Source: Prevotellaceae bacterium
GTDB taxonomy: Bacteria; Bacteroidota; Bacteroidia; Bacteroidales; Bacteroidaceae
DNA length: 64,000 nucleotides
Direction: 5' to 3'
Assembly: GCA_022508665.1 (NCBI GenBank)
Contig: JAFLUT010000002.1
Location: 7,606 to 71,605, forward strand
Shown here: positions 1 through 64,000 of the stretch, piece after piece
Position numbering within the stretch: position 1 is the first letter of the stretch
Layout of the letters: every line of letters begins with the position of its first letter
The notes under the pieces: generated by a model
Databases searched by the model: none
The model's input: the letters and a program-made list of their open reading frames with translations, nothing else
Told to the model about the DNA's origin: nothing
Made by a program: the position numbers and the translations under genes

Positions 1-103
1 ATCTCTCGCAACCTACTTTTTTCTCTGCCCGATTGCCGTGTGTCGGATTTTTTATGTAAGTTTGTAGAAAATTCACATACACGTTTGCAAAACCTTCATA
101 CAG

Positions 104-979
104 ATGAAAGTAGGAATCATACAACATTCATGCACAGCAGATGTTGCTCATAATGTAAACATATTGATTGAAAGCATACGCACAGCCGCACAGCAAGGGG
201 CGGAACTGATTGTGTTGCAGGAACTGCATAACTCTTTATATTTCTGTCAAACAGAGAACACCGAACTGTTCGACCTTGCGGAAACAATCCCCGGACCTTC
301 CACTGAGACATTCGGCAAAATAGCAAGAGAGCTTGGAGTAGTAATCGTTACCTCTCTTTTTGAAAAACGTGCGGTAGGACTCTACCACAACACAGCGGTG
401 GTACTCGAGAAAGACGGCAGCATTGCGGGCATATACCGCAAGATGCACATCCCTGACGACCCTGCATACTACGAAAAATTCTACTTCACTCCCGGCGACC
501 TCGGTTTCCACCCGATAGACACAAGTGTAGGCAGGCTCGGAGTGCAGGTGTGCTGGGATCAGTGGTATCCAGAAGGAGCAAGGTTGATGGCTCTGCAAGG
601 CGCTGAACTGCTCATCTACCCCACCGCCATAGGCTTTGAGTCGAGCGACACCCCCGAAGAACAGGAGCGTCAGCGTGAAGCATGGACAACCGTACAGCGT
701 GGCCATGCCGTAGCAAATGGTCTACCCGTCATAGCCGTGAACCGTACAGGACACGAACCTGACCCGTCGGGGCAGACACGAGGCATACAATTCTGGGGCA
801 GCAGTTTCGTAGCGGGGCCGCAAGGCGAAATCCTCTACCGCGCACCTCAGGACGAAGAAGTCGTGAAAGTGATTGACATCGACATGCAGCGCAGCGAAAA
901 TGTGCGCCGCTGGTGGCCTTTCCTGCGCGACCGCCGCATAGATGAATTTACGGGACTGACCAAGAGGTTTATTGACTGA
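104..979 (+). CDS. aguB: N-carbamoylputrescine amidase-like carbon-nitrogen hydrolase
   Basis: 291-aa ORF. Shows the nitrilase-superfamily catalytic contexts LQELH (Glu), YRKMHIP (Lys) and VCWDQWYPE (Cys). Length and motif spacing fit N-carbamoylputrescine amidases. Confidence 0.8.
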   Translation: MKVGIIQHSCTADVAHNVNILIESIRTAAQQGAELIVLQELHNSLYFCQTENTELFDLAETIPGPSTETFGKIARELGVVIVTSLFEKRAVGLYHNTAVVLEKDGSIAGIYRKMHIPDDPAYYEKFYFTPGDLGFHPIDTSVGRLGVQVCWDQWYPEGARLMALQGAELLIYPTAIGFESSDTPEEQERQREAWTTVQRGHAVANGLPVIAVNRTGHEPDPSGQTRGIQFWGSSFVAGPQGEILYRAPQDEEVVKVIDIDMQRSENVRRWWPFLRDRRIDEFTGLTKRFID

Positions 980-1074
980 GCAGCGACATGGGCAAAAAAA
1001 ACGTTTCCATTGGCAGGTTGCATATCTCCAATGGAAACGTTTTTATATTATATATGTGTGCGTATGTAACGATA

Positions 1075-1329
1075 CTATTTCTTCATAATCTCTCTCAAAG
1101 CACAAGCCAACTGGTCGGGGCAACTTGTCGGTTTCAAGCCACAACGCACACCTTCGAGGCGGCTGATTACGTCCTCCGCTTTCATGCCACGAACCAGCTG
1201 AGAGATACCGCACGTGTTGCCAGCACAGCCACCTATAAACTGTACGCTATTGACTGTACCCGTGGATTCGTCAACATCTATTTCTATGGCCTTGGAGCAG
1301 GTGCCTTGCGTCTGATATACTGTTTTCAT
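1075..1329 (-). CDS. TSCPD-domain small protein (TIGR03905-like)
   Basis: 84-aa ORF with GGCAGN and the KPTSCPDQLA motif typical of stand-alone TSCPD-domain proteins. Confidence 0.7.
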   Translation of the reverse strand: MKTVYQTQGTCSKAIEIDVDESTGTVNSVQFIGGCAGNTCGISQLVRGMKAEDVISRLEGVRCGLKPTSCPDQLACALREIMKK

Positions 1330-1347
1330 AATGCTGAACAGACAACG

Positions 1348-2079
1348 TTACTTCATGTTGGTGTAGACATTCTGCACATCGTCAAACTCCTCGAGGCGCT
1401 CTACCATTTTTTCGATAGTCTCGCGCTGCTCGTCGGTCACTTCCTTGAGGTCGTTTGGAACATATGTGAACTCTGCACCAGTGATTTCAAAACCGTTCTC
1501 TTCAAGGTATTTCTGTATCTGTGCAAACGACTTGGGGTCGCCATAGATGGTGATGGTCGTCTCATCTTTCTCTTCGTCGTACTCCTCATCAAACTCGTCG
1601 TTCACACCGTATTCGATGGCTTCAAGAATGAACTCATCCATGTCGAGGCCTTCTTTCTTCTTGAATGTGAACTGGCTGTAGTGGTCGAAGAGGAACGAGA
1701 GCGAGCCTGTCGTACCCATATTGCCGTTGAACTTGTTAAAGACAGAACGAACATCGGCAACGGTGCGAGTGGTGTTGTCGGTAAGGGTATCGACAAACAC
1801 TGCCACTCCGTGCGGGCCGTAGCCTTCGTATGTAACGCTTTTCCAAGCAGATTTGTCCTTGCCAATGGCGTTTTTGATTGCACGGTCGATATTGTCTTTT
1901 GGCATATTCTCGTGACGGCAGGTTGCTATCACGGCACGGAGGTGTGCGTTGTTGTCAGGGTCTGGCCCGCCTTCTGCCACAGCAATGGCAATCTGTTTGC
2001 CAAGGCGTGTGAAAGTCTTTGCCATGTTGCCCCATCTTTTCATTTTTCTTGCTTTACGGAATTCAAATGCGCGTCCCAT
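1348..2079 (-). CDS. yebC: YebC/PmpR family DNA-binding transcriptional regulator
   Basis: 243-aa ORF. The N-terminus MGRAFEFRKARKMKRWGNMAKTFTRLGK and overall length are characteristic of the YebC family. Confidence 0.9.
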   Translation of the reverse strand: MGRAFEFRKARKMKRWGNMAKTFTRLGKQIAIAVAEGGPDPDNNAHLRAVIATCRHENMPKDNIDRAIKNAIGKDKSAWKSVTYEGYGPHGVAVFVDTLTDNTTRTVADVRSVFNKFNGNMGTTGSLSFLFDHYSQFTFKKKEGLDMDEFILEAIEYGVNDEFDEEYDEEKDETTITIYGDPKSFAQIQKYLEENGFEITGAEFTYVPNDLKEVTDEQRETIEKMVERLEEFDDVQNVYTNMK

Positions 2080-2143
2080 AGATTTACTATTTTACGATTT
2101 ACTATTTATTTTGCAATTTTTATTATTCAACAAATTCCCAACT

Positions 2144-4663
2144 TTATTTTCCACGAACCACAGCTCCTGTTGCCTTGCAGATGTTCTGCTCAATCTTGTT
2201 CATTATCGCCTCTATCGCTTTGTCATTCAGCGTCTTTTCCTCGCTTTGCAACGTGAAGTTAACCGCATACGACTTCTTGCCTGCCTCAAGGTGTTTGCCT
2301 TCATACACATCGAAGAGCCTTATCTCTTTGAGCAGTTTCTTCTCCGCCTGATAAGCGGCTGCCTCTATCTGTGCAAACTGTACCCCTTTGTCGACAAGCA
2401 AGGCGAGGTCGCGGCTGACGGCAGGGAACTTAGAAAGGTCGTAATAGGTAACTGTCACTTTCTTCACCAACTTCATCAGATTTGTCCAGTTGATGTCAGC
2501 ATAGAACACAGGCACTTCGATGTCGAACTTCTTGGCAACGGCCTTTGTAACGATGCCAAATTCAGCAATCTTCTTACCTCCACGCTGAGTTATTGTCGTG
2601 GCGATAGAGAACACATCGTTCTTCTCCTCGCCAAACACCAATGCTCCGAAAGGCACGCCAAGACGATTTAGAATGTTGAGTACATAGGCTTTCATTTCAT
2701 ACACCGTACTTTCCTCGTCGGCATGCGCCCAGTTACCGTTCACACGCTTGCCCGTCTGCCACAGTCCGAGGTGATAGTCCTCGCTATATGCCGCAAGGAT
2801 TTTCTTCGACGATTCAGCATTGGCTTTCAGCACATTGCCTTCCTCGTCAACCTTCTCTTGGTTCTTTTCGGGAGAGAAATAATAGCAGTTGCCATACTCA
2901 AAGAACTTCAAGTCGGGCATACGACGATTGATGTTGTGGCTGATGCTTTCCAAACCGCCGAAAAGCAACGTCTGACGCATCACGCCGAGGTCTTGGCTGA
3001 GAGGATTCATCAACTTTACAGCGTTTTCAGCCTTGAATGTCTCGCATCCCTCATAATAAGACACCTTCGTGAGCGAATTGTTGAGTATCTCATTAAATCC
3101 ACATCCCACCAACTGCTCTGCCACGATATTCTGCAACTTATTGCTCTTGTCGAGGTCGCCTTTCGTCGTGAGCGAAGAGCGCACCTGCAACGGTATTTCA
3201 ATGTTATTGTAGCCGTATATACGCAGAACCTCCTCCACTACATCACACGGCTTCTTCACATCCACACGGAACGCAGGAGCCTTCACCTGCATCGCCTCTT
3301 CACTCTGCGACAAGATTGCGAAACCGAGACTTTCCAATATGCTGTGCAGCGTCTCCTTCGGCAATTCCTTACCAATCAAATCCGCCACATATTTATATTC
3401 TACATCAATGATAGCATCCTGTGGCAACGTGTCATTCTTCACATCCACAATCTCCATGCTCACCTCACCGCCAGCAAGTTCCTTCGCCATAAGCGCCGCC
3501 TGCTTGATAGCGTAAATCTGCCCGTCAGGGTCAATGCCACGCTCAAAGCGGAAACTAGCGTCCGTCTGCAATCCATGACGACGAGCGCTCTTCCTTATCC
3601 ATGTAGGGTTGAAGTAAGCACTCTCGAACAGCACATTCTTAGTGCTTTCGTATGTGCCGCTACCCTTTCCGCCAAACACACCTGCTATACACATTGGCTC
3701 TTCCGCATTGCAGATAGCCAAATCCTTGTCGCTCAACTTATGCTCCTCGCCATCCAAAGTGACGAAAGGAGTGCCTTCGGGCATAGTCTTCACAACCACC
3801 TTATTTCCCTTCACCATGTCGGCATCGAAGCAGTGCAACGGCTGACCGTATGCCATCATAATATAGTTAGTTATGTCCACTATATTATTTATAGGACGCA
3901 AGCCAATCGTCGTCAACCTATCCTTCAGCCACTTCGGACTTTCTTTCACCTCGCAGTTCTTCACCGTCACCGCACAATAGCGAGGACAAGCCTCCTTTGC
4001 CTCCACCTCCACGTCAATCTTCAAGTCGTTGCTCTCCACCTTGAAATCATCCACCGACGGACGATGCAACTTTGTCTCATACCCATTCTGCTTCAGATAA
4101 GCATAGAAATCGCGAGCCACACCCCAATGCGAGCAAGCATCGCTATGATTAGGCGTGATGTCAACCTCAATCACATAGTCACTCTCAATGCCATAATATT
4201 CCGCAGCAGGAGTACCCACCACAGCATCTTCAGGCAACACGATAATTCCATCATGGCTTGTGCCAATGCCAATCTCATCCTCCGCACAAATCATGCCGTT
4301 TGACTCGATGCCACGCAGCTTGCTCTTCTTTATAGTGAAGCACTCATCACCATCATATAACTTGCACCCCAACTGCGCAACTATCACTTTCTGACCAGCC
4401 GCCACATTAGGCGCACCACATACAATCTGTTCCACCACACCATTGCCCTCATCCACCGTCGTAACGTGCATGTGGTCGCTATTCGGATGCGGTTCGCACG
4501 TCAGCACTTGGCCGACCACAAGTCCCTGCAATCCACCTTTTATCGACTGTACTTCTTCCACAGCCTCAACCTCCAGCCCAATGCTGGTCAAAGCCTTTCC
4601 CACCTCCTCTGCCGAGAGGTCGAAATCCACATATTCCTTAAGCCACTTGTATGAGATATTCAT
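2144..4663 (-). CDS. pheT: phenylalanine--tRNA ligase beta subunit
   Basis: 839-aa ORF. Starts MNISYKWLKEYVDFDL, with tRNA-binding, B3/4, B5 and FDX-ACB style regions in PheT order. Confidence 0.95.
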   Translation of the reverse strand: MNISYKWLKEYVDFDLSAEEVGKALTSIGLEVEAVEEVQSIKGGLQGLVVGQVLTCEPHPNSDHMHVTTVDEGNGVVEQIVCGAPNVAAGQKVIVAQLGCKLYDGDECFTIKKSKLRGIESNGMICAEDEIGIGTSHDGIIVLPEDAVVGTPAAEYYGIESDYVIEVDITPNHSDACSHWGVARDFYAYLKQNGYETKLHRPSVDDFKVESNDLKIDVEVEAKEACPRYCAVTVKNCEVKESPKWLKDRLTTIGLRPINNIVDITNYIMMAYGQPLHCFDADMVKGNKVVVKTMPEGTPFVTLDGEEHKLSDKDLAICNAEEPMCIAGVFGGKGSGTYESTKNVLFESAYFNPTWIRKSARRHGLQTDASFRFERGIDPDGQIYAIKQAALMAKELAGGEVSMEIVDVKNDTLPQDAIIDVEYKYVADLIGKELPKETLHSILESLGFAILSQSEEAMQVKAPAFRVDVKKPCDVVEEVLRIYGYNNIEIPLQVRSSLTTKGDLDKSNKLQNIVAEQLVGCGFNEILNNSLTKVSYYEGCETFKAENAVKLMNPLSQDLGVMRQTLLFGGLESISHNINRRMPDLKFFEYGNCYYFSPEKNQEKVDEEGNVLKANAESSKKILAAYSEDYHLGLWQTGKRVNGNWAHADEESTVYEMKAYVLNILNRLGVPFGALVFGEEKNDVFSIATTITQRGGKKIAEFGIVTKAVAKKFDIEVPVFYADINWTNLMKLVKKVTVTYYDLSKFPAVSRDLALLVDKGVQFAQIEAAAYQAEKKLLKEIRLFDVYEGKHLEAGKKSYAVNFTLQSEEKTLNDKAIEAIMNKIEQNICKATGAVVRGK

Positions 4664-4725
4664 ATATCTTTCCTTTTTACTTTAATACAACAACAAATGT
4701 TTCATGCACAGGCACAAAACGTCGG

Positions 4726-4733
4726 CAAAGATA
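4726..4733 (-). promoter_or_regulatory. Bacteroidota -7 box (TATCTTTG) with upstream TTTTGTAGTGT -33 element, for pheT
   Basis: The reverse strand reads TTTTGTAGTGTTGCGAATTATGCGTATCTTTG about 65 nt upstream of the pheT ATG. This matches the TTTG/TAnnTTTG consensus. Confidence 0.5.
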
Positions 4734-4849
4734 CGCATAATTCGCAACACTACAAAACGATGTGGTTGAAAATACGTTTTCACAGACAAATGTCAAACCA
4801 TTTGCGGTGAATAGGCGCTATTTTCTCCGCAAAACTTAAATATAAACGT

Positions 4850-5118
4850 ATAAAAGGCAGAACCGACATAGCCAGTTCTGCCTTTTATACGTCTTAACGG
4901 ACTGCTTATGTTTATTACTCCACAAGCACTTTTTTCATTGTTCCGTCGCTCATCTTCACTACATTTATTCCTCGTTATGGTGTTGCGATACGCTTGCAAT
5001 TTATGTCGTAACGCTCAGTTTCTGTGGGTTCTAATGGAGGGGTATGGAACAATTACAGTACTCTCTGTTTCTTTATGAACGAGGATTTTATGGGTTAAAC
5101 AATATGGTTTACTATTTC
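4850..5118 (-). ncRNA. candidate small RNA (unclassified), bracketed by a promoter and a terminator
   Basis: A reverse-strand TAAATTTG -7 box at 5125-5132 lies about 270 nt upstream of the 4852-4886 stem-loop, which is followed by T-runs. There is no convincing ORF. An internal 7-bp closing helix pairs CCTCGTT with AACGAGG. Confidence 0.25.
4852..4886. terminator. orphan bidirectional stem-loop (AAAAGGCAGAAC / GTTCTGCCTTTT)
   Basis: 12-bp perfect stem with an 11-nt loop and A/T runs on both sides. No CDS ends here on either strand. Confidence 0.5.
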
Positions 5119-5208
5119 CGTTTGCAAATTTAGAGAAAAATATCGATATTTTCACATCTGGGGAGTAAAAAAATTGCAAAATGCTTTGTCAATCAGAGGG
5201 GAAAGTCG

Positions 5209-5216
5209 TAACTTTG
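5209..5216 (+). promoter_or_regulatory. -7 box TAACTTTG for rplU-rpmA
   Basis: Exact TAnnTTTG match about 90 nt upstream of the rplU ATG. Confidence 0.55.
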
Positions 5217-5305
5217 CAGTCGATTTATGCTGGATAGGCTCAAAAAAGCGACCACAGAGAGGTGTGTCCGCCTGCCAGTGCAACCCTAAAACAATTAAAA
5301 ATAAA

Positions 5306-5623
5306 ATGTACGTAATTGCAGAAATTCAGGGTCAGCAGTTCAAGGTTGAAGAGGGCAAAAAACTCTATGTGCACCACATCCCAAACGTGGAGGCTAACGC
5401 AACTGTTGAGATTGAAAAGGTGCTGTTGGTTGACAACGACGGCAGTGTGAAGGTTGGTACTCCTGTTGTGGAGGGCGCCAAGGTTGTTCTCGAAGTAATT
5501 GAGCCACTCGTGAAAGGCGACAAGGTTCTCGTGTTCCACAAGCGTCGTCGCAAGGGCTACCGCAAACTGAGAGGTCATCGTGAGCAGTTCACTCAAGTGC
5601 TGATTAAGCAGGTTGTGGCATAA
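5306..5623 (+). CDS. rplU: 50S ribosomal protein L21
   Basis: [22 protein letters not shown] is the canonical L21 N-terminus. I use the internal ATG at 5306, because the longer ORF from 5174 would run across the promoter. Confidence 0.95.
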
Positions 5624-5674
5624 CACACACATTCAATCAAATTCTTTCACTAATTATTAAGACAGTTATTCAAC

Positions 5675-5941
5675 ATGGCACATAAAAAAGGTGTCGGCAG
5701 TTCAAAGAACGGCCGTGAGTCACACTCAAAACGACTCGGTGTAAAGCACTTCGGTGGTGAAGCAGTTAAGGCTGGCAACATCATTGTTCGTCAGCGTGGT
5801 ACAAAACATTATCCGGGCAAGAACGTGGGTATCGGCAAGGATGACACTCTCTACGCTCTCGCTGACGGTATTGTTACTTTCAAGCGCGGACGCAAAGACC
5901 GCAGCACAGTTTCAGTGTTGCCTGTCGTAGCCGAAGCATAA
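5675..5941 (+). CDS. rpmA: 50S ribosomal protein L27
   Basis: [24 protein letters not shown] is the canonical L27 N-terminus. Confidence 0.95.
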
Positions 5942-6019
5942 GGGCTTATATAAAGAAAAAAGGAATAACGGACAAGGGCTTTCAAGGCTATTGTCCGTTT
6001 TTAAATCACTGATTTTTCC

Positions 6020-6664
6020 ATGAATAAGAAAGAACGCTATGCACGCTTCATCGCATACTTTGAGAAGGCTATGCCTGAGGCAGAAACGGAACTGCACTAC
6101 GCTACTCCGTTCCAGTTGCTTTGTGCCGTCATCCTTTCCGCACAATGCACAGACAAGCGAGTGAACCTCATCACTCCTGCCCTGTTCGCCGCATTCCCGA
6201 CATCGGAAGAAATGGCTAAGGCAACGAAAGAAGACGTGTTGGAGTATGTGCGTTCTGTAAGTTACCCCAACAGCAAGGCGGAACATCTTGTGCAGATGTC
6301 GCGGATGCTGGTGGAGAAGCACGGCGGAGAAGTGCCGAGCGATTTCGATGCACTTGTCGCACTTCCCGGAGTGGGCAGAAAGACGGCAAACGTGATGCTA
6401 AGCGTGGCGTTCAACCAAACGGCAATGGCGGTGGACACTCATGTGTTCCGCCTCAGCCACCGCATCGGACTTGTGACAGACAAATGCACAACACCTTTTG
6501 CGGTGGAGAAAGAATTGGTTAAGAATATACCTGCCGACATCATTCCACGAGCGCATCACTGGCTCATCCTTCATGGCAGGTATGTGTGCAAAAGCCAGCG
6601 CCCCAACTGTACGGGATGCGGATTGACAGACTTTTGCAAGTATTACAGCAACAAGAAAACGTAA
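6020..6664 (+). CDS. nth: endonuclease III
   Basis: HhH-GPD motif LPGVGRKTANV and a C-terminal 4Fe-4S ligand pattern CKSQRPNCTGCGLTDFC. Confidence 0.92.
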   Translation: MNKKERYARFIAYFEKAMPEAETELHYATPFQLLCAVILSAQCTDKRVNLITPALFAAFPTSEEMAKATKEDVLEYVRSVSYPNSKAEHLVQMSRMLVEKHGGEVPSDFDALVALPGVGRKTANVMLSVAFNQTAMAVDTHVFRLSHRIGLVTDKCTTPFAVEKELVKNIPADIIPRAHHWLILHGRYVCKSQRPNCTGCGLTDFCKYYSNKKT

Positions 6665-7338
6665 AGCATCAAAGGCACATAATACAGCACCCCTTTGAGA
6701 ATGGCAAGCACCATTCCGTCATCGCCTACGAGTGGAAGGATGCCAGTAAATTCCACGCAACAAACAAGTTGGCTGGCAAGAAACAGCAGCACAAAGCAAC
6801 CACCCAACGTTGAGAAAATCGCCACATGGGCTTGCACATAATCACGGAGAGCGACAAAACGTCCCGACATATAGCCATAGACATTTCCCACCAATGCAGC
6901 AAGACAAGCAAGCAGTCCATAGGCACCCTTTGACAAAGCAGAATGACTGAATGTGCCGAATGCACTGAGCAGCACATTTGGCATAAAGAGAAGCAGGAGA
7001 AAGAGAACGACGACAACAAGCAGTGCAATGCCTGTTATCTGCAAAGCACGCTTCTGTTTCATAGTCAGATGTCCGCCAAAAGCGCCGAAGATGCCCGACT
7101 CACGCAATATGCTTATAGCCATAAAACCTAACAGTATCTGCGCCAATGGCACGGAAGCGAAGTTAGCCACAATGTTAATGCACATCCAGCGTATGCCACG
7201 AGGCGTGAGCAGTCCTTCCACTCCGTCAACATATATGCTCAGCACCAACGAGGCGAACAACAAGCACACAAGAATGGCTACGACAGCAATGAAATAGCCA
7301 TGCAGCACTTTCTTTATCAGACATTTACATCTATTCAT
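6643..7338 (-). CDS. polytopic membrane protein with an AbgT-N-terminal-like segment
   Basis: 231-aa ORF with about 6 hydrophobic helices. The segment LTPRGIRWMCINIVANFASVPLAQILLGFMAISILRESGIF resembles the conserved N-terminal part of AbgT-family transporters, but the protein is less than half their length. Confidence 0.55.
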   Translation of the reverse strand: MNRCKCLIKKVLHGYFIAVVAILVCLLFASLVLSIYVDGVEGLLTPRGIRWMCINIVANFASVPLAQILLGFMAISILRESGIFGAFGGHLTMKQKRALQITGIALLVVVVLFLLLLFMPNVLLSAFGTFSHSALSKGAYGLLACLAALVGNVYGYMSGRFVALRDYVQAHVAIFSTLGGCFVLLFLASQLVCCVEFTGILPLVGDDGMVLAILKGVLYYVPLMLYVFLLL

Positions 7339-7377
7339 CTTAACACTTTACCTTACTCATACAACAACCGCTTACCC

Positions 7378-8103
7378 CTATTCCTCATCGGGTTCGAGGT
7401 TATCAATATCGAGAATACGCAGTTCTATCGCTTTCGTCACTAAGCGAGTAGCGTTGACGCTTCCATGCTCTTCGCCAAACAGGCGGTTAGTGAGGTCGTT
7501 CTGACGCTTCTCTATTGACTTCACGCTGAAAGGCATTCCCTTCAAGCCAGCAATCATATCCTTTGTATATCCCAATGCCAGATGACGGAGGAAACGCTCG
7601 TCGTATTCGTCAATATCGTAGTCGAGGAAAGCCTCCTGACGCATTGTCTCATTCAGCACAGAGCGACGGAAACGCAGCAATATCTTCTCGAGTATAGGCT
7701 GATTGAACACCATTCGTTTGCCGTCAAGCACACTCTGCACATCACCCTTGGTCAGCAGTTCGCCACTCTTCAATATGATGCCGTCAGTGCCAGCATCGAG
7801 AGCATCCACCCACAGTTTCTCATTCAGCACCTCTCCCGTGAAAATCAGCACATGCACATCAGGATAGCGGCGGCGCAACTGCTTGCACACATCCACTCCC
7901 ACCGTGGTAGAGCCTCCCAACCCGAGGTCAAGCAACACAAGATCGGGCTGGTTGTCACGCATCAGTTTCCACAGTTCGACCTCGTTCATTGCCGTGCCAA
8001 TAACCTCTGCCTCGGGTATCTCCGAGCGGAAAATCTCCTTCGTTCCCTTCATTTCGAGGGCAACGTCTTCTACTATTATTACCTTAAAAGGATTCATATT
8101 CAA
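7378..8103 (-). CDS. response regulator, receiver plus LuxR/FixJ-like C-terminal region
   Basis: Receiver contexts VIIVEDV, DLVLLDLGL and GIILKSG. The C-terminal helix-rich region RFLRHLALGYTKDMIAGL...SIEKRQNDLTNRL follows. It lies 22 nt downstream of the kinase gene. Confidence 0.85.
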   Translation of the reverse strand: MNMNPFKVIIVEDVALEMKGTKEIFRSEIPEAEVIGTAMNEVELWKLMRDNQPDLVLLDLGLGGSTTVGVDVCKQLRRRYPDVHVLIFTGEVLNEKLWVDALDAGTDGIILKSGELLTKGDVQSVLDGKRMVFNQPILEKILLRFRRSVLNETMRQEAFLDYDIDEYDERFLRHLALGYTKDMIAGLKGMPFSVKSIEKRQNDLTNRLFGEEHGSVNATRLVTKAIELRILDIDNLEPDEE

Positions 8104-8124
8104 GTATTCTTATATAGAGTTTAT

Positions 8125-11100
8125 TTATAGTCCTTTATGCGATGCCAAAGGCAAGGTAAACACAAAGCGTGAGCCATTGCCTTCTTCACTATTCTCCACA
8201 TATATGCGACATCCACGTCTTGACGAATGAGCGTCATGCTCACGAATTATCTGACGGCATAACAGATATTGCAAACCGACGAGGCGGTCGTGCAGAGCAT
8301 CGTATTTAACATTGTCAACATAGAACAGAAGCGGAATTTCCTCGTCACTATACCTGTATGCCGTGTCCAAAAACATAAACTTAGCAAAACCATCCGCAAC
8401 CTCAAAATCCAGAAGCAAATCACCGCCTGACAGATGCTCAAAATAGAGGGAAATGATGTTGTCCAAAAGAATTTGAAGGAAAATCCTGTCGCATTGCACA
8501 GACATCACTTTCTGCCCTGCCACCTTCATTACACCGCCACTTTGTGCCTTTCTTCGCTGACGAGAGAACGACTTTTCCGCTATCTTTCCTATCTCTTCAG
8601 CAGACAGCATCGTGCGTCTGAACAGCACCTTCTCCACCTGCTTGCCCGCACACGAACTGAGTATGGAGAACACCTCTTTATAATATGACAGCAATTCGTC
8701 GATGTCGTTAATTACCTCTTCATCCATTTGTCCGCTTGTAACATTCAGTGCAGCATCCACAATCTGCTTTATCCTGTTCGGATAGTACATCGTCTCATGC
8801 TTCAAAGCAGACAGACAATTATCCATTATCTGATTGCGAACATAGATTTGCTGCTGCTCGCTCTCAATGCGCAGACATTCCTCCTGCTTCTGCTCTATCC
8901 GCTCTTCCATTTCCTCCACCCTCTGATGCGAGTAATATGCATGTATGTCAGTAAACTGCGTATATGCAGAACGCATGAAACTCTCCAAAGAATCCAACTC
9001 CGACACGTCATCCACACTCATAAAATCACCCTTATCAGAGCATGAGCCATCCGAAGAAGCACTAAACATGCCGTTAGTTAACTGCATGAACTGCCGCAAG
9101 TTAAAGATAAACAACTGATGATGACGATAGCGAAGCAGGAAATACACAACCGACATAACGAAGATGAGCATTCCCAACAATACAAGCACAGTCTTCTTAT
9201 TGCGGTTTGCCACCTTTATTTCATTGCAGTATTCCTCCAAAGCAGGGTCTGTGCTGAGCAATTTATATAGCCGAGTGAACACCTCGCTATTGTAGTGGTA
9301 AAGGCTATTTCGGTTCATCGCCAAGGCTGCAATGGCAACCTCATTGCGTATTCTGATAATCAGCTCATAGTCTGTGTCCACTCCCTCTTTCCACCACTCC
9401 AATTCAGCCATGCCAGCACCCTCCAAACACATCTGTTTCTTACCGTGAGGATTGACCTCCCGATAGCGAGCGTTCAAATCCATTATTGCCAAATCAGCAA
9501 AAGTTATAGCCCTATCATATTCGCCCGTCACATTGGCTGAATAGATGCTGTCGGCATAGCGCGCAGCACGCCCCAAATGGTCTGACGCAACAGCATCGCC
9601 ACACACCAGCAGCAACAGCACAGCAACCAAAGACCTCAGCACCCCCTTCGGCAGACGGAAGAAGAAACGGCTTCCCCTGCCCTTTTCGCTTTCCACCCCG
9701 AAATCACACACGCTGAACACCGCATTCGTCTTTCTGTATTTTCCAATGATGCCACGGCAGTTCATCAAACCGAAACCAAATCCCTTGTTGCGTACGATGA
9801 CCTCCGCATGCTCTCCCTCAGCCCCAATCTTGCTCGAGTCATATACCTTGGAATTGTTGATTACATCCACATCTTCCGCCGACAACCCATGCCCAGTGTC
9901 GCTCACCGACACCTCCACATAGTCCTCTGTCTCGTCTGCCCACAGCGTCACTTCCCCACCCTCCGGAGTGTATTTTCGGGCGTTATCAAGCAACGTGTTC
10001 ATCATAAAAAGCGTGAGTGCCTTATCAGCCTTCACCACACAGTTCGTTTCTTTCACCGTCAGTCCAATTCCCTTAGCCTCAAACGTCCTCACTCCCCTGC
10101 CGAGCGTGTCGAACAGCGGCTGCAAAGCGAAGTTTTCCACATTAAGCGCCACCATGCCCTGACGTATCTTCACCCAATGCCCCAAAATGTCGTTATACTC
10201 ATTTATCTTGTCTATCAACTCCCCAAGATACACAAGTCTGCCATGCACACGCTCGGCACTTTCTCCACCTCCTGCATTAGCCTTCAACTTGCCCACTTCG
10301 TGCATTGCACGGTCGAGGAATGGCGTTATTCCGTTCACTATCGACATAGAGGTCAGTTTCTCCACATGCTGCCTCTTGTTGTCCTCCAACCGTCTGCCAG
10401 CCAAGTAGATGTCGCTCTCTATCTTGCGTTCCTCCTCCACAAAGTTAAGGTACATCTGCCCCTGCCGCCTTATCCACCCGTAGAATACCTGCAAGACGTG
10501 CAGCAACTCACCGTCCAAACCCTTCAATGCCCGATAGTCAGCCACCGTCCAGTCATTCCCCTCCAAGTGCGGAAACAGCCTCTGCACATCAGCATCAGAC
10601 GCACGGTGAAGAGCCTCGTCCAAATCCTCCTCATTCTCCATAGCCTCCGACAGCGCCGACGGCAAACGGCGGCACACCTCAATCGCTCGCTCCAGCATCT
10701 TCACCTTGCTCCGATACTCACGGCTACTCCTGCGAGCATAAGCCACCAACGCCCACAGCAACAGCACAAACACCACGACCAGCACCCACAGCAGCACATT
10801 CAGCGTATGCCGTTCACGGTTCAGCGTATCTTCCTCCTGCTCCACACGCTGGTCTTGCCGTGTCACGTCAAGAATATCGAAATATATGTTATGGTTGTAA
10901 TCCGATTCAGCCTTCAAGCCCATTGCACCATACACCACACTCAACTGCTCCCTGACCATAGCCATCCACTCTGGCACTGCCACAGCATCGGGGTCGGCAA
11001 TCCACCGCATTTCCGTAGAAACAGAATCCTCCACATCCGTATAGGCATACAGCCTCTCCTCGCTCCCTGTCATTCGGGCGTTATGCTGATTTATCAACTC

Positions 11101-12111
11101 CAAAGCCTTCTCCATTTGCACCAAAGCCAACGTGTCACTCCCTGTTCGCAAACAGCAGTCGGACAACGTCAGCATCGCCACCGTCTGCACAAACGCATTG
11201 CCGTATTGTTCAGCCAGTTGCAAAGAACGCCCTGCAAGCATTTCGGCAAAATCCACCTCGCCAATCTCGCCTCTTCCTATGCCCATTAACTCTTTCAGAA
11301 ACACACGCCTCGACGGCTTCATACCGCCTCCCGACAGCACTGAGCGTGCAAGCCCATTGAGCGCCAACGCCTCAAAATACACGTTTCCTGCACGTCTGCT
11401 CATCGCCACCAACCGCAACAGTTCCCTTTGCGCCTCATCGTCCGACATTCCCTCCGTTTCCACATCCACCACGTCATGCATCGACCTCAGAAACAGATAC
11501 TCCGACATCTGCACCGTGTCAGCCTCAAACATCCCCTTGTTTCTCTCCAGCCACTCAATCTCCTCCGCCGCTCCGTCGTCCTGCCTCATTTTCATAAAGT
11601 AATTGGCAGACACAAAGTGATATTCCGTCTGCACCCTCTCCCACATACGCCTCTGCCGCTCGCTCATGCACCCTTCTTCCTCCACGACATCAGCCATGCA
11701 CTCCACGGCATCCACACGATAGTCGTAAAACTCCTTATTCCTCGCCGTCATCAGGCACACTGACATCATATCCACATCTGCCACACAGCGCAGCAGTTCA
11801 TTGTTCGACTCCCTCAACACCTGCCCATAGCACCACTGAGCCGAATCATAGTCCATTCTCATGCCATACACACATCCTCTGTTCAGCACAGCCTCATGCC
11901 GCCCGTCTCTGTATCCCACAGCAACCGCCAGACTTTCTGCCTTGTCGGCATACTTCATGGCGCACTCCAACGAGGCATACCTCACCTTGTATGACAGAGC
12001 ATTGAGAGAGTCAATCCGCTCACGCTCCGCCACAACTCCGCCACCGCATGCAACCAATTGCACAAGCACTGCCACGACAGCCACAAGCACTATGATTTTT
12101 CTGCTATCCAC
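8125..12111 (-). CDS. tandem-fused sensor histidine kinase (two complete sensor modules in one ORF)
   Basis: 1328-aa ORF. Module 1 (nt 9649-12111) has a hydrophobic N-segment, a TPR-like helical region, a TM segment and intact HATPase boxes LLDNARKYTPEGG, VSDTGHGL and GFGFGLMNCRG. Module 2 (nt 8128-9648) restarts with the signal-like LRSLVAVLLLLVCGDAVA. It then has a helical region, a TM segment, a coiled coil, the H-box-like LSALKHETMYYPNRI and the N-box-like LLDNIISLYFEH, but no DxGxG. Confidence 0.85.
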   Translation of the reverse strand: MDSRKIIVLVAVVAVLVQLVACGGGVVAERERIDSLNALSYKVRYASLECAMKYADKAESLAVAVGYRDGRHEAVLNRGCVYGMRMDYDSAQWCYGQVLRESNNELLRCVADVDMMSVCLMTARNKEFYDYRVDAVECMADVVEEEGCMSERQRRMWERVQTEYHFVSANYFMKMRQDDGAAEEIEWLERNKGMFEADTVQMSEYLFLRSMHDVVDVETEGMSDDEAQRELLRLVAMSRRAGNVYFEALALNGLARSVLSGGGMKPSRRVFLKELMGIGRGEIGEVDFAEMLAGRSLQLAEQYGNAFVQTVAMLTLSDCCLRTGSDTLALVQMEKALELINQHNARMTGSEERLYAYTDVEDSVSTEMRWIADPDAVAVPEWMAMVREQLSVVYGAMGLKAESDYNHNIYFDILDVTRQDQRVEQEEDTLNRERHTLNVLLWVLVVVFVLLLWALVAYARRSSREYRSKVKMLERAIEVCRRLPSALSEAMENEEDLDEALHRASDADVQRLFPHLEGNDWTVADYRALKGLDGELLHVLQVFYGWIRRQGQMYLNFVEEERKIESDIYLAGRRLEDNKRQHVEKLTSMSIVNGITPFLDRAMHEVGKLKANAGGGESAERVHGRLVYLGELIDKINEYNDILGHWVKIRQGMVALNVENFALQPLFDTLGRGVRTFEAKGIGLTVKETNCVVKADKALTLFMMNTLLDNARKYTPEGGEVTLWADETEDYVEVSVSDTGHGLSAEDVDVINNSKVYDSSKIGAEGEHAEVIVRNKGFGFGLMNCRGIIGKYRKTNAVFSVCDFGVESEKGRGSRFFFRLPKGVLRSLVAVLLLLVCGDAVASDHLGRAARYADSIYSANVTGEYDRAITFADLAIMDLNARYREVNPHGKKQMCLEGAGMAELEWWKEGVDTDYELIIRIRNEVAIAALAMNRNSLYHYNSEVFTRLYKLLSTDPALEEYCNEIKVANRNKKTVLVLLGMLIFVMSVVYFLLRYRHHQLFIFNLRQFMQLTNGMFSASSDGSCSDKGDFMSVDDVSELDSLESFMRSAYTQFTDIHAYYSHQRVEEMEERIEQKQEECLRIESEQQQIYVRNQIMDNCLSALKHETMYYPNRIKQIVDAALNVTSGQMDEEVINDIDELLSYYKEVFSILSSCAGKQVEKVLFRRTMLSAEEIGKIAEKSFSRQRRKAQSGGVMKVAGQKVMSVQCDRIFLQILLDNIISLYFEHLSGGDLLLDFEVADGFAKFMFLDTAYRYSDEEIPLLFYVDNVKYDALHDRLVGLQYLLCRQIIREHDAHSSRRGCRIYVENSEEGNGSRFVFTLPLASHKGL

Positions 12112-12298
12112 AACATCACATTTTCATAGTTGCAAAGATAAGAAAAAATCATTCACCACACAACACGCACACATAAAAAAGCCCCAACCAACACTCAAAA
12201 ATCTAAATAGCCTATCCCTCCAAATCCAAATGACCAACACCCACCAAAAGCGCCAACTCTTGACGCCAAAAGATACAAACCTCTAAGCGAGAAAAAAA

Positions 12299-12327
12299 TT
12301 GGAGCATCGCAGTGTGCGACGCTCCAA
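12299..12327 (-). terminator. intrinsic terminator of the C10 protease gene
   Basis: The reverse strand reads TTGGAGCGTCGCA-CAC-TGCGATGCTCCAA followed by TTTTTTT. Confidence 0.7.
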
Positions 12328-12354
12328 CAGGAATGATACCAAATGTATGTTTGC

Positions 12355-15300
12355 TTATCTGTCAACAAATACTTTCTTTCCGTCAATGATGTAGATGCCC
12401 GGAGCCGTGATGCTGGCAACCTTCACGCCTTGCAGCGTATATATGCCCTTAGGGTACTGCGGTGTGTCGGTAGCGATGTCCGTGATAGCGTCAGGTTCAT
12501 CTTCCTCAATCTTGAACGGCACGGTGCATGTGAGGACGAAGTCGTCAGCCTTGTACCAGCGCCCTTCCTTCACACCGATAGTGAGCGACCCTGTTTCAGC
12601 ACCCTCGGGAGCCTCTACCAAAATGCTGTCGATGACTGCTTCGGTCAGATAGAGGTGTCCGAAAGCGTGGCCGTTGACAGTGACTGTTGAGTCTCCTGCA
12701 AACATGGTGACGGTGGAGTTCTCATCTGTGCCAAGTTTGGCTGTGAGGCGATAGTAGCCCGGAGTGAGGCCTTCCACTGTCTGTGAGATGCTTACAGAAC
12801 TTGAATCGGCTGCGGCTATGAGGCTCATGAATACATATTTGCCGTCCAAACCGACTGCACGGTAATTGTTGGCTTGCGTGCCGTTATATACCTTGCCGAC
12901 AGATGAGTAGCCCTCTTTCGTGCCGAGCGTCCAGCCCTTGGTAGAATTTGATTCAAACGACGGATTTTCGATGTTGCCTGTGAAGTCTATAGCAGTCCTG
13001 TCTGATTTAAGAACCTTGTTAATGTATTCCTCAGTGTCGGTCTGCACTTCCCTTACGTAGTCGAGCAAGAAGGAATAATCCACGTCTTCACGGGTGGAGA
13101 ACATCTTCTCCGCTTCTTTCACCTTTGCCAAAAGGGCTTTGTTGGCAGATGCGGAGGCAAGATTTTTGTACTTGTTGTAAGCCTGATACGCCGCCTCTAT
13201 GTTTGCTGCCAAAGTAGCGTATGAGGGGTCGAACATGATGTCAGACTCTGCACGGAATTTCTTTGTAAGGTCTGCGGCATTCCAATATCCACGCAGCGCC
13301 TCGACGTCAGAGCCTTCTTTGACTGGCTCGAAATACTGCATGCTGTCATCGTTGAGCATCTGGCTGCCAGCAGGGGTTACGGTTGCTGTAAACGTACCCA
13401 CGAAAGCAGGGTCAGCATTCTCCACCGGCGCAGCGAGAACTTTCACGTTTGTTCCGCTCAGCGTAGCATTGCCCGTGTATGAAAGCATGACAAGATATGG
13501 CTTTCCTGCTTCAAGCGTCGTCACATCGTTAGTCTTGTTGGATATGCCAAGAGTGGTGTGAGAAGTGATTTCTCGAGCGATGATGCCTTCTGGAACAGTT
13601 GCGGCGAATGGCACAGTGAGAATGCACCATTTTCCCGGCACTGCATTCACGGCTATCTCCGCTTTGGCTGCCTCGAATGCTGCGGAAGGAGCGAAATTGT
13701 ATCCCGGAGTGAGCGAGAGGCTTTCGCACTTGCCAGCCTTGACGACATTCACGCCCGATGCCTCGCTGTCGTCAGCCACATAGTAGAGGGCGTTGGGATT
13801 GACTTCTTGAGATACATTCTTGACACCGACACATTGTGTCAAGTCATATTCAGTCGCTGTCTTATAGGATGACTTCTTGGCAAATGTGGCAGAGTTAAAC
13901 ATGGTAGCATCGAAATGCCCTTTGAGGGTAAGCCTATCATTTTCAAAACTAACCACCTCCATGTCGCTCTCCTTCATCATGAAGCGCACAACGGTGTCGG
14001 CTGCCTCGGCAAAGTTGATGACATCGTCAGACGACTGCACTGTTCTGACGAGTTTTCCGATGTAGTACTTTCCGACTTCGAATGGGCAAGAAGTAGTGCT
14101 GGTGATGTTGAACTGAGCCACGCCTGTCTCATTCTCCGCAGCCGTCAGCGAGGCAGTCTTGCTGCCTACTGTCTCCCAATCAGATGTCGTTTCGTTATAT
14201 TTGTAGAAATCCATTCTCAGCGTGCCGGCATAAGAATAGTTTGCCGCATTGGCAATGGCTGCGTAGGCATTTGACTTATTGTTGTAGATGATCTGGAATT
14301 TCTCGTCATTCAATGTCTCTGTGTCAGACGATGCGTCTGTATAAAGGTTTACAAGACGCAGGTCTTTTTCAGTGTATTCTGGCTCAACGCTTGCCGTAGC
14401 CAACACATTGAGGTTGGCGTCGGTAACAAAGAAGTACCATGTCGCAGTGCTGTTAGGCTTGGCTGTGAAAGTCATTGTGCCTGTTTTATCCCTGCCTATC
14501 ACAGTCTCTGTGTCGGACGACTTAGCGGAACTCAAAGAGGCTGGCTTCAAACCCGATGTATTAGCAAAGAAATAGACGTTGGAGAGCGGCAAAGTGCCAT
14601 TGTTTGCAAACGTCACTGTGAACTCGTTGGTCACATCGCTATAAACCGTTTTAGGCAATTGGATTGTGGCATCAATCTTTGAGATTTTCGGAGAGATACC
14701 GTAGACGCAGCCCTGAAATGAAGCGTTAAATCCCCAGCCCTGCACGCCGTCCTCTACGGAGAAGTAGCCGTTGTATCCGCTGCCCCAACCGAAGTTGATG
14801 TGGAACAAGCCGGTGCTTGCCTGATAGCCGTCGCACACCACGGCATGACCGCCGCCATCACTGTTAGTACCGCAGTACAACACGGGGCGACCTTGGATGA
14901 GTTCGTTGTATAGCAGGTTTGCCCATGCCGTTTCAGAATAGCCGCTGTTTTTATACACGCAAGTGCCACCATTAAGCCCGAACTGTTCGGAGAACACTTG
15001 GCAACAGTCGCCTATCTGCCCCGATGTAGACCTGTCGTTTGCACCTACTCCGTATGTGAGCCATGCGCTCATGCCCACTGTTGCCACAAGCGTAGCCACC
15101 GCCTCCTTATATTCCGCTGGCTCGCTGCCGTAAGAGTCCGACATGAGGTCGAACTTGATAGGCGTACCTTTCTTTATCTGATATTCCTCTTTTACGGGAG
15201 CGTTGCCATAGCCGTATGTCGGCGTGTCATAACCTACCGTGTTGTTCGCCTCACGACGCCAGTAGTAAACAATCTGAGCCGCTGCCGTAGCCACGCATCC

Positions 15301-15822
15301 CGTCATGGCACGTCCAAGACTTGTATTGTTCATATATGGACATTTGTCGTTGTATGGGCTTTCTTGATGCCACAGAGAAGTAAGCAGATAAGGCACATCC
15401 ACCTTCGTGTCCGTAACAGCCTTTGCCTTGACCTCCGCACTGTTGTCTCGCGGAGTATTCACTCCGTTTTTCTGGGCATACTCGATAATGTCTGCCCTGT
15501 ATTGCAGCCATGAGCGGAAGTTGTCAGGCACATTGTTCTCATCGTAATCGCCCTCCTCCGTGTAGCCGAGAATGGCAGGCATACAGTCGTCACCGCTCAC
15601 AATCACAAAGCCTTGGTTCTCGCCTCGGCTGATGATGTAATAAGGTGCATTCTCAGCAGCAGCCGCACTGCGTGGCTTCGCTTCAGACACAAGGCTCATC
15701 GTGTGTCCGGGAACAAGGTATTCCTGCGCAAGTTGAAGAGCCTTCGCCTTCGTGATGGGGTCGGCAGACGCGGACAAGCCCATCAGCACAAAAGCACATA
15801 AAGTAAAAAATTTCTTAATCAT
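12355..15822 (-). CDS. C10-family (streptopain-like) cysteine peptidase with T9SS C-terminal sorting domain
   Basis: Signal peptide. Catalytic contexts TGCVATAAAQIVYYW (Cys) and GGGHAVVCDGY (His). A long beta-rich middle region is followed by the C-terminal GIYTLQGVKVASITAPGIYIIDGKKVFVDR, typical of T9SS CTDs. Confidence 0.85.
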   Translation of the reverse strand: MIKKFFTLCAFVLMGLSASADPITKAKALQLAQEYLVPGHTMSLVSEAKPRSAAAAENAPYYIISRGENQGFVIVSGDDCMPAILGYTEEGDYDENNVPDNFRSWLQYRADIIEYAQKNGVNTPRDNSAEVKAKAVTDTKVDVPYLLTSLWHQESPYNDKCPYMNNTSLGRAMTGCVATAAAQIVYYWRREANNTVGYDTPTYGYGNAPVKEEYQIKKGTPIKFDLMSDSYGSEPAEYKEAVATLVATVGMSAWLTYGVGANDRSTSGQIGDCCQVFSEQFGLNGGTCVYKNSGYSETAWANLLYNELIQGRPVLYCGTNSDGGGHAVVCDGYQASTGLFHINFGWGSGYNGYFSVEDGVQGWGFNASFQGCVYGISPKISKIDATIQLPKTVYSDVTNEFTVTFANNGTLPLSNVYFFANTSGLKPASLSSAKSSDTETVIGRDKTGTMTFTAKPNSTATWYFFVTDANLNVLATASVEPEYTEKDLRLVNLYTDASSDTETLNDEKFQIIYNNKSNAYAAIANAANYSYAGTLRMDFYKYNETTSDWETVGSKTASLTAAENETGVAQFNITSTTSCPFEVGKYYIGKLVRTVQSSDDVINFAEAADTVVRFMMKESDMEVVSFENDRLTLKGHFDATMFNSATFAKKSSYKTATEYDLTQCVGVKNVSQEVNPNALYYVADDSEASGVNVVKAGKCESLSLTPGYNFAPSAAFEAAKAEIAVNAVPGKWCILTVPFAATVPEGIIAREITSHTTLGISNKTNDVTTLEAGKPYLVMLSYTGNATLSGTNVKVLAAPVENADPAFVGTFTATVTPAGSQMLNDDSMQYFEPVKEGSDVEALRGYWNAADLTKKFRAESDIMFDPSYATLAANIEAAYQAYNKYKNLASASANKALLAKVKEAEKMFSTREDVDYSFLLDYVREVQTDTEEYINKVLKSDRTAIDFTGNIENPSFESNSTKGWTLGTKEGYSSVGKVYNGTQANNYRAVGLDGKYVFMSLIAAADSSSVSISQTVEGLTPGYYRLTAKLGTDENSTVTMFAGDSTVTVNGHAFGHLYLTEAVIDSILVEAPEGAETGSLTIGVKEGRWYKADDFVLTCTVPFKIEEDEPDAITDIATDTPQYPKGIYTLQGVKVASITAPGIYIIDGKKVFVDR

Positions 15823-15875
15823 ACGTTTGAGATTAGATTATTAGTTAGTTAGTTAAATTTCTTCCATCAAGACCA

Positions 15876-15883
15876 CAAAGTTA
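15876..15883 (-). promoter_or_regulatory. -7 box TAACTTTG (with -33 TTTTGTAGTGT) for the C10 protease
   Basis: The reverse strand reads TTTTGTAGTGTCGGGGAAAAAACGTAACTTTG about 55 nt upstream of the ATG. Confidence 0.55.
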
Positions 15884-15940
15884 CGTTTTTTCCCCGACAC
15901 TACAAAACATTTCAATACATTTTTTCCACACTTGCAAAAA

Positions 15941-16131
15941 AGTGGAGGGGTGGAACATCTCCGTTGCAGCGTTGCAGTTGTTGCAGTTAAAAAATGCAGT
16001 GCAACAAAAGTCAAAGAGAATTTTTATATTATATAATTATATAATATAAATCTATTTATAGGTATTATTATGATGTTTGAGGCGTTGCAAACAACTGCAA
16101 CAACTGCAACGCTGCAACGCCACCCCCACCG
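15941..16131. repeat. palindromic intergenic element A: 27-bp perfect inverted repeat around a 104-bp AT-rich core
   Basis: CGTTGCAGCGTTGCAGTTGTTGCAGTT at 15962-15988 has its exact reverse complement at 16093-16119. The flanking boxes GTGGAGGGGTGG and CCACCCCCACC are also complementary. Confidence 0.9.
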
Positions 16132-16159
16132 CTCAACGCAAAGGGAGAGGATCCATCGA

Positions 16160-16274
16160 GGGGACTCTTCAACGCAAATGCGGCAGACTGCATAACGTAA
16201 TTATGGTAGACCGCATAACGTAATTATGGCAGACCGTGCAACGCAATTGTACACAGCCCGCCATGCAACAAAAC
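16160..16274. repeat. direct-repeat array A, 5 units phased at 23 bp
   Basis: The units are GGGGACTCTTCAACGCAAATGCG, GCAGACTGCATAACGTAATTATG, GTAGACCGCATAACGTAATTATG, GCAGACCGTGCAACGCAATTGTA and CACAGCCCGCCATGCAACAAAAC. Confidence 0.85.
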
Positions 16275-16302
16275 AGAATGTTCTATGCAATAAAATACAC
16301 CG

Positions 16303-18111
16303 TCAATCGCCGTCAAGTTTCAGCACGGCAAGGAACGCTTTTTGAGGCACACTCACGTTGCCAATCTGCTTCATTCGCTTCTTGCCTCGCTTCTGCTTCT
16401 CAAGCAGTTTTCTCTTTCGTGTCACGTCGCCTCCGTAGCACTTGGCAAGCACATCCTTTCGCACCTGCTTCACCGTCTCGCGAGCAACGATTTTACCGCC
16501 GATGGCTGCCTGTATCGCTATGTCGAACTGCTGACGGGGCAGAAGTTCTTTAAGCCTCTCGCACATGCGGCGACCGAGCGTGACGGCATTATCGACGTGT
16601 GCCAAAGCCGAGAGGGCATCCACGGGTTCGCCATTGAGCAGGATGTCGAGTTTCACCAGTTTGCTCGGACGGAAACCTGCGGGATGATAGTCGAATGAGG
16701 CATAGCCGCGGCTCACGCTCTTCAACTTGTCGTAGAAGTCAATGACAATCTCGCCAAGCGGCATAAGGAACTCTATTTCAACACGATTACCTGCGATGAA
16801 GTCCTGCTTCACCAGTTCCGCACGCTTGCCGAGACACAAGGTCATTATGGGCCCTATGTAGTTGGCGGTGGTAATGACCGTGGCACGGATGTATGGCTCT
16901 TCCACATGGTCGATGAGCGTGGGGTCGGGCATTCCGCTCGGATTGTGAACCTCCTGCACGCCTCCGTGCTTGTCGTATACCATGTAACTAACGTTTGGCA
17001 CGGTGGTAATCACGTCCATGTTGAACTCTCTGTCGAGCCTCTCCTGCACAATTTCCATGTGGAGCAATCCGAGGAAACCGCAGCGGAAACCGAAGCCGAG
17101 TGCGGCGGAACTTTCGTGCATGAAGGTGAGCGATGCGTCGTTCAGTTGCAACTTCTCAAGCGATGTGCGCAGGTTCTCATATTCGTCTGTTTCAATAGGA
17201 TAGATGCCGGCAAAGACCATCGGCTTCACTTCTTGGAAACCCTGTATCGCTTCGTCCGTAGGATTGGTGAGCGATGTGATTGTGTCGCCCACTTTCACCT
17301 CCGTGGCGTTCTTTATGCCCGTGACGATATATCCCACGTCGCCTGTCTTCAACTCCTTCTTCGGCACCATGTCCATTTTCAGCGTGCCGATTTCCTCTGC
17401 CATGTACTCTTTCTTGGTGTTGATGAACCGCACTTTTTCTCCCGGACGCAACACGCCGTTGAGTATCTTGAAATATGCGATGATGCCACGGTAAGAGTTG
17501 AACACGGAATCGAAAATCAATGCTTGCAACGGTGCATTCTCATCTCCCACGGGGTGCGGCACTCGCTCCACTACGGCGTTGAGTATTTCGCCTACTCCCT
17601 CGCCTGTCTTTCCGCTGGCATATATGATGTCGTCGACGTCGCACCCGATGAGGTCGATAATCTCGTCCGCAACCTCCTCTGGCATGGCATTCGGCATGTC
17701 TATCTTGTTGATTACAGGAATAATCTCAAGGTCGTGGTCAATCGCCATGTAGAGGTTTGAAATCGTCTGCGCCTGCACGCCCTGCGTGGCATCGACAACG
17801 AGCAGCGCTCCTTCGCAAGCGGCGATGGAACGGCTCACCTCGTAGGAGAAATCGACGTGTCCCGGAGTGTCGATGAGGTTAAGCACAAACTTCTGCCCCT
17901 TATATTCCTCATTGTCACCATTGTAGGCATGCTCCATCTGTATGGCATGGCTCTTTATGGTGATGCCTCGCTCCTGCTCCAAATCCATGTCGTCGAGCAT
18001 CTGCCCTTGCGTTATCTCGATAGTCTTCGTCGTCTCCAGCAGACGGTCGGCAAGGGTCGACTTTCCGTGGTCGATGTGTGCTATTATACAAAAGTTCCTG
18101 ATGTTTTTCAT
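16303..18111 (-). CDS. lepA: translation elongation factor 4
   Basis: [17 protein letters not shown]1 motif, 602 aa, and a LepA-specific C-terminal region. Confidence 0.97.
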
Positions 18112-18147
18112 CTGTCAGTTATTTTGATTGGCAAAGGTACAAAAAAA

Positions 18148-18175
18148 ATGCGTCACCCCAAAAAGAGCAACGCAT
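18148..18175 (-). terminator. putative terminator of the wHTH gene
   Basis: ATGCGT/ACGCAT stem followed by T8 on the reverse strand. The stem is short and the loop is large. Confidence 0.4.
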
Positions 18176-18199
18176 TTTTATAGTTGTGACAACAACTAA

Positions 18200-18412
18200 T
18201 TACTTGAGCGAGTAAACGTAAGGGTCTTTCTCGTCGCCTGTCTCCACTGCATCGATTTTGTCCTCGCGGAGCAACCAACCAAGACCGAGGTTGAAATCCT
18301 TTTCAGCAAGTTTAGTTGTTTTCTTAATTTGCTTGAATGTCAACGCTGCATCTGATGCTGAAAGAGCATTCCAGATAAGACCTGCAATGTTTCCTGCTTT
18401 TTCCTGTAACAT
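18200..18412 (-). CDS. small winged-helix-like protein
   Basis: 70-aa ORF (AGNIAGLIWNALS...LTFKQIKKTTKL...LGLGWLLREDKI) resembling stand-alone wHTH proteins. A reverse-strand TAACTTTG box lies upstream, near 18503-18520. Confidence 0.65.
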   Translation of the reverse strand: MLQEKAGNIAGLIWNALSASDAALTFKQIKKTTKLAEKDFNLGLGWLLREDKIDAVETGDEKDPYVYSLK

Positions 18413-18650
18413 AATCTAAATTTTTTTACATTTAATTGTTGTTAATGTTTTCTGTTATGGCATTTAGAGGCTACTCATCATTACTTCGCCTCTCAAAAAC
18501 CATTGCAAAGTTACGATTTTTAATAAAAATTATAAAACATAAACTATAAAAATCATTGAAAAAACACTAAAAAAAAGTAATTAAGCCATAAATTACGCCT
18601 TCTAAATAGCAAAAATGCAGCAAAACGTATGTAAATGATAGCAAAATAAA

Positions 18651-18676
18651 AAGGACTACGTTCATTCGTAGTCCTT
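18651..18676 (-). terminator. intrinsic terminator after the oad-operon lipoprotein gene
   Basis: AAGGACTACG-loop-CGTAGTCCTT followed by TTTTTATTTT on the reverse strand. It overlaps the stop codon. Confidence 0.6.
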
Positions 18677-19075
18677 CTTTTCAAAGTGATATTCTGCCAA
18701 TTTATCTCCGGTGGCATCATCGTGGTATATGTACGTGAAACTGACACCTGCCTCCTTGTACTTGGAGAACTGCACCGAATTTCTTACCGCTCTCAGGTTC
18801 TGGTCACCCATTTCTCCCAAATGGTTCATCAGTTCGCTACGCTGTTCCGTGGTAAGTATCAGCGAGTAGTACTGTTTCAAATCACCTGCATCCCCTTTTG
18901 GCTCGAACACCATGCTGTCAAGCACCGTCACCTCGTCAAAGCGCTGAGGGCAATGAGTCACGGTGTATTCCCGTGCCTCACGCTCAAAGCGGTCTTGAAG
19001 TTTCTCTTGACATGAAGAGAAAGCGCAAAGGGTTATTGCAAATAATATATAATGTACACGTAAGCCTTTCCTCAT
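18662..19075 (-). CDS. hypothetical lipoprotein, co-oriented 8 nt after oadB
   Basis: 137-aa ORF with the lipobox-like LCAFSSC. No family recognised. Confidence 0.65.
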   Translation of the reverse strand: MRKGLRVHYILFAITLCAFSSCQEKLQDRFEREAREYTVTHCPQRFDEVTVLDSMVFEPKGDAGDLKQYYSLILTTEQRSELMNHLGEMGDQNLRAVRNSVQFSKYKEAGVSFTYIYHDDATGDKLAEYHFEKKDYE

Positions 19076-19082
19076 CGCCTCC

Positions 19083-20357
19083 TTACACCGACAAATTCTG
19101 CAAGAATGAAATCAGCACACCTGCTGCTACGGCTGAGCCGATAACGCCTGATACGTTTGACGACATGCAGTAGTTGAGGACGTGGTTCTTGGGGTCGTAC
19201 TTGGTGGAAATCTCGTTGCATACGCGAGAAGCCATTGGCACGGCTGAAAGTCCTGTGGCACCGATGAGCGGATTGATTTTCTTCTTGGAGAAGAGGTTGG
19301 TGATTTTCACCATGCAGATGCCTGATGCGATTGACAAGCCGAAGGCGAAGAAACCGCCGATGACGATGCCGATGGTTGTCCAGTTGAGGAACGCCTGCAC
19401 GGTCATTGTTGCACCTACGCAAAGTCCGAGGAATACGGTTGCGGTGTTCATGATTGAGTTGGAAATGGTGTCGAACAGACGGCTTGTGTCAGAGCCGATT
19501 TCCTTCAAGAGATTGCCGAACATGAGCATGCCGATGAGGCTTACTGCTGATGGCACGAGAAGGGCAACGATTGTAGTCACCGCGATTGGGAAAATAATCT
19601 TGATGACTTTCTCGTTCTTGATTTTCTGACCAGAAGGATAGAGCCTATCCTGCTCCTTCATGTTGATTTTCAACTCTTTCTCCGAGCAGAGCATCTTCAC
19701 TACCAATGGGATGATTACAGGCACGAGAGCCATGTAAGAGTATGCCGCAATGGCAATTGGCGCAAGAAGATGCGGTGCAAGTTTGATTGTGGTGAAGATT
19801 GCCGTAGGGCCGTCAGCGCCACCGATGATGCCGAGCGATGCTGCCTCCTTGATGTTGAACGCTCCCGAACCTATTGCCACGAGAAGCACGGTGAAGATAC
19901 CGAGTTGTGCGGCTGCTCCGAAGATGGAGAGGCGAAGGTTGCGAAGCATAGGGCCGAAGTCGGTCAATGCACCTACGCCCATGAAGATTACTGGTGGGAG
20001 GAAACCCGTCTTGATGAGCATATAGTAGAGGAAGTTCATCAATCCGAGTTCGTGAGCAATCTCTGGAAGCGACATTTCCCAAATGTTCTCTGCAAGCACG
20101 TTGCCAGCCGCATCACGAATACATCCCGTCTCGTCTGCCTGATACACTCCCATGTCGCCGCCGGGGAAGTTGGCGATGAGTACACCGAAGGCGATAGGTA
20201 TGAGGAGAAGCGGCTCGAAGTGCTTCACGATGCCGAGGTACAGAAGTACGAAGGCAAGCAAATACATTATTATATATGTACCGTTGGATGCGGCAATGTC
20301 GCTGAATGCCGTCATCTGGTACACGTTGTTCAGTATTTCTTCCATATCATTAAGCAA
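19083..20357 (-). CDS. oadB: sodium ion-translocating decarboxylase beta subunit
   Basis: 424-aa polytopic ORF. The conserved OadB/GcdB/MmdB-type segments GADGPTAIF and NLLKE-like motifs are present. Confidence 0.9.
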   Translation of the reverse strand: MLNDMEEILNNVYQMTAFSDIAASNGTYIIMYLLAFVLLYLGIVKHFEPLLLIPIAFGVLIANFPGGDMGVYQADETGCIRDAAGNVLAENIWEMSLPEIAHELGLMNFLYYMLIKTGFLPPVIFMGVGALTDFGPMLRNLRLSIFGAAAQLGIFTVLLVAIGSGAFNIKEAASLGIIGGADGPTAIFTTIKLAPHLLAPIAIAAYSYMALVPVIIPLVVKMLCSEKELKINMKEQDRLYPSGQKIKNEKVIKIIFPIAVTTIVALLVPSAVSLIGMLMFGNLLKEIGSDTSRLFDTISNSIMNTATVFLGLCVGATMTVQAFLNWTTIGIVIGGFFAFGLSIASGICMVKITNLFSKKKINPLIGATGLSAVPMASRVCNEISTKYDPKNHVLNYCMSSNVSGVIGSAVAAGVLISFLQNLSV

Positions 20358-22194
20358 GTTTCATAATTGGGTCATCTTCTTCTACTGAGTCTCCCGAATT
20401 GACAAGGATTGCAGTGATTGTACCTGCCTTGTCGGCACGGATAGCGTTGAATGTCTTCATCGCCTCGATGTATCCGAGAGTGTCGCCTGCCTGCACGGCA
20501 TCGCCCACCTTCTTTGGTGTCTCAGAGTTGTCTTTCACGAGGTAGAACTTGCCTTCGAGCGGAGCGATGATGTCTTCACCCTCGCCAGCAGGAGCGGCAG
20601 GTGCTGCGGCAGATGCGGCTGCTGATGCTGCAGGAACAGCGTCGCCGTATGCGATTTCAACCTTGTAGTTCACTCCGTTCACCTGAACAGTCACGCTCTT
20701 TGGACCTTCTGCGCCAGCGGCAGGTGCGTTCTTGGCAGCCTTACGCTTTGCGAGGTCAGCCTCGAAGTCAGCCTTTGCCTTGCCGCTCTTGTAGGCACGA
20801 TACTGCTCTGGGTGCATTGCCAGTTCGAAGAGTTCCTCGTCGTCCTGTCCGAAGTCCCAGCCGTTCTTCTTCATTTCCTCCTTGTACTCGTCGAGGTTGT
20901 CTGGGTAGTACGATTGTGGGTCGGCAGTCTCAAACTCACGTCCCTGCTCCTTAGCCATTTCAACGAGTTCGGGTGCAACAGGACCGGGCAACTGACCGCT
21001 CTTGCCGAGAATCATATCCCAAATGTTGTCGGCAATCATGCTCCAGCGAGCCTTGCCCTTCTCCATCTGGATTACGTTCATCAGTGCGAGGTTCTTCACA
21101 TACTGAGAGAATGGAGTCACGAGGCATGGATAGCCAACCTTTGGCCAAACGTATGCCACTTCGTCGAAGAGTTTCACGAGCAACTGGTCAGTAGTGAGTT
21201 CTGGCTGATTGTTCTTCACCTTCCACTTGTTGAGCGACTTGAGGTTGTCCTCAAGGTCGGTCATGAGCGAACCCATCATACCGCCCGGCAGACCCGGCTT
21301 GACGAGCAGCGAGTTGTTGAGGTGGTTGAGTTCGGGAATGTAGTATCCGAGGAAGTCGTCGCACATCTCCTGAATCTGAGTGCGCACCTCCATGTATGCC
21401 TCCATGTTGATTTCCTTCACCTTGAAGCCAGCATCCTTCAGCATCTCCTGCACGGCGATGATGTCGGCATGGCCAGTACCCCAAGAGAGAGGTGACATGC
21501 CAGTATCTACGATGTCGCATCCTGCCTCGCACACTTCGAGGATTGAAGCCATGCTGAAGCCCGGACCTGCGTGTGAGTGATACTGAATAACGATGTCTGG
21601 ATTGATTTTCTTGATGCCCTCAACAATCTTGCCGAGCGTAACGGGGCGACCGATACCTGCCATGTCCTTCAAGCAGATTTCGTCAGCACCTGCGTCGATG
21701 AACTTCTTAGCGAGGTCAACGTAGTATTCCACCGTGTGGATTGGCGAGTGAGTGATGCAGAGAGAAGCCTGTGCAATCATTCCCGCCTCCTTGGCATACT
21801 GTATTGAAGGTATCACGTTGCGTGGGTCGTTCAGTCCGCAGAAGATGCGAGTGATGTCCGTACCCTGCGCCTTCTTCACCTTATAGAAAAGTTTACGCAC
21901 GTCCTTTGGCACAGGACTCATGCGGAGAGCGTTCAGCGCACGGTCGAGCATGTGAGTCTGAATGCCTGCCTCATGGAATGGCTTTGTCCATTCACGCACA
22001 GCCTTGTTTGGGTTTTCTCCGTAGAGAAGGTTTACCTGCTCGAAACCACCTCCGTTAGTCTCGACACGGTCGAAACATCCCATCTTGATGATTGCAGGAG
22101 CAACTTTTACGAGTTGGTCAACGCGTGGCTGATACTTGCCAGCACTCTGCCACATGTCGCGGAAGACCAGTGAGAACTTTACTTCTTTAGCCAT
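20350..22194 (-). CDS. oadA: oxaloacetate decarboxylase alpha subunit (5S carboxyltransferase plus biotinyl domain)
   Basis: 614-aa ORF. It has an N-terminal HMGL-like/PycB carboxyltransferase region, an Ala/Pro-rich linker, and the C-terminal biotin attachment context GYIEAMKTFNAI. Confidence 0.88.
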   Translation of the reverse strand: MAKEVKFSLVFRDMWQSAGKYQPRVDQLVKVAPAIIKMGCFDRVETNGGGFEQVNLLYGENPNKAVREWTKPFHEAGIQTHMLDRALNALRMSPVPKDVRKLFYKVKKAQGTDITRIFCGLNDPRNVIPSIQYAKEAGMIAQASLCITHSPIHTVEYYVDLAKKFIDAGADEICLKDMAGIGRPVTLGKIVEGIKKINPDIVIQYHSHAGPGFSMASILEVCEAGCDIVDTGMSPLSWGTGHADIIAVQEMLKDAGFKVKEINMEAYMEVRTQIQEMCDDFLGYYIPELNHLNNSLLVKPGLPGGMMGSLMTDLEDNLKSLNKWKVKNNQPELTTDQLLVKLFDEVAYVWPKVGYPCLVTPFSQYVKNLALMNVIQMEKGKARWSMIADNIWDMILGKSGQLPGPVAPELVEMAKEQGREFETADPQSYYPDNLDEYKEEMKKNGWDFGQDDEELFELAMHPEQYRAYKSGKAKADFEADLAKRKAAKNAPAAGAEGPKSVTVQVNGVNYKVEIAYGDAVPAASAAASAAAPAAPAGEGEDIIAPLEGKFYLVKDNSETPKKVGDAVQAGDTLGYIEAMKTFNAIRADKAGTITAILVNSGDSVEEDDPIMKLA

Positions 22195-22219
22195 ATCTTT
22201 TTCTCCTTAAAAAATTATT

Positions 22220-22489
22220 CTACAATTTAGTGATTTTCGATGCACGTCCCTTTCCGCCAGTGATTTGGCTGATTGCGGCATCAATGATAGCCTTTGTGTT
22301 TGCGTCGATGCTCTCCACGGCCTTAGCCACAGGAGCCGCCTTCTTTGCCACCGTCTCTTCTGGCGCCCACTTGTTCACCGCCCAGATGAGGAGTTTGCCG
22401 AGGTTAATCACGATGAGCAGCACGAGGAACACCGTAACCATACCGACAGCGAGGAGCTGTAATGCTCCGTAAATGTCATTTGTTATCAT
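22220..22489 (-). CDS. oadG: OadG-family decarboxylase gamma subunit
   Basis: 89-aa ORF with a single N-terminal TM (LLAVGMVTVFLVLLIV) and an Ala/Lys-rich tail. It occupies the first position of the oadGAB order. Confidence 0.75.
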   Translation of the reverse strand: MITNDIYGALQLLAVGMVTVFLVLLIVINLGKLLIWAVNKWAPEETVAKKAAPVAKAVESIDANTKAIIDAAISQITGGKGRASKITKL

Positions 22490-22530
22490 ACTTCCAATAA
22501 AATTAAATCTTTCTACGTTAAAAAACTATG

Positions 22531-22538
22531 CAAAGATA
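22531..22538 (-). promoter_or_regulatory. -7 box TATCTTTG for oadGAB
   Basis: Reverse-strand TAnnTTTG match about 42 nt upstream of the oadG ATG. Confidence 0.5.
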
Positions 22539-22625
22539 CGGAGAAAATCTCACATATCAAATAATATGCAGTACGTTTTTTGTAAATAGGTGGAAAAAGA
22601 TGATTTTGGTAAGGAAGGGGTTTCG

Positions 22626-23042
22626 CTATTTGTTATCTGTTATCTGTTATTTGTTGCATTTGTTACCAACTCACAAATGCGTGCATACGCTGAAAACACT
22701 GGGCTTGCGTGTGTTTTTGGGTATCTTTCGGCAACAGATAACAGATAACAAATAGAATTTTTCGATGTGGAGGGATGCGGCGATTTTGGGGAGGAGAAAA
22801 AGACGAAAAAGGAGGGTAAAAAAATAAGTTTGTATTATATTATAATAATTAATTATTATAATATAATACAAAAATTTGTTGTCTTTTATTTTCTGCGTCA
22901 AATTGCAAAAACCTATTTGTTATCTGTTATCTGTTGCCAACCGCATACAAAATTCGCCGCAAGCCCAGTGTTTTCAGCGTATGCGCCACATTCCGCATCG
23001 GTAACAAATACATTTGTTGCCAGTTTGTTGCAGGTGATTTGC
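22626..23042. repeat. composite palindromic intergenic element B (nested perfect inverted repeats, GTTATCT microsatellite arms)
   Basis: The 23-mer CTATTTGTTATCTGTTATCTGTT occurs at 22626-22648 and 22913-22935, and inverted at 22733-22755. There is a 26-bp perfect IR (22730-22755 with 22913-22938) and a 27-bp perfect IR (22683-22709 with 22958-22984). Both IR pairs are centred near 22834. Confidence 0.9.
22829..22872. repeat. 44-nt perfect A/T-only palindrome
   Basis: TTTGTATTATATTATAATAATTAATTATTATAATATAATACAAA is self-complementary. Confidence 0.95.
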
Positions 23043-23075
23043 AGGGCGCGTTTTGCACGAAAGCACAGCAAACAT

Positions 23076-23190
23076 ACCTTGCTGCGACAAACAGCGGAGC
23101 GATGAAGCGATAAACGGCGTGGCGATGTTACGATGAACGGTGCAGCGGTATGGCGATGAACGGCAATTACGGCATGCGGTTCACGGCAAA
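23076..23190. repeat. direct-repeat array B, 5 units phased at 23 bp
   Basis: The cores CGACAAACAG, CGATAAACGG, CGATGAACGG, CGATGAACGG and CGGTTCACGG start at 23085, 23108, 23131, 23154 and 23177. Confidence 0.85.
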
Positions 23191-23235
23191 CAACAGAAAA
23201 TCATCAAAATTGTTTGCAATATGGCTTTTAATCGT

Positions 23236-23243
23236 TATCTTTG
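23236..23243 (+). promoter_or_regulatory. -7 box TATCTTTG for the vapBC-like pair
   Basis: TAnnTTTG match 24 nt upstream of the 23267 ATG. Confidence 0.5.
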
Positions 23244-23266
23244 CAAAAAATAACAATAAATAATTT

Positions 23267-23521
23267 ATGGCAACAGCAGTTCTTGCAAATGGGTTATGGT
23301 ATGCCATACCAAATTCTGACACAGACTTCTTCAAAAAGTTGGCAAAAAGAATGGGGTGGACACAATGTAAGACGGATGCGCTGAAACCGCAGGAGGTGGA
23401 GGCAAAACCTGCATTGTGGACAGACGAACTTGTTGGCAAATGGCAGGACACACGCTCGACGGAGCAAATTTTGCAGGACATTCACGATGCACGCACCTCT
23501 AACGACGACATTGCATTATGA
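23267..23521 (+). CDS. putative antitoxin (VapB position; family not recognised)
   Basis: 84-aa ORF whose stop overlaps the PIN toxin start (ATGA). The call rests on position only. Confidence 0.55.
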   Translation: MATAVLANGLWYAIPNSDTDFFKKLAKRMGWTQCKTDALKPQEVEAKPALWTDELVGKWQDTRSTEQILQDIHDARTSNDDIAL

Positions 23522-23916
23522 ACGGCTACATGCTTGACACAGACATTGTTGTGTTCTTCCTTCGCAACAAAAAAGGCATTGGAGAACGTTTGTCGGAATT
23601 AAATTCCAATGACATATATGTGTCAGAGGTAACTGTAGCAGAATTGGAATACGGAAGCAGATGCAGCGGTCGGTATGCAGAGAATAGCGAACTGGTACGC
23701 AAGTTCCTTTCAAAAGTCAATGTTGTCCCTTTTTCCGTTTCTATACGCAGATATGCTTCAGAAAGGCATCGTCTGCGCAGCCACGGCACTCCGATTTCCG
23801 ATTTTGACTTGCTCATTGGATGCGCCGCAGTGGAAAAAGGCTTGGTTATGGTGACAAACAACGTGGCTCATTTTTCCAGAATAGACGGGATAAAGATTGA
23901 AAACTGGGTCGTTTAA
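23518..23916 (+). CDS. vapC: type II toxin VapC (PIN domain)
   Basis: 132 aa. PIN acidic residue contexts MLDTDIVV, SEVTVAELEYG, DLLIGCAA and VTNNVAHFSRI. Confidence 0.88.
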   Translation: MNGYMLDTDIVVFFLRNKKGIGERLSELNSNDIYVSEVTVAELEYGSRCSGRYAENSELVRKFLSKVNVVPFSVSIRRYASERHRLRSHGTPISDFDLLIGCAAVEKGLVMVTNNVAHFSRIDGIKIENWVV

Positions 23917-23975
23917 TTCATTGCGTCCACACTGTTTTTCTCTCATTTTTATTTGCCTGTTCAAGAAAAATTTTG

Positions 23976-23983
23976 TAACTTTG
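23976..23983 (+). promoter_or_regulatory. -7 box TAACTTTG for the EIIC gene
   Basis: Exact consensus about 36 nt upstream of the 24019 ATG. Confidence 0.5.
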
Positions 23984-24018
23984 TCGGGTAATTCAATTGC
24001 TAACTAACCAAAATCAAT

Positions 24019-25401
24019 ATGGAACAAGTATTTGCTTACATTATCGGACTTGGCGCCGCAGTGATGATGCCTATCATCTTCACCATTCTGGGCGTGTGCA
24101 TCGGCATCAAGTTCTCAAAGGCGCTGAAGAGCGGACTCTACGTCGGAGTCGGCTTCGTGGGACTCGGAGTCATCACGGGTCTGCTCACATCGAGCCTCGG
24201 ACCTGCACTGGCTAAGGTGGTGGAGATTTACGGCTTGGAACTCAACGTGTTCGACATGGGATGGCCAGCCGCCGCATCGGTGGCATACAACACCACGGTG
24301 GGAGCGTTCATCATCCCCGTGTGCCTCGGCGTGAACCTCGTGCTGCTGTTGCTCGGATGCACTCGCACGGTCAACATCGACCTGTGGAACTACTGGCATT
24401 TCGCCTTCATCGGAGCGGTGGTATATTTCCTTATGGACTCAATCGCATGGGGCTTCTTCGCAGCCATCATCTGCTACATCGTCACGCTGGTGCTTGCCGA
24501 CATGACGGCAAAGAAATTCCAGTCGTTCTATCCCGGCATGGAGGGCATATCCATACCTCAGCCGTTCTGCCAAGGGTTCACGCCCTTCGCAATCCTCATC
24601 GGCAAGGCGCTCGACCTCATCCCCGGCTTTGACAAACTGAACATCGACGCAGAGGGAATGAAGAAGAAATTCGGTCTCTTTGGCGAACCGCTCTTCCTCG
24701 GAGTAATCATCGGCATAGCCATAGGATGCTTCGCATGCGAGAGCAAGGAGGCGCTGGTGGACGGCATTCCGAGCATTCTCGGATTGGGCATCAAGATGGG
24801 TGCTGTAATGGAACTTATCCCTCGCATCACAAGCCTCTTCATCGAAGGTCTGAAACCTATCAGCGAGGCAACACGCGAACTCATTGCGAAGAAATTTGGC
24901 GAGAACAAGGAGTTCTACATCGGCATGTCTCCTGCACTCGTCATTGGGCATCCTACCACGCTGATTGTCAGCCTTCTGCTCATTCCTGTCACATTAGTGC
25001 TTGCAGTCGTTCTTCCGGGCAATCAGTTCCTGCCTCTCGCATCGTTGGCAGGTATGTTCTACGTCTTCGTGATGATTTTGCCATACACGAAAGGCAACGT
25101 GGTAAAGTCCTTCATTGTCGGCTTGGTAGTCATCGCAGCAGGTCTCTACTTCGTCACGCTGATGAGCGAAAACTTCACGTCAGCCGCACACATGGTTAGT
25201 GCCGCACATCCTGACGATGCCGCAGTGAGAGTGCCAGACGGATTTAAGGCAGGTGCGCTCGACTTCGCCTCGTCGCCAATCGCCTTCGCTATCTATGCCT
25301 GCATGAAATATATCTTCTCATGGGTAGGTGCGGCAATCCTCACAGCCATAACAGTTGTGCTTGTGGTATGGAACCGCATCGTAATCAACAAGAAAAAGTG
25401 A
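24019..25401 (+). CDS. PTS EIIC-type permease, galactitol (GatC) family, orphan
   Basis: 460-aa polytopic ORF. It appears to align along its length with E. coli GatC, recalled from memory. Examples are GVGFVGLGVITGLL, NVFDMGWP, NIDLWNYWH, KFGLFGEP and PGNQFLPLASL. No EIIA, EIIB, HPr or EI gene is in the window. Confidence 0.8.
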   Translation: MEQVFAYIIGLGAAVMMPIIFTILGVCIGIKFSKALKSGLYVGVGFVGLGVITGLLTSSLGPALAKVVEIYGLELNVFDMGWPAAASVAYNTTVGAFIIPVCLGVNLVLLLLGCTRTVNIDLWNYWHFAFIGAVVYFLMDSIAWGFFAAIICYIVTLVLADMTAKKFQSFYPGMEGISIPQPFCQGFTPFAILIGKALDLIPGFDKLNIDAEGMKKKFGLFGEPLFLGVIIGIAIGCFACESKEALVDGIPSILGLGIKMGAVMELIPRITSLFIEGLKPISEATRELIAKKFGENKEFYIGMSPALVIGHPTTLIVSLLLIPVTLVLAVVLPGNQFLPLASLAGMFYVFVMILPYTKGNVVKSFIVGLVVIAAGLYFVTLMSENFTSAAHMVSAAHPDDAAVRVPDGFKAGALDFASSPIAFAIYACMKYIFSWVGAAILTAITVVLVVWNRIVINKKK

Positions 25402-25470
25402 ACGTGCATTTGTATATAAGAGGTAACAAATAACAGATAACAAATGCAACAAATAACAGATAACAAACAA
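25399..25470. repeat. third (inverted) copy of the element-B arm
   Basis: The reverse complement reads TTTGTTATCTGTTATTTGTTGCATTTGTTATCTGTTATTTGTTACC...ACAAATGCACG. It shares a 30-nt identical core, GTTATCTGTTATTTGTTGCATTTGTTA, with 22632-22668. Confidence 0.85.
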
Positions 25471-25496
25471 CTCTGACTAATCAACAACAAACAGAT

Positions 25497-26468
25497 ATGA
25501 AGAAAATCCTTTTATCCCTCTTCGCATTCTCGGCACTCGTTGCCAATGCACAAGTAAAGGTGAACTTTCAGACCGCTTGCCACCCAAGCGACGTGAAGCA
25601 CTACGACACGCAGACACTCCGCGACCGCTTCGTCATGGAGACCGTCATGAAGGCAGACGAAATCAACCTCACCTACTCCACCTACGACCGCTTCATCTTC
25701 GGAGGTGCAATGCCTGTCAGCAAAGACTTGAAACTCGAAACATTCCCCGAACTTCGTGCGCCATACTTCCTCCACAACCGTGAAATAGGCATCATCAACA
25801 CCGCTGGCGACGGCATCGTCATCGTCGACGGCGTTGAATACCCTCTCGGAGCAAAGGAAGCCCTCTACATCGGTCGTGGCAACCTCGGCAAAGACAAGAA
25901 CGGCAAGGGCATAGAGTCAAACCAAGAGGTCATTTTCCGCTCGAAAGACCCTCAGAACCCTGCCAAGTTCTACATCAACTCTGCCACCGCACATCAGCAC
26001 TACAAAACGCAGTGGATAACCCTCGACGGCCGCAAGAACGGCAAACTCCAGTCGCTGAAAGCCACCGTCCTCGGTCCCCTCGGCACACTTGCTGAATCGA
26101 ACCAGCGCACAATCTACCAACTCATCGTAAACACCTCCCTCGAAGAAGGTCCCTGCCAACTCCAAATGGGTCTCACCCAACTGCAAGAAGGCAGCGTATG
26201 GAACACCATGCCTCCCCACACCCACGGCCGCCGCATCGAGGCATACTACTACTTCAACCTTCCCGAAGACCAGACAATCAGCCACGTCATGGGCGAACCG
26301 CAGGAAAGCCGTGTCGTATGGCTCCACAACGAGCAAGCCATCATGTCTCCCGAATGGTCAATCCACGCCGCCTCTGCCACCTACTACTACACCTTCATCT
26401 GGGGCATGGCTGGCGAAAACCTCGACTATAATGATAAGGACGTGATAAAGGTGAGCGACATCAAGTAA
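25497..26468 (+). CDS. kduI: 5-dehydro-4-deoxy-D-glucuronate isomerase
   Basis: Cupin KduI contexts [33 protein letters not shown] and [11 protein letters not shown]. The ORF carries an unusual signal-peptide-like N-terminal extension. An alternative GTG start lies at 25560. Confidence 0.85.
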
Positions 26469-26520
26469 AGGGATTTTTACATTTACCCAATTATACATAT
26501 CTTTTTATTAAGAAACATAA

Positions 26521-26559
26521 AAGCACCGCATCTTGCATAAACATGCAAATGCGGTGCTT
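26521..26559 (+). terminator. intrinsic terminator after kduI
   Basis: AAGCACCGCAT..TTGCAT-AAAC-ATGCAA..ATGCGGTGCTT long hairpin followed by TTTCT. Confidence 0.7.
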
Positions 26560-26677
26560 TTCTCGTCAATATGACACTGTCGCTTAACGACCATTTTTCA
26601 ATTGCTTATTCTCCTAACTGGTTATCACCAAGTGACCATCACACTAAACAAGTAAGAAAAGCAGAAGTGACAAAAAA

Positions 26678-26702
26678 AGAAGGCCTCCGTAAAAGCCTTC
26701 TT
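26678..26702 (-). terminator. intrinsic terminator after rpmE2
   Basis: The reverse strand reads AGAAGGC-TTTTACGGAG-GCCTTCT followed by TTTTTTT. Confidence 0.65.
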
Positions 26703-26727
26703 CTCTCTTCTGTCCAATTGCGTATCT

Positions 26728-26982
26728 TTATTTCTTCTTCATTGCTGCGTAGCGGCTCATGAACTTGTCCACGCGACCTGCTGTGTCCACAAGTTTTGCC
26801 TTGCCCGTGTAGAATGGGTGAGAAGTTGAAGAAATTTCAATCTTGATGAGTGGATACTCCTGTCCTTCGAACTCGATTGTTTCGTTAGACTTCGCTGTTG
26901 AGCGAGAAAGGAACACATCGCCGTTTGACATATCCTTGAATACAACAGGACGATAGTTCTCTGGGTGAATGCCTTGTTTCAT
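26728..26982 (-). CDS. rpmE2: 50S ribosomal protein L31, type B (no CxxC zinc ribbon)
   Basis: [15 protein letters not shown]...HPFYTGK. There are no cysteines. Confidence 0.93.
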
Positions 26983-27191
26983 TTTTCTTTTATTGTTTTA
27001 TACAGTCAACAAATTATTGCTGGTGACAATAAGTTAATAATCTCTGATGCTTTCACAGAAAGCGGTGCAAAGGTACGACATTTTATCAAACAGACAAAAC
27101 AAAACGCTTGATTTTTATTGCCTTTCTCAAATAATTTCATTTTTCTTATTTTTTTATTGTCATAAATGACTGCTTTTTCGTTTTTTTCATT

Positions 27192-27199
27192 TACCTTTG
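27192..27199 (+). promoter_or_regulatory. -7 box TACCTTTG upstream of fbaA
   Basis: This is the only TAnnTTTG match between rpmE2 and fbaA on the + strand. It would place the 23-bp array inside the fbaA leader. Confidence 0.4.
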
Positions 27200-27214
27200 T
27201 CGGTGATTAAGGAT

Positions 27215-27306
27215 AGCCGTGTATCGAACAATCGGAAAGCGGTGTGTCGAAACAGCGATAAGCCGTGTGTCGATGTTGCGATGAGCGGTGTTTCGTAATG
27301 CGGCAG
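27215..27306. repeat. direct-repeat array F, 4 units phased at 23 bp
   Basis: The units are AGCCGTGTATCGAACAATCGGAA, AGCGGTGTGTCGAAACAGCGATA, AGCCGTGTGTCGATGTTGCGATG and AGCGGTGTTTCGTAATGCGGCAG. Confidence 0.9.
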
Positions 27307-27354
27307 AAAAAGACACTTTTATTTTATTATAACATTTATAAAATCTATAAAACT

Positions 27355-28353
27355 ATGGTTAGTTACAAAGAACTGGGTCTCGTGAACACTCGCGAGATGT
27401 TCAAAAGAGCAGTGGCTGGCGGCTATGCTATCCCTGCTTTTAACTTCAACACAATGGAGCAGATGCAGGCAATCGTGCAGGCTGCTGTTGAGACAAAGTC
27501 TCCTGTCATCATGCAGGTGTCAAAGGGCGCTCGCAACTATGCCAACGGCACTATCCTCCGCAACCTCGCTAAGGGCGCTGTGGAGTATGCTAAGGAACTC
27601 GGCTGCGAAAATCCTGAAATCGTTCTCCACCTCGACCACGGAGACACTTTCGAACTCTGCAAGGACTGCATCGACAACGGTTTCTCATCAGTGATGATTG
27701 ACGGCTCACACCTCCCATACGAGGAGAACGTCGCTTTGGCAAAGAAGGTTGTTGAGTATGCTCATCAGTTCGACGTAACTGTTGAGGCTGAACTTGGCGT
27801 ACTCGCAGGTGTTGAAGACGAAGTTTCTGCTGCTGAGTCTACTTACACTAAGCCAGAAGAGGTTGTTGACTTCGCTACTCGCACAGGCTGCGACTCTCTC
27901 GCAATCTCTATCGGTACTTCTCACGGCGCTCACAAGTTCACTCCTGAGCAGTGTACACTCGTGAACGGCGTACTCGTTCCTCCACCACTCGCATTCGACG
28001 TGTTGGCAGAAATCGAGAAGCAACTCCCAGGCTTCCCAATCGTTCTCCACGGCTCATCTTCAGTGCCAATGGACGAGGTTAACACTATCAACAAGTACGG
28101 TGGCAAACTCGAGGCTGCTATCGGCATCCCAGAGGAGCAACTCCGCAAGGCTGCTAAGTCTGCTGTTTGCAAGATTAACATCGACTCTGACTCTCGCCTT
28201 GCAATGACTGCTGCTATCCGTCAGCACCTCGCTGAGCATCCGGGTGACTTCGACCCACGTCAGTATCTCAAGCCTGCACGTGAGAACATGAAGAAGATGT
28301 ACATCCACAAGATTGTAAACGTTCTCGGTTCTGATGGCAAACTCGCTAAGTAA
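27355..28353 (+). CDS. fbaA: class II fructose-bisphosphate aldolase
   Basis: MVSYKELGLVNTREMFKRA..., with the LHLDHG and GTSHGA contexts. I use the ATG at 27355, because the 27265 extension is translated repeat DNA. Confidence 0.93.
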   Translation: MVSYKELGLVNTREMFKRAVAGGYAIPAFNFNTMEQMQAIVQAAVETKSPVIMQVSKGARNYANGTILRNLAKGAVEYAKELGCENPEIVLHLDHGDTFELCKDCIDNGFSSVMIDGSHLPYEENVALAKKVVEYAHQFDVTVEAELGVLAGVEDEVSAAESTYTKPEEVVDFATRTGCDSLAISIGTSHGAHKFTPEQCTLVNGVLVPPPLAFDVLAEIEKQLPGFPIVLHGSSSVPMDEVNTINKYGGKLEAAIGIPEEQLRKAAKSAVCKINIDSDSRLAMTAAIRQHLAEHPGDFDPRQYLKPARENMKKMYIHKIVNVLGSDGKLAK

Positions 28354-28430
28354 CAATCAGATAGAGTAACACACAGACAGAGTGCAACTAATGGCTTAGG
28401 CCGTTTAGTTGCGCTCTTTTTATCTTCCGC

Positions 28431-29744
28431 ATGTTCCGTCGCATCACGCTTTCCATACTCTTTCCCCTCTGCTCACTGTCTGCGCTCAACGCTCAGACAG
28501 CGCCGCTGGATTCTGCCTATCTGGCAGAGATAGACTCTATCATACAAGAGTATGAAGCACGCAGACGCATGGAGCAAGTGGAGCAGGTCGTCAAGCAGCA
28601 TGAGCAACTGCGACTGAAAAAAGAAATGTCATTCACTCCGCAAGGAGCATTGCCTTTGGCTCGAGGGTTGATACTCACATGGAGCGACCGCAAATTCGTC
28701 AATCATTCAGCCATATTCGAAAAGAAATCCGACCTCTACACATGGGCGGATTATGGCATTGGCAGCATGCCCTTAGCAGCCAACTGGATAATGAAAGCGG
28801 CAGGAGTGAAAAGCCGCTCAAAACTTGAACGCATGCTTACAGCCAACGTCATGGCATTCGGCATATCGGTAGGCATGACCGAAGGATTGAAACACGCCGT
28901 CAAGGAGACCCGTCCCGACAACACCGACACACGCTCATTCCCGTCAGGACACACCAGTTTCGCCTTCGTCTCCGCCAGCATTCTCAGCCGCGAATACGGC
29001 TATCTCTCACCGTGGATAACAGTAGGCGGATACATAGCCGCCACAGGCACGCAATTCATGCGCATGCGCCACAACCGCCACTGGATGAACGACCTCTACA
29101 TGGGTGCAGGCATCGGCATGGTAAGCACCAATCTCGCATATTTCCTTACCGACCGCATTTGGGGCGAAAAGGCAATCAACACTCCCGAAGTGCGGCGCAA
29201 AGACGTCATGCGACTGATGCGTTTTAACGCCCAGCCAACCGGCATATCCTTCGTTTCTGGCACAGAAATCGGCAACCGCAACATTCATTTCGACAACGCC
29301 ACCGTCAAGGCAGGTGCAGCCATATCCGCAGGCTTCGACCTCTCTTTCTACACCTCCTCCTACTTCGCTGTCGAACTTATGACTCGCATAGCGAATACGC
29401 AGATGAAAGTGTACGGCACCGACCACACCTTCTCGGGCGACCAACTCAGCATCTACCACTTTGACCTCTCCGCCAAACTCTCTACGCCCGTTGACCTAAG
29501 CCAACGCCTCGGCGCACGCATTTTTGCCGGCACCCGCACACTGAGCGGAGCCAACTTCACCGACGGAGTGACCACCTACTCAATCCCCAACGAAACAAAA
29601 TTTGAACTCGGACTTGGCATCAACTACTATTGCCTCGACACCGACAACTACGCATGGGGTCTCACATGCGACTACTTCCACACTTTTTCCCACTGCATGC
29701 CCAATCGATACAGCATCAGTTCCGTGTGGAAAATCATATTCTAA
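28431..29744 (+). CDS. PAP2-family phosphatase with ~190-aa C-terminal beta-rich extension
   Basis: Signal peptide. PAP2 motifs KETRPDN, PSGHTS and RMRHNRHWMNDL. The C-terminal region shows alternating hydrophobicity and ends ...SSVWKIIF with a terminal aromatic residue. Confidence 0.8.
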   Translation: MFRRITLSILFPLCSLSALNAQTAPLDSAYLAEIDSIIQEYEARRRMEQVEQVVKQHEQLRLKKEMSFTPQGALPLARGLILTWSDRKFVNHSAIFEKKSDLYTWADYGIGSMPLAANWIMKAAGVKSRSKLERMLTANVMAFGISVGMTEGLKHAVKETRPDNTDTRSFPSGHTSFAFVSASILSREYGYLSPWITVGGYIAATGTQFMRMRHNRHWMNDLYMGAGIGMVSTNLAYFLTDRIWGEKAINTPEVRRKDVMRLMRFNAQPTGISFVSGTEIGNRNIHFDNATVKAGAAISAGFDLSFYTSSYFAVELMTRIANTQMKVYGTDHTFSGDQLSIYHFDLSAKLSTPVDLSQRLGARIFAGTRTLSGANFTDGVTTYSIPNETKFELGLGINYYCLDTDNYAWGLTCDYFHTFSHCMPNRYSISSVWKIIF

Positions 29745-29830
29745 GGCTGTCCATGCCCCTTCCTTTCCAACAACCACACCAATGGCCCACCACCGCCTGT
29801 TGCCCTATTCAGCCGCACGCATCCTTAAAA

Positions 29831-29914
29831 TATAACTTATATTTTATAAAATCAAACTTAAATTTATATAAATATAACCTATATTTTATAAAACATAAGT
29901 TATGTTTTAATAAA
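29831..29914. repeat. AT-rich direct-repeat array P, 4 units of 21 bp (or 2 of 42 bp)
   Basis: The units are TATAACTTATATTTTATAAAA, TCAAACTTAAATTTATATAAA, TATAACCTATATTTTATAAAA and CATAAGTTATGTTTTAATAAA. Unit 1 and the segment 29884-29904 (units 3/4 junction) also form an inverted pair. Confidence 0.85.
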
Positions 29915-29916
29915 AA

Positions 29917-29943
29917 ATACGGCTGAGCATCGCCCAGCCGTAT
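29917..29943 (-). terminator. intrinsic terminator after pepT
   Basis: The reverse strand reads ATACGGCTGGGCG-ATG-CTCAGCCGTAT followed by TTTTTTATT. Confidence 0.7.
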
Positions 29944-29961
29944 AATTAGACATTATTCCTT

Positions 29962-31305
29962 TCATTCATTCCCTACCCTTTCTGCCACAATAGAGCAGAT
30001 GTTGACGACAGTCTTCATCGCCTTTTCAAGACTCTGCACGGGGCAGAACTCGTGAGGTCCATGGAAATTGATGCCGCCAGCGAAGATGTTAGGGCATGGC
30101 AAACCTTTGAACGAAAGTTGCGCCCCGTCTGTACCGCCTCTTATCGCCTTGACCTTCGGCGTCATCCCTGCTCGGGAAATCGCCTCCTTGGCAATGTCTA
30201 TTATGTGCATCATTGGCTCGACCTTCTCCCTCATGTTGTAGTATTGGTCGTTTAGTTCAAGGACAGCGACATCCGTTCCCCACTGCTTTTCGTCAACCGC
30301 CGCATCAGAGGCAAGACACAGGCTCTTTTGCTTGGCGCCTTCCCCACCATACTTCTCATTTATAGCCTCAACAACATGCACCATTTTCAGTTTCCTGCTC
30401 TCGAAAGAAGTACGGTCGTGGTCACGAATGATAAAAGAGAGTTGTGCCTTTTCACAGTTTCCGCAGATGTTGGTCAAATGGAAAAATCCTTCATACCCTT
30501 CAGTCGTTTCGGGAGTTTCGTCAGCAGGGAGCATGCCAACAATTTCCGTTGCGATGCGAGCAGCATTGACCATTTTTCCTTTGGCATATCCGGGATGTAC
30601 AGAGCAGCCGTTTACTGTGATTTTGGCTGATGCAGCATTGAAATTCTCAAACTCTATCTCGCCCACTTCACTGCCGTCCATCGTATATGCAAAGTCGCAG
30701 CCAAACTTCTCAACATCAAAGTGATGCGCCCCCTGCCCTATCTCCTCGTCGGGATTGAAAGCAATGCGTATCTTGCCATGCTTAATCTCCGGATGTTGCT
30801 GCAAATACACCATCGCCTCGACAATTTCAGCAATGCCTGCTTTGTCGTCTGCGCCAAGCAGGGTTGTGCCGTCGGTAACGATGAGGTCTTCGCCTATGTG
30901 GGCGAGCAGTTCGGGAAATTTTGCCGGCGATGTGATGATTGGGGAAGCACTCGCCGTTTCATGTCCTTGGGTAGCGTCAGATTGGCTTTCAGACAGTATG
31001 ATGTCTCCGCCGTCATAATTGCTCACAATCCGTGGCTTCACACCCTTGCCCGATGCGTCGGGACTTGTGTCCATGTGAGCAATAAAGCCAATGGTGGGTA
31101 CTTGCTTGTCGGTGTTGGCTGGGAGGGTGGCATACAGATAGCCCAGTTCGTCGAGTTCCACCTCCTGCAATCCTTCGGCTACAAGTTCGTCTTTCAGATA
31201 TTTTGCGAACACCATTTGCTTGTCAGTGGACGGCGTTGTTCCTGTCTCCTCCGACGACTGCGTGTCGAAAGCGACATATCTTAAAAATCTTTCTACAATA
31301 TCCAT
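29962..31305 (-). CDS. pepT: peptidase T (tripeptide aminopeptidase, M20B)
   Basis: [17 protein letters not shown] and [12 protein letters not shown], with M20 metal-ligand contexts. 447 aa, somewhat long because of an insertion near [17 protein letters not shown]. Confidence 0.92.
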
Positions 31306-31396
31306 AATAAGCGCTTTTATATTCTCATTTTCAGTTTCCGGCTGCGAATTTAGGCAAAAATATCTTCTTTACTACATTTTATCCACAGATTATTCG

Positions 31397-31404
31397 TATC
31401 TTTG
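31397..31404 (+). promoter_or_regulatory. -7 box TATCTTTG for the polysaccharide export arm
   Basis: TAnnTTTG match about 115 nt upstream of the 31519 ATG. Confidence 0.45.
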
Positions 31405-31518
31405 TACGATTTTGCAAAAATATATTGTAATAAAAGCGAAAAAACTTCGTTCTGTTATACATATATAATAATATGTAAACGAACCAAGATTACCTTGAAA
31501 ACAAAATAGAACAACAAC

Positions 31519-34077
31519 ATGAAATTGTCTTTTATAAATAGATTGCTTCTCATATCTGGTTTTGTGCTATTGTGCCAAAACGCTTTTGCGCAGTCGATGA
31601 GCGATGAGCAGGTGATTGAATTTGTCCAGCAGGAGCAGAGCAAAGGTTCTGACCAGCAGCAGATTGTGACTAAGTTGCTGCAAAAGGGAGTGACAGCCGA
31701 GCAGTTGCGACGCATTAGAAAGAAATATGACGCTGAACAAAGCAATTTGGGCGCTTCAGACTTGACCGGGCAGTCGGGGCAGAAGTCGCAATCTCGCATG
31801 CGAGAGGGCAACAAGCAGATTGAGGGCGAGAAAAATCAGAAACAAAATCAATATATGGTGCGGTCGCAGTATCGCCAGCAAAACCGAGGCACAACGGATG
31901 AACGCACACAGGAACTGAACAACGAGATTGGGTTCATGGACATTGACTCGCTCATCTATTATCAGAAATACTTTGAGGAAGATGACGGCAAGCAGGTGTT
32001 TGGTCGCAATATATTTAACAATCAAATGCTTACGTTCCAACCCAACATGAATATGGCAACGCCGACGAACTACCATTTGGGTGCTGGCGATGAAGTGATT
32101 ATTGATGTATGGGGGGCTTCGCAAGAAACGTTCAGCGGTCTTATTTCGCCTGACGGAGTGCTGACAATAGAGGGAATAGGTCCTTGTAAAATCGGAGGAA
32201 TGACCGTGGCGGAGGCTACTTCTTATCTGCGTTCCCGATTGGGGCAGTTTTACTCCGATTCGCAGATACAGATAGCCGTAGGAGAAACTCGCAGCATTCA
32301 AGTGCAGGTGCTTGGCGAGGTGAACGTGCCGGGTACATATACTCTCAGTTCTCTTTCTTCTGCTTTCAATGCACTGTATTCGGCTGGAGGTATAAGCGAC
32401 ATCGGTACGCTGCGTGACATCAAGGTTTATCGCCAAGGCAGACAGATAGCAACGATTGACGTATACGACTATATCATCAATGGCAATTCTCAGGGCGATG
32501 TGAGGCTGAACGACAACGATGTCATCGTAGTTGGCCCATACGAGGCATTGGTGGACGTGCGCGGAAAGGTGAAACGCCCGATGTTCTATGAAATGAAGAC
32601 GACGGAGAGCATGGCAACACTGCTCAAATACACTGGTGGTTTCACTGGTGATGCGTATAAGAAAAATGTGCGTGTCATTCGCAAAAACGGAGAGGAGTAC
32701 TCCATACACACCGTTGGAGAGTTCGACTGGAACAGTTTCACTGTGGCTGACGGCGACTCGGTGTTTGTCGACAGTGTGGTCGCTCGCTATTCAAATATGG
32801 TTGAAGTGCGAGGTGCTGTGTTTCATCCCGGCATGTATCAAATGGACGGCAACATAAACAGCGTGAGAGAATTGGTCAATGCGGCGGCAGGACTTCGTGA
32901 GGACGCTTTCACGGCTCGTGCTGTGATGCACCGACAGAAGGCAGACCTCTCTCTCGAGGTATTGGCGGTCGATATTCAAGGCATAATGGACGGCAATATT
33001 GCAGATATTCCTCTGCGCAAAAATGATGTGCTGTTCATTCCGAACAAACTGGATTTGATAGGTGAACAGACATATAGCATTACGGGAGAGGTGAACTATC
33101 CCGGCGTCTATGTATATGCTGACAACACTGCACTTGAAGACCTCGTGTTGCAAGCAGGAGGTTTGACCGACGGAGCATCGATAATGAAAGTGGATGTATT
33201 CCGCCGCATTAACGACCCTCTGGCAACTGCAGACAAGGAAGAACTTACGGAGACATTCTCTTTCTCGCTGAAAGACGGCTTTGTCATTGACGGAGAACCG
33301 GGGTTTGTGCTGAAGCCATACGACCAAGTGGCTGTGAGAAAGAACCCAACGTATTCTAAACAGCAGAATGTAAAGGTTACTGGTGCGGTGAACTTTGAGG
33401 GAGAATATGCAATGTCTAACAAGACCTATAAACTGAGCGACCTTGTTAAAGACGCAGGTGGACTCAGCACATTCGGCTATGCGAAAGGCGCAAGGCTTGA
33501 ACGCGAAATGACAGACGAGGAGCGTGAGCAGAGGGAGATTTCGCTGAGAGAGTCGCAAATTTCATTGTATGAGGAAACGTTGCAGTCAGAGACAAAGAAT
33601 TTTGACTTCAATCGTGCCGATTCTTTGTTCACAATGAAGATAGACATGGGCAAAACCTTCCCTGTGGCGATAGACCTTGAGAAGGCGCTGAAAAAGCCCG
33701 GATGCGAGGAAGACATCGTGCTGCGTGAAGGTGATAATCTTATCATACCTCAATACTCTTCTATCGTGAAAATTACAGGCGAGGTCATGTATCCAATATC
33801 CATGAACTACAAGAGGGGAGAAAAACTCAGTTACTATATCAAACGTGCTGGTGGATATGATGACAACGCAAGAAAAAAACGTGTGTATGCTGTGTATTCC
33901 AATGGTGCGGTAAAACTTGTTAAACATTTAAGCAAGAAGGCTATTGAACCGGGCTGTACTATTGTTGTTCCTCCGAAGAAGAAGAATAGGATGACGACTT
34001 CTGAATATGCTGCCTTAGGAACTTCTGCGGCTTCTATTGCTACTATGATGGTGACAATAGCAAATCTTCTGAAATAG
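31519..34077 (+). CDS. polysaccharide export protein (Wza-like, multi-SLBB)
   Basis: 852 aa with a signal peptide. It has repeated SLBB-type contexts GEVNVPGTYTL, GEVNYPGVYVY, GAVNFEGEYAM and GEVMYPISMNY, and a C-terminal hydrophobic helix. Confidence 0.85.
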   Translation: MKLSFINRLLLISGFVLLCQNAFAQSMSDEQVIEFVQQEQSKGSDQQQIVTKLLQKGVTAEQLRRIRKKYDAEQSNLGASDLTGQSGQKSQSRMREGNKQIEGEKNQKQNQYMVRSQYRQQNRGTTDERTQELNNEIGFMDIDSLIYYQKYFEEDDGKQVFGRNIFNNQMLTFQPNMNMATPTNYHLGAGDEVIIDVWGASQETFSGLISPDGVLTIEGIGPCKIGGMTVAEATSYLRSRLGQFYSDSQIQIAVGETRSIQVQVLGEVNVPGTYTLSSLSSAFNALYSAGGISDIGTLRDIKVYRQGRQIATIDVYDYIINGNSQGDVRLNDNDVIVVGPYEALVDVRGKVKRPMFYEMKTTESMATLLKYTGGFTGDAYKKNVRVIRKNGEEYSIHTVGEFDWNSFTVADGDSVFVDSVVARYSNMVEVRGAVFHPGMYQMDGNINSVRELVNAAAGLREDAFTARAVMHRQKADLSLEVLAVDIQGIMDGNIADIPLRKNDVLFIPNKLDLIGEQTYSITGEVNYPGVYVYADNTALEDLVLQAGGLTDGASIMKVDVFRRINDPLATADKEELTETFSFSLKDGFVIDGEPGFVLKPYDQVAVRKNPTYSKQQNVKVTGAVNFEGEYAMSNKTYKLSDLVKDAGGLSTFGYAKGARLEREMTDEEREQREISLRESQISLYEETLQSETKNFDFNRADSLFTMKIDMGKTFPVAIDLEKALKKPGCEEDIVLREGDNLIIPQYSSIVKITGEVMYPISMNYKRGEKLSYYIKRAGGYDDNARKKRVYAVYSNGAVKLVKHLSKKAIEPGCTIVVPPKKKNRMTTSEYAALGTSAASIATMMVTIANLLK

Positions 34078-34105
34078 TGTGTTCCCCATTAAAACAGCAA
34101 ATCTT

Positions 34106-35209
34106 ATGAAACCCCAATATGATTTTCTGATTGTAGGCACAGGTTTGTTTGGCGCAGTCTCCGCTTATCTTCTGAAGAAGAAGGGCTACTCTATCTGCAT
34201 GATAGACAAACGTGAACATATAGGAGGAAACGTATATACAGAGAATGTGCGTGGCATCAATGTCCATAAGTACGGAGCGCACATCTTCCATACAAGCAAT
34301 AAAAAGGTATGGGATTTTGTAAATAGTTTTGCGGAGTTCAACCGCTATACAAACTCGCCTGTGGCGAACTATAAAGGGAAACTGTACAACCTTCCTTTCA
34401 ACATGAACACATTCTATCAGATGTGGGGTGTGAAGACTCCCGAAGAGGCGAGAAAGAAGATAGATGAACAAAAGAAGGAATACCATATAGACAACCCGAG
34501 AAACCTTGAAGAGCAGGCAATTAGCCTCATCGGCAAGGACATATACGAAGCCCTTATCAAAGGCTACACCCAGAAGCAATGGGGGCGGAAATGCACAGAA
34601 CTTCCAGCGTTCATCATCAAACGACTGCCTGTACGGTTTACTTTCGACAACAACTATTTCAACGACAAATATCAAGGAATACCCGAAGGCGGCTATACAG
34701 CGTTGATAGAGAAGATGATAGAAGGCTGTGAAGTGCGGCTGGGAGTAGATTATTTCGACCAAAAGGAAGAACTCGACGCTATGGCAGAACGAGTTATCTA
34801 CACGGGAGAGATAGACCGATATTTCAATTATCAATACGGACACCTGCAATATCGCACAGTCTCTTTTGATACAGAACTGATGGAAGGTGTCGAAAACTAT
34901 CAAGGCAATGCGGTGGTCAACTACACCGATGCCGAAACACCTTATACACGTATCATCGAACATAAGCATTTTGAATACGGCACACAGCCAGACACCGTCA
35001 TTTCCCGAGAATACAGCAAGGAATGGCAGCCGGGCGATGAGCCGTATTATCCAGTAAATGACGAAAAGAACTCCGTACTATACGCACAATACAAAGCCCT
35101 TGCCGATGCCCAAGATAAGGTCATCTTTGGCGGTCGTTTGGCAGAGTATAAGTATTATGACATGCACAAAGTGATAGAGAGGGCGTTTGAGATGATAGGC
35201 GAACTATAA
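34106..35209 (+). CDS. glf: UDP-galactopyranose mutase
   Basis: YDFLIVGTGLFGAV FAD fold, plus HIGGNVYT and YGAHIFHT. I prefer the ATG at 34106 over the GTG at 34079. Confidence 0.93.
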   Translation: MKPQYDFLIVGTGLFGAVSAYLLKKKGYSICMIDKREHIGGNVYTENVRGINVHKYGAHIFHTSNKKVWDFVNSFAEFNRYTNSPVANYKGKLYNLPFNMNTFYQMWGVKTPEEARKKIDEQKKEYHIDNPRNLEEQAISLIGKDIYEALIKGYTQKQWGRKCTELPAFIIKRLPVRFTFDNNYFNDKYQGIPEGGYTALIEKMIEGCEVRLGVDYFDQKEELDAMAERVIYTGEIDRYFNYQYGHLQYRTVSFDTELMEGVENYQGNAVVNYTDAETPYTRIIEHKHFEYGTQPDTVISREYSKEWQPGDEPYYPVNDEKNSVLYAQYKALADAQDKVIFGGRLAEYKYYDMHKVIERAFEMIGEL

Positions 35210-35225
35210 AAGATATAATGTATTT

Positions 35226-36368
35226 ATGGAAGAGAAAGAGAACGACAATAGCAAGCCAATCCTGCAGAAGGATTCTTTATTCGCATTGGCGAGGAAACTG
35301 TATCAGCACCGCAAGTTACTGTTGAGAAGTGCAATCATCGGAACAGTTGTCGGCATCTTGTTTGCCATAGGCGTACAAAAGGAATGGACGGCACAAGTAG
35401 TGCTTGTGCCTGAAACGGAAGAATCAGGACTTGGTGGCAAACTGGGCGGTTTAGCGTCTCTTGCAGGCATCAACATGGCAGCAGGTTCTTCTGATGCGCT
35501 ATACCCTGAGTTATATCCGCAGATGATAGAGGCAACGCCTTTCATTGTGGGGCTGTTTGATGTAAAGGTAACAACTTTGAATGGCGAAATCGAGACAACA
35601 TTCTATGATTATATTAAAAATCATCAGAAAAGGACATGGACAGCAAGTGTGGCGTATTGGATGCGTCAGGGCATAAAGGCTATCACATCTACGTTTATCA
35701 AAAGCGAGTTCAAACAGTCATCAGATGAAATCGACCCTTTCTATCTCTCAATAGAGCAAGACATGCTTGTTGAGTCTGTACGCAAAGGCATTGTAGATGC
35801 ATTTGTCAACAAAAGCGACATGCTTATTACATTAAGCGTAACGACTCAAGACCCTCTTGTGTCAGCAACACTGGTCGACAGCGTCCGTGTTCGTCTGCAG
35901 CAGGAGATTATAAACTACCGCACCCAAAAGGCAAGGCACGACATGGAGTATTACGCTCATCTTGTTGACGAGTCGAGAGCGGAATACAAACGTTTGGAAC
36001 AAAACTATGCCGATTATGCGGACACACACCAAAACCCGTTCTTGACCTCTGTAATAGCAGAAAGGGATGATTTGGAAAACCAGATGCAGATAGCGTATGA
36101 GGTTTATTCTCAAATGGTTCAGCAGTATGAACTCTCTAAGGCGAAGGTGCAGGAGGCAACTCCTTCATTCACAATTCTCCAGCCGTCGAGCGTTCCTATA
36201 AAACCGTCAAGCATCCCAAAAATCGTTGTGATGTTGCTATGGATTTTCGTATTCGTTTCTCTTACAGCATTATGGATTTTGTTGCGAGACACTTTGCGTG
36301 ACTGGAAGATTAAAATAACTTCTCCTGAAGTTGTTACAGCAACAACAGATGATGTTGAAACGACTTAA
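35226..36368 (+). CDS. Wzz-like chain-length determinant (no kinase domain)
   Basis: Two TM helices flank a coiled-coil region. There is no Walker A/tyrosine-rich tail. Confidence 0.75.
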   Translation: MEEKENDNSKPILQKDSLFALARKLYQHRKLLLRSAIIGTVVGILFAIGVQKEWTAQVVLVPETEESGLGGKLGGLASLAGINMAAGSSDALYPELYPQMIEATPFIVGLFDVKVTTLNGEIETTFYDYIKNHQKRTWTASVAYWMRQGIKAITSTFIKSEFKQSSDEIDPFYLSIEQDMLVESVRKGIVDAFVNKSDMLITLSVTTQDPLVSATLVDSVRVRLQQEIINYRTQKARHDMEYYAHLVDESRAEYKRLEQNYADYADTHQNPFLTSVIAERDDLENQMQIAYEVYSQMVQQYELSKAKVQEATPSFTILQPSSVPIKPSSIPKIVVMLLWIFVFVSLTALWILLRDTLRDWKIKITSPEVVTATTDDVETT

Positions 36369-36383
36369 TGATAGCGAAGCATA

Positions 36384-37568
36384 ATGCTGATCTATGTAGC
36401 GATATTCCTATTTCTGCTTATCCCTGTCATTCGGTTTGACTTAATGAAGATAGAGGGGAATAAAAGCCTGTGGTTTTATTCTTCTCTCATCATTCTCATT
36501 TTGCTTGCAGGATTGCGGTATAGGGTTGGTAGTGATACGTTAATATATATGCGCCAGTTTAATAGTAATCCTTCGATGAGGGAACTGTCGACATTCAACT
36601 TCAGGACCGCTGAATATAATCCTTTGTGGTATATCTTTAATTCTCCATTTGTGACAATGAAGAGTTTTACTATGTTCCAAATAGCACATGCCACTGTGGT
36701 AAATTCTATTTTCTTCTGGTTTTTTAGGAAGTATGTTCCTACGGCTTATTTTACCGCTATTTTTGTCTATTATTTTGGATATTTCTTTTATTTCAACATG
36801 GATGTTTTACGCGAATCACTGTGCGTAGGCATTCTTTTGTTGGCATATCCATATTTAGAGAAAAAGAAGTTCATCCAGTATTATTTATTGTGCATTGTAG
36901 CATTGTTCATGCACATGTCAGCAATCGTTATGTTTGTCATTCCTTTCACATTGATATTCAAGCGAGACAATATATATATATTCGTTTGTGTTTTTTGTTC
37001 ATTGATATGTTTGTTGTTAATCTTTGATATTGTTTCCTTCATACTTAGTATTGCTTTTGAAGGAATTATTGCTGAAAAAATTAATTCATATTTGCATCGT
37101 GATGCCCCAAATTTATTTGGAATTGCTCTACAGTTTCTTACTATGCTTCCAGTTTTGCTTGTAACCTTTGTCCGCAATCGTAATCATTATAACAATGATA
37201 AAACTATAGGAGCGATATTGCTTATGCTGATTGCCATTCAAACAGTAGGTATGTCTATTGCTGCTTTTGTACGTTTCAACAACTATCTGGCTCCGTTTTG
37301 TATAGTATTTATTATCAACACATTTTATTTACATTATTGGGATATGAGACGTCACTTCAAGCTTCTAATGATTGTATATTGTGCATTGTTTGTTTATGCG
37401 TTCTCTTTGTCTCGTTTTTATTTCAAGAGTAGAAGCGAAGACTATCCTGGTGGAAGGCATTATCATACATATATACCTTATCATTCGATTTTTGACCCAG
37501 TCGAGGATGAGAGACGCGAAACTCTAATAAAAAATATGCGCTCAAATGATATGTTGATAAAATTCTAA
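36384..37568 (+). CDS. EpsG-family polysaccharide polymerase (Wzy-like)
   Basis: 394-aa polytopic ORF with the GLRYRVGSDTLIY motif. The DNA here is very AT-rich. Confidence 0.78.
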   Translation: MLIYVAIFLFLLIPVIRFDLMKIEGNKSLWFYSSLIILILLAGLRYRVGSDTLIYMRQFNSNPSMRELSTFNFRTAEYNPLWYIFNSPFVTMKSFTMFQIAHATVVNSIFFWFFRKYVPTAYFTAIFVYYFGYFFYFNMDVLRESLCVGILLLAYPYLEKKKFIQYYLLCIVALFMHMSAIVMFVIPFTLIFKRDNIYIFVCVFCSLICLLLIFDIVSFILSIAFEGIIAEKINSYLHRDAPNLFGIALQFLTMLPVLLVTFVRNRNHYNNDKTIGAILLMLIAIQTVGMSIAAFVRFNNYLAPFCIVFIINTFYLHYWDMRRHFKLLMIVYCALFVYAFSLSRFYFKSRSEDYPGGRHYHTYIPYHSIFDPVEDERRETLIKNMRSNDMLIKF

Positions 37569-37611
37569 ATATTTTTCATAAGACGTTGTTATAAAACTTG
37601 ATATCTATAAG

Positions 37612-38874
37612 ATGCCATTAGATAAGTATATAATAGTAGCAAAAAATTTCGGATACTTGTCTGTGCTAAATGCACTCAATATGGTGCTGCCTCTCATTAG
37701 TATTCCTTATTTGACAAACACTATAGGAACTTCATATTATGGTGTCTATATCTATGTACTTGTCCTCGTGCAGAGCATCAACGTCATCACCCAATACGGT
37801 TTTCAGTTCTCCGCTACAAAAAAGATTTCTCAGAACCGCAATGACAAGGCTTTCGTAGAAAGGATTTCCTCAACCGTGCTGGTAGCAAGGTTTTTCATAG
37901 CGACAATATGCATAGCCTTGATTTTAGGGATGTCCCGTTGGCTGCTCGACACCGACGACCGGCTTTTGATGTTTATTACTGCGCTCGGCATGGTGTATGG
38001 CGATGTATTTATCCCTACATGGTTGTTTCAAGGCATGGAGCGTATGAAGTTTGTGACAATCGTGAATGCAGTATCAAAGATATTGTTCACATTGTTAATC
38101 TTCATCGTAATATCGTCTCCCAACGACTACCGATACATCTTGCTGCTCAATTCTGTGGGCTTTATCGTTGCCGCAGTGCTAAGCATGACACTTGTCAAGG
38201 TGCAATTTGGACTATCTTTGCGAATGCCTCGCCTCAATGATGTGTGGCATGAACTGCGAGAGAGTTTCACCTTATTCCTTTCTATGATAGGCATAGACCT
38301 CTACCGCAACGTCAACGTCATCGTGCTGAAATTCTTCGTGAGCGATGCGGCTGTCGGCATATATGCCATTGCAGAGAAAGTGATAAAGGCCACCCAATCG
38401 TTCATCACTCCAATCTCACAGGCACTGTTCCCACATGTCAGCCTTAAAATCAAGTCAGAAGGTATCGGTTCAAGCATGCACCTCCTCTATCGTGCATCGT
38501 TTCTGCTCGTCTGCTTCACCATAGCAGCCTCCGTAGGCATATATCTGTGTGGAGACTTCCTCGTATCACTCACTGGCAAAGACTTCGGCGAGATAAAGCC
38601 ACTGATGAGCATGATGTATCCCGTGTTAGTTTTTGGATGCCTAAACTATCTGCTCGGCATTGTCGGCTTAGTCAATTTAGGTCAACAGAAGTTTTTCTTT
38701 TATGCCGTATTCCTTTCCGGCACAGTCTCATTGCTGCTGCTCCTACTGTTTGCTCGCTATTGGGGAGTGCAGATAGCAGCAATTACAATATCTATGTCAG
38801 AAATCCTTCTGTTTATCGCATGCGCATGCCGACTGGGGTATTTACATAAGAAAGAATCACAGAGTAAAAAGTGA
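37612..38874 (+). CDS. Wzx-type oligosaccharide flippase (MOP superfamily)
   Basis: 420 aa with about 12 TM helices. The N-terminus is typical for a Wzx flippase. Confidence 0.82.
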   Translation: MPLDKYIIVAKNFGYLSVLNALNMVLPLISIPYLTNTIGTSYYGVYIYVLVLVQSINVITQYGFQFSATKKISQNRNDKAFVERISSTVLVARFFIATICIALILGMSRWLLDTDDRLLMFITALGMVYGDVFIPTWLFQGMERMKFVTIVNAVSKILFTLLIFIVISSPNDYRYILLLNSVGFIVAAVLSMTLVKVQFGLSLRMPRLNDVWHELRESFTLFLSMIGIDLYRNVNVIVLKFFVSDAAVGIYAIAEKVIKATQSFITPISQALFPHVSLKIKSEGIGSSMHLLYRASFLLVCFTIAASVGIYLCGDFLVSLTGKDFGEIKPLMSMMYPVLVFGCLNYLLGIVGLVNLGQQKFFFYAVFLSGTVSLLLLLLFARYWGVQIAAITISMSEILLFIACACRLGYLHKKESQSKK

Positions 38875-38913
38875 TTATGGCATTGTACAAGGTGATATTA
38901 TTATGACAATGCA

Positions 38914-39801
38914 TTATACAAGGTTTTTACATGTAAGATGATAGTGATCCATCATTTGCTTAATTTGTTTGTCATTCATAGAAAGTATACCTCTATTTTG
39001 ATGTTGCAGGCTAGAATTTCTATGGCTCAACTGGTAAAAGGTGTCTAAAGGAATCATTGTGAACTCTTTGAAAGGGAGAACTGTGATAGGTATATGCTGG
39101 AGAATAATCATAAAGTAAAACCACACATCGTCAGCAGTAGGACATAGTTTCATGAAAAGTTCTTCCTTCAAGACATCGTGATACAATAATCGTTTTTGAA
39201 ACATACAACCGCCTCCTGTCGTAGGGAAAAGAGGATAACTCGTCTTATTATACACAAGTTTTTCCCATTTATCGTATGGCATTATAGTACCATTAGAAAA
39301 GACTGGACGATGTGCGCGATGGGTATAGACTCTATTAGGGTCTTTTTCATACGCCTCTACCAAGCGCTTTATGAAATCTCGTGAATAATAGAAATCATCA
39401 TCTGTAGTTATGATTATGTCATCTGGAAACTCCGCAAGTGCGAAGATGTGTTTTTTATAGGACTTTATATCTTTGCAGAACCGTATGGTTAGACCTTGCC
39501 TTTGAAGAATTTTCAGTTTTTTAGGGATATTGTCACTATTCCAATTTATATCATCAAGCCATAAAATTACAGCATCAGGTTTATAGTTTTGCCGAAGAAG
39601 TGAACGGAGAGTATAGGGCAGAATGTCCTGAACCCTTCTTCCGTAACTAGTAAGTGAAACAATTACTTTGTTATTCCTTTTCTCTATAGTATTGACTCCA
39701 TATTCATAATTTTTCTCAAAGAAAAAATTTAGATAAACCTTCACCCAACACCCCAAAATAGAAAGTATAGTGATACGTATTTTGTTGTATAGTTTCTTCA
39801 T
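38914..39801 (-). CDS. putative glycosyltransferase (family not recognised)
   Basis: 295-aa soluble ORF with VIVSLTSYGRRV, ILWLDD and ITTDDDFYY (DxD-like). The call draws on its context in the glycosyltransferase arm. Confidence 0.6.
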   Translation of the reverse strand: MKKLYNKIRITILSILGCWVKVYLNFFFEKNYEYGVNTIEKRNNKVIVSLTSYGRRVQDILPYTLRSLLRQNYKPDAVILWLDDINWNSDNIPKKLKILQRQGLTIRFCKDIKSYKKHIFALAEFPDDIIITTDDDFYYSRDFIKRLVEAYEKDPNRVYTHRAHRPVFSNGTIMPYDKWEKLVYNKTSYPLFPTTGGGCMFQKRLLYHDVLKEELFMKLCPTADDVWFYFMIILQHIPITVLPFKEFTMIPLDTFYQLSHRNSSLQHQNRGILSMNDKQIKQMMDHYHLTCKNLV

Positions 39802-40769
39802 TATTTATTTATAGCATTAATAAAATCTTGACGGGTTACTATATTCTTTTTATTTGCATCACGTATAACACGAAATATGACTTTTATGCCATTAAATCCT
39901 AATCCGTTCTTTGCTAAAACCAATGTTGCATACAAAGCACAAGGAATCATCCATGCAATATAAACAACAAAGGAATAATTTTTTCTAATATCTATAAATC
40001 TGTTGAGATAATGAATATAGTATCTCCCTTGACTACTATTTTTTGTGGAGCTACTGACTTTATGATAAATTTTAGAAGAAAGCACACATGCCATTTTCCG
40101 TTTTCTCTTGTTCATTTGTAGACAAAAGTTGAAATCTTCTTCTCCAAAGAAAAAATCTTCTGTAAAAATACCTCCATCTTTACGAAGTATATTGGGTTTG
40201 AAAAATAAAGCACATCCCGTCAAGAATGTTACCATTATATGCCCAACCTCTTTAATGGCATGTACATGTTGCTTTGCATAAAAGTATTTGCGAAATCCAA
40301 AGAACTGCCTGCCACCAGCATTCCATACAATGTTATGGTCATAATGGTAGCAAATAAGAGGAGTAAGTGCCTGAATGTTAGGATGTTCTTTAGAGAACTC
40401 CAATAGTGATTGCAGAAAAGACGGCTCAACTATTGTATCATTGTTCAGAAGAAGGTAGTTCTCTGGAGATGCTGACAAAACCAGTCTTATCGCTTCATTG
40501 TTCCCCTTAGCAAATCCTAAATTCTCTCGCTGTGTGTATATTATTATCTCGTGATTTGCAGGATTTCTATCGAGTTTTACACCATTGGGTATTATACGAT
40601 ATATAATACCTGTATCTTGCATATATTGTTCTATTTTTATGACAGAGTTATCAGACGAACCATTATCAACAATCACGCAGAAAAAATCTTCCGGCACATT
40701 TCTTAATGATTGCAAACACTCTATTGTGTCTTCAGCACCATTCCAGTTCAGTATAATTATTGCCGTCAT
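39801..40769 (-). CDS. glycosyltransferase family 2
   Basis: IIILNWNG, VDNGSSD and LLNNDT contexts (rhamnosyltransferase-like GT2). Confidence 0.85.
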   Translation of the reverse strand: MTAIIILNWNGAEDTIECLQSLRNVPEDFFCVIVDNGSSDNSVIKIEQYMQDTGIIYRIIPNGVKLDRNPANHEIIIYTQRENLGFAKGNNEAIRLVLSASPENYLLLNNDTIVEPSFLQSLLEFSKEHPNIQALTPLICYHYDHNIVWNAGGRQFFGFRKYFYAKQHVHAIKEVGHIMVTFLTGCALFFKPNILRKDGGIFTEDFFFGEEDFNFCLQMNKRKRKMACVLSSKIYHKVSSSTKNSSQGRYYIHYLNRFIDIRKNYSFVVYIAWMIPCALYATLVLAKNGLGFNGIKVIFRVIRDANKKNIVTRQDFINAINK

Positions 40770-41560
40770 ACAGATGTCCTTTTGTGATTATTCAGCCAAG
40801 TCTGAAATTTCTTCTTGAAATAGGTAGGGAAGAAGAACACAGACAAGTACATATATGCCATAAAGTTAGAGTATCCAAACGCCTCTTTATATACTTTGGC
40901 ATTGTATTTTATCAGATTGATTTTATTAGACGATATGCTGCCCGGCACTTTGCGATAAATAGCAAGCGGCTCCTGCACAGCGTATGCCTTGCCGCACTTT
41001 TTGAGAATAGAGAGGAACAGCACCCAGTCTTGCCGTTTACGTATAGTCGGCATATAGAACTTTCCATGTTTTGCAGTATCATAAATGGCAGTGAGACAAC
41101 CAATTTTGTTGTCTCTCTTCTCCTGTGACAAAGTCAATGTTTTAGGCGCAATAACCTTTCCGATGACGTCTCCCTTATAATTGCAAGTGTAGTAAGAACT
41201 AAAACAGAGGCAGCAATCCTTCTCCTTCATAAAAGCCAATTGCTTCTCCAACTTCTCAGGCAGCCACCGGTCATCGCTATCGCAAAAAGCAATGTATCGT
41301 CCTGTGGCATGGCTGATAGAGTTATTGCGAGCCACCCCAGCCCCTTTGTTAGCATCCAAAAAGAACACCTTCACCCTTTCGTCCTTCTGGGCGTATGCCT
41401 TCAATATGCTTATGGTTTCATCATCTGATGAATGGTCGTCAGAAATGAGCAGTTCAAGGTCTTGATAAGTCTGCGAAAGCACGCTATCAATGCTCTCACA
41501 AATCATCCTGCCAGTATTGTACGACGGCATAATTACCGAAACTCTCTCATTCATAGCCAT
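40766..41560 (-). CDS. glycosyltransferase family 2
   Basis: VSVIMPSYN, SDDHSSD and FCDSDD contexts. It overlaps the next gene by 4 nt. Confidence 0.87.
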   Translation of the reverse strand: MAMNERVSVIMPSYNTGRMICESIDSVLSQTYQDLELLISDDHSSDDETISILKAYAQKDERVKVFFLDANKGAGVARNNSISHATGRYIAFCDSDDRWLPEKLEKQLAFMKEKDCCLCFSSYYTCNYKGDVIGKVIAPKTLTLSQEKRDNKIGCLTAIYDTAKHGKFYMPTIRKRQDWVLFLSILKKCGKAYAVQEPLAIYRKVPGSISSNKINLIKYNAKVYKEAFGYSNFMAYMYLSVFFFPTYFKKKFQTWLNNHKRTSV

Positions 41561-41572
41561 ACATGCTGTCGC

Positions 41573-42565
41573 CTATTCAGAAACAAAAATCACATCATCT
41601 TGCGGAGGATTGACAAACTCAAACTGCAACGTCCTCGCCAGCCCATCTGCAAGCGTGTATGGCGCTTCGAAACCACTTGCAAGCATCTTCGACGAGTCAA
41701 ATTCCGTCGTAGCGCAAAACTTCTTCACCCTCACAGAACTAATAGTCAGTTTCTTGCGAGTGATGAACGCCGCCAAGTCAAAGCAGTAACCGCCGAGCAT
41801 CCCCAGCCAATACGGGAAATGCATGTTCGGAATATGCTTGCCAAGCACCTTCTCCACAAGCGCCACCAACTCATTAGTTGTAAAGTCAGGCTTGTCAATA
41901 TAGTTGTACACATTACACCCCTCATCCTTGCTGTCTATCAAGAACTTAACGAATGCCACAACATTGCCCACATACGCCATTGACTTCTTGTTATTTCCGT
42001 TGCCAACCATTAGAAATCTTCCGCCAGCAATCTGTTTAAGCAAGTTATACACATTACCACGGTTACGCTCGCCAAAGATGACTGTTGGACGCACAATGTT
42101 CACATTCCAGTCCTGATGCGTGCGGTGCCATTCCTGCAACACCTGCTCAGCCTGCCACTTAGACTTTCCGTAATGATTGAAAGGGTCTTTCTCATGCTCC
42201 TCATTCGGATTGTTCTTGTTCAGTCCATACACAGCAACCGACGAAAAGAAGACGATGCGTTTCACCCCATTCTTTTCCATTGCCCTAAGGGTATTCTCCA
42301 TTCCCTTCACATTCGTGTCATAATACAGCGACACAGGACTCACGTCATCCCTATGCTGCGCAGCCAGCAGCACGACAAGGTCGGTATTTGCCAGTTCCTT
42401 ATCCATCTGCTCTTGGTTGCGTACATCCCCTATGATTGTATATTGATTGAAAAAGTGGCTGGGCAGCAAATCAATGTTTTTCAACTCATATTGCTCAGAC
42501 CCGTCAAGAAGATTCATAAGCCGTGTACCTACAAATCCACTGGCACCAATCAATGTTATTCTCAT
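41573..42565 (-). CDS. NAD-dependent epimerase/dehydratase (SDR)
   Basis: GASGFVGTRL Rossmann motif and the YGKSK catalytic YxxxK. Confidence 0.85.
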   Translation of the reverse strand: MRITLIGASGFVGTRLMNLLDGSEQYELKNIDLLPSHFFNQYTIIGDVRNQEQMDKELANTDLVVLLAAQHRDDVSPVSLYYDTNVKGMENTLRAMEKNGVKRIVFFSSVAVYGLNKNNPNEEHEKDPFNHYGKSKWQAEQVLQEWHRTHQDWNVNIVRPTVIFGERNRGNVYNLLKQIAGGRFLMVGNGNNKKSMAYVGNVVAFVKFLIDSKDEGCNVYNYIDKPDFTTNELVALVEKVLGKHIPNMHFPYWLGMLGGYCFDLAAFITRKKLTISSVRVKKFCATTEFDSSKMLASGFEAPYTLADGLARTLQFEFVNPPQDDVIFVSE

Positions 42566-42593
42566 TTCTTGTTTCTTAATTGATAAAACGATA

Positions 42594-42601
42594 CAAAGTT
42601 A
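42594..42601 (-). promoter_or_regulatory. -7 box TAACTTTG for the epimerase/GT arm
   Basis: Reverse-strand exact consensus about 30 nt upstream of the 42565 ATG. Confidence 0.5.
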
Positions 42602-42677
42602 CAACTTTTTTTTCAGTTTGTAACAAGATAATGATTCTAAATGTTCATTTGCAAAGACACAAGCACAGATTATCACA

Positions 42678-43754
42678 TCACTTTTTCAGCCATCCGATGC
42701 ACCCGGCGATAAGGCTGTACAGCAACACATCTATAATAAAGATATACGTTATCGTTATTCCCACTGTACACAATCCCCAGTTTATGAGACAGAAACAGGA
42801 AAACAAGCAAATGATGATAGCAAGCGTACTGTGCATGCCAAACCCCATGTCCATAATCATGTGATGAATATGCGTCTTGTCAGCATCAAATATATTTCTG
42901 CCCTGAATTTTCCTTTGCAGCGCCACTCTTATCACATCTATGCAAGGGATAAACACAAGCGTAAACGAAATGAGGAAAGCCTCCTCCGGGTATGGAACCC
43001 CCACTGCTTCATGCGGCATCTGATATTTTATGGTGAGATATGATATGACATAGCCGAGGAACAGACTGCCCGAATCTCCCATGAAGATTTTGTATTTCCC
43101 CACCGCCCCGAAGAAATTGTAAATGAAAAATGCCGTGAGCGCACCTGTGAGGCTAATGCTGATAAGGCAGAACAGAATAGAATTCAGATTATAGTAGAAA
43201 TACACCAGCGCTCCAAGAATGATGATAGAAAAGCCCGAAGCCAATCCGTCAATGCCGTCGATGAGGTTCATAGCATTGACTATCAGCAGAATAACAAAGA
43301 CGGTCAGCAGATAACTTATCCACAGAGGCAGTTCATAGATGCCAAACAGTCCGTGCAGATTGTTAATCATCAAGTTGCACAGCGGAAAGCCCAATGCCGC
43401 AATGCATTGGATTATAAACTTGTGAGAGGCCTTCAGCCCCTTCAAGTCGTCAAGAATGCCGACCAGATAAATCAATATAGCCCCTACACACATGACGAGG
43501 GCAGAGATACTAACCTCCAATTCCTTGCCCCTGCCATACATCATAAGCATGGCAATGGTCACCCCCAGCCCCATAGAAGGCATAAAGAGAGTGCCGCCCA
43601 GCCGTGGAATATCCTCCTTATGTATTTTTCTACCATTAGGCTGGTCATACAGTTTATGCTTATTGCAAATCTTTACAATGAAAGGAGTGCCAATCAGTGA
43701 AAACAGCAGGCTGCTCACAAAGGCTATGATGATATAGGTCAGGTTTATTGTCAT
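42678..43754 (-). CDS. WecA/MraY-family undecaprenyl-phosphate sugar-1-phosphate transferase
   Basis: 358-aa polytopic ORF with NAMNLIDGIDGLA and IPRLGG contexts. Confidence 0.9.
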   Translation of the reverse strand: MTINLTYIIIAFVSSLLFSLIGTPFIVKICNKHKLYDQPNGRKIHKEDIPRLGGTLFMPSMGLGVTIAMLMMYGRGKELEVSISALVMCVGAILIYLVGILDDLKGLKASHKFIIQCIAALGFPLCNLMINNLHGLFGIYELPLWISYLLTVFVILLIVNAMNLIDGIDGLASGFSIIILGALVYFYYNLNSILFCLISISLTGALTAFFIYNFFGAVGKYKIFMGDSGSLFLGYVISYLTIKYQMPHEAVGVPYPEEAFLISFTLVFIPCIDVIRVALQRKIQGRNIFDADKTHIHHMIMDMGFGMHSTLAIIICLFSCFCLINWGLCTVGITITYIFIIDVLLYSLIAGCIGWLKK

Positions 43755-43833
43755 TACGTTTACTAAATGCTGAATACGACTTCCGCCGTTATTATATAAA
43801 CGTCAATAACATCTTTTTATTGTAAAAAGCACA

Positions 43834-43863
43834 GGATATTTTGAGTGTTCAGCACAAATATCC
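43834..43863 (-). terminator. putative terminator after the lipocalin-like gene
   Basis: GGATATTT(T)G / CAAATATCC stem followed by CTTTTTAC on the reverse strand. Confidence 0.5.
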
Positions 43864-43872
43864 GTTCTCACC

Positions 43873-44313
43873 TCAGTATTTTCTGAACCGCAGCCTCAAC
43901 CGCTCGTTTGTCAGCACCATACTGCTGCCCGACAACCGCTCCACAGCAAACACCTCTTCCGTACCATATATGCCAAACGGTTCGAGCATGCTCTCATCCT
44001 CCACTGGAACAGTTTCGTATCGACCGATAAAGACATGAGGACTATGTACAGTCAGCGTGTTTTCGCTCTTTTCAAATCTGAACAAAATCTTCACCTCCTT
44101 ATCTACATTCCTCACTTGCAGCAGATGATTTTCCACGCCCCAATAGATGCCGCTCTCCTTCATGTTGCAGACACCGCCTGTGCTGAGAGTGTCAAAAGAC
44201 AAGAGTTGCCAGTTGCCGTCCAGTTTCCCATTGCCCGACGTCTCTATCTCGCAAGAGATGAGCAGCAACGGCAACAACAATAAGATGTATATCCCTTTCT
44301 TCATGTGCCTCAA
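43873..44313 (-). CDS. lipocalin-like lipoprotein
   Basis: Lipobox LLLISC followed by GKLDGNWQLLS, a typical lipocalin-like domain start. Confidence 0.68.
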   Translation of the reverse strand: MRHMKKGIYILLLLPLLLISCEIETSGNGKLDGNWQLLSFDTLSTGGVCNMKESGIYWGVENHLLQVRNVDKEVKILFRFEKSENTLTVHSPHVFIGRYETVPVEDESMLEPFGIYGTEEVFAVERLSGSSMVLTNERLRLRFRKY

Positions 44314-44316
44314 TGC

Positions 44317-45843
44317 TTATCTTTCAAATCTGAATGTGAGGCTACCGCCCGTATTGTTGCCCATGAGCGAGCCTCTGTCCATGCCCAACGCCGCAGTCAC
44401 GCTCAGCCCCCTGCACAGTTTGCCAAGGTCATACCTTGCCTCAGCGCCCACACTCACGTTGTGCCTCGGGTCGGAGTAAGGCTTATCGTATGTGCCAATC
44501 CCCTCCTGCCACGACGCCCTGATGCGGTAGCGCAAATCCTTAGTTGGCTGTCCTGCTATTCCCAAATGCCACGCAACGAAACGGTTGCACTCAAACACCA
44601 GTTGGTGGTCATCGTTATATATAGGCGACCTATACAACGGGTTACCCAACGTCTGCCCCCAATGCTGCCACCCCGGCTCAATGCTATTGTTATAGTAGTT
44701 ATCCACTCCGCCTATATGGTCGGGAATGTTTGGAGTTCTATCCACATACACAGGTCCACTCTGATATTTAGTATACACATACTCCAGCACAGCGTCAGTC
44801 ACCCATTTCTGCTTCTTGAAGTGAACATCAGCCCCAAGCATCATGTCTTTGGGCGGATAGAGCAGATACCTGCTGTCCTTCTTCACCATTTGCCCATTCT
44901 CATACGCATATCCGTCATAGTCAAGCAAGAACATCGCCGAATGGTCCTCAAAAAAATGGTCGGCATACAGTCCGTAAGCCACCTGTGGCGTGTCATAGTT
45001 AAGGCGCAACAACAGACTGCCCAGCATATTCCCCTCATTGTTCGCCTTCTCTCCGTCTATCGGGTCAGCACCGCCTCCCATAAACGCATGCAGGAACGAA
45101 GACAGCCCTCGCCCATGCTTCTGCTCAATATAATGCCCGTTATAAAATCTGTAATGCGTGCCTCCAAACTGCGAAGCCATTTCCGCCCCAGCCTCCACCG
45201 TGAAAGGCTTGTCCGCCTTGCCAAACCTCAGGTATCCAGCCTTGGTGTGCATAAGCACATGGCGGTCATAACTCCCGTAGCCCCACGCAAAATCCTTCTG
45301 AAAACCGCCGTCCGTATACGCCCCGTAAGCTAAATGCCCCTTGAACGCAAGGAATCCCTTCGTGCCGGGAACATTCCAATAGTCAGGCAAAGCGAGCCTC
45401 ACCTCGGGATAAGGACGAGCATTGATGCCAAAAGTCTGCGAGCCGCTGCTCAACTCACCGTTCTTCAGTTGCATAGGCTGCTGCTTCTGACCAACCGTGA
45501 GCATACCTTTCAGCCAACGGACATCCGCATACAGCTGCTGCACAAAGAAGACGCTCACATTGTTCGCCGCCACCACAACGTCAGCCCCATAGCCCACACC
45601 CCAATGCCTTGCCGAGTCATTCGCCACACTGCGAACCACCCCACCCCTCACATATCCAGAGTTGCTCTCCACCGACGGCACGCCATACCTGTTTGCCGTC
45701 AGCCAGAAAGGAGCATGTTCGCCGCCAGAGACAGCCCCCGACATTTCCACAGAATAAGAAACACCTTTGCCCAAGTTAGAAAACTGAGCAAAGGCAGAGA
45801 TTGTCATTGCTGACAACAATATCAGAAAAAAACTTCTTCTCAT
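44317..45843 (-). CDS. wzi: capsule assembly Wzi-family outer-membrane protein
   Basis: Signal peptide MRRSFFLILLSAMTISAFAQ, then the HAPFWLTANRYGV context. I choose the start at 45843, because the 45927 start would overlap asnA. Confidence 0.82.
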   Translation of the reverse strand: MRRSFFLILLSAMTISAFAQFSNLGKGVSYSVEMSGAVSGGEHAPFWLTANRYGVPSVESNSGYVRGGVVRSVANDSARHWGVGYGADVVVAANNVSVFFVQQLYADVRWLKGMLTVGQKQQPMQLKNGELSSGSQTFGINARPYPEVRLALPDYWNVPGTKGFLAFKGHLAYGAYTDGGFQKDFAWGYGSYDRHVLMHTKAGYLRFGKADKPFTVEAGAEMASQFGGTHYRFYNGHYIEQKHGRGLSSFLHAFMGGGADPIDGEKANNEGNMLGSLLLRLNYDTPQVAYGLYADHFFEDHSAMFLLDYDGYAYENGQMVKKDSRYLLYPPKDMMLGADVHFKKQKWVTDAVLEYVYTKYQSGPVYVDRTPNIPDHIGGVDNYYNNSIEPGWQHWGQTLGNPLYRSPIYNDDHQLVFECNRFVAWHLGIAGQPTKDLRYRIRASWQEGIGTYDKPYSDPRHNVSVGAEARYDLGKLCRGLSVTAALGMDRGSLMGNNTGGSLTFRFER

Positions 45844-45896
45844 CCTCTGTGGCAAATCATTGTTATTCAAGCAACAGCACGTTTGCTCGACACCGT

Positions 45897-46934
45897 TCAG
45901 ATGAGCGGCATGCCAGCAGCCGCACACTCCTTACGCATATCATCAGGCCAGATAGAAGCCTGAATTTCGCCTATGTGAGCCTTGTGCAGCAACACGAGGC
46001 AGAGACGGCTCTGGCCGATACCACCGCCCACAGAGAGAGGAATCTCGTCATTGAGCAACTTCTTGTGGAAATACAGTTCCGTGCGCTCCATTTTATCCTC
46101 CAATTCCAGTTGGCGGAGCAACGCCTCCTTATCCACACGTATGCCCATAGAACTAAGTTCAATGCTGCGGTTCAGCACGGGATACCACACCATGATGTCG
46201 CCGTTCAGACCAAAGTAACCCTCCTCATTCGGAGTACTCCAGTCGTCATAGTCAGGCGCACGCCCGTCATGCTTCTCGCCGTTAGACAGTTTGCCACCGA
46301 TGCCCATGATGAACACCGCCCCATACTTCTTGCAGATAGCATCCTCACGCTCCTTCGTAGATAGGTTAGGATACATCTGCAACAGTTCCTCCGAATGGAT
46401 AAAATGGATATTCTCCGGCAGGAACGGCTTAATCTGCGGATAAGTCTCGCATACGAGATATTCAGTGCGCAAAATGGCATAGTAGATAGCGCATACAATC
46501 TTCTTAAGGAAAGCCAAATTGCGGTCTTCCTCCCTGATAGTGCGGCACCAGTCCCACTGGTCAACATATAACGAATGCACATTGTCCAACTCCTCATCGC
46601 CACGTATGGCATTCATATCCGTATAAAGCCCATACCCCGGCTGAATGCCATATTCACCCAGCATCAGCCTCTTCCACTTAGCGAGAGAATGCACCACCTC
46701 CGCCACCTTGTCGCCCATGTCCATAATGGGGAACGACACAGGACGCTCCACGCCGTTCAAGTCATCGTTGATTCCCAGTCCACGCAGCACAAACAGCGGC
46801 GCTGTGACACGGCGCAGTCGAAGCGCAGTCGAAAGGTTCGCTTGAAAGAAATCCTTTATCAACTTTATTCCCTGCTCCGTCTGTGTAGGGTCGAGAAGTT
46901 GCTTATACCCCTCAACCTTTATCAATTTGCTCAT
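45897..46934 (-). CDS. asnA: aspartate--ammonia ligase
   Basis: MSKLIKVEGYKQLLDPTQTEQGIKLIKDFF, plus the YVDQWDWC and GGGIGQSRL contexts. Start is the internal ATG at 46934. Confidence 0.93.
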   Translation of the reverse strand: MSKLIKVEGYKQLLDPTQTEQGIKLIKDFFQANLSTALRLRRVTAPLFVLRGLGINDDLNGVERPVSFPIMDMGDKVAEVVHSLAKWKRLMLGEYGIQPGYGLYTDMNAIRGDEELDNVHSLYVDQWDWCRTIREEDRNLAFLKKIVCAIYYAILRTEYLVCETYPQIKPFLPENIHFIHSEELLQMYPNLSTKEREDAICKKYGAVFIMGIGGKLSNGEKHDGRAPDYDDWSTPNEEGYFGLNGDIMVWYPVLNRSIELSSMGIRVDKEALLRQLELEDKMERTELYFHKKLLNDEIPLSVGGGIGQSRLCLVLLHKAHIGEIQASIWPDDMRKECAAAGMPLI

Positions 46935-46998
46935 ATTGCGATTTGTTTTAAGTCCATTTTTTCGGCAAGAGACAGAGAAATCTCCACCGAAAGCGATG

Positions 46999-47006
46999 CA
47001 AAGATA
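46999..47006 (-). promoter_or_regulatory. -7 box TATCTTTG for asnA
   Basis: Reverse-strand TAnnTTTG match about 65 nt upstream of the ATG. Confidence 0.5.
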
Positions 47007-47112
47007 CAATTTATTTCCCAAAGCAAACACAAAACCCCACAAAAATAATTACAAAATGAAAGAAAAAATACCTCTTTCTCTTTCATTATTCCAAATATTC
47101 AGCAGAAATTAC

Positions 47113-47120
47113 TAACTTTG
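47113..47120 (+). promoter_or_regulatory. orphan -7 box TAACTTTG on the + strand
   Basis: Exact consensus with no downstream CDS. It points into the array-N region. Confidence 0.4.
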
Positions 47121-47126
47121 CATACA

Positions 47127-47338
47127 AAATGAAACAGCGATGACCCTCTGTCGTCATCGCCAACCTTTCTCCTCTCAATCGCACAACCGCACACATCCCC
47201 AAAACGCCACTTTTATGCCTCATAAGTCGCAACCGCCGGCACAGATAATCTGCATTGGCTGACTATTATAATCTGTCACGGCTGACTATTGTAATCGTGA
47301 ACGGCAGGGCATTTCAGCGGTCAGCCGTTGTCTTTTTG
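47127..47338 (+). ncRNA. candidate small RNA (unclassified) containing array N
   Basis: The orphan promoter at 47113-47120 is followed by a 5' hairpin (GCGATGAC/GTCATCGC, 47137-47160). A 3' helix ACGGCTGAC/GTCAGCCGT is then followed by TGTCTTTTT at 47329-47337. No ORF. Confidence 0.25.
47240..47331. repeat. direct-repeat array N, 4 units phased at 23 bp
   Basis: The units are CACAGATAATCTGCATTGGCTGA, CTATTATAATCTGTCACGGCTGA, CTATTGTAATCGTGAACGGCAGG and GCATTTCAGCGGTCAGCCGTTGT. Confidence 0.85.
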
Positions 47339-47388
47339 GAATATAAATAAGCAATTCTGCAATAGATGGAAAGCGATCACATCTACCT

Positions 47389-48558
47389 CTAATAGTTCAG
47401 TCCAAAATGCCACAAAGGAATGATGTTGAGCATGGGCTGCTCTATGTCATCCTTGACGATGAAGCCATGGCTCGCCTGTTCTATTTGCTGCTGCCCCTTG
47501 CGACGTCCCCCTACCTCAAATGTGAAATCACCAATCTGAAAGTCCGCAATGCCCGAAAAGACCACATTGTTGCGTACACGCATTTGATTGAGAAAAAACG
47601 TCTCACGCACGTTGCCAATCTCGGCAGTCGTAGGGCTGAGGTTGTAGATTATGTTAGGGTTGTCCAAATAGACCTTTTCCACCTTGCCCAATCCACGCAG
47701 TCCACCTGTGCCGTCACGCAACTGCATCGCCATTCCTGCCTCCTCCAACATCAGGACATAGTCGGCAATCACATTGCGGCTCACATCGAGCAGCGTAGCA
47801 ATCTTCGTGAAGTTAGGCTTGAAAGGGGCGCTCTCGCTTATGATAGTCAACAAGCGTTTCAGCTTGTATCCTGTCGAGGCATTCATGCGAGCAAAAAAAG
47901 GTATGTCCACCTCCAATGTCTGAGTGATGACCCCTCGCAGACGGCGGTCAAAACTGCGTTCACGGCTGAAAGGGTAATATCCAGTGCGCAGATACTGGCG
48001 GAACAGAGGCAAAGGGTTCTCCACCATTCCCGTGTCCGCTTGATGAGAAGCAATTTGCTCCACCGAATATACTGGCACATCAATGTTATGAAACATTTTC
48101 AGATACTCACGGAACGACAGCCCTTGCATCGCATACATCACGGCACGTCGGCTGAGGTCATTTGCTCCTTTGCGTATGTCGAGTATTGACGAGCCAGTGA
48201 AGATGACGTATAACTCTGAGTGGTAGTCACTGATGAGTTTCAGTTCTCTCGACCATTCGGGATATTTGTGTATCTCATCTATTATTAAATGTGTAAATCC
48301 TCTGTCCGTCAGTTCTTTGGCAAGGGAAAGCATGGTGTGGTTGGCAAAATACAAATCTTCGGCAGTGACATACAGTGCCGTGTTTCGGTTTAGCCTTTCC
48401 TTGATGTGCTGCAACACAAGAGTAGTCTTGCCCACTCCACGTGGTCCGACAATGCCTATCAGATGATCATTCCAGTCTATCTCGTCATATAGATAGCGGT
48501 GGAAATCAGACTTCACTCGTCCAATCATCATGCTATGATATATAAGTAATGTCTCCAT
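47389..48558 (-). CDS. AAA-family ATPase with DUF4143-like C-terminal region
   Basis: Walker A GPRGVGKTT, Walker B HLIIDEIH, 389 aa. Confidence 0.85.
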   Translation of the reverse strand: METLLIYHSMMIGRVKSDFHRYLYDEIDWNDHLIGIVGPRGVGKTTLVLQHIKERLNRNTALYVTAEDLYFANHTMLSLAKELTDRGFTHLIIDEIHKYPEWSRELKLISDYHSELYVIFTGSSILDIRKGANDLSRRAVMYAMQGLSFREYLKMFHNIDVPVYSVEQIASHQADTGMVENPLPLFRQYLRTGYYPFSRERSFDRRLRGVITQTLEVDIPFFARMNASTGYKLKRLLTIISESAPFKPNFTKIATLLDVSRNVIADYVLMLEEAGMAMQLRDGTGGLRGLGKVEKVYLDNPNIIYNLSPTTAEIGNVRETFFLNQMRVRNNVVFSGIADFQIGDFTFEVGGRRKGQQQIEQASHGFIVKDDIEQPMLNIIPLWHFGLNY

Positions 48559-48612
48559 TTTCAGATGTTATTGGTTTTCAACGGACAAAGATAGTAAAAG
48601 CACAGTAAAACA

Positions 48613-48679
48613 GCAAGAAATCGCACTAAAAAAATGCATTTTTTATTAGCAACTGCATTTTTTTAGTGCGATTTCTTGC
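48613..48679. repeat. 26-bp perfect inverted repeat with 15-nt loop
   Basis: GCAAGAAATCGCACTAAAAAAATGCA at 48613-48638 has its exact reverse complement at 48654-48679. Confidence 0.95.
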
Positions 48680-48702
48680 AAATAGGAGGGGTTAGACAAG
48701 GG

Positions 48703-49206
48703 CTAATCTTGAGAAAGTTTATCTATCATATTTGCTTCAAATTTATCAATGGCTTCTATGTATTCCTTATAGTGTGCATTATCTTTGCGGAATATGGCTG
48801 AAGCAAAATAACGTTGTCCTGCGTATTCTATATTTACAGTACGCAGAGTAAACCTGTCACGATAAGGATATTGATTGAACCATTTTGAGAAAAGACGGTT
48901 GCGAACAGCCTGTCTGCCATCTTTTGTATCACAAATATAATCAAGCAACACATCATTTGATTGGAAAAACTCCTCTATTATTACCGTTATAGTTTGTTGC
49001 ATCTTTTCATCCCTTGTTGTATTAGGAACGCCTCGTGGTATTAAGAAAATCTGATAAGCATTTCCAACCGAGAACATATAATCCTCAACAAATCCTATCT
49101 CGTATGTCAAACATTCGTCCGTAGTAAAACAAAACGCCCCCTCGGAAGACACCTGCACACTATATGGCGAGCGTCTATTGATAGACTCTACAGAAAGCCC
49201 TATCAT
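48703..49206 (-). CDS. hypothetical protein (possibly DUF6169-like)
   Basis: 167-aa ORF with no recognisable catalytic motif. The family assignment is from memory only. Confidence 0.55.
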   Translation of the reverse strand: MIGLSVESINRRSPYSVQVSSEGAFCFTTDECLTYEIGFVEDYMFSVGNAYQIFLIPRGVPNTTRDEKMQQTITVIIEEFFQSNDVLLDYICDTKDGRQAVRNRLFSKWFNQYPYRDRFTLRTVNIEYAGQRYFASAIFRKDNAHYKEYIEAIDKFEANMIDKLSQD

Positions 49207-49211
49207 GTCGC

Positions 49212-49364
49212 TTATGGGTTTAGTTGCATAAGTTTATAGCCTCGGTTTTCAAATTCTGCCTTGTTTATTTTACCTTTCACCAAGGACTCAAAGGCGTTGC
49301 GTGCCTCCAATGCGTGTTTGAAAGCAGCAATCATTTCTTCTTTGTTTTTATATTTCCGTACCAT
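49212..49364 (-). CDS. small hypothetical protein (50 aa)
   Basis: MVRKYKNKEEMIAAFKHALEARNAFESL... A reverse-strand TACTTTTG -7 box at 49395-49402 lies inside the longer ORF, so I prefer the ATG at 49364. The stop is 5 nt before the next gene. Confidence 0.4.
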   Translation of the reverse strand: MVRKYKNKEEMIAAFKHALEARNAFESLVKGKINKAEFENRGYKLMQLNP

Positions 49365-49394
49365 AATGCTTTTGTTGTTATTTCTTTTCAGCCA

Positions 49395-49402
49395 CAAAAG
49401 TA
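49395..49402 (-). promoter_or_regulatory. -7 box TACTTTTG for the small-ORF/167-aa/ATPase cassette
   Basis: Reverse-strand TAnnTTTG match about 35 nt upstream of the 49364 ATG. Confidence 0.45.
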
Positions 49403-49487
49403 CGCATAAATTCACATAAAACAAAGTTTTTGTGGAGTTTTTTATTGTTGCTCAGAATAAGGGTGAGTTTGTGTATCTGCAAAAAAC

Positions 49488-49519
49488 TCGGGCATGATGT
49501 TGTGGAACATCACGCCCGA
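49488..49519 (-). terminator. intrinsic terminator after the 745-aa T9SS cargo gene
   Basis: The reverse strand reads TCGGGCGTGATGTT-CCAC-AACATCATGCCCGA followed by GTTTTTT. Confidence 0.7.
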
Positions 49520-49551
49520 ATGGGTTTGTTTGGTCTGAATGTATCAGTAGG

Positions 49552-51789
49552 TTACTTTACCAATATCTTGGCAGAAGTACCGTCGGTGTACTTAACGATG
49601 TTGATACCCTTCTGAGGAGCAGAGAGTTTTGCACCGCTCACATTGTAGATTGCAGAGATAGCCTTGCCCGAAGCCGTTACACCCTCGATAGCAACTGCAT
49701 CTTCCCATGCATCGTTAGCATCACCGAGCAGGTCTTCTGGGAGACCGTCGTAAGTATATACGTCGATGTAGAACACGTGGAAACCATTGCTTGGCAGACC
49801 ATTTACAGTGAGGAGAGCATCCTCTGGAACCTGCTTAACGATTGGGTATGGCTCGTTAGTCCAGTTAGAACCACCAGTACCAACTGTCATAATCACAAAC
49901 TCACCTGCCACCGCACGTGAACGTGAGAACGTAAACTCTGGGCGAGCCATGAAGTATGCACCGAGGTTGCCATGAGTGCCGTTTGCCCTATCAATGTAAA
50001 TGAAGATTGTAGATGAGTTGCTTGCATTTGGAGGACAGTTGATAAGCATGTCTGGGAAGATGTTTGCCTTATCCTCAACATAACCCATGTTGTTGGCGTT
50101 AGCGTTATTACCCAAAGTGTCAACATTGAGAGTAGCACGCTGATTGCTTGCATCCCACCACCAGCAAGAAGGAGCATAAACCGTTGTTGCCTCTGCGAAG
50201 TCAACGCCATTTACAAAACCGTCAGGCGATGCGTCATACTCTGCTTTTGTGCAGTAAACAGAGTCGCCCGATTCGGTAAATGTATAGTAGCCTTCGATGA
50301 TTTGACCCTTCACGATAGCCTTCTGCTCCTCAGTCAGCGATGTGAAGTCCCAGTCGTGGATAGGATTTCCGTCAGCATCTTTATCCTCATACTTTCTGTG
50401 GATGTCGATTCCTTGATAGTCAGCAGTAGTCGAAACTTCATTTTCCAGATAACCGTCGGCATACACAGTAACTGTTACATCATCTTCTATTTCAATTATG
50501 CTTCCGATAGTGTATTCATCAGCAATCATATTGCCGTCTGCCTCAACCGTGAACGAGTATTCCTCGCCGCAAAGAGTATTGTTTACCCACCCAATAGCAT
50601 ATTTACGATATGTACCGTCGAAACCGTAAAGAGTAAGCGTTGGAGCATTTAACTGTATTTCTCCAACAGATATTTTAACTGTCGTAATTTCTGAGAAAAC
50701 ACCTGTTTGTTCATTCACGGTAGCAGCCTTTACCTCGACAATGCCGTCGCCGTCCAAATCTTCACTCTCATAAAGTGGAACTGCTTCATCAACTGGCGCT
50801 GGTCTTTCTCCGTATGAACCGTGTGCTACCCCATTTATGATGTCCATGTCAAGCACTTTCTTGTAGTGCGCAATACTATCAACTGCCACGGAGTTATCAT
50901 TTTCGTCATATACATACTCCCAATAGTCAAACTCGTCACCTTCTTTCAAGAAGATTGGGTCTGTACCGTCAGTTGAAAAATAAGTCTTAACATCATATCC
51001 TAATGTTGATTCTCCCGACTTAAACAAAATCTCACGGTCTGCACCATTAACACCTACTACACTGAAAGAGGGAGCAGAAATCGTTTCTGGGGCTGTAGCA
51101 TCAAGCCAAATCTGGAAACCCTGCAAAGAAGCAGAACGCTCTATTGGAAGGTTCAGCACACCATCCTCTATAACTCGAAGATACATGAAATTGTCACGAG
51201 TAACCTCTGAATCGTCTTCACCCCCCCCAATTGCATCTTGGGCTGCGTGGATTTCATCGGAAATATCCTCTACTATCAGAGGGTCTGTATATTCCCACAG
51301 CCAACCAGTATTAGCATTGTAACGACTACCGTTAGGTACACAGAAGCCGTTATATTCTGTGTTTGTCTCGCCAGTGTTGTAGCCAGCATTTGTACCTTGC
51401 AGCACCAAAATCTGACCTTTCTTCAGACTGGCAATGTGAAAACCGCGAGGACCAGAACCTGTGTTACGGATTCCATAATTAGCCTCCCAGCCAATATTAC
51501 CAACAGACAGCCACAAAAAGGTCAAGCCTTCTGTTGTACAACGCCACGGCTTATACCCGTTAAACTGAAACTCCGATGTTGTGATACTTGTGTCAAAGGT
51601 GAGACCGCCTTCTATTGGTTCACCATTAAGTTCCAGACCAACCAGATTGACGTTCTTGTAGATACGACAATGGTATGTGTCATTTTGCAGCACAGCATTC
51701 TCTTCTGGAATGTTGTAATCAATAGCACTTGCCGTAAGAGACAATAGACTCATTGCTGCAAATGCGATAAGAGAGTAAATTTTTCTCAT
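49552..51789 (-). CDS. secreted protein of unknown function with T9SS C-terminal sorting domain
   Basis: 745 aa with a signal peptide. It has a beta-rich body, an internal YFSTDGTDP context (as in chitobiase/Hex C-terminal-like domains), and the C-terminal AIYNVSGAKLSAPQKGINIVKYTDGTSAKILVK. Confidence 0.72.
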   Translation of the reverse strand: MRKIYSLIAFAAMSLLSLTASAIDYNIPEENAVLQNDTYHCRIYKNVNLVGLELNGEPIEGGLTFDTSITTSEFQFNGYKPWRCTTEGLTFLWLSVGNIGWEANYGIRNTGSGPRGFHIASLKKGQILVLQGTNAGYNTGETNTEYNGFCVPNGSRYNANTGWLWEYTDPLIVEDISDEIHAAQDAIGGGEDDSEVTRDNFMYLRVIEDGVLNLPIERSASLQGFQIWLDATAPETISAPSFSVVGVNGADREILFKSGESTLGYDVKTYFSTDGTDPIFLKEGDEFDYWEYVYDENDNSVAVDSIAHYKKVLDMDIINGVAHGSYGERPAPVDEAVPLYESEDLDGDGIVEVKAATVNEQTGVFSEITTVKISVGEIQLNAPTLTLYGFDGTYRKYAIGWVNNTLCGEEYSFTVEADGNMIADEYTIGSIIEIEDDVTVTVYADGYLENEVSTTADYQGIDIHRKYEDKDADGNPIHDWDFTSLTEEQKAIVKGQIIEGYYTFTESGDSVYCTKAEYDASPDGFVNGVDFAEATTVYAPSCWWWDASNQRATLNVDTLGNNANANNMGYVEDKANIFPDMLINCPPNASNSSTIFIYIDRANGTHGNLGAYFMARPEFTFSRSRAVAGEFVIMTVGTGGSNWTNEPYPIVKQVPEDALLTVNGLPSNGFHVFYIDVYTYDGLPEDLLGDANDAWEDAVAIEGVTASGKAISAIYNVSGAKLSAPQKGINIVKYTDGTSAKILVK

Positions 51790-51956
51790 AGGTTAATGAA
51801 TTAAGTTAGTTAATAAAATTTTCTTTAATGAAAATGTATCGTTTCTTTTGACAAAGATAGATAGTTTCCGTTGCAAATATATCGAAACATATCCTAACCA
51901 CAAAGAAAATAGCCGAAAAAGTTGCGTTTGCTATGAAAAAGACCTGCATAAGACTG

Positions 51957-52691
51957 TTAATCAGCCTTTTTATCCGCATCTTTTTCTTCACGCATGGGGA
52001 AACTGCCAAGCCATTTCATCTGCCTCAGACACCATGACTGGCGTTTGTACATATAGGCTGTGGGATTCGCCGAATTCATTTTCAGCGGATTGGGCAGCGT
52101 GACGGCTATGAGTGCGCACTGGTTGCGTGTGAGGTCTTTGGCGTCGCAGCGGAAGTGTTCCTGCGCCACTGCTTGCGCTCCATAGATGCCGTCGCCCATT
52201 TCTATGGTGTTGAGATAGACTTCCATGATGCGCTGCTTGTCCCACATGAACTCCATGAGAACTGTGAAATAGGCTTCCGCTCCCTTGCGAAACCACGCTA
52301 ATTTGCCCGTCGCTGATGTGGGGAAGAGGAATACGTTTTTGGCTGTCTGCTGACTAATGGTGGAGCCTCCACGGAAGCGCTTGCCTTCTTCACGTTCTTC
52401 CATTACTTGCTTTATAGCCTCCCAGTCGAAGCCGTTATGCGTGAGGAAATTTTGGTCTTCGCACGACATGACGGCAAGCGGCAGGTCGGGCGACATTTCT
52501 TCGAGCGGCACCCACTGGTGATGCCACCTTATTTTCTCTCCGTGCTTCACCTGCTGGCATGCTCGGATGAACATGAGCGGCGAGGTGTAAACGGGTATGT
52601 ATTTGAACATAAAAACAAGTAGGATGCTGCCAGCCAAAACGACTATCAGCATCCACTTGATAAAATTGCCTATTTTTTTCAGCATTGGCAA
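51957..52691 (-). CDS. mtgA: monofunctional peptidoglycan glycosyltransferase
   Basis: GT51 motifs EDQNFLTHNGFD and GGSTISQQTAKN, with an N-terminal TM. Confidence 0.92.
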   Translation of the reverse strand: MPMLKKIGNFIKWMLIVVLAGSILLVFMFKYIPVYTSPLMFIRACQQVKHGEKIRWHHQWVPLEEMSPDLPLAVMSCEDQNFLTHNGFDWEAIKQVMEEREEGKRFRGGSTISQQTAKNVFLFPTSATGKLAWFRKGAEAYFTVLMEFMWDKQRIMEVYLNTIEMGDGIYGAQAVAQEHFRCDAKDLTRNQCALIAVTLPNPLKMNSANPTAYMYKRQSWCLRQMKWLGSFPMREEKDADKKAD

Positions 52692-52701
52692 TGGGGCTGC
52701 A

Positions 52702-53424
52702 TTATTGGTTTGCAGCGTCAGCCTCGGCTGCCTTAATCATTGCCTCGGAAGCGTAGAGGTAAATCTCCACGCGGCGGTTCTGTGCCTGACCTGCGGCTGT
52801 CGAGTTGTCTGCCACTGGGTTTTCCTCGCCAAAGCCTGTGCTGCTCTTTATCTGCGATGTACCTGCGCCTGATGCCAAGAGGTATGACTTAACGGCGTCG
52901 GCACGCTGCTGAGAGAGTTCGATGTTTTTCTGAACGCTCTGCTCCTTTGTGGAGTTTTTCCAGCCTGTGTTGTCGGTGTAGCCTTGAATGGCAACGTCGC
53001 AGTCAGGGTATACTTTCAGCACATTGTTTGTAAAGTCTTTGAGGTTTGACATTGCTGTGCTGCTGAGTGTGGCATTGCCTGTTGTGAAAAGTATGCCCGA
53101 GTCGAAAGTGACTTTCACTGCATCGAGTCCGTTGTTGTCTTTCACGCTCTCTACCTGTGCATTGGCAACTGCTTCTGCTGCAGCCTTTGCCTTGTCCATT
53201 TTCCTGCCGATGAGGATACCTGCTGTTGTTCCGACAGCAGCACCTACGCCTGCGCCGATGAGTGTGCCTCCAGTGTTCTTGCCGATGAGTTGTCCCACCA
53301 GTGCGCCGACCGCTGCGCCTGAGCCGCCGCCAATGAGTCCGCCTTTGGCTGTGTTGTTCATTCCGCAACCCGAAAGGATGATGAGTGCTGACATTACGAC
53401 TGCACTGAATTTGATTTTCTTCAT
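52702..53424 (-). CDS. OmpA-family lipoprotein with glycine-zipper region
   Basis: Lipobox ILSGC, a Gly-rich GxxxG run, and a C-terminal OmpA-like region GYTDNTG...LSQQRADAV. Confidence 0.87.
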   Translation of the reverse strand: MKKIKFSAVVMSALIILSGCGMNNTAKGGLIGGGSGAAVGALVGQLIGKNTGGTLIGAGVGAAVGTTAGILIGRKMDKAKAAAEAVANAQVESVKDNNGLDAVKVTFDSGILFTTGNATLSSTAMSNLKDFTNNVLKVYPDCDVAIQGYTDNTGWKNSTKEQSVQKNIELSQQRADAVKSYLLASGAGTSQIKSSTGFGEENPVADNSTAAGQAQNRRVEIYLYASEAMIKAAEADAANQ

Positions 53425-53634
53425 AGTTGAATTGGTTTGTTTGTATAAAAAATGTTTATGGTTTGTCCTGTAACAATCCGTTTCGAGTGCAAATATCGCT
53501 ATTTTTGTTGAGATATGCCTTTAGCATTACAAGTTTTTTTGCGGAATGCAATACTTTTTCACATAATGCTTGGGCAAAAAGGTGCTTTCGTGGCAGTTTC
53601 TTTGCCTATATTTGCTTTTTTCGCCCTTTATTCG

Positions 53635-53642
53635 TAACTTTG
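53635..53642 (+). promoter_or_regulatory. -7 box TAACTTTG for yhhQ-queF
   Basis: Exact consensus about 20 nt upstream of the first riboswitch-like aptamer. Confidence 0.55.
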
Positions 53643-53660
53643 CCGACGAAACAGAAGTTC

Positions 53661-53723
53661 CGAGTGCCTGCACCCTCGTTAAAAACAGGCTCCGTGTGCT
53701 TGATTAACCACGTTAAAAACAAG
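53661..53723 (+). promoter_or_regulatory. tandem preQ1-I-like riboswitch aptamers
   Basis: Aptamer 1 (53661-53690) is CGAGUGCCUGCACCCUCGUUAAAAACAGGC, with P1 CGAG/CUCG and loop GCCUG pairing to the tail CAGGC. Aptamer 2 (53693-53723) is CGUGUGCUUGAUUAACCACGUUAAAAACAAG, with P1 CGUG/CACG and loop CUUG pairing to the tail CAAG. Both have the A-rich UUAAAAA tail. They lie directly upstream of a queuosine-precursor transporter gene. Confidence 0.6.
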
Positions 53724-53729
53724 AAACTT

Positions 53730-54458
53730 ATGACAAAAAACAGACAAGTAAGCGTTGCCTTCATGCTTATGGGCATCGTGTTCTGTATTTGCCTTGTGAC
53801 GGCAAATCTTCTCGAAACCAAGGTGTTTCATGTGTGGGGACCTTTTTCCCTAACCTGCGGTTTCATCGTTTTCCCTATTTCTTACATCCTCAACGACGTG
53901 ATAGCCGAGGTGTGGGGGTTCCGCAAGGCTCGCCTCATCATCTGGACGGGGTTTGCTATGAACTTTTTCGTCATAGCCCTTGGAGGCATTGCGTGCGCCT
54001 TGCCTCCTACTGTGCCGGGCAGCGATGAGGCGTTTAGGGAGGTTTTCTCGTTCATTCCTCACATCACGGTGGCAAGTCTGCTGGCGTTCATCGTCGGCTC
54101 GTTTCTCAATGCATGGGTGATGAGCAAAATGAAAATGGCTGACCGCAACAAGGGGAATTTCAATCTGCGATTTTCGCTGCGTGCCATTCTCTCCACTCTC
54201 GTGGGCGAAAGTGCTGACAGCGTGATTTTCTTTCCTCTGGCTTTCTATATTCTTCCTTTCTTATTTAATGGATATCCGATTGTCACTCTGCACATTATGA
54301 CGGAGTTGATGATTACGCAAGTGATTGCCAAGACGCTTTACGAGATTATTGTACTGCCACTGACTATTCGTGTGGTGAAGTATGTGAAGCGCAAGGAGAA
54401 TGCCGATGTGTATGACGAGGGGATAAGTTATAATGCTTTCAAAATAGGAGAACTGTAA
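53730..54458 (+). CDS. yhhQ: queuosine precursor transporter (YhhQ/VUT family)
   Basis: [31 protein letters not shown] and [14 protein letters not shown] contexts. I use the ATG at 53730. Confidence 0.87.
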
Positions 54459-54474
54459 AAAAACTACTCACACT

Positions 54475-54945
54475 ATGACTGACAACAGACAAGCGGAAGG
54501 TCTCAACGCTTTGGGCAGGAAGGCGGAATATCGTCAAGACTATGCTCCGGAGGTGCTGGAGACATTTCAGAATAAGCACACTGAGAATGACTACTGGGTG
54601 CGTTTTAACTGCCCTGAGTTTACATCGCTATGCCCTATCACTGGACAGCCTGACTTTGCCGAGATACGCATTTCGTATCTGCCTGACGAGCGAATGGTGG
54701 AGAGCAAGTCGTTGAAACTGTATCTGTTCTCGTTTCGCAACCACGGGGATTTTCACGAGGACTGTGTGAACATCATAATGAAAGACCTTGTAAGGCTGAT
54801 GAATCCTAAGTATATTGAGGTGACGGGGCTGTTCACTCCGCGTGGCGGTATCAGTATCTACCCTTATGCTAACTATGGACGCCCGGGAACGAAGTATGAG
54901 GAAATGGCTGCGTATAGGATGATGAACCACGATTTGCATGCATAG
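54475..54945 (+). CDS. queF: NADPH-dependent 7-cyano-7-deazaguanine reductase
   Basis: [12 protein letters not shown] and [10 protein letters not shown] QueF motifs, 156 aa (unimodular type). Confidence 0.95.
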
Positions 54946-54960
54946 AAAAAAATGAACATT

Positions 54961-54986
54961 GCCCAATCACATACTGTTGATTGGGC
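54961..54986 (+). terminator. intrinsic terminator after queF
   Basis: GCCCAATCA-CATACTGT-TGATTGGGC followed by AATGTTTTGTTT. Confidence 0.7.
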
Positions 54987-54997
54987 AATGTTTTGTT

Positions 54998-55072
54998 TGG
55001 AGGTGCGTACCCGATTCGAACGGGTGTAAACGGTTTTGCAGACCGGTGACTAAGCCTCTCATCCAACGCACC
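54998..55072 (-). tRNA. tRNA-Cys (GCA)
   Basis: The reverse strand reads GGTGCGTTGGATGAGAGGCTTAGTCACCGGTCTGCAAAACCGTTTACACCCGTTCGAATCGGGTACGCACCTCCA. It has a 7-bp acceptor stem, a T-arm ACCCG-TTCGAAT-CGGGT, an anticodon loop CTGCAAA, discriminator U and an encoded CCA. A reverse-strand TACCTTTG box sits at 55100-55107. Confidence 0.9.
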
Positions 55073-55209
55073 GTGTGTCGTTTTGTGCTTTTGCGACGGC
55101 AAAGGTAGTGCTTTTTCGACAGACAGCAAATTTTTTTGGTACTTTTTTGATGATAGTACTTGTTTTTGTATGTTATTTAATAGAAAAAGAGTAATTTTGC
55201 CTGTTGAAA

Positions 55210-56538
55210 ATGAAGAAAACTGAGGAAAAGGTAAAGGAATTCATCTGTCAGCACCACTTGCTAACAGTGGGGGCAAGGGTGGTCGTCGGCGTAAGCGGAG
55301 GGGCTGACTCGGTATGCCTTGCATACATGCTTGGCAAACTGGGGTATGAGGTCGTTGCCGTGCATTGCAACTTCCATTTGAGGGGTGAGGAGAGCATGAG
55401 GGATGAGCGATTTGTGGAGGGGCTGTGCGAAAGGCTTGGTTTGGTGTATCGAAAGGTGGATTTCGACACTGAACGGCATGCGGAACAGCAGAAGGTGAGC
55501 ATTGAAATGGCGGCTCGCGAACTGAGATACAGGGCGTTTCGCAACATCAAGGATGAACATTGCGCTGAGGCTGTCGCTGTAGGGCATCATCAAGATGATA
55601 ACGCTGAGACGATGATGCTGAATTTGGTGCGTGGCTCGGGTATTAAGGGGCTGTGCGGAATGCAGCCAAGGAATGGAGACATTGTGCGTCCGCTGCTATG
55701 TCTGACCCGTCAGGAAGTGACGGCATACCTTCAAGAAGCAGGACTCGACTACGTGACTGACGGCACTAATGCGAAGGACATATACGCTCGCAACAAGGTG
55801 AGGCTCAACGTGATGCCGATGTTAGAGAGCATAAACAAAGGGGCGATGCAGAACATCGTTTCGACAATGGACAATCTGAACGAGGTGCAGAAGGTGTACC
55901 GAAGGGCTATGGACGATGCCATAAGGGATTGCTGCCGATACAAAGAGAATGGTGAGATACACATTATTATATATATGCTTAGGCAACTGCCCTCTCCTAT
56001 CTCGCTGCTGCATGAAGTACTTTCTCCTATCGGCTTCAACAAGAAGCAATTGAAGGACATTTTGGCTTCGCTTGATAACACGGGGTGCATGTATTTGTCT
56101 AACGGGCAGAACAGGCGCAGGCTGCTGATTGACAGGGAGGCCATCATCGTTGAAGGCATCAATTATACGCCGACTATCTATCAAGAGGTTGTGCCAATAG
56201 AGAAGGTTATCATAAACAAACGGGCTAACTACGCTTATCTTGACGCTGACAAACTGTGTGGAAACGGGAAGGGTGAGCCGTATAAGGCACTCTATCTGCG
56301 TACTCCGGAAATGGGAGACACTTTCGCTCCATTCGGCATGGAAGGGAGGCGCAAACTGTTGAGCGATTTCCTTACAGACTTGAAACTCAACCGTTTTGAG
56401 AAGGAGTGGCAACAGCTTCTGATGGACGGCGACGAGATCGCATGGGTTGTCAACCGAAGGAGTTCGGAGCGGTACAGGATAAGCGAAACAACGAAGAATG
56501 TTGTCGTCGTTTGGAGTGAGATAAGCACGGAAAAATGA
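55210..56538 (+). CDS. tilS: tRNA(Ile)-lysidine synthetase
   Basis: PP-loop VGVSGGADSVCL, 442 aa. A TAATTTTG box at 55192-55199 lies upstream. Confidence 0.9.
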   Translation: MKKTEEKVKEFICQHHLLTVGARVVVGVSGGADSVCLAYMLGKLGYEVVAVHCNFHLRGEESMRDERFVEGLCERLGLVYRKVDFDTERHAEQQKVSIEMAARELRYRAFRNIKDEHCAEAVAVGHHQDDNAETMMLNLVRGSGIKGLCGMQPRNGDIVRPLLCLTRQEVTAYLQEAGLDYVTDGTNAKDIYARNKVRLNVMPMLESINKGAMQNIVSTMDNLNEVQKVYRRAMDDAIRDCCRYKENGEIHIIIYMLRQLPSPISLLHEVLSPIGFNKKQLKDILASLDNTGCMYLSNGQNRRRLLIDREAIIVEGINYTPTIYQEVVPIEKVIINKRANYAYLDADKLCGNGKGEPYKALYLRTPEMGDTFAPFGMEGRRKLLSDFLTDLKLNRFEKEWQQLLMDGDEIAWVVNRRSSERYRISETTKNVVVVWSEISTEK

Positions 56539-56617
56539 GGCTTTTGAGAAAAAAGATTGGGCTTTGTGAAACAAATGCGTTTTTTTCGGCATTTTTTTTG
56601 TAACTTTGCAACGTGTT

Positions 56618-57850
56618 ATGCGATTTTTTCAGAGATACATATTAGCGTGTTCTGTTTTGTTGGCTGTGGCATTGCGAGTTGCGGCGCAAAATGCAGAGGG
56701 GGTGTCGGCTAATGCTGACAGCGTGGCGGTGGATAGCGTCGGGGCTGACGGACAGCGCATCAGAGTAGCGGTGTTGACTTGCACAGCAGGGGATGAACTG
56801 TATTCGAAGTTTGGGCATACGGCGCTATTGGTGCAGAGGAATGGCGAGGAGGACGGAAGGGTGTATAACTATGGATGTTTCGATTATAATGCAGACTCTT
56901 TCGTGATGAACTTTGTGCTTGGGCATACGGATTACATTCTCGGGGCTGAATCTTACAGCCTTTTCATTTACCGATACGGATATATGGGTGTGGGAGTGGA
57001 TGAGCAGGAGTTGAACTTGACGAATGAGGAGGCTGAAAGGCTTGTGACGTTATTGGAGAAGAATTTGTTGCCTGAAAATCAGGTGTATAGATATAACTGG
57101 TTATATAATAACTGCACGGAGAAGGCACGTGACATTGTGGAAATGGCGGTTGACGGGAAGGTGGCATATGAGAGGGAGGAGACGGACATCACGGTGAGGG
57201 AAATGCTACGCGGATGTTTGGAGGATGTGCCTTGGGAGAGTTTTGGCATTGACATGATTTTGGGCGAAGAGATTGACCGCCCTACTGACAAGCGAGTGAG
57301 GATGTTCCTGCCGGCGTTCTATATGGATGAGGTGGAGAAGGCGGTGAAGGTGAAGGAGGGTGCGCCGCTCGTGAAAGGTAAACAACAGATAATACAGGCG
57401 CAGAACATTGTGGAGAAGCCTTCGTTTTGGCTGTCTCCGACGTTTGTATTCATCGTTCTGTTTGTGGTGGTGTGTCTTGTGTCGGCAGCAGAACACCGCA
57501 TGTGGCACAACTGGGTGGGGATAGATGTGTTTTTGCATACGGTGCAGGGGATTGCAGGAGTACTTGTCGCTTTCTTGTTTTTCTTCTCTGAACATCCTGC
57601 TGTGGATAGCAACTGGCTGGTAATCATATTTAACCCTATTCCACTACTTTATGCTGTATGGCTATCGTATTGCAAGAGGAAGAGGAGGACTAACGTTTTA
57701 GCATACATAAACTTGGGTGTGCTGGTGGGATTTCTCGTTACGATGTTTGTGTGCCGTCAGTCATTCAACATGGCTATGTATTTCATAGTACTCAGTCTGC
57801 TGACAAGGGCGGTGGCTCAGAGTTATAACGCATATCGCAGAATTAAATGA
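56618..57850 (+). CDS. DUF4105 / Lnb-like membrane protein (candidate Bacteroidota lipoprotein N-acyltransferase)
   Basis: Signal peptide, then the CTAGDELYSKFGHTALLV context typical of DUF4105, and C-terminal TM helices. A TAACTTTG box at 56601-56608 lies just upstream of the ATG at 56618. Confidence 0.72.
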   Translation: MRFFQRYILACSVLLAVALRVAAQNAEGVSANADSVAVDSVGADGQRIRVAVLTCTAGDELYSKFGHTALLVQRNGEEDGRVYNYGCFDYNADSFVMNFVLGHTDYILGAESYSLFIYRYGYMGVGVDEQELNLTNEEAERLVTLLEKNLLPENQVYRYNWLYNNCTEKARDIVEMAVDGKVAYEREETDITVREMLRGCLEDVPWESFGIDMILGEEIDRPTDKRVRMFLPAFYMDEVEKAVKVKEGAPLVKGKQQIIQAQNIVEKPSFWLSPTFVFIVLFVVVCLVSAAEHRMWHNWVGIDVFLHTVQGIAGVLVAFLFFFSEHPAVDSNWLVIIFNPIPLLYAVWLSYCKRKRRTNVLAYINLGVLVGFLVTMFVCRQSFNMAMYFIVLSLLTRAVAQSYNAYRRIK

Positions 57851-59415
57851 AGAAACAGATACTCACAACGGTTTTTGCCTCAATAGCAATGGCAGGCATG
57901 GTGGCGCAGACGTCTTCTGTGCCTCGCCTTGTGGTGGGCATCACTATAGACCAACTACGCTCTGATTATCTGCATGCTTTTATGCCTCTGTATGGGGAGG
58001 GAGGTTTCCGTCTGCTGCTGGAGAAAGGGCAGGTGTTCTCGAATGTACAGTATCAGCACACGCCTATTGATCGTGCATCTGCTATCGCAACCATAGCAAC
58101 TGGCACTGTGCCGTATAACCACGGCATCATAGCAGAGGAATGGATGCACCGCTCGGAGTTGCACACTAACTTTTGTGTTGATGACCGACAATATAAAGGT
58201 GTGGGAACGAGCGACTGTTCTTCTCCTAAAAACCTGCTGGTCAGTACGATAGGCGATGAATTGAAAGCTGCGACCAAGGGGAAGGCGCTTGTATATAGCG
58301 TTGCCCCATACAGAGAAGCAGCGGTGCTTGCTGCTGGGCATGCTGCCGACTGGGCGATGTGGATAGACAACCAAAGCGGTAAATGGGCTGGCACAACGTA
58401 TTACGGACAAGAGCCGTCGTGGTTTCGATATGTTCAGTCAAGTGGAGTCAGCAATCGTATTGCGTCGCTGACATGGAAGCCGACAAATGAATCCACAGGG
58501 TCGTACAATTACTATCTGACGACTACACAGAAGCCTTTCTCTCACGGTTTTACAGGTGACAGCCGTTACCGCATTTTCAAGACTTCTGGGCTTGTGAATG
58601 AGGAGGTGACGAAGGCTGCACGGTATTGTTTGGAGAACGGGAACGCTGGCATAGACGAGGTGACGGACTATCTCTCTATATGCTATTATGCTGGCGATTT
58701 TAAGGGAGTTGCTGCCACAACTACTGAACTACAAGATACATATAAGCGACTTGACGATGAACTCTCCACGTTGTTAAATAAGATAGACCAACTGGTAGGA
58801 CTTGACAAAACGCTGATTTTCCTCACGTCGACAGGCTATGACGATATAGACAACTCTGAAGACTTTGCTAAATACCGCATTCCAACAGGGGAGTTTAACA
58901 TTAACCGCTGCTCTACCCTGCTGAATATGTATCTCTGTGCGATGTTCGGTAATGGACAGTATGTGGAGAGTTACTATGGCAATCAAGTATATCTTAACCA
59001 TAAACTGCTTGAGCAGAAGCAACTGAAACTGGCAGAGGTGCTTGAACATTGCGAGGATTTCCTTTTCCAGTTTTCGGGCGTAAGGGATGTGTTTACTGCT
59101 CACCGTATAACGCAGGGGGCATGGACACCGGGCATAAGTTCGATACGCAACGGCTTTAACCCTAAATGTTCGGGCGACATCATTATTGAGGTTTCCCCGG
59201 GGTGGAACTTGGTCAATGAAGACCGAGGAACGAAGAAGATACAGCGTGACTCTTTTTTTGAGTTTCCTCTCATCTTTTTTGGCTATAATATAAAGGCTGA
59301 GCAGGCGGCGACGCCTGTGACGACAGACTGCATCGCTCCGACAGTAGCTCATCACATCCGCATAAGGGCGCCTAACGCATGTTCTTCTGCCCCACTCTTT
59401 CAGAAGGGTATATAG
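57847..59415 (+). CDS. alkaline-phosphatase-superfamily protein (nucleotide pyrophosphatase/phosphodiesterase-like)
   Basis: Signal peptide and the GITIDQLRSDYL N-terminal context. The start overlaps the upstream stop (ATGA). Confidence 0.7.
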   Translation: MKKQILTTVFASIAMAGMVAQTSSVPRLVVGITIDQLRSDYLHAFMPLYGEGGFRLLLEKGQVFSNVQYQHTPIDRASAIATIATGTVPYNHGIIAEEWMHRSELHTNFCVDDRQYKGVGTSDCSSPKNLLVSTIGDELKAATKGKALVYSVAPYREAAVLAAGHAADWAMWIDNQSGKWAGTTYYGQEPSWFRYVQSSGVSNRIASLTWKPTNESTGSYNYYLTTTQKPFSHGFTGDSRYRIFKTSGLVNEEVTKAARYCLENGNAGIDEVTDYLSICYYAGDFKGVAATTTELQDTYKRLDDELSTLLNKIDQLVGLDKTLIFLTSTGYDDIDNSEDFAKYRIPTGEFNINRCSTLLNMYLCAMFGNGQYVESYYGNQVYLNHKLLEQKQLKLAEVLEHCEDFLFQFSGVRDVFTAHRITQGAWTPGISSIRNGFNPKCSGDIIIEVSPGWNLVNEDRGTKKIQRDSFFEFPLIFFGYNIKAEQAATPVTTDCIAPTVAHHIRIRAPNACSSAPLFQKGI

Positions 59416-59481
59416 GATGAAACTACACATATTATATAATAAAGGACAAAAGTAAGTACAAAGAATAAAAAAGAACTATAT

Positions 59482-62400
59482 ATGGCATTTTCATTAAACA
59501 AAATCCTAAGCAATCTGTTTGGCAATAAGGCTGCACGAGACATCAAGGAAATTCGCCCTATTGTTGACCAGATACTGGCTGTAGAGCCAAGCATTCAGGC
59601 ACTGTCTAACGACGAACTACGTGCCAAGGTGGATGAAATCAAGGCTTTCCTCCAAGATAAAGTGAAGGACAAGAGGGCTGAGATTGCAAGTCTGAAAGAC
59701 AAAATACAAGAAACGGAGATTGACAAGAGACAGCCAATCTTTGAGGCTATCGACAAGAAAGAGACTGAGGTGCTTGACCTTTTTGAGGAGGGGCTTACTG
59801 AGGTTCTGCCAACAGTGTACGCTATTGTGAAAGATACGGCACGACGTTTTGCGACTGCCGAGAATGGCGATGTGGTAGTCACAGCAACAGACTTTGACCG
59901 TGAACTCGCCATTGAGCATGACTTTGTTGACCTCGACGGCGACAAGGCAATATGGCACAATCACTGGGTTGCTGGTGGCAACGAGATGACATGGAACATG
60001 ATTCACTATAACGTGCAACTCTTCGGTGGTATCGTGCTGCATCAGGGTAAGATTGCCGAAATGGCTACGGGTGAAGGCAAGACACTGGTGGCTACACTGC
60101 CTGTGTTCCTTAACGCCCTTTCTCGCAATGGTGTGCATGTCGTTACTGTTAACGATTATCTCGCAAAGCGTGACTCTGAGTGGATGGGACCTCTCTACAT
60201 GTTCCACGGATTGAGCGTGGACTGCATTGACAAGCATCAGCCAAACTCTGAGGCACGTCGCCGTGCATATCAGGCAGATATTACTTTTGGAACGAACAAC
60301 GAGTTTGGTTTCGACTATCTGCGTGATAATATGGCAATGGCACCGAAAGACCTCGTGCAACGCATACACAACTATGCCATTGTCGACGAGGTAGACTCTG
60401 TGCTTATTGACGATGCTCGTACACCGCTCATCATTTCAGGCCCTGTGCCAAAGGGTGATGTACAGATGTTTGAGGAGTACTGCCCTATCGTTGAGCAGTT
60501 GGTGGAGGCACAGCGCCGTCTTGCGCAGAACTATCTTACAGAGGCAAAAAAACTTATTGACTCGGACAACAAGAATGACGTGACAGCAGGCTTCCTCGCA
60601 CTGTTCCGCTCATACAAGGGTCTGCCGAAGAGTAACGCCCTCATCAAATATCTCTCGCAGCCGGGCATCAAGACAGGCTTGCTCCAGACTGAGGAAATCT
60701 ACATGGAGAATAACAACCGCCGTATGCCAGAAGCTACCGACCCACTTTACTTCGTTGTTGACGAAAAGCATAAGTCGGTAGAAATGACTGATAAGGGTAA
60801 CCAACTTATTGCTAACATCGTAAAGGATGATACATTCTTTGTATTGCCTGACATCACGACACAACTGGCAGAACTGGAAAACGAGAAGTTTGAGAATGAG
60901 GACGAGAGACTGGCGAAGAAGGATGCCTTGATGCAGGACTATGCCCTCAAAGCGGAGCGTGTACACACTATACAGCAACTGCTTAAAGCATACACGATGT
61001 TCGTGAAGGATGACGACTACGTTATCATGGACGGCGAGGTGAAAATTGTCGATGAACAGACTGGTCGTATCATGGAAGGGCGCCGTTGGAGTGACGGATT
61101 GCATCAGGCTGTGGAAGCGAAGGAGCGTGTGAAGGTGGAGGCGGCTACACAGACTTTTGCTACTATCACATTGCAGAACTATTTCCGCATGTACCATAAG
61201 CTGGCAGGCATGACGGGTACTGCTATTACCGAGGCAGGAGAGTTTTGGGATATATACAAACTGGATGTGGTTGAGATACCAACTAACCGCCCTATTGCAC
61301 GCATCGACCTTAACGACCGTGTGTATAAAACCAACCGTGAGAAGTATAACGCTGTGATTGAGGAGATTGTGAAGATGCGTAATGCAGGACGGCCTGTGCT
61401 TGTCGGCACGACATCGGTAGAAATCTCTGAATTGCTTTCTCGTATGCTCTCTATGCGTAAGATACCGCATCAGGTGCTTAACGCAAAACTGCATCAGAAG
61501 GAGGCGGACATCGTGGCTTTGGCTGGTCAAAGCACACTTGGCGAAGTGACTAATCCCGACGGAACGAAGGAGGAGAAGTTGCTCGGTGCTGTAACTATCG
61601 CAACCAATATGGCTGGTCGTGGTACAGACATCAAGTTATCTGACGAGGTGAAGGCTGCTGGCGGTCTTGCTATCATCGGTACTGAACGCCATGAGAGCCG
61701 ACGCGTCGACCGTCAGTTGAGAGGTCGTTCTGGTCGTCAGGGAGACCCCGGCTCATCTGTTTTCTATGTTTCTCTTGAGGACAAACTGATGCGTCTTTTT
61801 GCCAGTGACCGTATTTCACGCATCATGGACAGGCTCGGCTTTGAGGACGGCGAAATGATTGAGCATAAGATGATTAACCAGTCTATAGAGCGTGCGCAGA
61901 AGAAGGTGGAGGAAAACCACTTCGGTGTCCGCAAAAGACTGCTCGAATATGACGACGTGATGAACAAGCAGCGTAAGGTCATTTATGAGCGTCGTCGCCA
62001 CGCATTGATGGGTGAGCGTATCGGCATGGACATTTCAAATATGATATGGGACCGCGTGGTTCACATCTTCTCAAATGGCGACTACGAAAGTTGCAAAGAG
62101 GACTTCCTGCGTATTTTCGCCATGGAAATCCCATTCGACATGGAGAAGTTTGAAGGTACAAGCCGCAATAAACTAGAAGATGAAGCGTTTGACATCGTAA
62201 TAGACAACTTCAAGCGTCGCACAGCACGTTTGGCATCAGTAGCATTCCCTGTTATCAAGGATGTGTATGAGACAAAAGGACACATGTATGAAAATATCCT
62301 TGTGCCAATCACAGACGGTCGCCGCATCTATCAGATAAGCATACCTCTGAAAGAGGCTTACGAGACTGAAGGTGCGTCTATCCTCGTAGCATTTGAGAAA

Positions 62401-62865
62401 GCGATATTGCTGCACACAATTGACGACGCATGGAAGGAAAATCTGCGTGCTTTGGACGAACTGAAGCAGTCAGTGCAGAACGCATCGTATGAGCAGAAAG
62501 ACCCACTGCTTATCTTCAAACTCGAATCTGTCACTCTGTTCGACACCATGGTCAACGAAATCAATGACGGTACAATATCTGTCCTCATGCGTTGCTCTAT
62601 CCCTATCGCTGAACAGCAAGACGTTAAGCAAGCACCTCTTGCTTCGCAGGAAGAACCTACGAATCAGCAACTCTATGAGAGCCACGAGAACCTTAATGAA
62701 CTCTCAGAGACGCAGCGTCAGCAGGCACAGGCGGCTCAGACGGATACAAGAGCAAGGCAACCAATGACACCTGTGGTTAATAATGGTCCTAAAATAGGAC
62801 GTAATGACCCATGTCCGTGTGGCTCGGGAAAGAAATACAAGAACTGCCACGGACGCATGGCGTAA
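59482..62865 (+). CDS. secA: preprotein translocase ATPase SecA
   Basis: [14 protein letters not shown] Walker A, a DEVDS box, [10 protein letters not shown], and the C-terminal zinc motif [14 protein letters not shown]. Confidence 0.97.
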
Positions 62866-62911
62866 ACAAATGTGACAACGGTTAAGTATTCACTATAAAC
62901 CCCAAGACGAT

Positions 62912-63322
62912 ATGAAAGCAAAGTTCTGTCTGTTCATTGCCCTTATGGCACTGACTACATGTGTGAACGCAAAGAAGCATCCGCAGATAAAGTTTGAGAA
63001 GACGACGATAGACCTCGGCACGTTCTCAATGGACGACCCCGTGCAGAAAACAGTATTTAAGTTTACGAATGTAGGGGATGCAAAGTTGGTCATCGTGTCT
63101 GTGCAGGCTTCATGCGGATGTACCGTTGCCGATTATCCTAAGGACTTCATCTCTCCGGGAGCATCGGGGGAGATTACCGTTACATATAATGGCTCGGGAA
63201 AGATGCCCGGTAAGTTCAAGAAGAATGTGCAGGTCTTTTCTAACAGCAAGGAGGAAATGACAAGAATTTTCATTACTGGCGAAATGACTGACCTGCCTGT
63301 AAGCAAGAAGGTGAAGAAATAA
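62912..63322 (+). CDS. DUF1573-domain protein
   Basis: Signal peptide plus the F.FTN.G...L.I..V..SCGCT pattern (FKFTNVGDAKLVIVSVQASCGCTV). Confidence 0.85.
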   Translation: MKAKFCLFIALMALTTCVNAKKHPQIKFEKTTIDLGTFSMDDPVQKTVFKFTNVGDAKLVIVSVQASCGCTVADYPKDFISPGASGEITVTYNGSGKMPGKFKKNVQVFSNSKEEMTRIFITGEMTDLPVSKKVKK

Positions 63323-63339
63323 TATCGAGTACGTTGTGT

Positions 63340-63837
63340 ATGATACACTTGGACAGAAATACGGTAAAAACGAAGCATGAGGAACTGAATGGGGCTGAGT
63401 TGATCCGATACATAACTGATGAATACCTCTCGGCAGTCGGCGGAAGTCTGACTGCCGAGGTTATGGACATGCTGAGTCCTGACCAACACTCGTTGCTGTG
63501 TTACCGCTATGTACTTGACGAAGTTATGGAGGGAGGATTTATCCAACTCATCCTTAATGGATATGCTCCATACGTTTTGGAGGGGCCTTTCCCTTACACA
63601 GTGAAGAAAGAATGGGGAATGAAGGACTTCTCTAAACTGCTGTTTTCGGCAAAAAAGGAATACCACAAGAACAAGGAATTGCTGTCGAAGGACATGGACG
63701 ACGATGAGTTCATGGCACTGTATGAACAACTCGACGACTTGAACTGCTTGGGTGACAGTTTCCTCGACGACTATCAAGAGACAGTTACTCCTGCCGTGGT
63801 GGATATGATAATGAAGAATATTGACAAGTATTTGTAA
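63340..63837 (+). CDS. DMP19/DUF4375-like protein
   Basis: The YVLDEVMEGGFIQLILNGY context resembles the DMP19-family core. The assignment is from memory only. Confidence 0.5.
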   Translation: MIHLDRNTVKTKHEELNGAELIRYITDEYLSAVGGSLTAEVMDMLSPDQHSLLCYRYVLDEVMEGGFIQLILNGYAPYVLEGPFPYTVKKEWGMKDFSKLLFSAKKEYHKNKELLSKDMDDDEFMALYEQLDDLNCLGDSFLDDYQETVTPAVVDMIMKNIDKYL

Positions 63838-63856
63838 GATTGCTTAGGAGGGAATA

Positions 63857-64000
63857 ATGGGTAAGAAGAAAACTGCGAAGCAACAGCAGGTCAATATAAA
63901 GAACAAGAGAGCCTCGTTTGACTACGAATTTATCGACACGTTTACGGCAGGTATCGTCTTGACTGGCACGGAGATAAAGAGCATCCGTGCAGGCAAGGCA
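63857..64000 (+). CDS. smpB: SsrA-binding protein (5' partial, runs off the window)
   Basis: [33 protein letters not shown] is the canonical SmpB N-terminus. Confidence 0.9.

Follow-up and report, generated by a model that had tools for sequence, protein, structure and literature searches.

A conserved, oriented palindromic module between lepA and a C10 protease gene in Prevotellaceae, with a candidate role upstream of promoters

The lepA–C10 protease intergenic region

The window, i.e., the whole stretch of 64,000 nt (64 kb) analyzed here, carries lepA and a gene for a C10 protease (1155 aa, with an Inhibitor_I69 domain), and element A lies between the lepA stop codon (16303, minus strand) and the protease start (15822, minus strand). 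The −7 promoter box of the protease gene, TAACTTTG (15883–15876, minus strand), is of the Bacteroidetes type; it is found 79 nt from the arm of the element, which agrees with the distance of about 80 bp upstream of the protease promoter given in an earlier, sequence-only reading of this DNA. The protease promoter region is conserved in contigs L250, L251, L252, and L253 from relatives. A tandem array of about three copies of a 23-nt unit (16171–16248) separates the lepA stop from element A; it is kept in L121, L122, and L251, and many members of the family described below are flanked by similar arrays.

Arm 1, CGTTGCAGCGTTGCAGTTGTTGCAGTT (15962–15988, 27 nt), contains three GTTGCAG units, at 15963, 15971, and 15980, spaced by 8 and 9 nt, and is identical in relatives L122 and L251. 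Arm 2 (16093–16119) is its exact reverse complement, with mirror units at 16095, 16104, and 16112, so that the arms are 100% complementary with 104 nt between them. These coordinates confirm the perfect 27-bp inverted repeat, with three units per arm around an AT-rich 104-bp core, of the sequence-only reading; its statement that the element has no coding potential likewise stands, since the overlapping ORFs are just 41–53 aa long. The 27-mer occurs at only two places within the 64 kb and gives zero matches in dinucleotide shuffles. The shuffles, the layout of the units, and the z-score of the fold (below) rule out chance or low complexity as the source of the arms. The GTTGCAG word itself is not over-represented in the window and shows no strand bias there, which rules out a Chi- or DUS-like genome-wide word.

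The core consists of three parts. Wing B, on the protease side (15989–16022), carries the family motif TTTTGAC in reverse complement, GTCAAAGAGAAT, and was assigned by the family consensus, the orientation score, and comparison with L122 and L250. The center is a perfect AT-only palindrome of 28 nt, TTTATATTATATAA/TTATATAATATAAA (16023–16050), whose length differs between strains. Wing A, on the lepA side (16051–16092), is fast-evolving and non-complementary to wing B; the self-complementarity of the wings in the window, 0.49, is that of shuffled sequences.

Outside the arms, a G-rich box, GTGGAGGGGTGG (15942–15953), is followed by AACATCTC between this box and the left arm, and a C-rich box, CCACCCCCACC (16120–16130), abuts the right arm. 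The two boxes, described earlier as complementary, do pair in the predicted DNA and RNA folds, forming an outer clamp, and because of this pairing the segment 15935–16135 is predicted to fold as a single long imperfect hairpin (z = −11.8 for DNA and −10.8 for RNA against shuffles; −86.6 kcal/mol, z = −10.8, for the lepA-sense RNA of the element). An A6 run (15936–15941, minus strand) becomes U6 in the lepA-sense RNA, directly after the outer clamp. The order in the lepA sense is thus the lepA stop, the 23-nt array (16248–16171), the G-rich clamp half (the reverse complement of 16120–16130), arm, core, arm, the C-rich clamp half (the reverse complement of 15942–15953), U6 (15941–15936), and the protease −7 box. 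The G/C boxes together with the A/T run have the shape of a terminator clamp enclosing element A, a feature overlooked in the sequence-only reading. About 166 nt lie within the clamp (158 nt of element and 8 nt more), and a terminator scan calls no terminator here.

The same locus was compared in relatives. By its LepA homologues, the window falls among uncultured Prevotellaceae, whose MAGs NCBI lists under Bacteroidaceae. In L121 and L122 (LepA 99% identical) the same array and the same arm follow lepA, and both contigs end inside the element; L250 and L253 begin inside it, with the same arm, clamp, and promoter following. The same-species contig L251 is 97–100% identical to the window from lepA through the element and the promoter to the first ~100 nt of the protease gene, with identity falling to 57–85% further inside this gene; the sole change in its element is a 10-nt expansion of the perfect palindrome, from 28 to 38 nt. 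In L252 (protease 71% identical) the promoter is homologous, and an ordinary hairpin followed by U8 replaces the element; the A6 run of the window is the positional homologue of the T-run behind this canonical terminator hairpin. L123 (LepA 96%) has lost the element, and its protease gene is reduced to a 140-nt remnant, while relatives at 95% LepA identity have different genes downstream of lepA. The core has the same orientation in the window, in L251, and in the overlapping L122/L250 contigs, and among the lepA–protease relatives divergence affects the wings and leaves the arms identical. Conservation of the arms, for which the sequence-only reading had proposed to look in relatives that keep the lepA/C10 synteny, was thus found, with identical arms retained at the orthologous site. 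Because of this retention, the element has, as judged by comparison of contigs, been inherited stably within the lineage, with a single orientation and a place in the loop of a terminator-shaped clamp.

The family of GTTGCAG modules and its neighbors

As far as can be judged from sequence, element A is one copy of a widespread and apparently undescribed family of intergenic modules of rumen-type Prevotellaceae. A search for the arms elsewhere, also suggested by the earlier reading, yields the same architecture in more than 240 Prevotellaceae genome and metagenome loci. The genome scan used a loose arm pattern against one genome per species, with about two-thirds of the matches listed being unrelated 9-nt-period repeats; amid these unrelated coding repeats, the matches listed include Prevotellaceae/Bacteroidales MAGs (RUG, goat, sheep, red deer) with the same layout. 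The scan of JGI metagenomes with a two-arm pattern gave at least 120 loci, and the matches listed are all true members except for about four GC-rich false positives. Both scans demanded strict arms, hence the sample is biased toward copies that keep them. A single match to the family was found in the IMG/VR viral contigs, so that it is almost absent from phage, and a phage or plasmid feature is ruled out. The literature searched contains no paper with the arm motif or with the promoter motif described below, and on Prevotella MITEs and repeats it yields only P. gingivalis BrickBuilt and generic MITE surveys.

The first half of the family consensus reads tGTTGCAgtGTTGCAGTGTTGCAGTTctc..[wing A]..C.aAAAAtAct-TCTATAT..(AT palindrome), and the second half (AT palindrome)..ATATAGA-.tTaatTTTtgActTT..[wing B]..tTTT.gAAC-TGCAACACTGCAACaCTGCAAC. 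Among the matches listed, the central perfect palindrome has a median length of 24 nt and reaches 54 nt; the core is 90–129 nt long, with modes at 94 and 108–110 nt. No 10.5-nt helical periodicity was found in the core length, which argues against a rigid phased protein loop, and this candidate was rejected. The self-complementarity of the wings in the family (0.54) is no higher than in cross-element controls (0.52; 0.49 in shuffled sequences), which rules out selection on a whole-element hairpin; since the wings are not self-complementary, a full cruciform including the arms would be unfavorable in duplex DNA. At the two variable spacer positions, one arm matches the other at a higher rate than expected (0.76 vs. 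0.49 and 0.91 vs. 0.75), and part of this agreement could stem from descent from a few perfect ancestors instead of continuing selection.

With a family HMM (nhmmer), a single copy is detected in the 64 kb of the window, and the roughly 900 kb flanking 120 copies contain no additional full one. This density, about one copy per 64 kb, indicates that the module is low-copy per genome (an estimate from the window and the flanks) and that its abundance comes from many carrier lineages. Among the matches listed, crude ORF calls place all but 6 of 125 copies outside long ORFs; by the same crude calls, neighboring genes have a modest bias toward pointing outward, with 28 of 78 copies between divergent genes and 12 of 78 between convergent ones, the latter counting against the role upstream of promoters favored below.

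Since the two wings differ, every copy can be oriented. Once oriented, the flanks show 419 similar left–left pairs against 65 left–right pairs in the inverted sense (among the matches listed). A "special" promoter, as written on the wing-A flank CAAAGGTA-N-CATTGCGGTTCACGAAT and pointing away from the element, is present on the wing-A side of 40 and on the wing-B side of 3 of the 68 confidently oriented copies among the matches listed, at a median of 67 nt from the arm. In loci with different downstream sequences, homology stops at the −7 box. This is not a generic Prevotella promoter, as it is absent from all 60 TAnnTTTG sites of the window. On the wing-B side, 67 of 125 copies have a generic TAnnTTTG box within 250 nt that points away from the element, the median distance being 79 nt. 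The same figure is the distance of the protease box in the window.

The gene behind the special promoter is very often one for an HU-HIG histone-like protein, with several divergent subfamilies represented. In a profile search (PF18291), 26 of 125 copies among the matches listed have an HU-HIG ORF no more than 900 nt away; all of these ORFs are transcribed away from the element, the 20 confidently oriented cases are all on its wing-A side, and none was found elsewhere in the 970 kb of the fetched loci. When HU-HIG genes were sampled independently of the element, a module was present in every upstream region long enough to judge, five of these loci having GTTGCAG arms. Two other loci, of the L256/L265 type, recognized by eye, have a conserved leader and promoter core with a module of the same layout upstream, its unrelated arms being built of CGTCMCAT units and an AT palindrome standing at the center. 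The window has neither an HU-HIG gene nor the special promoter, and its HU-HIG link is therefore borrowed from other genomes. HU-HIG proteins are a large, Bacteroidetes-specific, rapidly diversifying expansion without conserved operon links or known targets, for which a role in biological conflicts has been proposed (PMC5499826). As far as found in the literature searched, the link between these proteins and the module, which the sequence-only reading missed, is new. Neighbors on the other side of the module are diverse: restriction-modification, Abi, and Fic proteins, surface/secreted proteins, TonB-dependent receptors, and housekeeping genes.

A further version lies in the window itself. The sequence-only reading had pointed to a second module of the same layout at 22531–23190; the layout is present (element B, 22620–23040), with different arm units (GTTATCT); its nested palindrome is of greater complexity, and divergent promoters lie on either side of a perfect AT palindrome of 44 nt. 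In each of the three versions, GTTGCAG, CGTCMCAT, and GTTATCT, the two arms are mutually complementary; hence the arm sequence changes, while complementarity and layout persist. The notion of a reusable module is borne out by the size of the family, by its recurrence upstream of promoters, and by this cousin of the same architecture.

Alternative readings of element A

One alternative, which we regard as unlikely, is that element A is a selfish, non-autonomous palindromic repeat (MITE-, Correia-, or REPIN-like) without a function for the host, which spread by transposition or hitch-hiking and came to lie in the loop of the lepA terminator. Small size, inverted arms at the ends, an intergenic location, and many flanking contexts all speak for such a repeat, and element A sits exactly between the halves of a terminator-shaped GC clamp, where L252 has an ordinary terminator; however, no target-site duplication was found at any offset, abutting direct repeats of 3–9 nt being at chance frequency in 122 copies and the longest substrings shared by the flanks of copies being at the level of cross-element controls. 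Near-identical cores adjoin unrelated transcribed sequences (e.g., L101 and L249 as compared with HU-HIG loci); against this reading, polarity relative to the neighboring promoter is fixed (40 vs. 3), and diverged lineages keep their copies at orthologous sites. In 278 loci, no autonomous element sharing these ends was seen; L005 has an IS4-type transposase gene beside it, with ends that do not match. Genes resembling Y1/HUH transposases stand next to the variant type and to a single GTTGCAG locus, represented by the contigs L203 and L238; by jackhmmer, Y1-like ORFs are next to 2 of 125 GTTGCAG copies, on one side only, and the RAYT-like gene of L256 is bracketed by hairpins of its own, different from the module. 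The rarity of Y1 genes and these separate hairpins rule out a RAYT-mobilized REPIN; the lack of target-site duplications and the low copy number speak against a classical MITE, and in this sense the MITE-like element, offered in the sequence-only reading as one of three roles, is poorly supported.

Correia/NEMIS elements of Neisseria and other MITEs are 100–160 bp long, with terminal inverted repeats of about 26 nt, and are intergenic, often near promoters; REPs are 20–40 nt long and reach hundreds of copies per genome. With the former the module shares terminal inverted arms on a small non-coding element; it differs in having no TA or other target-site duplication, in its low copy number and fixed promoter polarity, and in arms made of tandem 8-mers, for which no cognate IS was found. 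With REPs and REPINs it shares the form of a hairpin-forming intergenic palindrome without target-site duplication, with a few copies beside Y1_Tnp-like genes; unlike in REPIN–RAYT systems, these genes stand beside no more than the two of 125 loci given above, and the RAYT-like gene of L256 has its distinct hairpins. Putative mobile promoters, on which Matus-Garcia et al. wrote in 2012, are reportedly homologous promoter regions found upstream of non-homologous genes. The block of special promoter plus element, 80–95% identical upstream of unrelated transcribed sequences, resembles them; in contrast to them, it is dominated by a structured palindrome and tied to the HU-HIG family, and the copy in the window lacks that promoter. 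The 23-nt arrays recall P. gingivalis MITE239/"BrickBuilt", which has an adjacent minisatellite of 22–23 nt (PMC4596501).

We give little credence to a second alternative, that the module is a substrate of site-specific recombination, either with the core inverted by a dedicated, perhaps global, invertase (an inverton of the Bacteroidales type) or with the arms serving as junction or attachment sites at the edges of variable islands. The perfect inverted arms with concerted variation would suit it, and one clean inversion of the core against both homologous flanks is seen (L135 vs. L165 and L175); yet 25 of 28 orthologous pairs with both flanks homologous share their orientation, the remaining two being ambiguous due to symmetrical flanks, and the window, L251, and the overlapping L122/L250 contigs have one orientation. 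No TAnnTTTG was found by eye on either strand of the family-consensus core or of the window core, the promoters lying outside the arms. The neighbors include classes subject to phase variation (restriction-modification, surface proteins, TonB-dependent receptors, proteases), as judged by eye from translations and a few Pfam scans; a serine recombinase, however, was recognized by eye in just one of 64 neighboring proteins on the wing-B side. A 12.7-kb DpnII/AbiH island of RUG14659 has a full element at one end and an inverted solo arm at the other, and there is no recognizable recombinase in it. Synteny often stops exactly at the outer edge of the arm. Metagenome contigs of four relatives break inside the element, for which the extreme AT palindrome is also an explanation. 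Bacteroidales invertible promoters (Mpi/Tsr "fin" regions, PhaseFinder invertons) come from the same phylum and have inverted repeats of 20–30 bp around a segment of 100–200 bp, with a repeat consensus common to many loci and neighboring gene classes that overlap with those of the module; the module differs from them in having no internal promoter, an orientation almost invariant among the pairs compared, and no regularly associated recombinase among the neighbors. The earlier proposal of a recombinase-flipped segment is weakly supported, with one clean inversion set against the pairs of constant orientation, a core without a promoter, and the lack of a systematic recombinase nearby.

According to a third alternative, the element acts at the RNA level, as the 3′ end of the lepA mRNA, with the ~190-nt hairpin and U6 forming a terminator, a 3′ stabilizer, or an RNase III site. 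Locally this would be plausible: the lepA-sense RNA is predicted to fold strongly, with a GC clamp followed by U6; L252 has its canonical hairpin with U8 at the homologous position, before the homologous promoter; and the terminator scan found no other terminator between lepA and the protease promoter. As an account of the module it is improbable, as T-runs after the arms are rare in the family (~14%) and unrelated to incoming genes, which rules out a family-wide terminator; the 28 of 78 copies between divergent genes would be transcribed from no known promoter; and the stem sequence is conserved between species, unlike that of terminators. An Rfam 15 search of element A returned no match other than a single spurious one to plant MIR841 (32 bits against a gathering score of 200). 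Because the family has no terminator signature while the clamp in the window is terminator-like, an RNA role can hold at this locus without explaining the family, i.e., it is only locally plausible.

Two further candidates can be dismissed briefly. An integron attC site is ruled out because the ends read GTTGCAG ... CTGCAAC on both strands, the wrong order with respect to RYYYAAC ... GTTRRRY, and two degenerate positions fail; oriC is ruled out by the lack of a GC-skew turn within the window and by the multiple and varied contexts of the family. Origin-like or Rep-binding layouts, such as the GAGC repeats of the AAV ITR or the SV40 core origin, place short tandem repeats in hairpin stems or around an AT-rich center. 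By analogy, the tandem units in inverted arms, the AT-rich center, and the site between divergent promoters would resemble them; the module differs in being chromosomal and low-copy, with no Rep/initiator gene or nick-site motif. The module belongs among bacterial interspersed palindromic intergenic elements, and it fails a defining test of each of the Correia-type MITE, the REPIN, and the inverton.

A candidate cis-acting role and its implications

The explanation that we favor, tentatively and with somewhat less than even confidence, is that element A is a solo copy of a cis-acting DNA module of Prevotellaceae, conserved, oriented, and low in copy number, with a structural or regulatory function upstream of promoters. 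Among the three roles named in the sequence-only reading, a cruciform or protein-bound regulatory region appears to fit best, with the restriction that the full cruciform including the arms is, as predicted from the wings, unfavorable. In this architecture, inverted arms made of short arrays of 7–8-nt units bracket an asymmetric AT-rich core centered on a perfect AT palindrome of variable length, and the module would exert its effect as DNA, in the untranscribed stretch that immediately precedes promoters. The AT palindrome with its flanking A/T tracts may provide an apex that melts or bends easily or is prone to form a cruciform, and pairing potential or a two-fold set of binding sites may come from the complementary arms. 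The combined structure could be recognized by an architectural protein, and given how often their genes adjoin the module, the histone-like HU-HIG proteins are the obvious candidates; such recognition would determine how active the adjacent promoter or promoters are, or insulate that activity. In the window, the module lies in the loop of a hairpin with a GC clamp and a U tail at the lepA end, 79 bp upstream of the promoter of the C10 protease gene; given this position, it probably keeps read-through from lepA apart from transcription of the protease gene and modulates the promoter of the latter.

A more specific version, speculative and improbable in full, would make the module the cognate DNA target of HU-HIG proteins, a supercoil- or structure-sensing operator that autoregulates HU-HIG genes, while solo copies would put surface, protease, and defense genes under HU-HIG control. 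The sequence of the arm units (GTTGCAG, CGTCMCAT, GTTATCT) would then co-evolve with the paralogue that reads it, and the AT palindrome would be hypermutable.

If the module were inert, its family would still be a new one among interspersed bacterial palindromes, unusual in having arms built of tandem units. Metagenome assemblies repeatedly break at the element, hence its recognition helps contig joining and promoter annotation. Its presence at HU-HIG promoters offers a first concrete, testable cis-partner for HU-HIG proteins. The module marks promoter regions of variable surface, protease, and defense genes in dominant rumen Prevotellaceae, and it could constitute a shared control point of these genes.

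Element B and other intergenic repeats

Element B, a nested palindrome of ~400 bp (window 22620–23040), has the same layout as element A, the palindrome between lepA and the C10 protease gene, but is built of different arm units: its arms carry three GTTATCT units in place of GTTGCAG (22626–22648, 22733–22755 as the reverse complement, and 22914–22936). The outer repeats of 55 nt show 80% identity, a perfect AT palindrome of 44 nt lies at 22829–22872, and the element is flanked by divergent promoters, a minus-strand one at 22538 and a plus-strand one at 23236. Arms of the GTTATCT type are absent from all of the first 254 loci collected.

Several intergenic regions of the window contain tandem arrays with a 23-nt period, the sequence differing from array to array, and others contain 7-nt repeats similar to GTTATCT/GTTGCAT; these repeat regions are 16171–16248, 23084–23127, 27211–27295, and 47245–47305, and also 25416–25471 and 28349–28383. 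An AT-rich quasi-palindrome of 118 bp with 21-nt repeats (29809–29926) occupies the gap between opposite-strand ORFs, 28431–29744 (plus) and 29962–31305 (minus).

Flanks and neighbors of family members

In other loci, many members of the element A family are flanked by arrays with a period of 8, 23, 28, or 75 nt; some of these are downstream of the "special" promoter, the conserved outward promoter found mainly on the wing-A side of the core, and hence within transcribed leaders. A ~75-nt repeat (AGCGAGAGCAGAG...GCCGAGCGCC...GTCAACGCTGCAAC) often prolongs the palindrome past the arms (flanks of loci L165, L175, L135, L200, L273, and others). At L077/L116 and L273 the flanks are themselves inverted repeats of 50–170 nt, and the wing-B-side flank of the single member L179 has four DnaA-box-like TGTGGACA/TGTCCACA repeats.

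Loci L022 (2829–2993) and L120 (7617–7641) are contiguous on CADCHQ010000004.1 (RUG14659), where a 12.7-kb island coding for a DpnII restriction–modification system, AbiH, and unknown proteins has a full element at one end and a solo arm in inverted orientation at the other; a histone-like HU-HIG gene is on the far side of the full element. In L255–L269 (e.g., L256:100–1230), a Y1_Tnp/RAYT-like gene lies divergent to HU-HIG. The L256 copy of this gene is flanked on both sides by hairpins of its own (GTACACAAAAGGGACGGTTC...), and one of these directly borders the variant palindromic module. In L203 and L238 the GTTGCAG element has as its neighbor another Y1-like gene, very different from the first.

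Assembly breakpoints and protease polymorphism

Metagenome and MAG contigs frequently terminate inside the element, within one of the arms or within the AT center (L121, L122, L250, L253; L007, L012, L077, L097, L116); hence, the element is a recurrent assembly breakpoint.

Comparison of window positions 12355–15822 with the same-species contig L251, the protease-side contigs L250 and L253, and the element-less relative L252 shows that the C10 protease is highly polymorphic. In L123 (LepA 96% identical), all that is left of the protease gene after lepA is 140 nt (L123:6857–6997); the gene has lost its 5′ part, and the promoter and the element are deleted as well. Identity to the same-species contig is 97–100% up to ~15700, falling to 57–85% across the protease gene, and the neighbor downstream of the protease also differs; this drop inside the gene, together with the different neighbor, suggests allele replacement or diversifying selection.

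Follow-up and report, generated by a model that had tools for sequence, protein, structure and literature searches.

Plasmid iterons of 22 bp, such as those of the R6K gamma ori and pPS10, form four to seven direct repeats by an AT-rich stretch. At the ends of Tn7 and Mu several transposase sites of ~22 bp (TnsB and MuA, respectively) are placed in direct order over ~90 bp. Mycobacterial MIRU-VNTR and pneumococcal BOX boxB have units of 40-77 bp that belong to few sequence families per genome and form short tandem arrays in the spacers of housekeeping operons, with variable copy number and co-transcription with the neighbours; we know of no dedicated function shown for them.

The closest system described, BrickBuilt, belongs to a member of Bacteroidales, Porphyromonas gingivalis; it is a MITE that sits between genes and has tandem 23-nt units inside (Klein et al. 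2015, PMC4596501). Whole units of BrickBuilt are gained and lost between strains, up to 23 units are present and long stem-loops are predicted; there is one genome-wide unit consensus, AGACCATAGTATCCTCTCATATG, and a leader and a tail with IS5-like 12-bp terminal inverted repeats (PMC4596501). Tandem repeats of 41, 23 and 22 nt are mentioned in strain W83 in the same work (PMC4596501). In the literature that we searched, such fixed-length intergenic repeats are described only for BrickBuilt, that is, for a single species.

Here we analyse four intergenic arrays, A, B, F and N, in a 64-kb stretch of Prevotellaceae DNA around lepA (the window). Their exact 23-bp phase unites them in one class, and they are strongly non-random. 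A sequence-only reading of the window had likened them to iterons or multi-site protein-binding architectures. We think, with moderate confidence, that they are instead labile, lineage-specific non-coding minisatellites of a widespread Bacteroidales class, and not iterons or conserved protein sites. With BrickBuilt, found in the same order, they share abutting imperfect 23-nt units, the intergenic position, predicted stem-loops, the lack of an Rfam match and the growth or shrinkage by whole units between strains; two BrickBuilt copies also adjoin C10 peptidase genes, as array A does. However, the best cyclic match of the BrickBuilt unit consensus to the array A unit is 10/23 in a hand alignment, which is about chance, and the arrays studied here have 3-8 units whose sequence varies from array to array, without leader, tail or IS5-like terminal repeats. 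When up to 2 mismatches are allowed, there are 3 instances of the BrickBuilt terminal repeat GAGACCTTTGCA, fewer than the 6.5 expected, and none of them is close to an array. Since neither the unit nor the terminal repeats nor the flanks match, membership in the BrickBuilt family was rejected: the window arrays work like the BrickBuilt repeat and are not members of its family. MIRU-VNTR and boxB are similar as short variable tandem arrays in spacers, but the units here are of 22-23 bp and have length alone in common. Unlike the R6K and pPS10 iterons, the arrays come without a rep gene or DnaA boxes and with several different units in 64 kb of chromosome; unlike the Tn7 and Mu ends, they lie between housekeeping genes without transposase genes or paired inverted ends around a cargo.

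The 23-bp arrays of the window

The window was scanned for self-match at lags (periods 10-45, 46-bp windows, self-match of at least 63%). Period 23 is the sole enriched period, matching at A, B, F and N and, owing to a heptamer run, at a fifth place; the other periods have 0-2 matches each and locally shuffled sequence has 0.004 per period. Hence the 23-bp phase is real and far beyond chance, and the shuffled control proposed in the sequence-only reading leaves the four arrays vastly above shuffles (~0.004 per period). The three arrays which that reading had listed in addition to array A, all intergenic and of the same phase, are confirmed by TRF and by the lag scan at B, F and N. Self-match is not raised at lags 7, 8 and 11, and thus the 23-mer is not a higher-order repeat of 7-8-mers or of two 11-mers.

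Array A and its surroundings comprise the following features.

16160-16274, no strand assigned: array A, three good 23-bp units (16183-16251) with a degenerate unit (16160-16182) and an inverted partial unit (16252-16274)
16226-16264, minus strand: hairpin of unit 4 and the inverted fifth unit, predicted by RNA folding
15962-16119, no strand assigned: element A, a perfect 27-nt inverted repeat of tandem GTTGCAG 8-9-mers around a 104-bp AT-rich core

Array A lies 29 bp past the stop codon of lepA (16303-18111, minus strand) and upstream of a C10 peptidase gene of 1155 aa. Its sequence at 16160-16274 matches the earlier quotation, and the two differences between units 2 and 3 (2/23 positions) as well as the lepA neighbour, at a gap of 29 bp, are borne out; TRF finds period 23 at 16182-16248 with 2.9 copies. 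Unit 1 is identical to unit 2 at 13/23 positions. Unit 5 is identical to unit 4 at 5/23 positions, which is the chance level, and its sequence CACAGCCCGCC is an inverted copy (8/11) of GGCAGACCGTG in unit 4. Thus array A consists of three good units, one degenerate and one inverted partial unit. Of the five direct repeats with progressively decaying outer units that had been claimed, the 23-bp phase, the three good units and the degenerate unit 1 stand, and the fifth turns out to be an inverted partial copy which forms a hairpin. This hairpin is predicted to have ~14 bp, on the lepA-sense strand and ~40 nt past the lepA stop codon. The RNA fold of 16150-16290 reaches -49.1 kcal/mol on the minus strand (z=-2.83), against z=+0.28 on the plus strand.

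The other arrays of the window and one further array of the source genome are given below.

23076-23190, no strand assigned: array B, four to five 23-bp units; TRF period 23 at 23084-23127
22626-23012, no strand assigned: element B, a long imperfect palindrome with TATCTGT heptamer arms and a perfect 44-bp AT palindrome (22829-22872) at the centre
27211-27306, plus strand: array F, four 23-bp units, CCG and CGG alternating; TRF period 23 at 27211-27295
47229-47331, plus strand: array N module, three 23-bp units and an inverted partial unit; TRF period 23 at 47245-47305
47278-47337, plus strand: terminator-like hairpin at N, ACGGCTGAC / GTCAGCCGT followed by TTTTT, which suits a plus-strand transcript
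L167:2168-2350, ~8-10 kb left of the window: further array, eight 23-bp units in the thrS-dnaB spacer

Array B has the oxaloacetate decarboxylase operon and an antitoxin/PIN pair as its gene neighbours, with element B on one side and the promoter of the antitoxin/PIN operon on the other. The pair itself has a VapBC-type toxin-antitoxin look (23267-23916, an 84-aa ORF that overlaps the PIN-domain gene by 4 bp), and its promoter box, TATCTTTG, is directly downstream of array B.

Array F is located in the spacer of the divergent genes rpmE and fba. The sole plus-strand TAnnTTTG box of this spacer (27192-27199) is 11 nt upstream of the array and the fba ATG is at 27355; array F is between the two and therefore in the fba 5' leader. 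The alternation of CCG and CGG permits pairing of unit 1 with unit 4 and of unit 2 with unit 3. Exact protein matches led solely to the source assembly, ENA ERZ27293310, whose loci L162, L164 and L165 are identical to the window, and to one related strain (L161, see below). In that assembly the window is made up of two contigs (k141_1522982 and k141_608238), the ends of which apparently overlap by ~141 bp at 26635-26775. This overlap is one k-mer length and lies partly over the rpmE 3' end, and the window thus spans an assembly join.

Array N lies in the spacer from an AAA_14 ATPase gene to asnA. A candidate promoter box, TAACTTTG (a -7 box), is found upstream of it at 47113-47120 on the plus strand. 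The region 47113-47340 of the same strand is a candidate small RNA of ~215 nt, with the TAACTTTG box, a small hairpin at ~47140-47165, array N, the hairpin and TTTTT in this order, while both neighbour genes run on the minus strand. At 97.5% identity, 47229-47309 has a second version in L167:2255-2335 of the same genome, ~55 kb away, so that the right half of the L167 array is a copy of array N. In the L167 array GGCTG recurs every 23 bp through different unit types. The near-identical copy at an unrelated locus means that at least one array module was copied between loci. The units of A, B and F are single-copy within the 74 kb of the source genome that were read; as a sample, these 74 kb do not allow a locus-specific unit to be claimed, and the one copied pair among the six arrays would also fit roughly 15 dispersed families.

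The AT-rich region and inverted repeats that had been described beside the arrays are present at two of the four. Arrays A and B are 40-250 bp from long palindromes with arms of tandem 7-9-mers and perfect AT palindromes at their centres; in the core of element A it is a perfect 28-bp palindrome (16023-16050). The architecture of element A is found beside arrays in L026, L011 and L009 also, where the L009 palindrome has a GC core. The element type recurs at 15962-16119, 22626-23012 and 29809-29926 in the window and at L026:8977-9160, L011:7062-7253 and L009:3683-3840. Inverted arms of tandem GTTGCAG, TATCTGT, ATTCATT or ATTTCAT surround a perfect AT-rich palindrome centre (TTTATATTATATA...); the centre is alike across genomes, the arms differ and a 22/23-bp array is often near. 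Repeats of the heptamer type (TATCTGT, TAACAAA, ACAGATA) are seen in spacers at 22627-22655, 22733-22754, 22914-22935, 25416-25471 and 28349-28383.

Unit length, placement and turnover in Bacteroidales

With the lepA protein as the query, 80 genome loci and 80 metagenome loci were collected, and TRF was run on 161 sequences (2.59 Mb). The closest relatives have 94-95% LepA identity and are uncultured Prevotellaceae/Bacteroidaceae of herbivore guts; no relative above 95% was found in the genome and metagenome scans. TRF arrays with at least 2.5 copies in these 161 sequences peak sharply at period 22 (37 arrays), with 12 at period 21, 6 at 23, 5 at 24 and one each at 19, 20 and 25. The first 80 loci were also put through a separate lag scan, where period 22 has 34 matches and periods 19, 20, 23 and 25 have 3-5. 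The 22/23-bp arrays of the relatives are nearly all intergenic and occur in isolate genomes (Leyella stercorea, L059; Bacteroides heparinolyticus, L035; B. gallinarum, L037) as well as in metagenome bins. Among cultivable relatives, Leyella stercorea DSM 18206 and Bacteroides heparinolyticus DSM 23917 carry arrays at their lepA loci. The ratio of 23-bp to 22-bp arrays is 8:2 in the clade of the window (200 kb) and 3:39 elsewhere (2.39 Mb; Fisher p=8.7e-6). Arrays A, B, F and N are made of 3-8 head-to-tail units; in the class to which they belong, the unit has 22 bp in most lineages and 23 bp in the clade of the window. The commonest tandem repeats in the 2.59 Mb of relatives are period-7 arrays (63 arrays).

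The length of the unit is thus shared, whereas its sequence is not. The loose core CCGT-NN-A-N-CG that the sequence-only reading had seen in the four arrays is at the chance level: in an exhaustive comparison of the four consensus units of the window with free rotation and strand, 4-5 columns are invariant against 4.2-4.8 for shuffled units. The motif search which had been suggested as a check, run over 34 arrays with free rotation and strand, gives an information content no higher than that of shuffled units. A bipartite AT-rich/GC-rich shape common to the units is no different from shuffles either, and non-orthologous arrays have no common flanking sequence, leader or tail; the variable positions inside units are weakly clustered. 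A repeat of the REP/BIME (RAYT-associated) kind was rejected, as there is no motif common to the 34 arrays and the window arrays are weakly palindromic.

The placement of the arrays is not random, as follows from three enrichments. Every spacer type is represented, and convergent spacers hold 14 arrays against 7.8 expected from spacer length. A 7-9-mer repeat is found within 300 bp of 15% of the arrays and of 4.6% of random spacer positions, a threefold difference. Four AT palindromes of the element type are present in 2.59 Mb and 3/4 of them are within 250 bp of an array.

The arrays turn over rapidly relative to their surroundings. Relatives were compared as the sequence-only reading had proposed: their orthologous spacers lack arrays A and F, an outcome which it had listed among those that would refute its view. 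The lepA-C10 spacer of L002-L005 has 40-115 bp and a simple hairpin, with neither array A nor element A. The fba upstream regions of the more distant L168-L170 have no array F and carry a TAnnTTTG box ~40-50 nt before the ATG. In the related strain L161 array F is present in a diverged form, with ~66% identity in the array against ~93% in the flanks; the CCG/CGG alternation is kept and the TAnnTTTG box upstream is conserved, and the contig ends inside the array. The AT-rich leader 3' of array F aligns with the fba leader of L170. Together with the position of the box, this alignment makes array F a lineage-specific block of ~100 nt in the fba 5' leader, and we infer that the same fba promoter is used with and without it. 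Longer arrays had been expected at fba homologues with apparently extended genes; this was rejected, as the extensions proved to be C-terminal.

Changes within the arrays are of several kinds. In L138 and L149, which have near-identical flanks, the array lengths are exactly one 22-bp unit apart, and where L059 has 4.2 units L064 retains about two decayed ones. Between L146:2148-2234 and L155:2160-2231 the flanks are ~97% identical and the 22/44-bp array is far more diverged, with clustered multi-base, inversion-like changes such as CCCTTGG versus CAAGGGT, the pattern of which suggests hairpin-templated strand switching.

We suggest slipped-strand mispairing or unequal recombination as the source of the arrays and of their turnover, with multi-base changes from hairpin-templated (quasi-palindrome) strand switching and an occasional ectopic copying of modules. 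Most likely, no dedicated trans-acting partner is involved. The cellular effect would be a by-product, when passive transcription of the arrays with neighbour genes adds secondary structure to the transcripts: the predicted hairpin after lepA, a predicted long hairpin in the fba 5' leader and the putative terminator-like hairpin at N. We note that plain slippage does not account for the sharp unit length of 22/23 bp or for the shift by 1 bp in one clade, which counts against this explanation. The non-random placement of the arrays, the folding of A, B and F on one strand and the CCG/CGG alternation that F keeps in L161 speak against it as well.

Mobile elements, RNA modules and protein platforms as possible alternatives

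The copying of array N between loci brings mobile elements into consideration. The arrays could be pieces of non-autonomous elements, either BrickBuilt-like MITEs or ~22-bp subterminal repeats of a transposase or recombinase, with an own unit for each element family and with the common period as the footprint of one enzyme type. The 97.5% copy of N that the same genome has at an unrelated locus agrees with this, and so do the state of A and F as insertions relative to the relatives, the palindromic elements with 7-9-mer arms beside A, B and the arrays in L026, L011 and L009, and the closeness of AT palindromes to arrays; BrickBuilt is a precedent. The ~22-bp sites of TnsB and MuA point in the same direction. 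However, the flanks of the two N copies are unrelated and their borders show neither terminal inverted repeats nor a target-site duplication, GAGACCTTTGCA is near no array and there is no common leader or tail. The Pfam lists of the window and of a 10-kb extension to the left contain no transposase, integrase, Rep or Cas protein, and the arrays do not form inverted pairs around a cargo. Moreover, the whole-unit indels between near-identical genomes speak for turnover in situ. We therefore regard a mobile origin as unlikely. A CRISPR array was rejected: the units abut without spacers, and cas genes are missing from the Pfam lists.

A part of the evidence concerns RNA rather than DNA. Significant folding is found on one strand only for A (minus, z=-2.83), B (plus, z=-2.27) and F (plus, z=-3.57), and this is always the strand that is sense for the gene downstream. 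This strand-specific folding and the CCG/CGG alternation of F kept in L161 hint at selection on RNA. The arrays may then be selected cis-acting RNA modules, with F in control of the fba leader, A as a lepA terminator or 3' stabiliser and N in the small RNA of ~215 nt. The sole plus-strand box 11 nt upstream of F, which is kept in L161, the pairing of units 1-4 and 2-3, the TAACTTTG box, hairpin and TTTTT of N and the overall enrichment of arrays in convergent spacers are in line with such modules. Against them, the arrays are missing at the same genes in relatives and the four arrays occupy four transcript contexts: a 3' end, a promoter-upstream site, a 5' leader and a free-standing one. In the class as a whole ~70% of the arrays fold significantly on both strands versus shuffles (mean z about -3.4) and many are long near-perfect hairpins. 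As most arrays fold equally on both strands, this is a dyad symmetry at the DNA level and not specific to RNA. About 1/3 of the arrays are plain direct repeats and keep the period all the same, at 22 bp or, for the clade of the window, at 23 bp, and a fixed 22/23-nt period over unrelated sequences is left unaccounted for by RNA function. A known RNA family was rejected, since Rfam 15 gives a tRNA elsewhere in the window as the sole match and the one addition from permissive scans is spurious, a plant miRNA model that matches element A as a long hairpin. Selected RNA modules are, in our opinion, quite unlikely as the explanation of the arrays.

The iteron or multi-site protein-binding architecture proposed earlier follows from geometry alone. 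There are indeed at least three evenly spaced direct repeats, 3-5 units at exactly 23 bp, as in iterons. The absence of a nearby rep-like gene, on which the sequence-only reading was correct, is confirmed by the Pfam lists; the genes flanking the arrays encode C10 peptidase, LepA, DUF2582, OAD subunits, PIN, EIIC, KduI, L31, Fba, AsnA and AAA_14. No DnaA box (TTATCCACA, up to 1 mismatch) is next to A, B, F or N and no array has a cluster; the DnaA-box-like 9-mer nearest to array A, TTTTCCACA at 15922-15930, is ~240 bp off. A replication origin was rejected for the lack of a DnaA-box cluster and of a rep gene. With blastn, neither array A with element A nor array N matches the plasmid collection and array B with element B does not match the phage collection, hence plasmid or phage derivation was rejected. 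An iteron repeat conserved between copies or replicons was rejected as well, because the units differ from array to array and A and F are missing in relatives. With no Rep, DnaA-box cluster, plasmid or phage match or conservation beside it, the iteron reading is not upheld. The window as a whole has 37 copies of TTATCCACA at up to 1 mismatch, where 16 +/- 3.5 are expected; they are mostly on the plus strand up to ~52 kb and on the minus strand after ~57 kb.

A protein could also sense the spacing of about two turns and not the sequence. AA/TT dinucleotides recur with a period of 11.1 bp at the other Bacteroidales loci, where two turns are 22.2 bp, and with a period of 10.6 bp and a high amplitude in the window and the clade loci L001-L005 and L081-L084. 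The unit as two in-vivo helical turns was therefore rejected: 11.1 bp suits the 22-bp lineages, and the clade with 23-bp arrays has 10.6 bp, a shift in the wrong way. Phased DNA platforms for an iteron-like, nucleoid-associated or regulatory protein are thus very unlikely, for although 4-5 direct repeats at a constant 22-23 bp, AT-rich palindromes by A and B, the 11.1-bp periodicity elsewhere, GGCTG every 23 bp across unit types in L167 and the weakly clustered variable positions fit them, there is no common motif or AT/GC segmentation, no Rep gene, DnaA-box cluster or plasmid or phage match, no conservation of A and F, a helical period in the clade of the window that moves the wrong way, and arrays in all spacer types, convergent included.

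The fixed unit length and its meaning

Labile minisatellites without a function of their own remain the explanation that we prefer, and the oddity that remains with it is the exact, sequence-independent and clade-tuned unit length. Tentatively, and with considerable doubt, we raise the possibility of a DNA transaction in Bacteroidales with a built-in ruler, which would make or keep exact 22-bp tandem duplications from arbitrary local sequence. It would be a step of replication, repair or recombination, or an enzyme, that is not yet recognised, and the arrays might then be its footprints and not products of ordinary slippage. On this equally tentative reading the ruler may have gained 1 bp, to 23 bp, twice independently: in the clade of the window and in Porphyromonas BrickBuilt.

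At lepA the practical outcome is negative, with no hidden origin or regulator site there. The arrays are unstable spacer DNA which breaks short-read assemblies, as illustrated by the L161 contig that ends in array F. With or without a ruler, they are ready markers for strain typing and put predicted hairpins in the leaders and 3' ends of core genes. More broadly, the intergenic tandem repeats of Prevotellaceae and Bacteroidaceae have a sharp mode at 22 bp whatever their sequence, and for one clade a move to 23 bp is statistically supported. A ruler, if real, would mean that a major gut phylum has a mutational or DNA-processing mechanism that is new.

Follow-up and report, generated by a model that had tools for sequence, protein, structure and literature searches.

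The intergenic region between oadGAB and a divergent toxin-antitoxin-like gene pair contains a composite palindrome, element B (22626-23042), and this locus raises the question of whether the element is a switch, an RNA, an operator or a structure of another kind. In the 64-kb stretch of DNA analysed here, which we refer to as the window and which is all of the own-genome sequence examined, Pfam agrees with a preliminary description that had identified the neighbours as oadGAB and a PIN-domain pair (there named vapBC). Two promoters bound the element and lie outside it, i.e. the oadG promoter (22531-22561, minus strand, TTTG...TAtcTTTG) and a vapB-like promoter (23213-23243, plus strand). B lies 65 nt from the -33 motif of oadG and ~170 nt from that of vapB, and its distance to the oadG -7 box, previously given as ~90 bp, is 88 nt.

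From left to right, element B begins with heptad array 1 (22626-22655, plus strand, CTATTTG TTATCTG TTATCTG TTATTTG...), which forms the left edge, followed by the left copies of an outer 10-bp inverted-repeat block (ATTTGTTACC; 22658-22667), of a 27-bp perfect block (22683-22709) and of a 26-bp perfect block, the latter being heptad array 2 in inverted orientation (22730-22755, minus strand). The central part consists of a purine/A-rich spacer of 73 nt (22756-22828, plus strand), a perfect A/T palindromic core of 44 bp (22829-22872) and a pyrimidine/T-rich spacer of 40 nt (22873-22912, plus strand). Then follow the right copies of the 26-bp block, i.e. heptad array 3 (22913-22938, plus strand), of the 27-bp block (22958-22984) and of the 10-bp block (GGTAACAAAT; 23000-23009). 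Heptad remnants resembling GTTGCAG (TTTGTTGCCAGTTTGTTGCAGGTGATTTGCAGG; 23013-23050, plus strand), which are of the element A heptad type, and degenerate tandem repeats with a 23-nt period (23084-23175, plus strand) complete the element, the latter forming its right edge.

The repeat structure reported earlier was reproduced in full and far exceeds what chance would give: period-7 GTTATCT arrays are present in the arms, the 23-mer occurs in three exact copies (22626-22648, 22913-22935 and, inverted, 22733-22755; 0 expected in shuffles), and the 26-bp and 27-bp pairs are exact and co-centred (centres 22834 and 22833.5). The 44-bp A/T palindrome at 22829-22872 and the 10-bp pair (centre 22833.5), a fourth co-centred inverted repeat, had been overlooked. 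Altogether, four inverted-repeat blocks share one centre at equal spacing around the perfect A/T core. The core is 95% A/T and its centre (22850.5) lies 16.5 bp away from that of the other pairs; only two perfect palindromes with arms of at least 11 are found in the 64 kb, one of them being this core, and none were found in 28 of 30 shuffles. Moreover, the left arm (22626-22755) is a palindrome in itself with a 23-bp stem and has the opposite orientation to the right arm (22913-23012); array 2 could form a stem with either array 1 or array 3. Folded as single-strand DNA, B is predicted to reach -101 kcal/mol compared to -47 ± 5 for shuffles (z = -10.7).

The spacers between the blocks have the same or nearly the same length in both arms (15/15 and 20/19 nt), while their similarity is near random (5/15 compared position by position, and ~10/20), in agreement with the previous observation that they have diverged. 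Overall, the arms are 68% identical, and ~50% identical once the perfect blocks are left out. This contrast is not what uniform neutral divergence would produce after duplication of an arm, and constraint on the blocks or their templated homogenisation is, therefore, a fair inference.

Element B has a sister in the window, element A (15944-16130), which follows the same plan with a perfect 27-bp inverted repeat of GTTGCAG type (15962-15988 / 16093-16119), an A/T core (16023-16050) and 23-nt repeats (16182-16248). The two elements had been connected through a shared motif; this connection holds in that 7 of the 9 TTGTTGCA matches in the window lie in A, in B or in the array at 25445, but the enrichment is mild (9 matches compared to 5.2 expected, with at least 9 in 5/100 shuffles). 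The link itself is stronger than had been noted because the A/T cores are homologous and the plan is identical. The core of A is nearly identical to the B core of strain L003, differing by a symmetric pair of substitutions (G/A plus C/T). A third element at the site of B in L037, a sister lineage, also has the perfect heptad-built inverted repeat, the A-rich spacer, the A/T-only palindromic core and the ~23-nt tandem repeats at its edge, and in a scan of ~400 kb this plan was confined to A, B and the L037 element. A look-up with OadB returned no further contig extending to element A.

The modules of B also occur separately. A satellite array of the same heptad family (25422-25471, minus strand) lies immediately 5' of the KduI start codon and, together with the left end of B, makes up a 34-nt inverted repeat of 94% identity. 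Repeats of period 23 are found at 23084-23175, 16182-16248, 27211-27295 and 47245-47305; those of B are homologous to repeats in the fba leader (27253-27290; 30/37 identical, score 44 compared to 13.8 ± 2.5 for shuffles) and to those of the L037 element, although the latter are inverted relative to the flanking genes. Within the clade, all 21 strict heptad arrays have an inverted partner within 350 nt, and the three arrays of B have one as well, whereas 134 kb of unrelated DNA contained a single strict array, without such a partner (0/1). Because the tandem heptads come as inverted pairs, they would act as hairpin stems. We propose as the criterion for a heptad-stem class that arrays occur as inverted pairs at most 350 nt apart, in intergenic DNA and in this Bacteroidaceae clade. 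Relatives carry simple heptad-stem hairpins at adk|obg and oadA|oadB, and heptad copy number also differs among strains. One such hairpin is present in two homologous copies within a single genome, and one is polymorphic for presence and absence between close strains; at oadA|oadB, comparison of the filled and empty alleles shows TGAT replaced, with no clean duplication. The class rests on approximately five heptad-hairpin loci together with A, B and the L037 element, many contigs representing one locus in different strains.

In total, we consider it about as probable as its contrary (a probability of roughly 0.5) that B belongs, as a non-coding compound element, to a set of lineage-restricted mosaic palindromic intergenic repeats, acts at the level of DNA and has unstable edges. 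The class, i.e. hairpin-forming non-coding modules of an uncultured Bacteroidaceae lineage, is apparently undescribed: a full-text literature search, for which the heptads were also entered as literal strings, brought up no account of hairpins with heptad stems in Bacteroidales. The earlier statement that no such element had been described is correct for the sequence and the exact plan; in concept, the element is of the BIME/REPIN, MITE, BrickBuilt and heptamer-array kind.

Comparison of strains showed how B varies. Heptad array 1 has one heptad more in the window than in L004, L010, L006 and L007. The left 27-bp block carries three clustered substitutions in L003, L033 and L034, while its right copy is invariant among the compared strains and the inner 26-bp blocks are unchanged in all strains aligned across them. 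In L033, most substitutions fall into the 73-nt A-rich spacer (8/72). Between strains, the perfect blocks were not better conserved than the spacers. The length of the A/T core varies by strain (28, 29, 38, 44 and 52 bp), and all versions are perfect or near-perfect palindromes. As read from the aligned sequences, the L033 core lacks AAT and ATT symmetrically in both arms, a change that a single contiguous deletion cannot produce. The suggestion that selection or gene conversion acts on the blocks is, therefore, only partly borne out: perfect blocks amid near-random spacers agree with it, while their conservation between strains, which is no higher than that of the spacers, and the substitutions in the left 27-mer, which are uncompensated in all three strains, argue against it. 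Thus, the data do not establish that the blocks are still being homogenised or are under selection.

In L037, the flanks of the locus are 93-95% identical to those of the window, and 22610-23189 is exchanged for 636 non-homologous bp (L037 1823-2458) that contain 23-nt repeats, a 25-nt heptad inverted repeat whose copies are separated by 155 nt, a spacer rich in A and a quasi-palindromic A/T core. With flanks this similar, the 580-bp difference represents replacement and not decay, and the idea that B gradually diverged into the L037 element is rejected.

These comparisons bear on the possibility that B is a one-off inverted duplication, i.e. functionless, neutral intergenic sequence that has no relatives and owes its origin to chance alone. 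This account, for which the lack of another copy of B's unique blocks in the collections searched and the confinement of the element to one lineage speak, is disfavoured, and we regard it as unlikely: the specific plan is shared by A, B and the L037 element in this lineage only, A and B have homologous cores, perfect blocks beside near-random spacers do not resemble a simple ageing duplication, and L037 has at this very site an independent element that follows the plan. A far-reaching alternative is that these three elements are a new structural DNA module, in which architecture and not sequence is generated or selected, so that elements are swapped at the same site, and which would serve as a cruciform hub that insulates divergent promoters and as an integrase-free hotspot for toxin-antitoxin/defence cassettes; we view this as doubtful. 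The architecture considered there combines a perfect core of A/T only with stems of heptad repeats and with an A-rich spacer that is asymmetric.

The preliminary description had asked for copies of the blocks elsewhere. Neither the 27-mer nor the 23-mer led to a second copy of B in the collections searched, and the 27-mer is found nowhere in the window outside B. Among GTDB representatives (185,579 genomes), an exact 18-mer of the 27-bp block gave 18 single hits in unrelated phyla, none with the element, where ~17 were expected by chance; a 20-mer gave 2 chance matches in JGI metagenomes; and the 23-mer, the 27-mer and the core arm each gave 0 matches in IMG/VR. Using blastn, only chance heptad matches to Providencia and Shewanella plasmids were detected among 72,556 plasmids, and no match among 50,697 phage records. 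Because no second copy of the 27-mer was found, membership of B in a dispersed mobile family is not shown; the modules alone recur.

The same searches bear on a further possibility, i.e. that B is what remains of an origin of replication or transfer, its iterons and A/T-rich region having been left by an integrated plasmid or phage. B does contain direct repeats of ~23 nt beside an A/T-rich palindrome that is flanked by inverted repeats. However, there is no DnaA-box-like 9-mer within 22626-23042, similarity to plasmids and phages is absent apart from the chance heptad matches, no rep, relaxase or mobile-element genes were found in a neighbourhood that consists of housekeeping genes, and the same 23-nt repeat family is present in the fba 5' leader. 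This possibility is disfavoured and extremely improbable.

Inversion between the arms had been raised previously. Bacteroidales invertible promoters are reported to have perfect inverted repeats of ~20-30 bp around 100-250 bp of a promoter region (Krinos 2001; Coyne 2003; Jiang 2019). The 26-bp and 27-bp pairs could by analogy be nested targets of an invertase that confer phase-variable control on the flanking operons. Repeat length and segment size would fit, the separations of 157 bp (26-bp pair) and 248 bp (27-bp pair) lying within 100-700 bp, and perfect inverted repeats with unrelated spacers look like inversion sites. Moreover, four B-bearing contigs (L006, L007, L010 and L034) end at or near an inverted-repeat block, and the left spacer of L007 is closer to the reverse complement of the right spacer of the window than to its left spacer (7.5 compared to 3.0). 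By contrast, all five assemblies that span the interior (window, L003, L004, L010 and L033) have the same orientation, and the L007 spacer is identical to the right-arm spacer at 14/20 positions and so is no exact flip. The promoter motif TTTG-N17-23-TAnnTTTG matched 17 times in the window (1.7 expected), and none of these Bacteroidetes-type promoters lies inside 22626-23042. Transposase and recombinase domains, including Y1-transposase, were absent among the scanned proteins of the 64-kb window, although a distant master invertase is possible. Finally, the interior of B is palindromic, and its inversion would, therefore, change little. We conclude that inversion, with this evidence against it, is quite unlikely.

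The absence of an internal promoter match also concerns the idea that B encodes a structured RNA, i.e. a long hairpin transcript of either strand or of both that is an RNase III substrate, a small RNA precursor, a terminator or an insulator. The predicted hairpin is strong, the minus strand of element A folds into a hairpin whose GC-rich foot precedes UUUUUU and which resembles a terminator for lepA, and the simple heptad-stem hairpins of the relatives must be transcribed because they lie inside operons. However, B is upstream of both flanking promoters, no U-tract is present 3' of its outer stems, and a terminator scan of B gave only a minor 9-bp stem. Rfam 15 has no family for B at gathering or E-value thresholds, and the sub-threshold matches are to generic miRNA hairpins far under the gathering scores (31.9 compared to 180 bits and 22.6 compared to 211 bits). 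The only ORF called over B, a 75-aa frame in its left arm, matched itself alone. Transcription of B from a canonical promoter is improbable, and a role as RNA is very unlikely.

B could also be a cis-regulatory platform in which the 26-, 27- and 10-bp blocks are operators for a dimeric or oligomeric protein, a nucleoid protein or an antitoxin being candidates, that controls the oadGAB promoter and the divergent toxin-antitoxin promoter together, with the A/T core acting as a bend or a cruciform. The position between two divergent promoters, the equally spaced blocks (15/15 and 20/19 nt) amid near-random spacers and the invariance of the inner blocks in all strains aligned across them would suit such a platform. 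However, L037 has both promoters (91% identical) and entirely different block sequences, which makes a conserved regulator-operator pair for oadG unlikely. Similarly, the element is absent from L005, three strains have mutations in the left 27-mer, and vapBC homologues are found in other contexts without such an element. In total, we consider regulation of this type improbable, and the roles of switch, RNA and operator are not supported for B. Any effect of B on the oadG or vapB promoters is hypothetical, and a dedicated benefit for the host, which is not demonstrated, may not exist.

The genes beside B differ between strains. On the left, an NT/HEPN or an acetyltransferase cassette is present depending on the strain; on the right, vapBC, vapBC plus DUF3791/DUF3990, DUF3791/DUF3990 alone or nothing is found. 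In this way, at least five arrangements of small toxin-antitoxin-like pairs surround an otherwise constant B, and L005 has neither B nor the cassettes. Breakpoints of cassette gain and loss are at heptad array 1 on the left and at the 23-nt repeats on the right, with that of vapBC near 23157-23168 (L004). B itself is not part of a vapBC cassette, given that vapB homologues are found in three other contexts without such an element.

Breakpoints at the edges of B and at least five arrangements around a constant element would be expected if an integron-like system that is encoded elsewhere in the genome used B as its attachment or recombination site to insert toxin-antitoxin cassettes on either side. 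Integron attC sites conserve palindromic structure but not sequence, measure 55-141 bp and have GTTRRRY / RYYYAAC boxes. Like attC sites, B adjoins toxin-antitoxin cassettes, and A, B and the L037 element keep their structure while the sequence varies. Unlike attC sites, B is ~400 bp long, lacks R/L core boxes, with GTTATCT not fitting GTTRRRY, and is one element per locus and not per cassette, a single site serving several divergent cassettes. Moreover, the cassettes on both sides point outward and have their own promoters, the cassette junctions are at different positions (22604 in L007 and 22620 in L004) and have no common core, the L008 variant amounts to a simple deletion between direct repeats of 9 bp, and no integrase, i.e. 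no IntI, is encoded in the window. An integron-like site is, therefore, highly unlikely. Cassette turnover beside B could also reflect a permissive divergent intergenic region in which B is not causal.

Returning to B as a mosaic palindromic repeat that acts as DNA, we propose the following mechanism. The class is assembled from three modules, i.e. inverted pairs of tandem heptads, an A/T-only perfect palindromic core and tandem repeats of ~23-nt period, and B corresponds to two inverted units of ~130 bp (heptad array, 27-nt block, heptad array) around an A/T core. In vivo, the arms may pair within one strand, giving a hairpin when the DNA is single-stranded in replication or, alternatively, a cruciform, for which the negative supercoiling that two diverging RNA polymerases are expected to leave behind them would be the driving force. 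Pairing would keep the paired blocks and the core symmetric via templated repair or template switching, it would cause repeat slippage that changes heptad copy number and core length, and it would turn the outer tandem repeats into recombination-prone edges at which toxin-antitoxin-like pairs are gained, lost and swapped.

Intergenic palindromic repeats such as REP, BIME, REPIN, Correia and ERIC have mainly been studied in Proteobacteria, where they influence supercoiling, transcript stability and genome rearrangement. To our knowledge, almost nothing comparable has been described in gut and rumen Bacteroidaceae, which are among the most abundant bacteria in animals, beyond the MITEs of P. gingivalis. 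The B locus is a compact natural experiment in which two unrelated elements of the same plan occupy one site between flanks of 93-95% identity, the core changes in length with its symmetry kept, and at least five toxin-antitoxin-like arrangements are present. If the structural reading is true, the locus offers a testable handle on how hairpin-prone DNA creates hotspots of gene-content variation and on why tandem-heptad stems arise repeatedly. If it is wrong, B is still a useful strain marker and explains why metagenome contigs of this lineage break here.

Among known systems, the REP/BIME/REPIN-RAYT elements of Enterobacteria and Pseudomonas resemble B in being intergenic, non-coding and composed of palindromic units in alternating orientation with linkers, and their proposed roles are structural, i.e. 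in supercoiling, termination and mRNA stability (PMC3333891, PMC3116915, PMC3337134). A REPIN consists of two inverted palindromic units that form a long hairpin, and the arms of B are arranged likewise. Genomes with REPIN-RAYT systems contain numerous near-identical copies besides one RAYT gene. REP palindromes have a foot with a conserved GTAG or CGTC tetranucleotide (PMC3733652); by contrast, this tag is absent at the ends of the 23-, 26- and 27-nt stems of B, and the 64-kb window has no RAYT gene. Moreover, the stems of B are tandem heptads, B has an A/T-only perfect core, and its class differs in sequence from locus to locus with no high-copy consensus and has a Bacteroidaceae host.

The BrickBuilt MITE of Porphyromonas gingivalis is, like B, found in a Bacteroidales host, strictly intergenic and strain-variable, and it contains a tandem minisatellite of the same 23-nt period; some of its copies adjoin peptidase C10 genes, as element A does here (PMC4596501). 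Conserved leader and tail segments together with IS5-like terminal repeats (GAGACCTTTGCA) are the defining features of BrickBuilt, of which a genome has 19 conserved copies, and that paper describes neither a large palindrome nor heptad stems nor an A/T core (PMC4596501). Because the terminal repeats are absent near B, membership of B in this family was rejected: at up to 2 mismatches, GAGACCTTTGCA matched 3 times in the window, compared to 6.5 expected, and all matches are away from B. Similarly, no direct repeat flanks B as a MITE target-site duplication.

Heptamer tandem repeats in intergenic DNA are also known from cyanobacteria, an example being the STRR sequences. The TAACTGA repeats of Beggiatoaceae, Cyanobacteria and some Bacteroidetes are intergenic 7-nt tandem arrays with a sporadic phylogenetic distribution that includes Bacteroidetes, as are those described here, and they often abut start codons, like the array at 25422-25471 before KduI (PMC4679880). 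In the Maribeggiatoa genome, however, 1 inverted set was found among 170, the others being direct repeats (PMC4679880). By contrast, every strict array in the clade studied here is paired in inverted orientation and stem-forming, and the heptad sequence is locus-specific.

Human palindromic AT-rich repeats (PATRRs) are eukaryotic palindromes of hundreds of bp, and long palindromes and quasipalindromes in bacteria undergo SbcCD processing and correction by template switching. Like PATRRs and SbcCD-processed palindromes, the core of B is A/T-only, varies in length at its centre, has symmetric arms and lies at a site of rearrangement. These palindromes are the best analogue for the way in which the B core may behave.

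Element B, a composite palindrome between oadG and vapB (22626-23042, with outer tandem repeats reaching ~23175), contains the 23-mer CTATTTGTTATCTGTTATCTGTT as direct copies at 22626-22648 and 22913-22935 and as an inverted copy at 22733-22755. The 26-bp (22730-22755/22913-22938) and 27-bp (22683-22709/22958-22984) inverted pairs are exact, zero chance matches to either motif are expected from shuffles, and the two pairs share a centre (22834 and 22833.5). The preliminary description, which had reported these repeats, is confirmed and extended by a fourth co-centred block, ATTTGTTACC/GGTAACAAAT (22658-22667/23000-23009), and by a 44-bp perfect palindrome, 95% A/T, at 22829-22872, both of which it had missed. 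The centre of this core (22850.5) is 16.5 bp off that of the other pairs. Perfect palindromes with arms of at least 11 occur twice in the whole window, in the B core and at the centre of element A (16023-16050), while 28 of 30 dinucleotide shuffles of the window had none. The spacers between the blocks match in length between the arms (15/15 and 20/19 nt) and are near-random in similarity, with 5/15 identical positions in the 15-nt spacers, compared position by position, and ~10/20 in the 20/19-nt spacers; the arms are 68% identical overall and ~50% once the perfect blocks are left out. The predicted fold of B as single-stranded DNA has an energy of -101 kcal/mol vs -47 ± 5 in shuffles. The motif TTGTTGCA, proposed to be common to A, B and the array at 25445, has 7/9 of its matches there, but its enrichment is weak (9 vs 5.2 expected).

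To the left of B are oadG (22220-22489), oadA and oadB on the minus strand, and to the right, on the plus strand, genes for an 84-aa protein and a PIN-domain protein (VapBC-like), then for an EIIC-GAT permease and a KduI-family protein; Pfam confirms oadGAB and the PIN-domain pair. OadG homologues at 88-90% identity carry the NCBI name 'MAG: Bacteroidaceae bacterium', the host being an uncultured Bacteroidaceae. The Bacteroidetes promoter pattern TTTG-N17-23-TAnnTTTG has 17 matches in the window vs 1.7 expected, essentially one ahead of each operon, including oadG (22531-22561, minus strand), vapB (23213-23243) and EIIC (23952-23983), and none of the 17 is inside 22626-23042. Thus, B lies between two divergent promoters, upstream of both. 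This promoter map and the missing U-tract speak against an RNA role for B. As far as sequence can do so, B is also excluded as an origin remnant, with no DnaA-box-like 9-mer inside it. Such 9-mers (TTATCCACA, at most one mismatch) number 37 in the window vs 16 ± 3.5 expected and form same-strand runs.

The locus was recovered nine times, from contigs with identical or nearly identical OadG. Three of these (L003, L004 and L033) carry B at 92-97% identity, and L010, L034, L006 and L007 carry part of it. The length of the A/T core varies among strains while the palindrome is perfect or nearly perfect in every case: the core is 44 bp in the window, 52 bp with an (AT)n centre in L004, 38 bp with one mismatch in L033, 29 bp in L003 and 28 bp in L010, the last being what is left of the window core once the 16 bp between its two ATTATAATA direct repeats are removed. 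The arms of the L033 core lack AAT and ATT symmetrically, a state that cannot be reached from the window core by a single contiguous deletion. Heptad copy number in array 1 of B (22626-22655) is also strain-dependent. In total, the blocks of B are complementary at fixed spacing, and its core changes yet keeps its symmetry. The suggestion that selection or gene conversion acts on specific blocks is partly supported, by perfect blocks beside near-random spacers; however, between strains the blocks are no better conserved than the spacers. Moreover, three uncompensated changes are found in the left 27-mer of L003, L033 and L034.

The lengths of B's repeats and segments suit nested invertons, as do four contigs that break at B blocks and a spacer in L007 that is more like the opposite arm. 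However, inversion between the arms, as previously envisaged, was not observed, five assemblies having a single orientation. Moreover, the interior is palindromic, an internal promoter is absent, and no invertase is nearby in the 64-kb window, where ~50 proteins scanned against Pfam included no transposase, integrase or invertase and matched only housekeeping, capsule-synthesis or uncharacterised (DUF) families.

The genes beside B vary. Between the oadG promoter and B, the window, L003 and L033 have no genes, L004 and L010 have a nucleotidyltransferase/HEPN pair, and L006 and L007 have an acetyltransferase with a small ORF before it; in L008 the pair is truncated, the HEPN gene having lost the DNA between two 9-bp direct repeats, GGCAATCAG. 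On the right-hand side of B, vapBC is present in the window, vapBC with DUF3791/DUF3990 and an 83-aa gene in L003, DUF3791/DUF3990 alone in L033, and nothing in L004. The toxin-antitoxin-like cassettes are at L004 993-1732, L007 337-1067, L003 831-2461, L033 32-687 and L008 1-575. Both left-hand cassette types come with a conserved ~85-nt stretch, CACAAAGAAACAATG...TTATTCGTGCC (L004, L010, L006 and L007; e.g. L004 872-955), which is absent, as are the left cassettes, in the window, L003, L033 and L034. The left breakpoint next to B is heptad array 1 (22620-22635), and the right breakpoint is the end of the 23-nt repeats (~23157-23168). In L005, where the OadG protein is identical and the oadG promoter region just 87% identical, oadG to EIIC-GAT is ~230 bp and both element and cassettes are absent; thus, B and the cassettes are additions in this lineage. 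The interval between oadG and EIIC is a hotspot for small gene pairs of toxin-antitoxin type. An integron-like cassette platform would suit this toxin-antitoxin content, but the number of sites, the orientation of the cassettes, the core motif and the heterogeneous junctions all contradict it.

Contig L037 (ENA ERZ27293322 k141_1059993) represents a sister lineage and is from the same sample as the B-carrying L003. It runs collinear with the window across oadA/oadG, vapBC and EIIC, where nucleotide identity is 93-95%, and its VapB is identical in 78/84 residues. Between the flank alignments, 636 bp (L037 1823-2458) without detectable homology to B stand in place of window 22610-23189. They comprise five 23-nt tandem repeats as well as 21-nt tandem repeats, a 25-nt inverted repeat made from GTGACAG heptads 155 nt apart, a quasi-palindromic A/T-only core, and two spacers, an A-rich one facing oadG and a shorter one facing vapB, the latter 39-47 nt long (B, 40 nt; A, 42 nt). 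With a background divergence of just ~5-6%, decay of one sequence into the other is impossible; this is a replacement by an unrelated element of B's plan. The edges of B formed by tandem repeats coincide with rearrangement breakpoints, and an unrelated element of the same plan can occupy the site. The fixed block spacing would fit an array of operators bound by a regulator of the two divergent promoters, but such an array is hard to reconcile with L037, which retains the promoters with every block changed, and with L005, which has no element.

The modules recur within the window. Period-23 tandem repeats are found at four intergenic places. Homologues of the 23-nt repeats of B occur in L037, where their orientation to the flanking genes is opposite, and within the array at 27211-27295, which is part of the 5' leader of fba, encoding class II fructose-bisphosphate aldolase (27253-27290, 30/37 identical; score 44 vs 13.8 ± 2.5 shuffled). 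The array at 47245-47305 includes CCGTGACAG, which is similar to the L037 heptads. At 25422-25471, 25 nt ahead of the start codon of KduI, is a further heptad array of the B family. Together with the left end of B it makes up a 34-nt inverted repeat (94%), and the pair thus brackets B, vapBC and EIIC-GAT (2.8 kb); in L005 this array is absent and the EIIC-KduI gap is 18 nt. In total, three types of recurring module make up the B mosaic. Two more repeats were noted in the window. One, separating a convergent gene pair, is A/T-rich (29809-29945), comprises 4.4 copies of 21 nt that also make a quasi-palindrome, and has a GC-rich hairpin, cggctgagcatcgcccagccg, after it. The other (48613-48679), between genes for an AAA_14 ATPase and a DUF6169 protein, is inverted, its 29-nt arms being 97% complementary around a 9-nt loop. 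ENA contig k141_1522982 (228 kb), a 100% match to the window, ends at 26775; the window thus derives from another assembly.

Element A (15944-16130, region to 16260), which lies immediately upstream of the promoter of peptidase C10 (15876-15906), shares B's plan. Its perfect 27-bp inverted repeat consists of GTTGCAG-type repeats and has copies 104 nt apart, its 23-nt repeats are at 16182-16248, and its 28-bp A/T core differs from the B core of L003 only by a symmetric G/A and C/T change and one central base. On its minus strand, the lepA strand, A is predicted to fold into a long hairpin in which UUUUUU follows a GC-rich foot, and it thus looks like an intrinsic terminator of lepA. An RNA role is plausible for A and for the simple in-operon hairpins described below. 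A scan for A/T palindromes flanked by exact inverted repeats of at least 16 nt in ~400 kb, 134 kb of it from unrelated phyla, returned only A, B variants and the L037 element.

Relatives carry simpler versions, i.e. hairpins with tandem-heptad stems. One genome, L041, has two homologous copies of (AAGTGAA)4 ... (TTCACTT)4 (2900-3022 and 7696-7812), one at adk|obg and one following a 137-aa gene. In L038 (2643-2737 and 7145-7288), the oadA|oadB hairpin has the L041 heptad with a different loop, and the adk|obg site has a different heptad, AACTAAA. L003 (5366-5498) and L004 have an ACAATTT/AAATAGT hairpin at oadA|oadB, where the window and L002 have TTAA-TGAT-ATG. Copies vary by strain (4 facing 4 with a 5-nt interruption, 3/3, 3/4), orthologous sites of related Bacteroidaceae have different heptads, and presence varies between close strains. 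In these relatives the hairpins occupy stop-to-start gaps within operons (adk|obg, oadA|oadB). By a strict definition, an inverted partner within 350 nt accompanies 21/21 heptad arrays of the clade, representing only ~5 independent loci, and 0/1 in unrelated DNA.

We give about an even chance to the proposal that B is a mosaic palindromic repeat element whose action, if it has any, is that of structure-prone DNA. Its arms may pair within a strand, either in single-stranded DNA at the replication fork or in a cruciform. A cruciform at B is plausible, since the twin-domain model predicts negative supercoiling of DNA that lies between diverging polymerases, and palindromes made only of A/T are readily extruded. 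Pairing would allow template switching or mismatch correction that keeps blocks and core symmetric, which is quasipalindrome correction. Slippage would change heptad and (AT)n copy numbers, and hairpin-provoked breaks or repeat-mediated illegitimate recombination could cause cassette turnover at the edges of B. This proposal is weakened by the blocks being no better conserved between strains than the spacers, by the uncompensated changes in the left 27-mer, and by the unique blocks having no second copy in the data at hand, in which only 64 kb of the genome is visible.

B has no Rfam family, matching only sub-threshold miRNA-hairpin models, as expected of any long hairpin, and the sole ORF placed on it by a gene caller has no homologues among 5.8 billion proteins. 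The search for copies of B's words elsewhere gave chance or zero exact matches in GTDB species representatives, JGI metagenomes and IMG/VR, the genome and metagenome scans having B's unique block as query, and blastn against plasmids and phages gave chance matches at most. Full-text literature outside subscription journals, searched also for literal heptad strings, held no description of heptad-stem hairpins in Bacteroidales. B is worth following up for its same-site replacement by an unrelated element of the same plan, symmetric core polymorphism and flanking cassette turnover.

Among known systems, BIME/REPIN elements, mosaics in which palindromic units form a hairpin doublet, are closest to B in build and possible behaviour; however, B lacks the GTAG/CGTC tag, and no RAYT was found among the window proteins scanned. 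BrickBuilt of P. gingivalis shares the 23-nt minisatellite feature (PMC4596501), whereas its IS5-like terminal repeats and target duplication, as in MITEs, are not found in B. The heptamer repeats of Beggiatoaceae, Cyanobacteria and a few Bacteroidetes share the 7-nt period (PMC4679880) but form direct arrays, while those of B are inverted. The B core behaves as a miniature palindromic AT-rich repeat. B does not have the defining features of any of these families and is thus a member of none. The earlier view that B is without parallel is not supported: its modules and plan recur in A and the L037 element, and B is not categorically new, its nearest concepts being well known.
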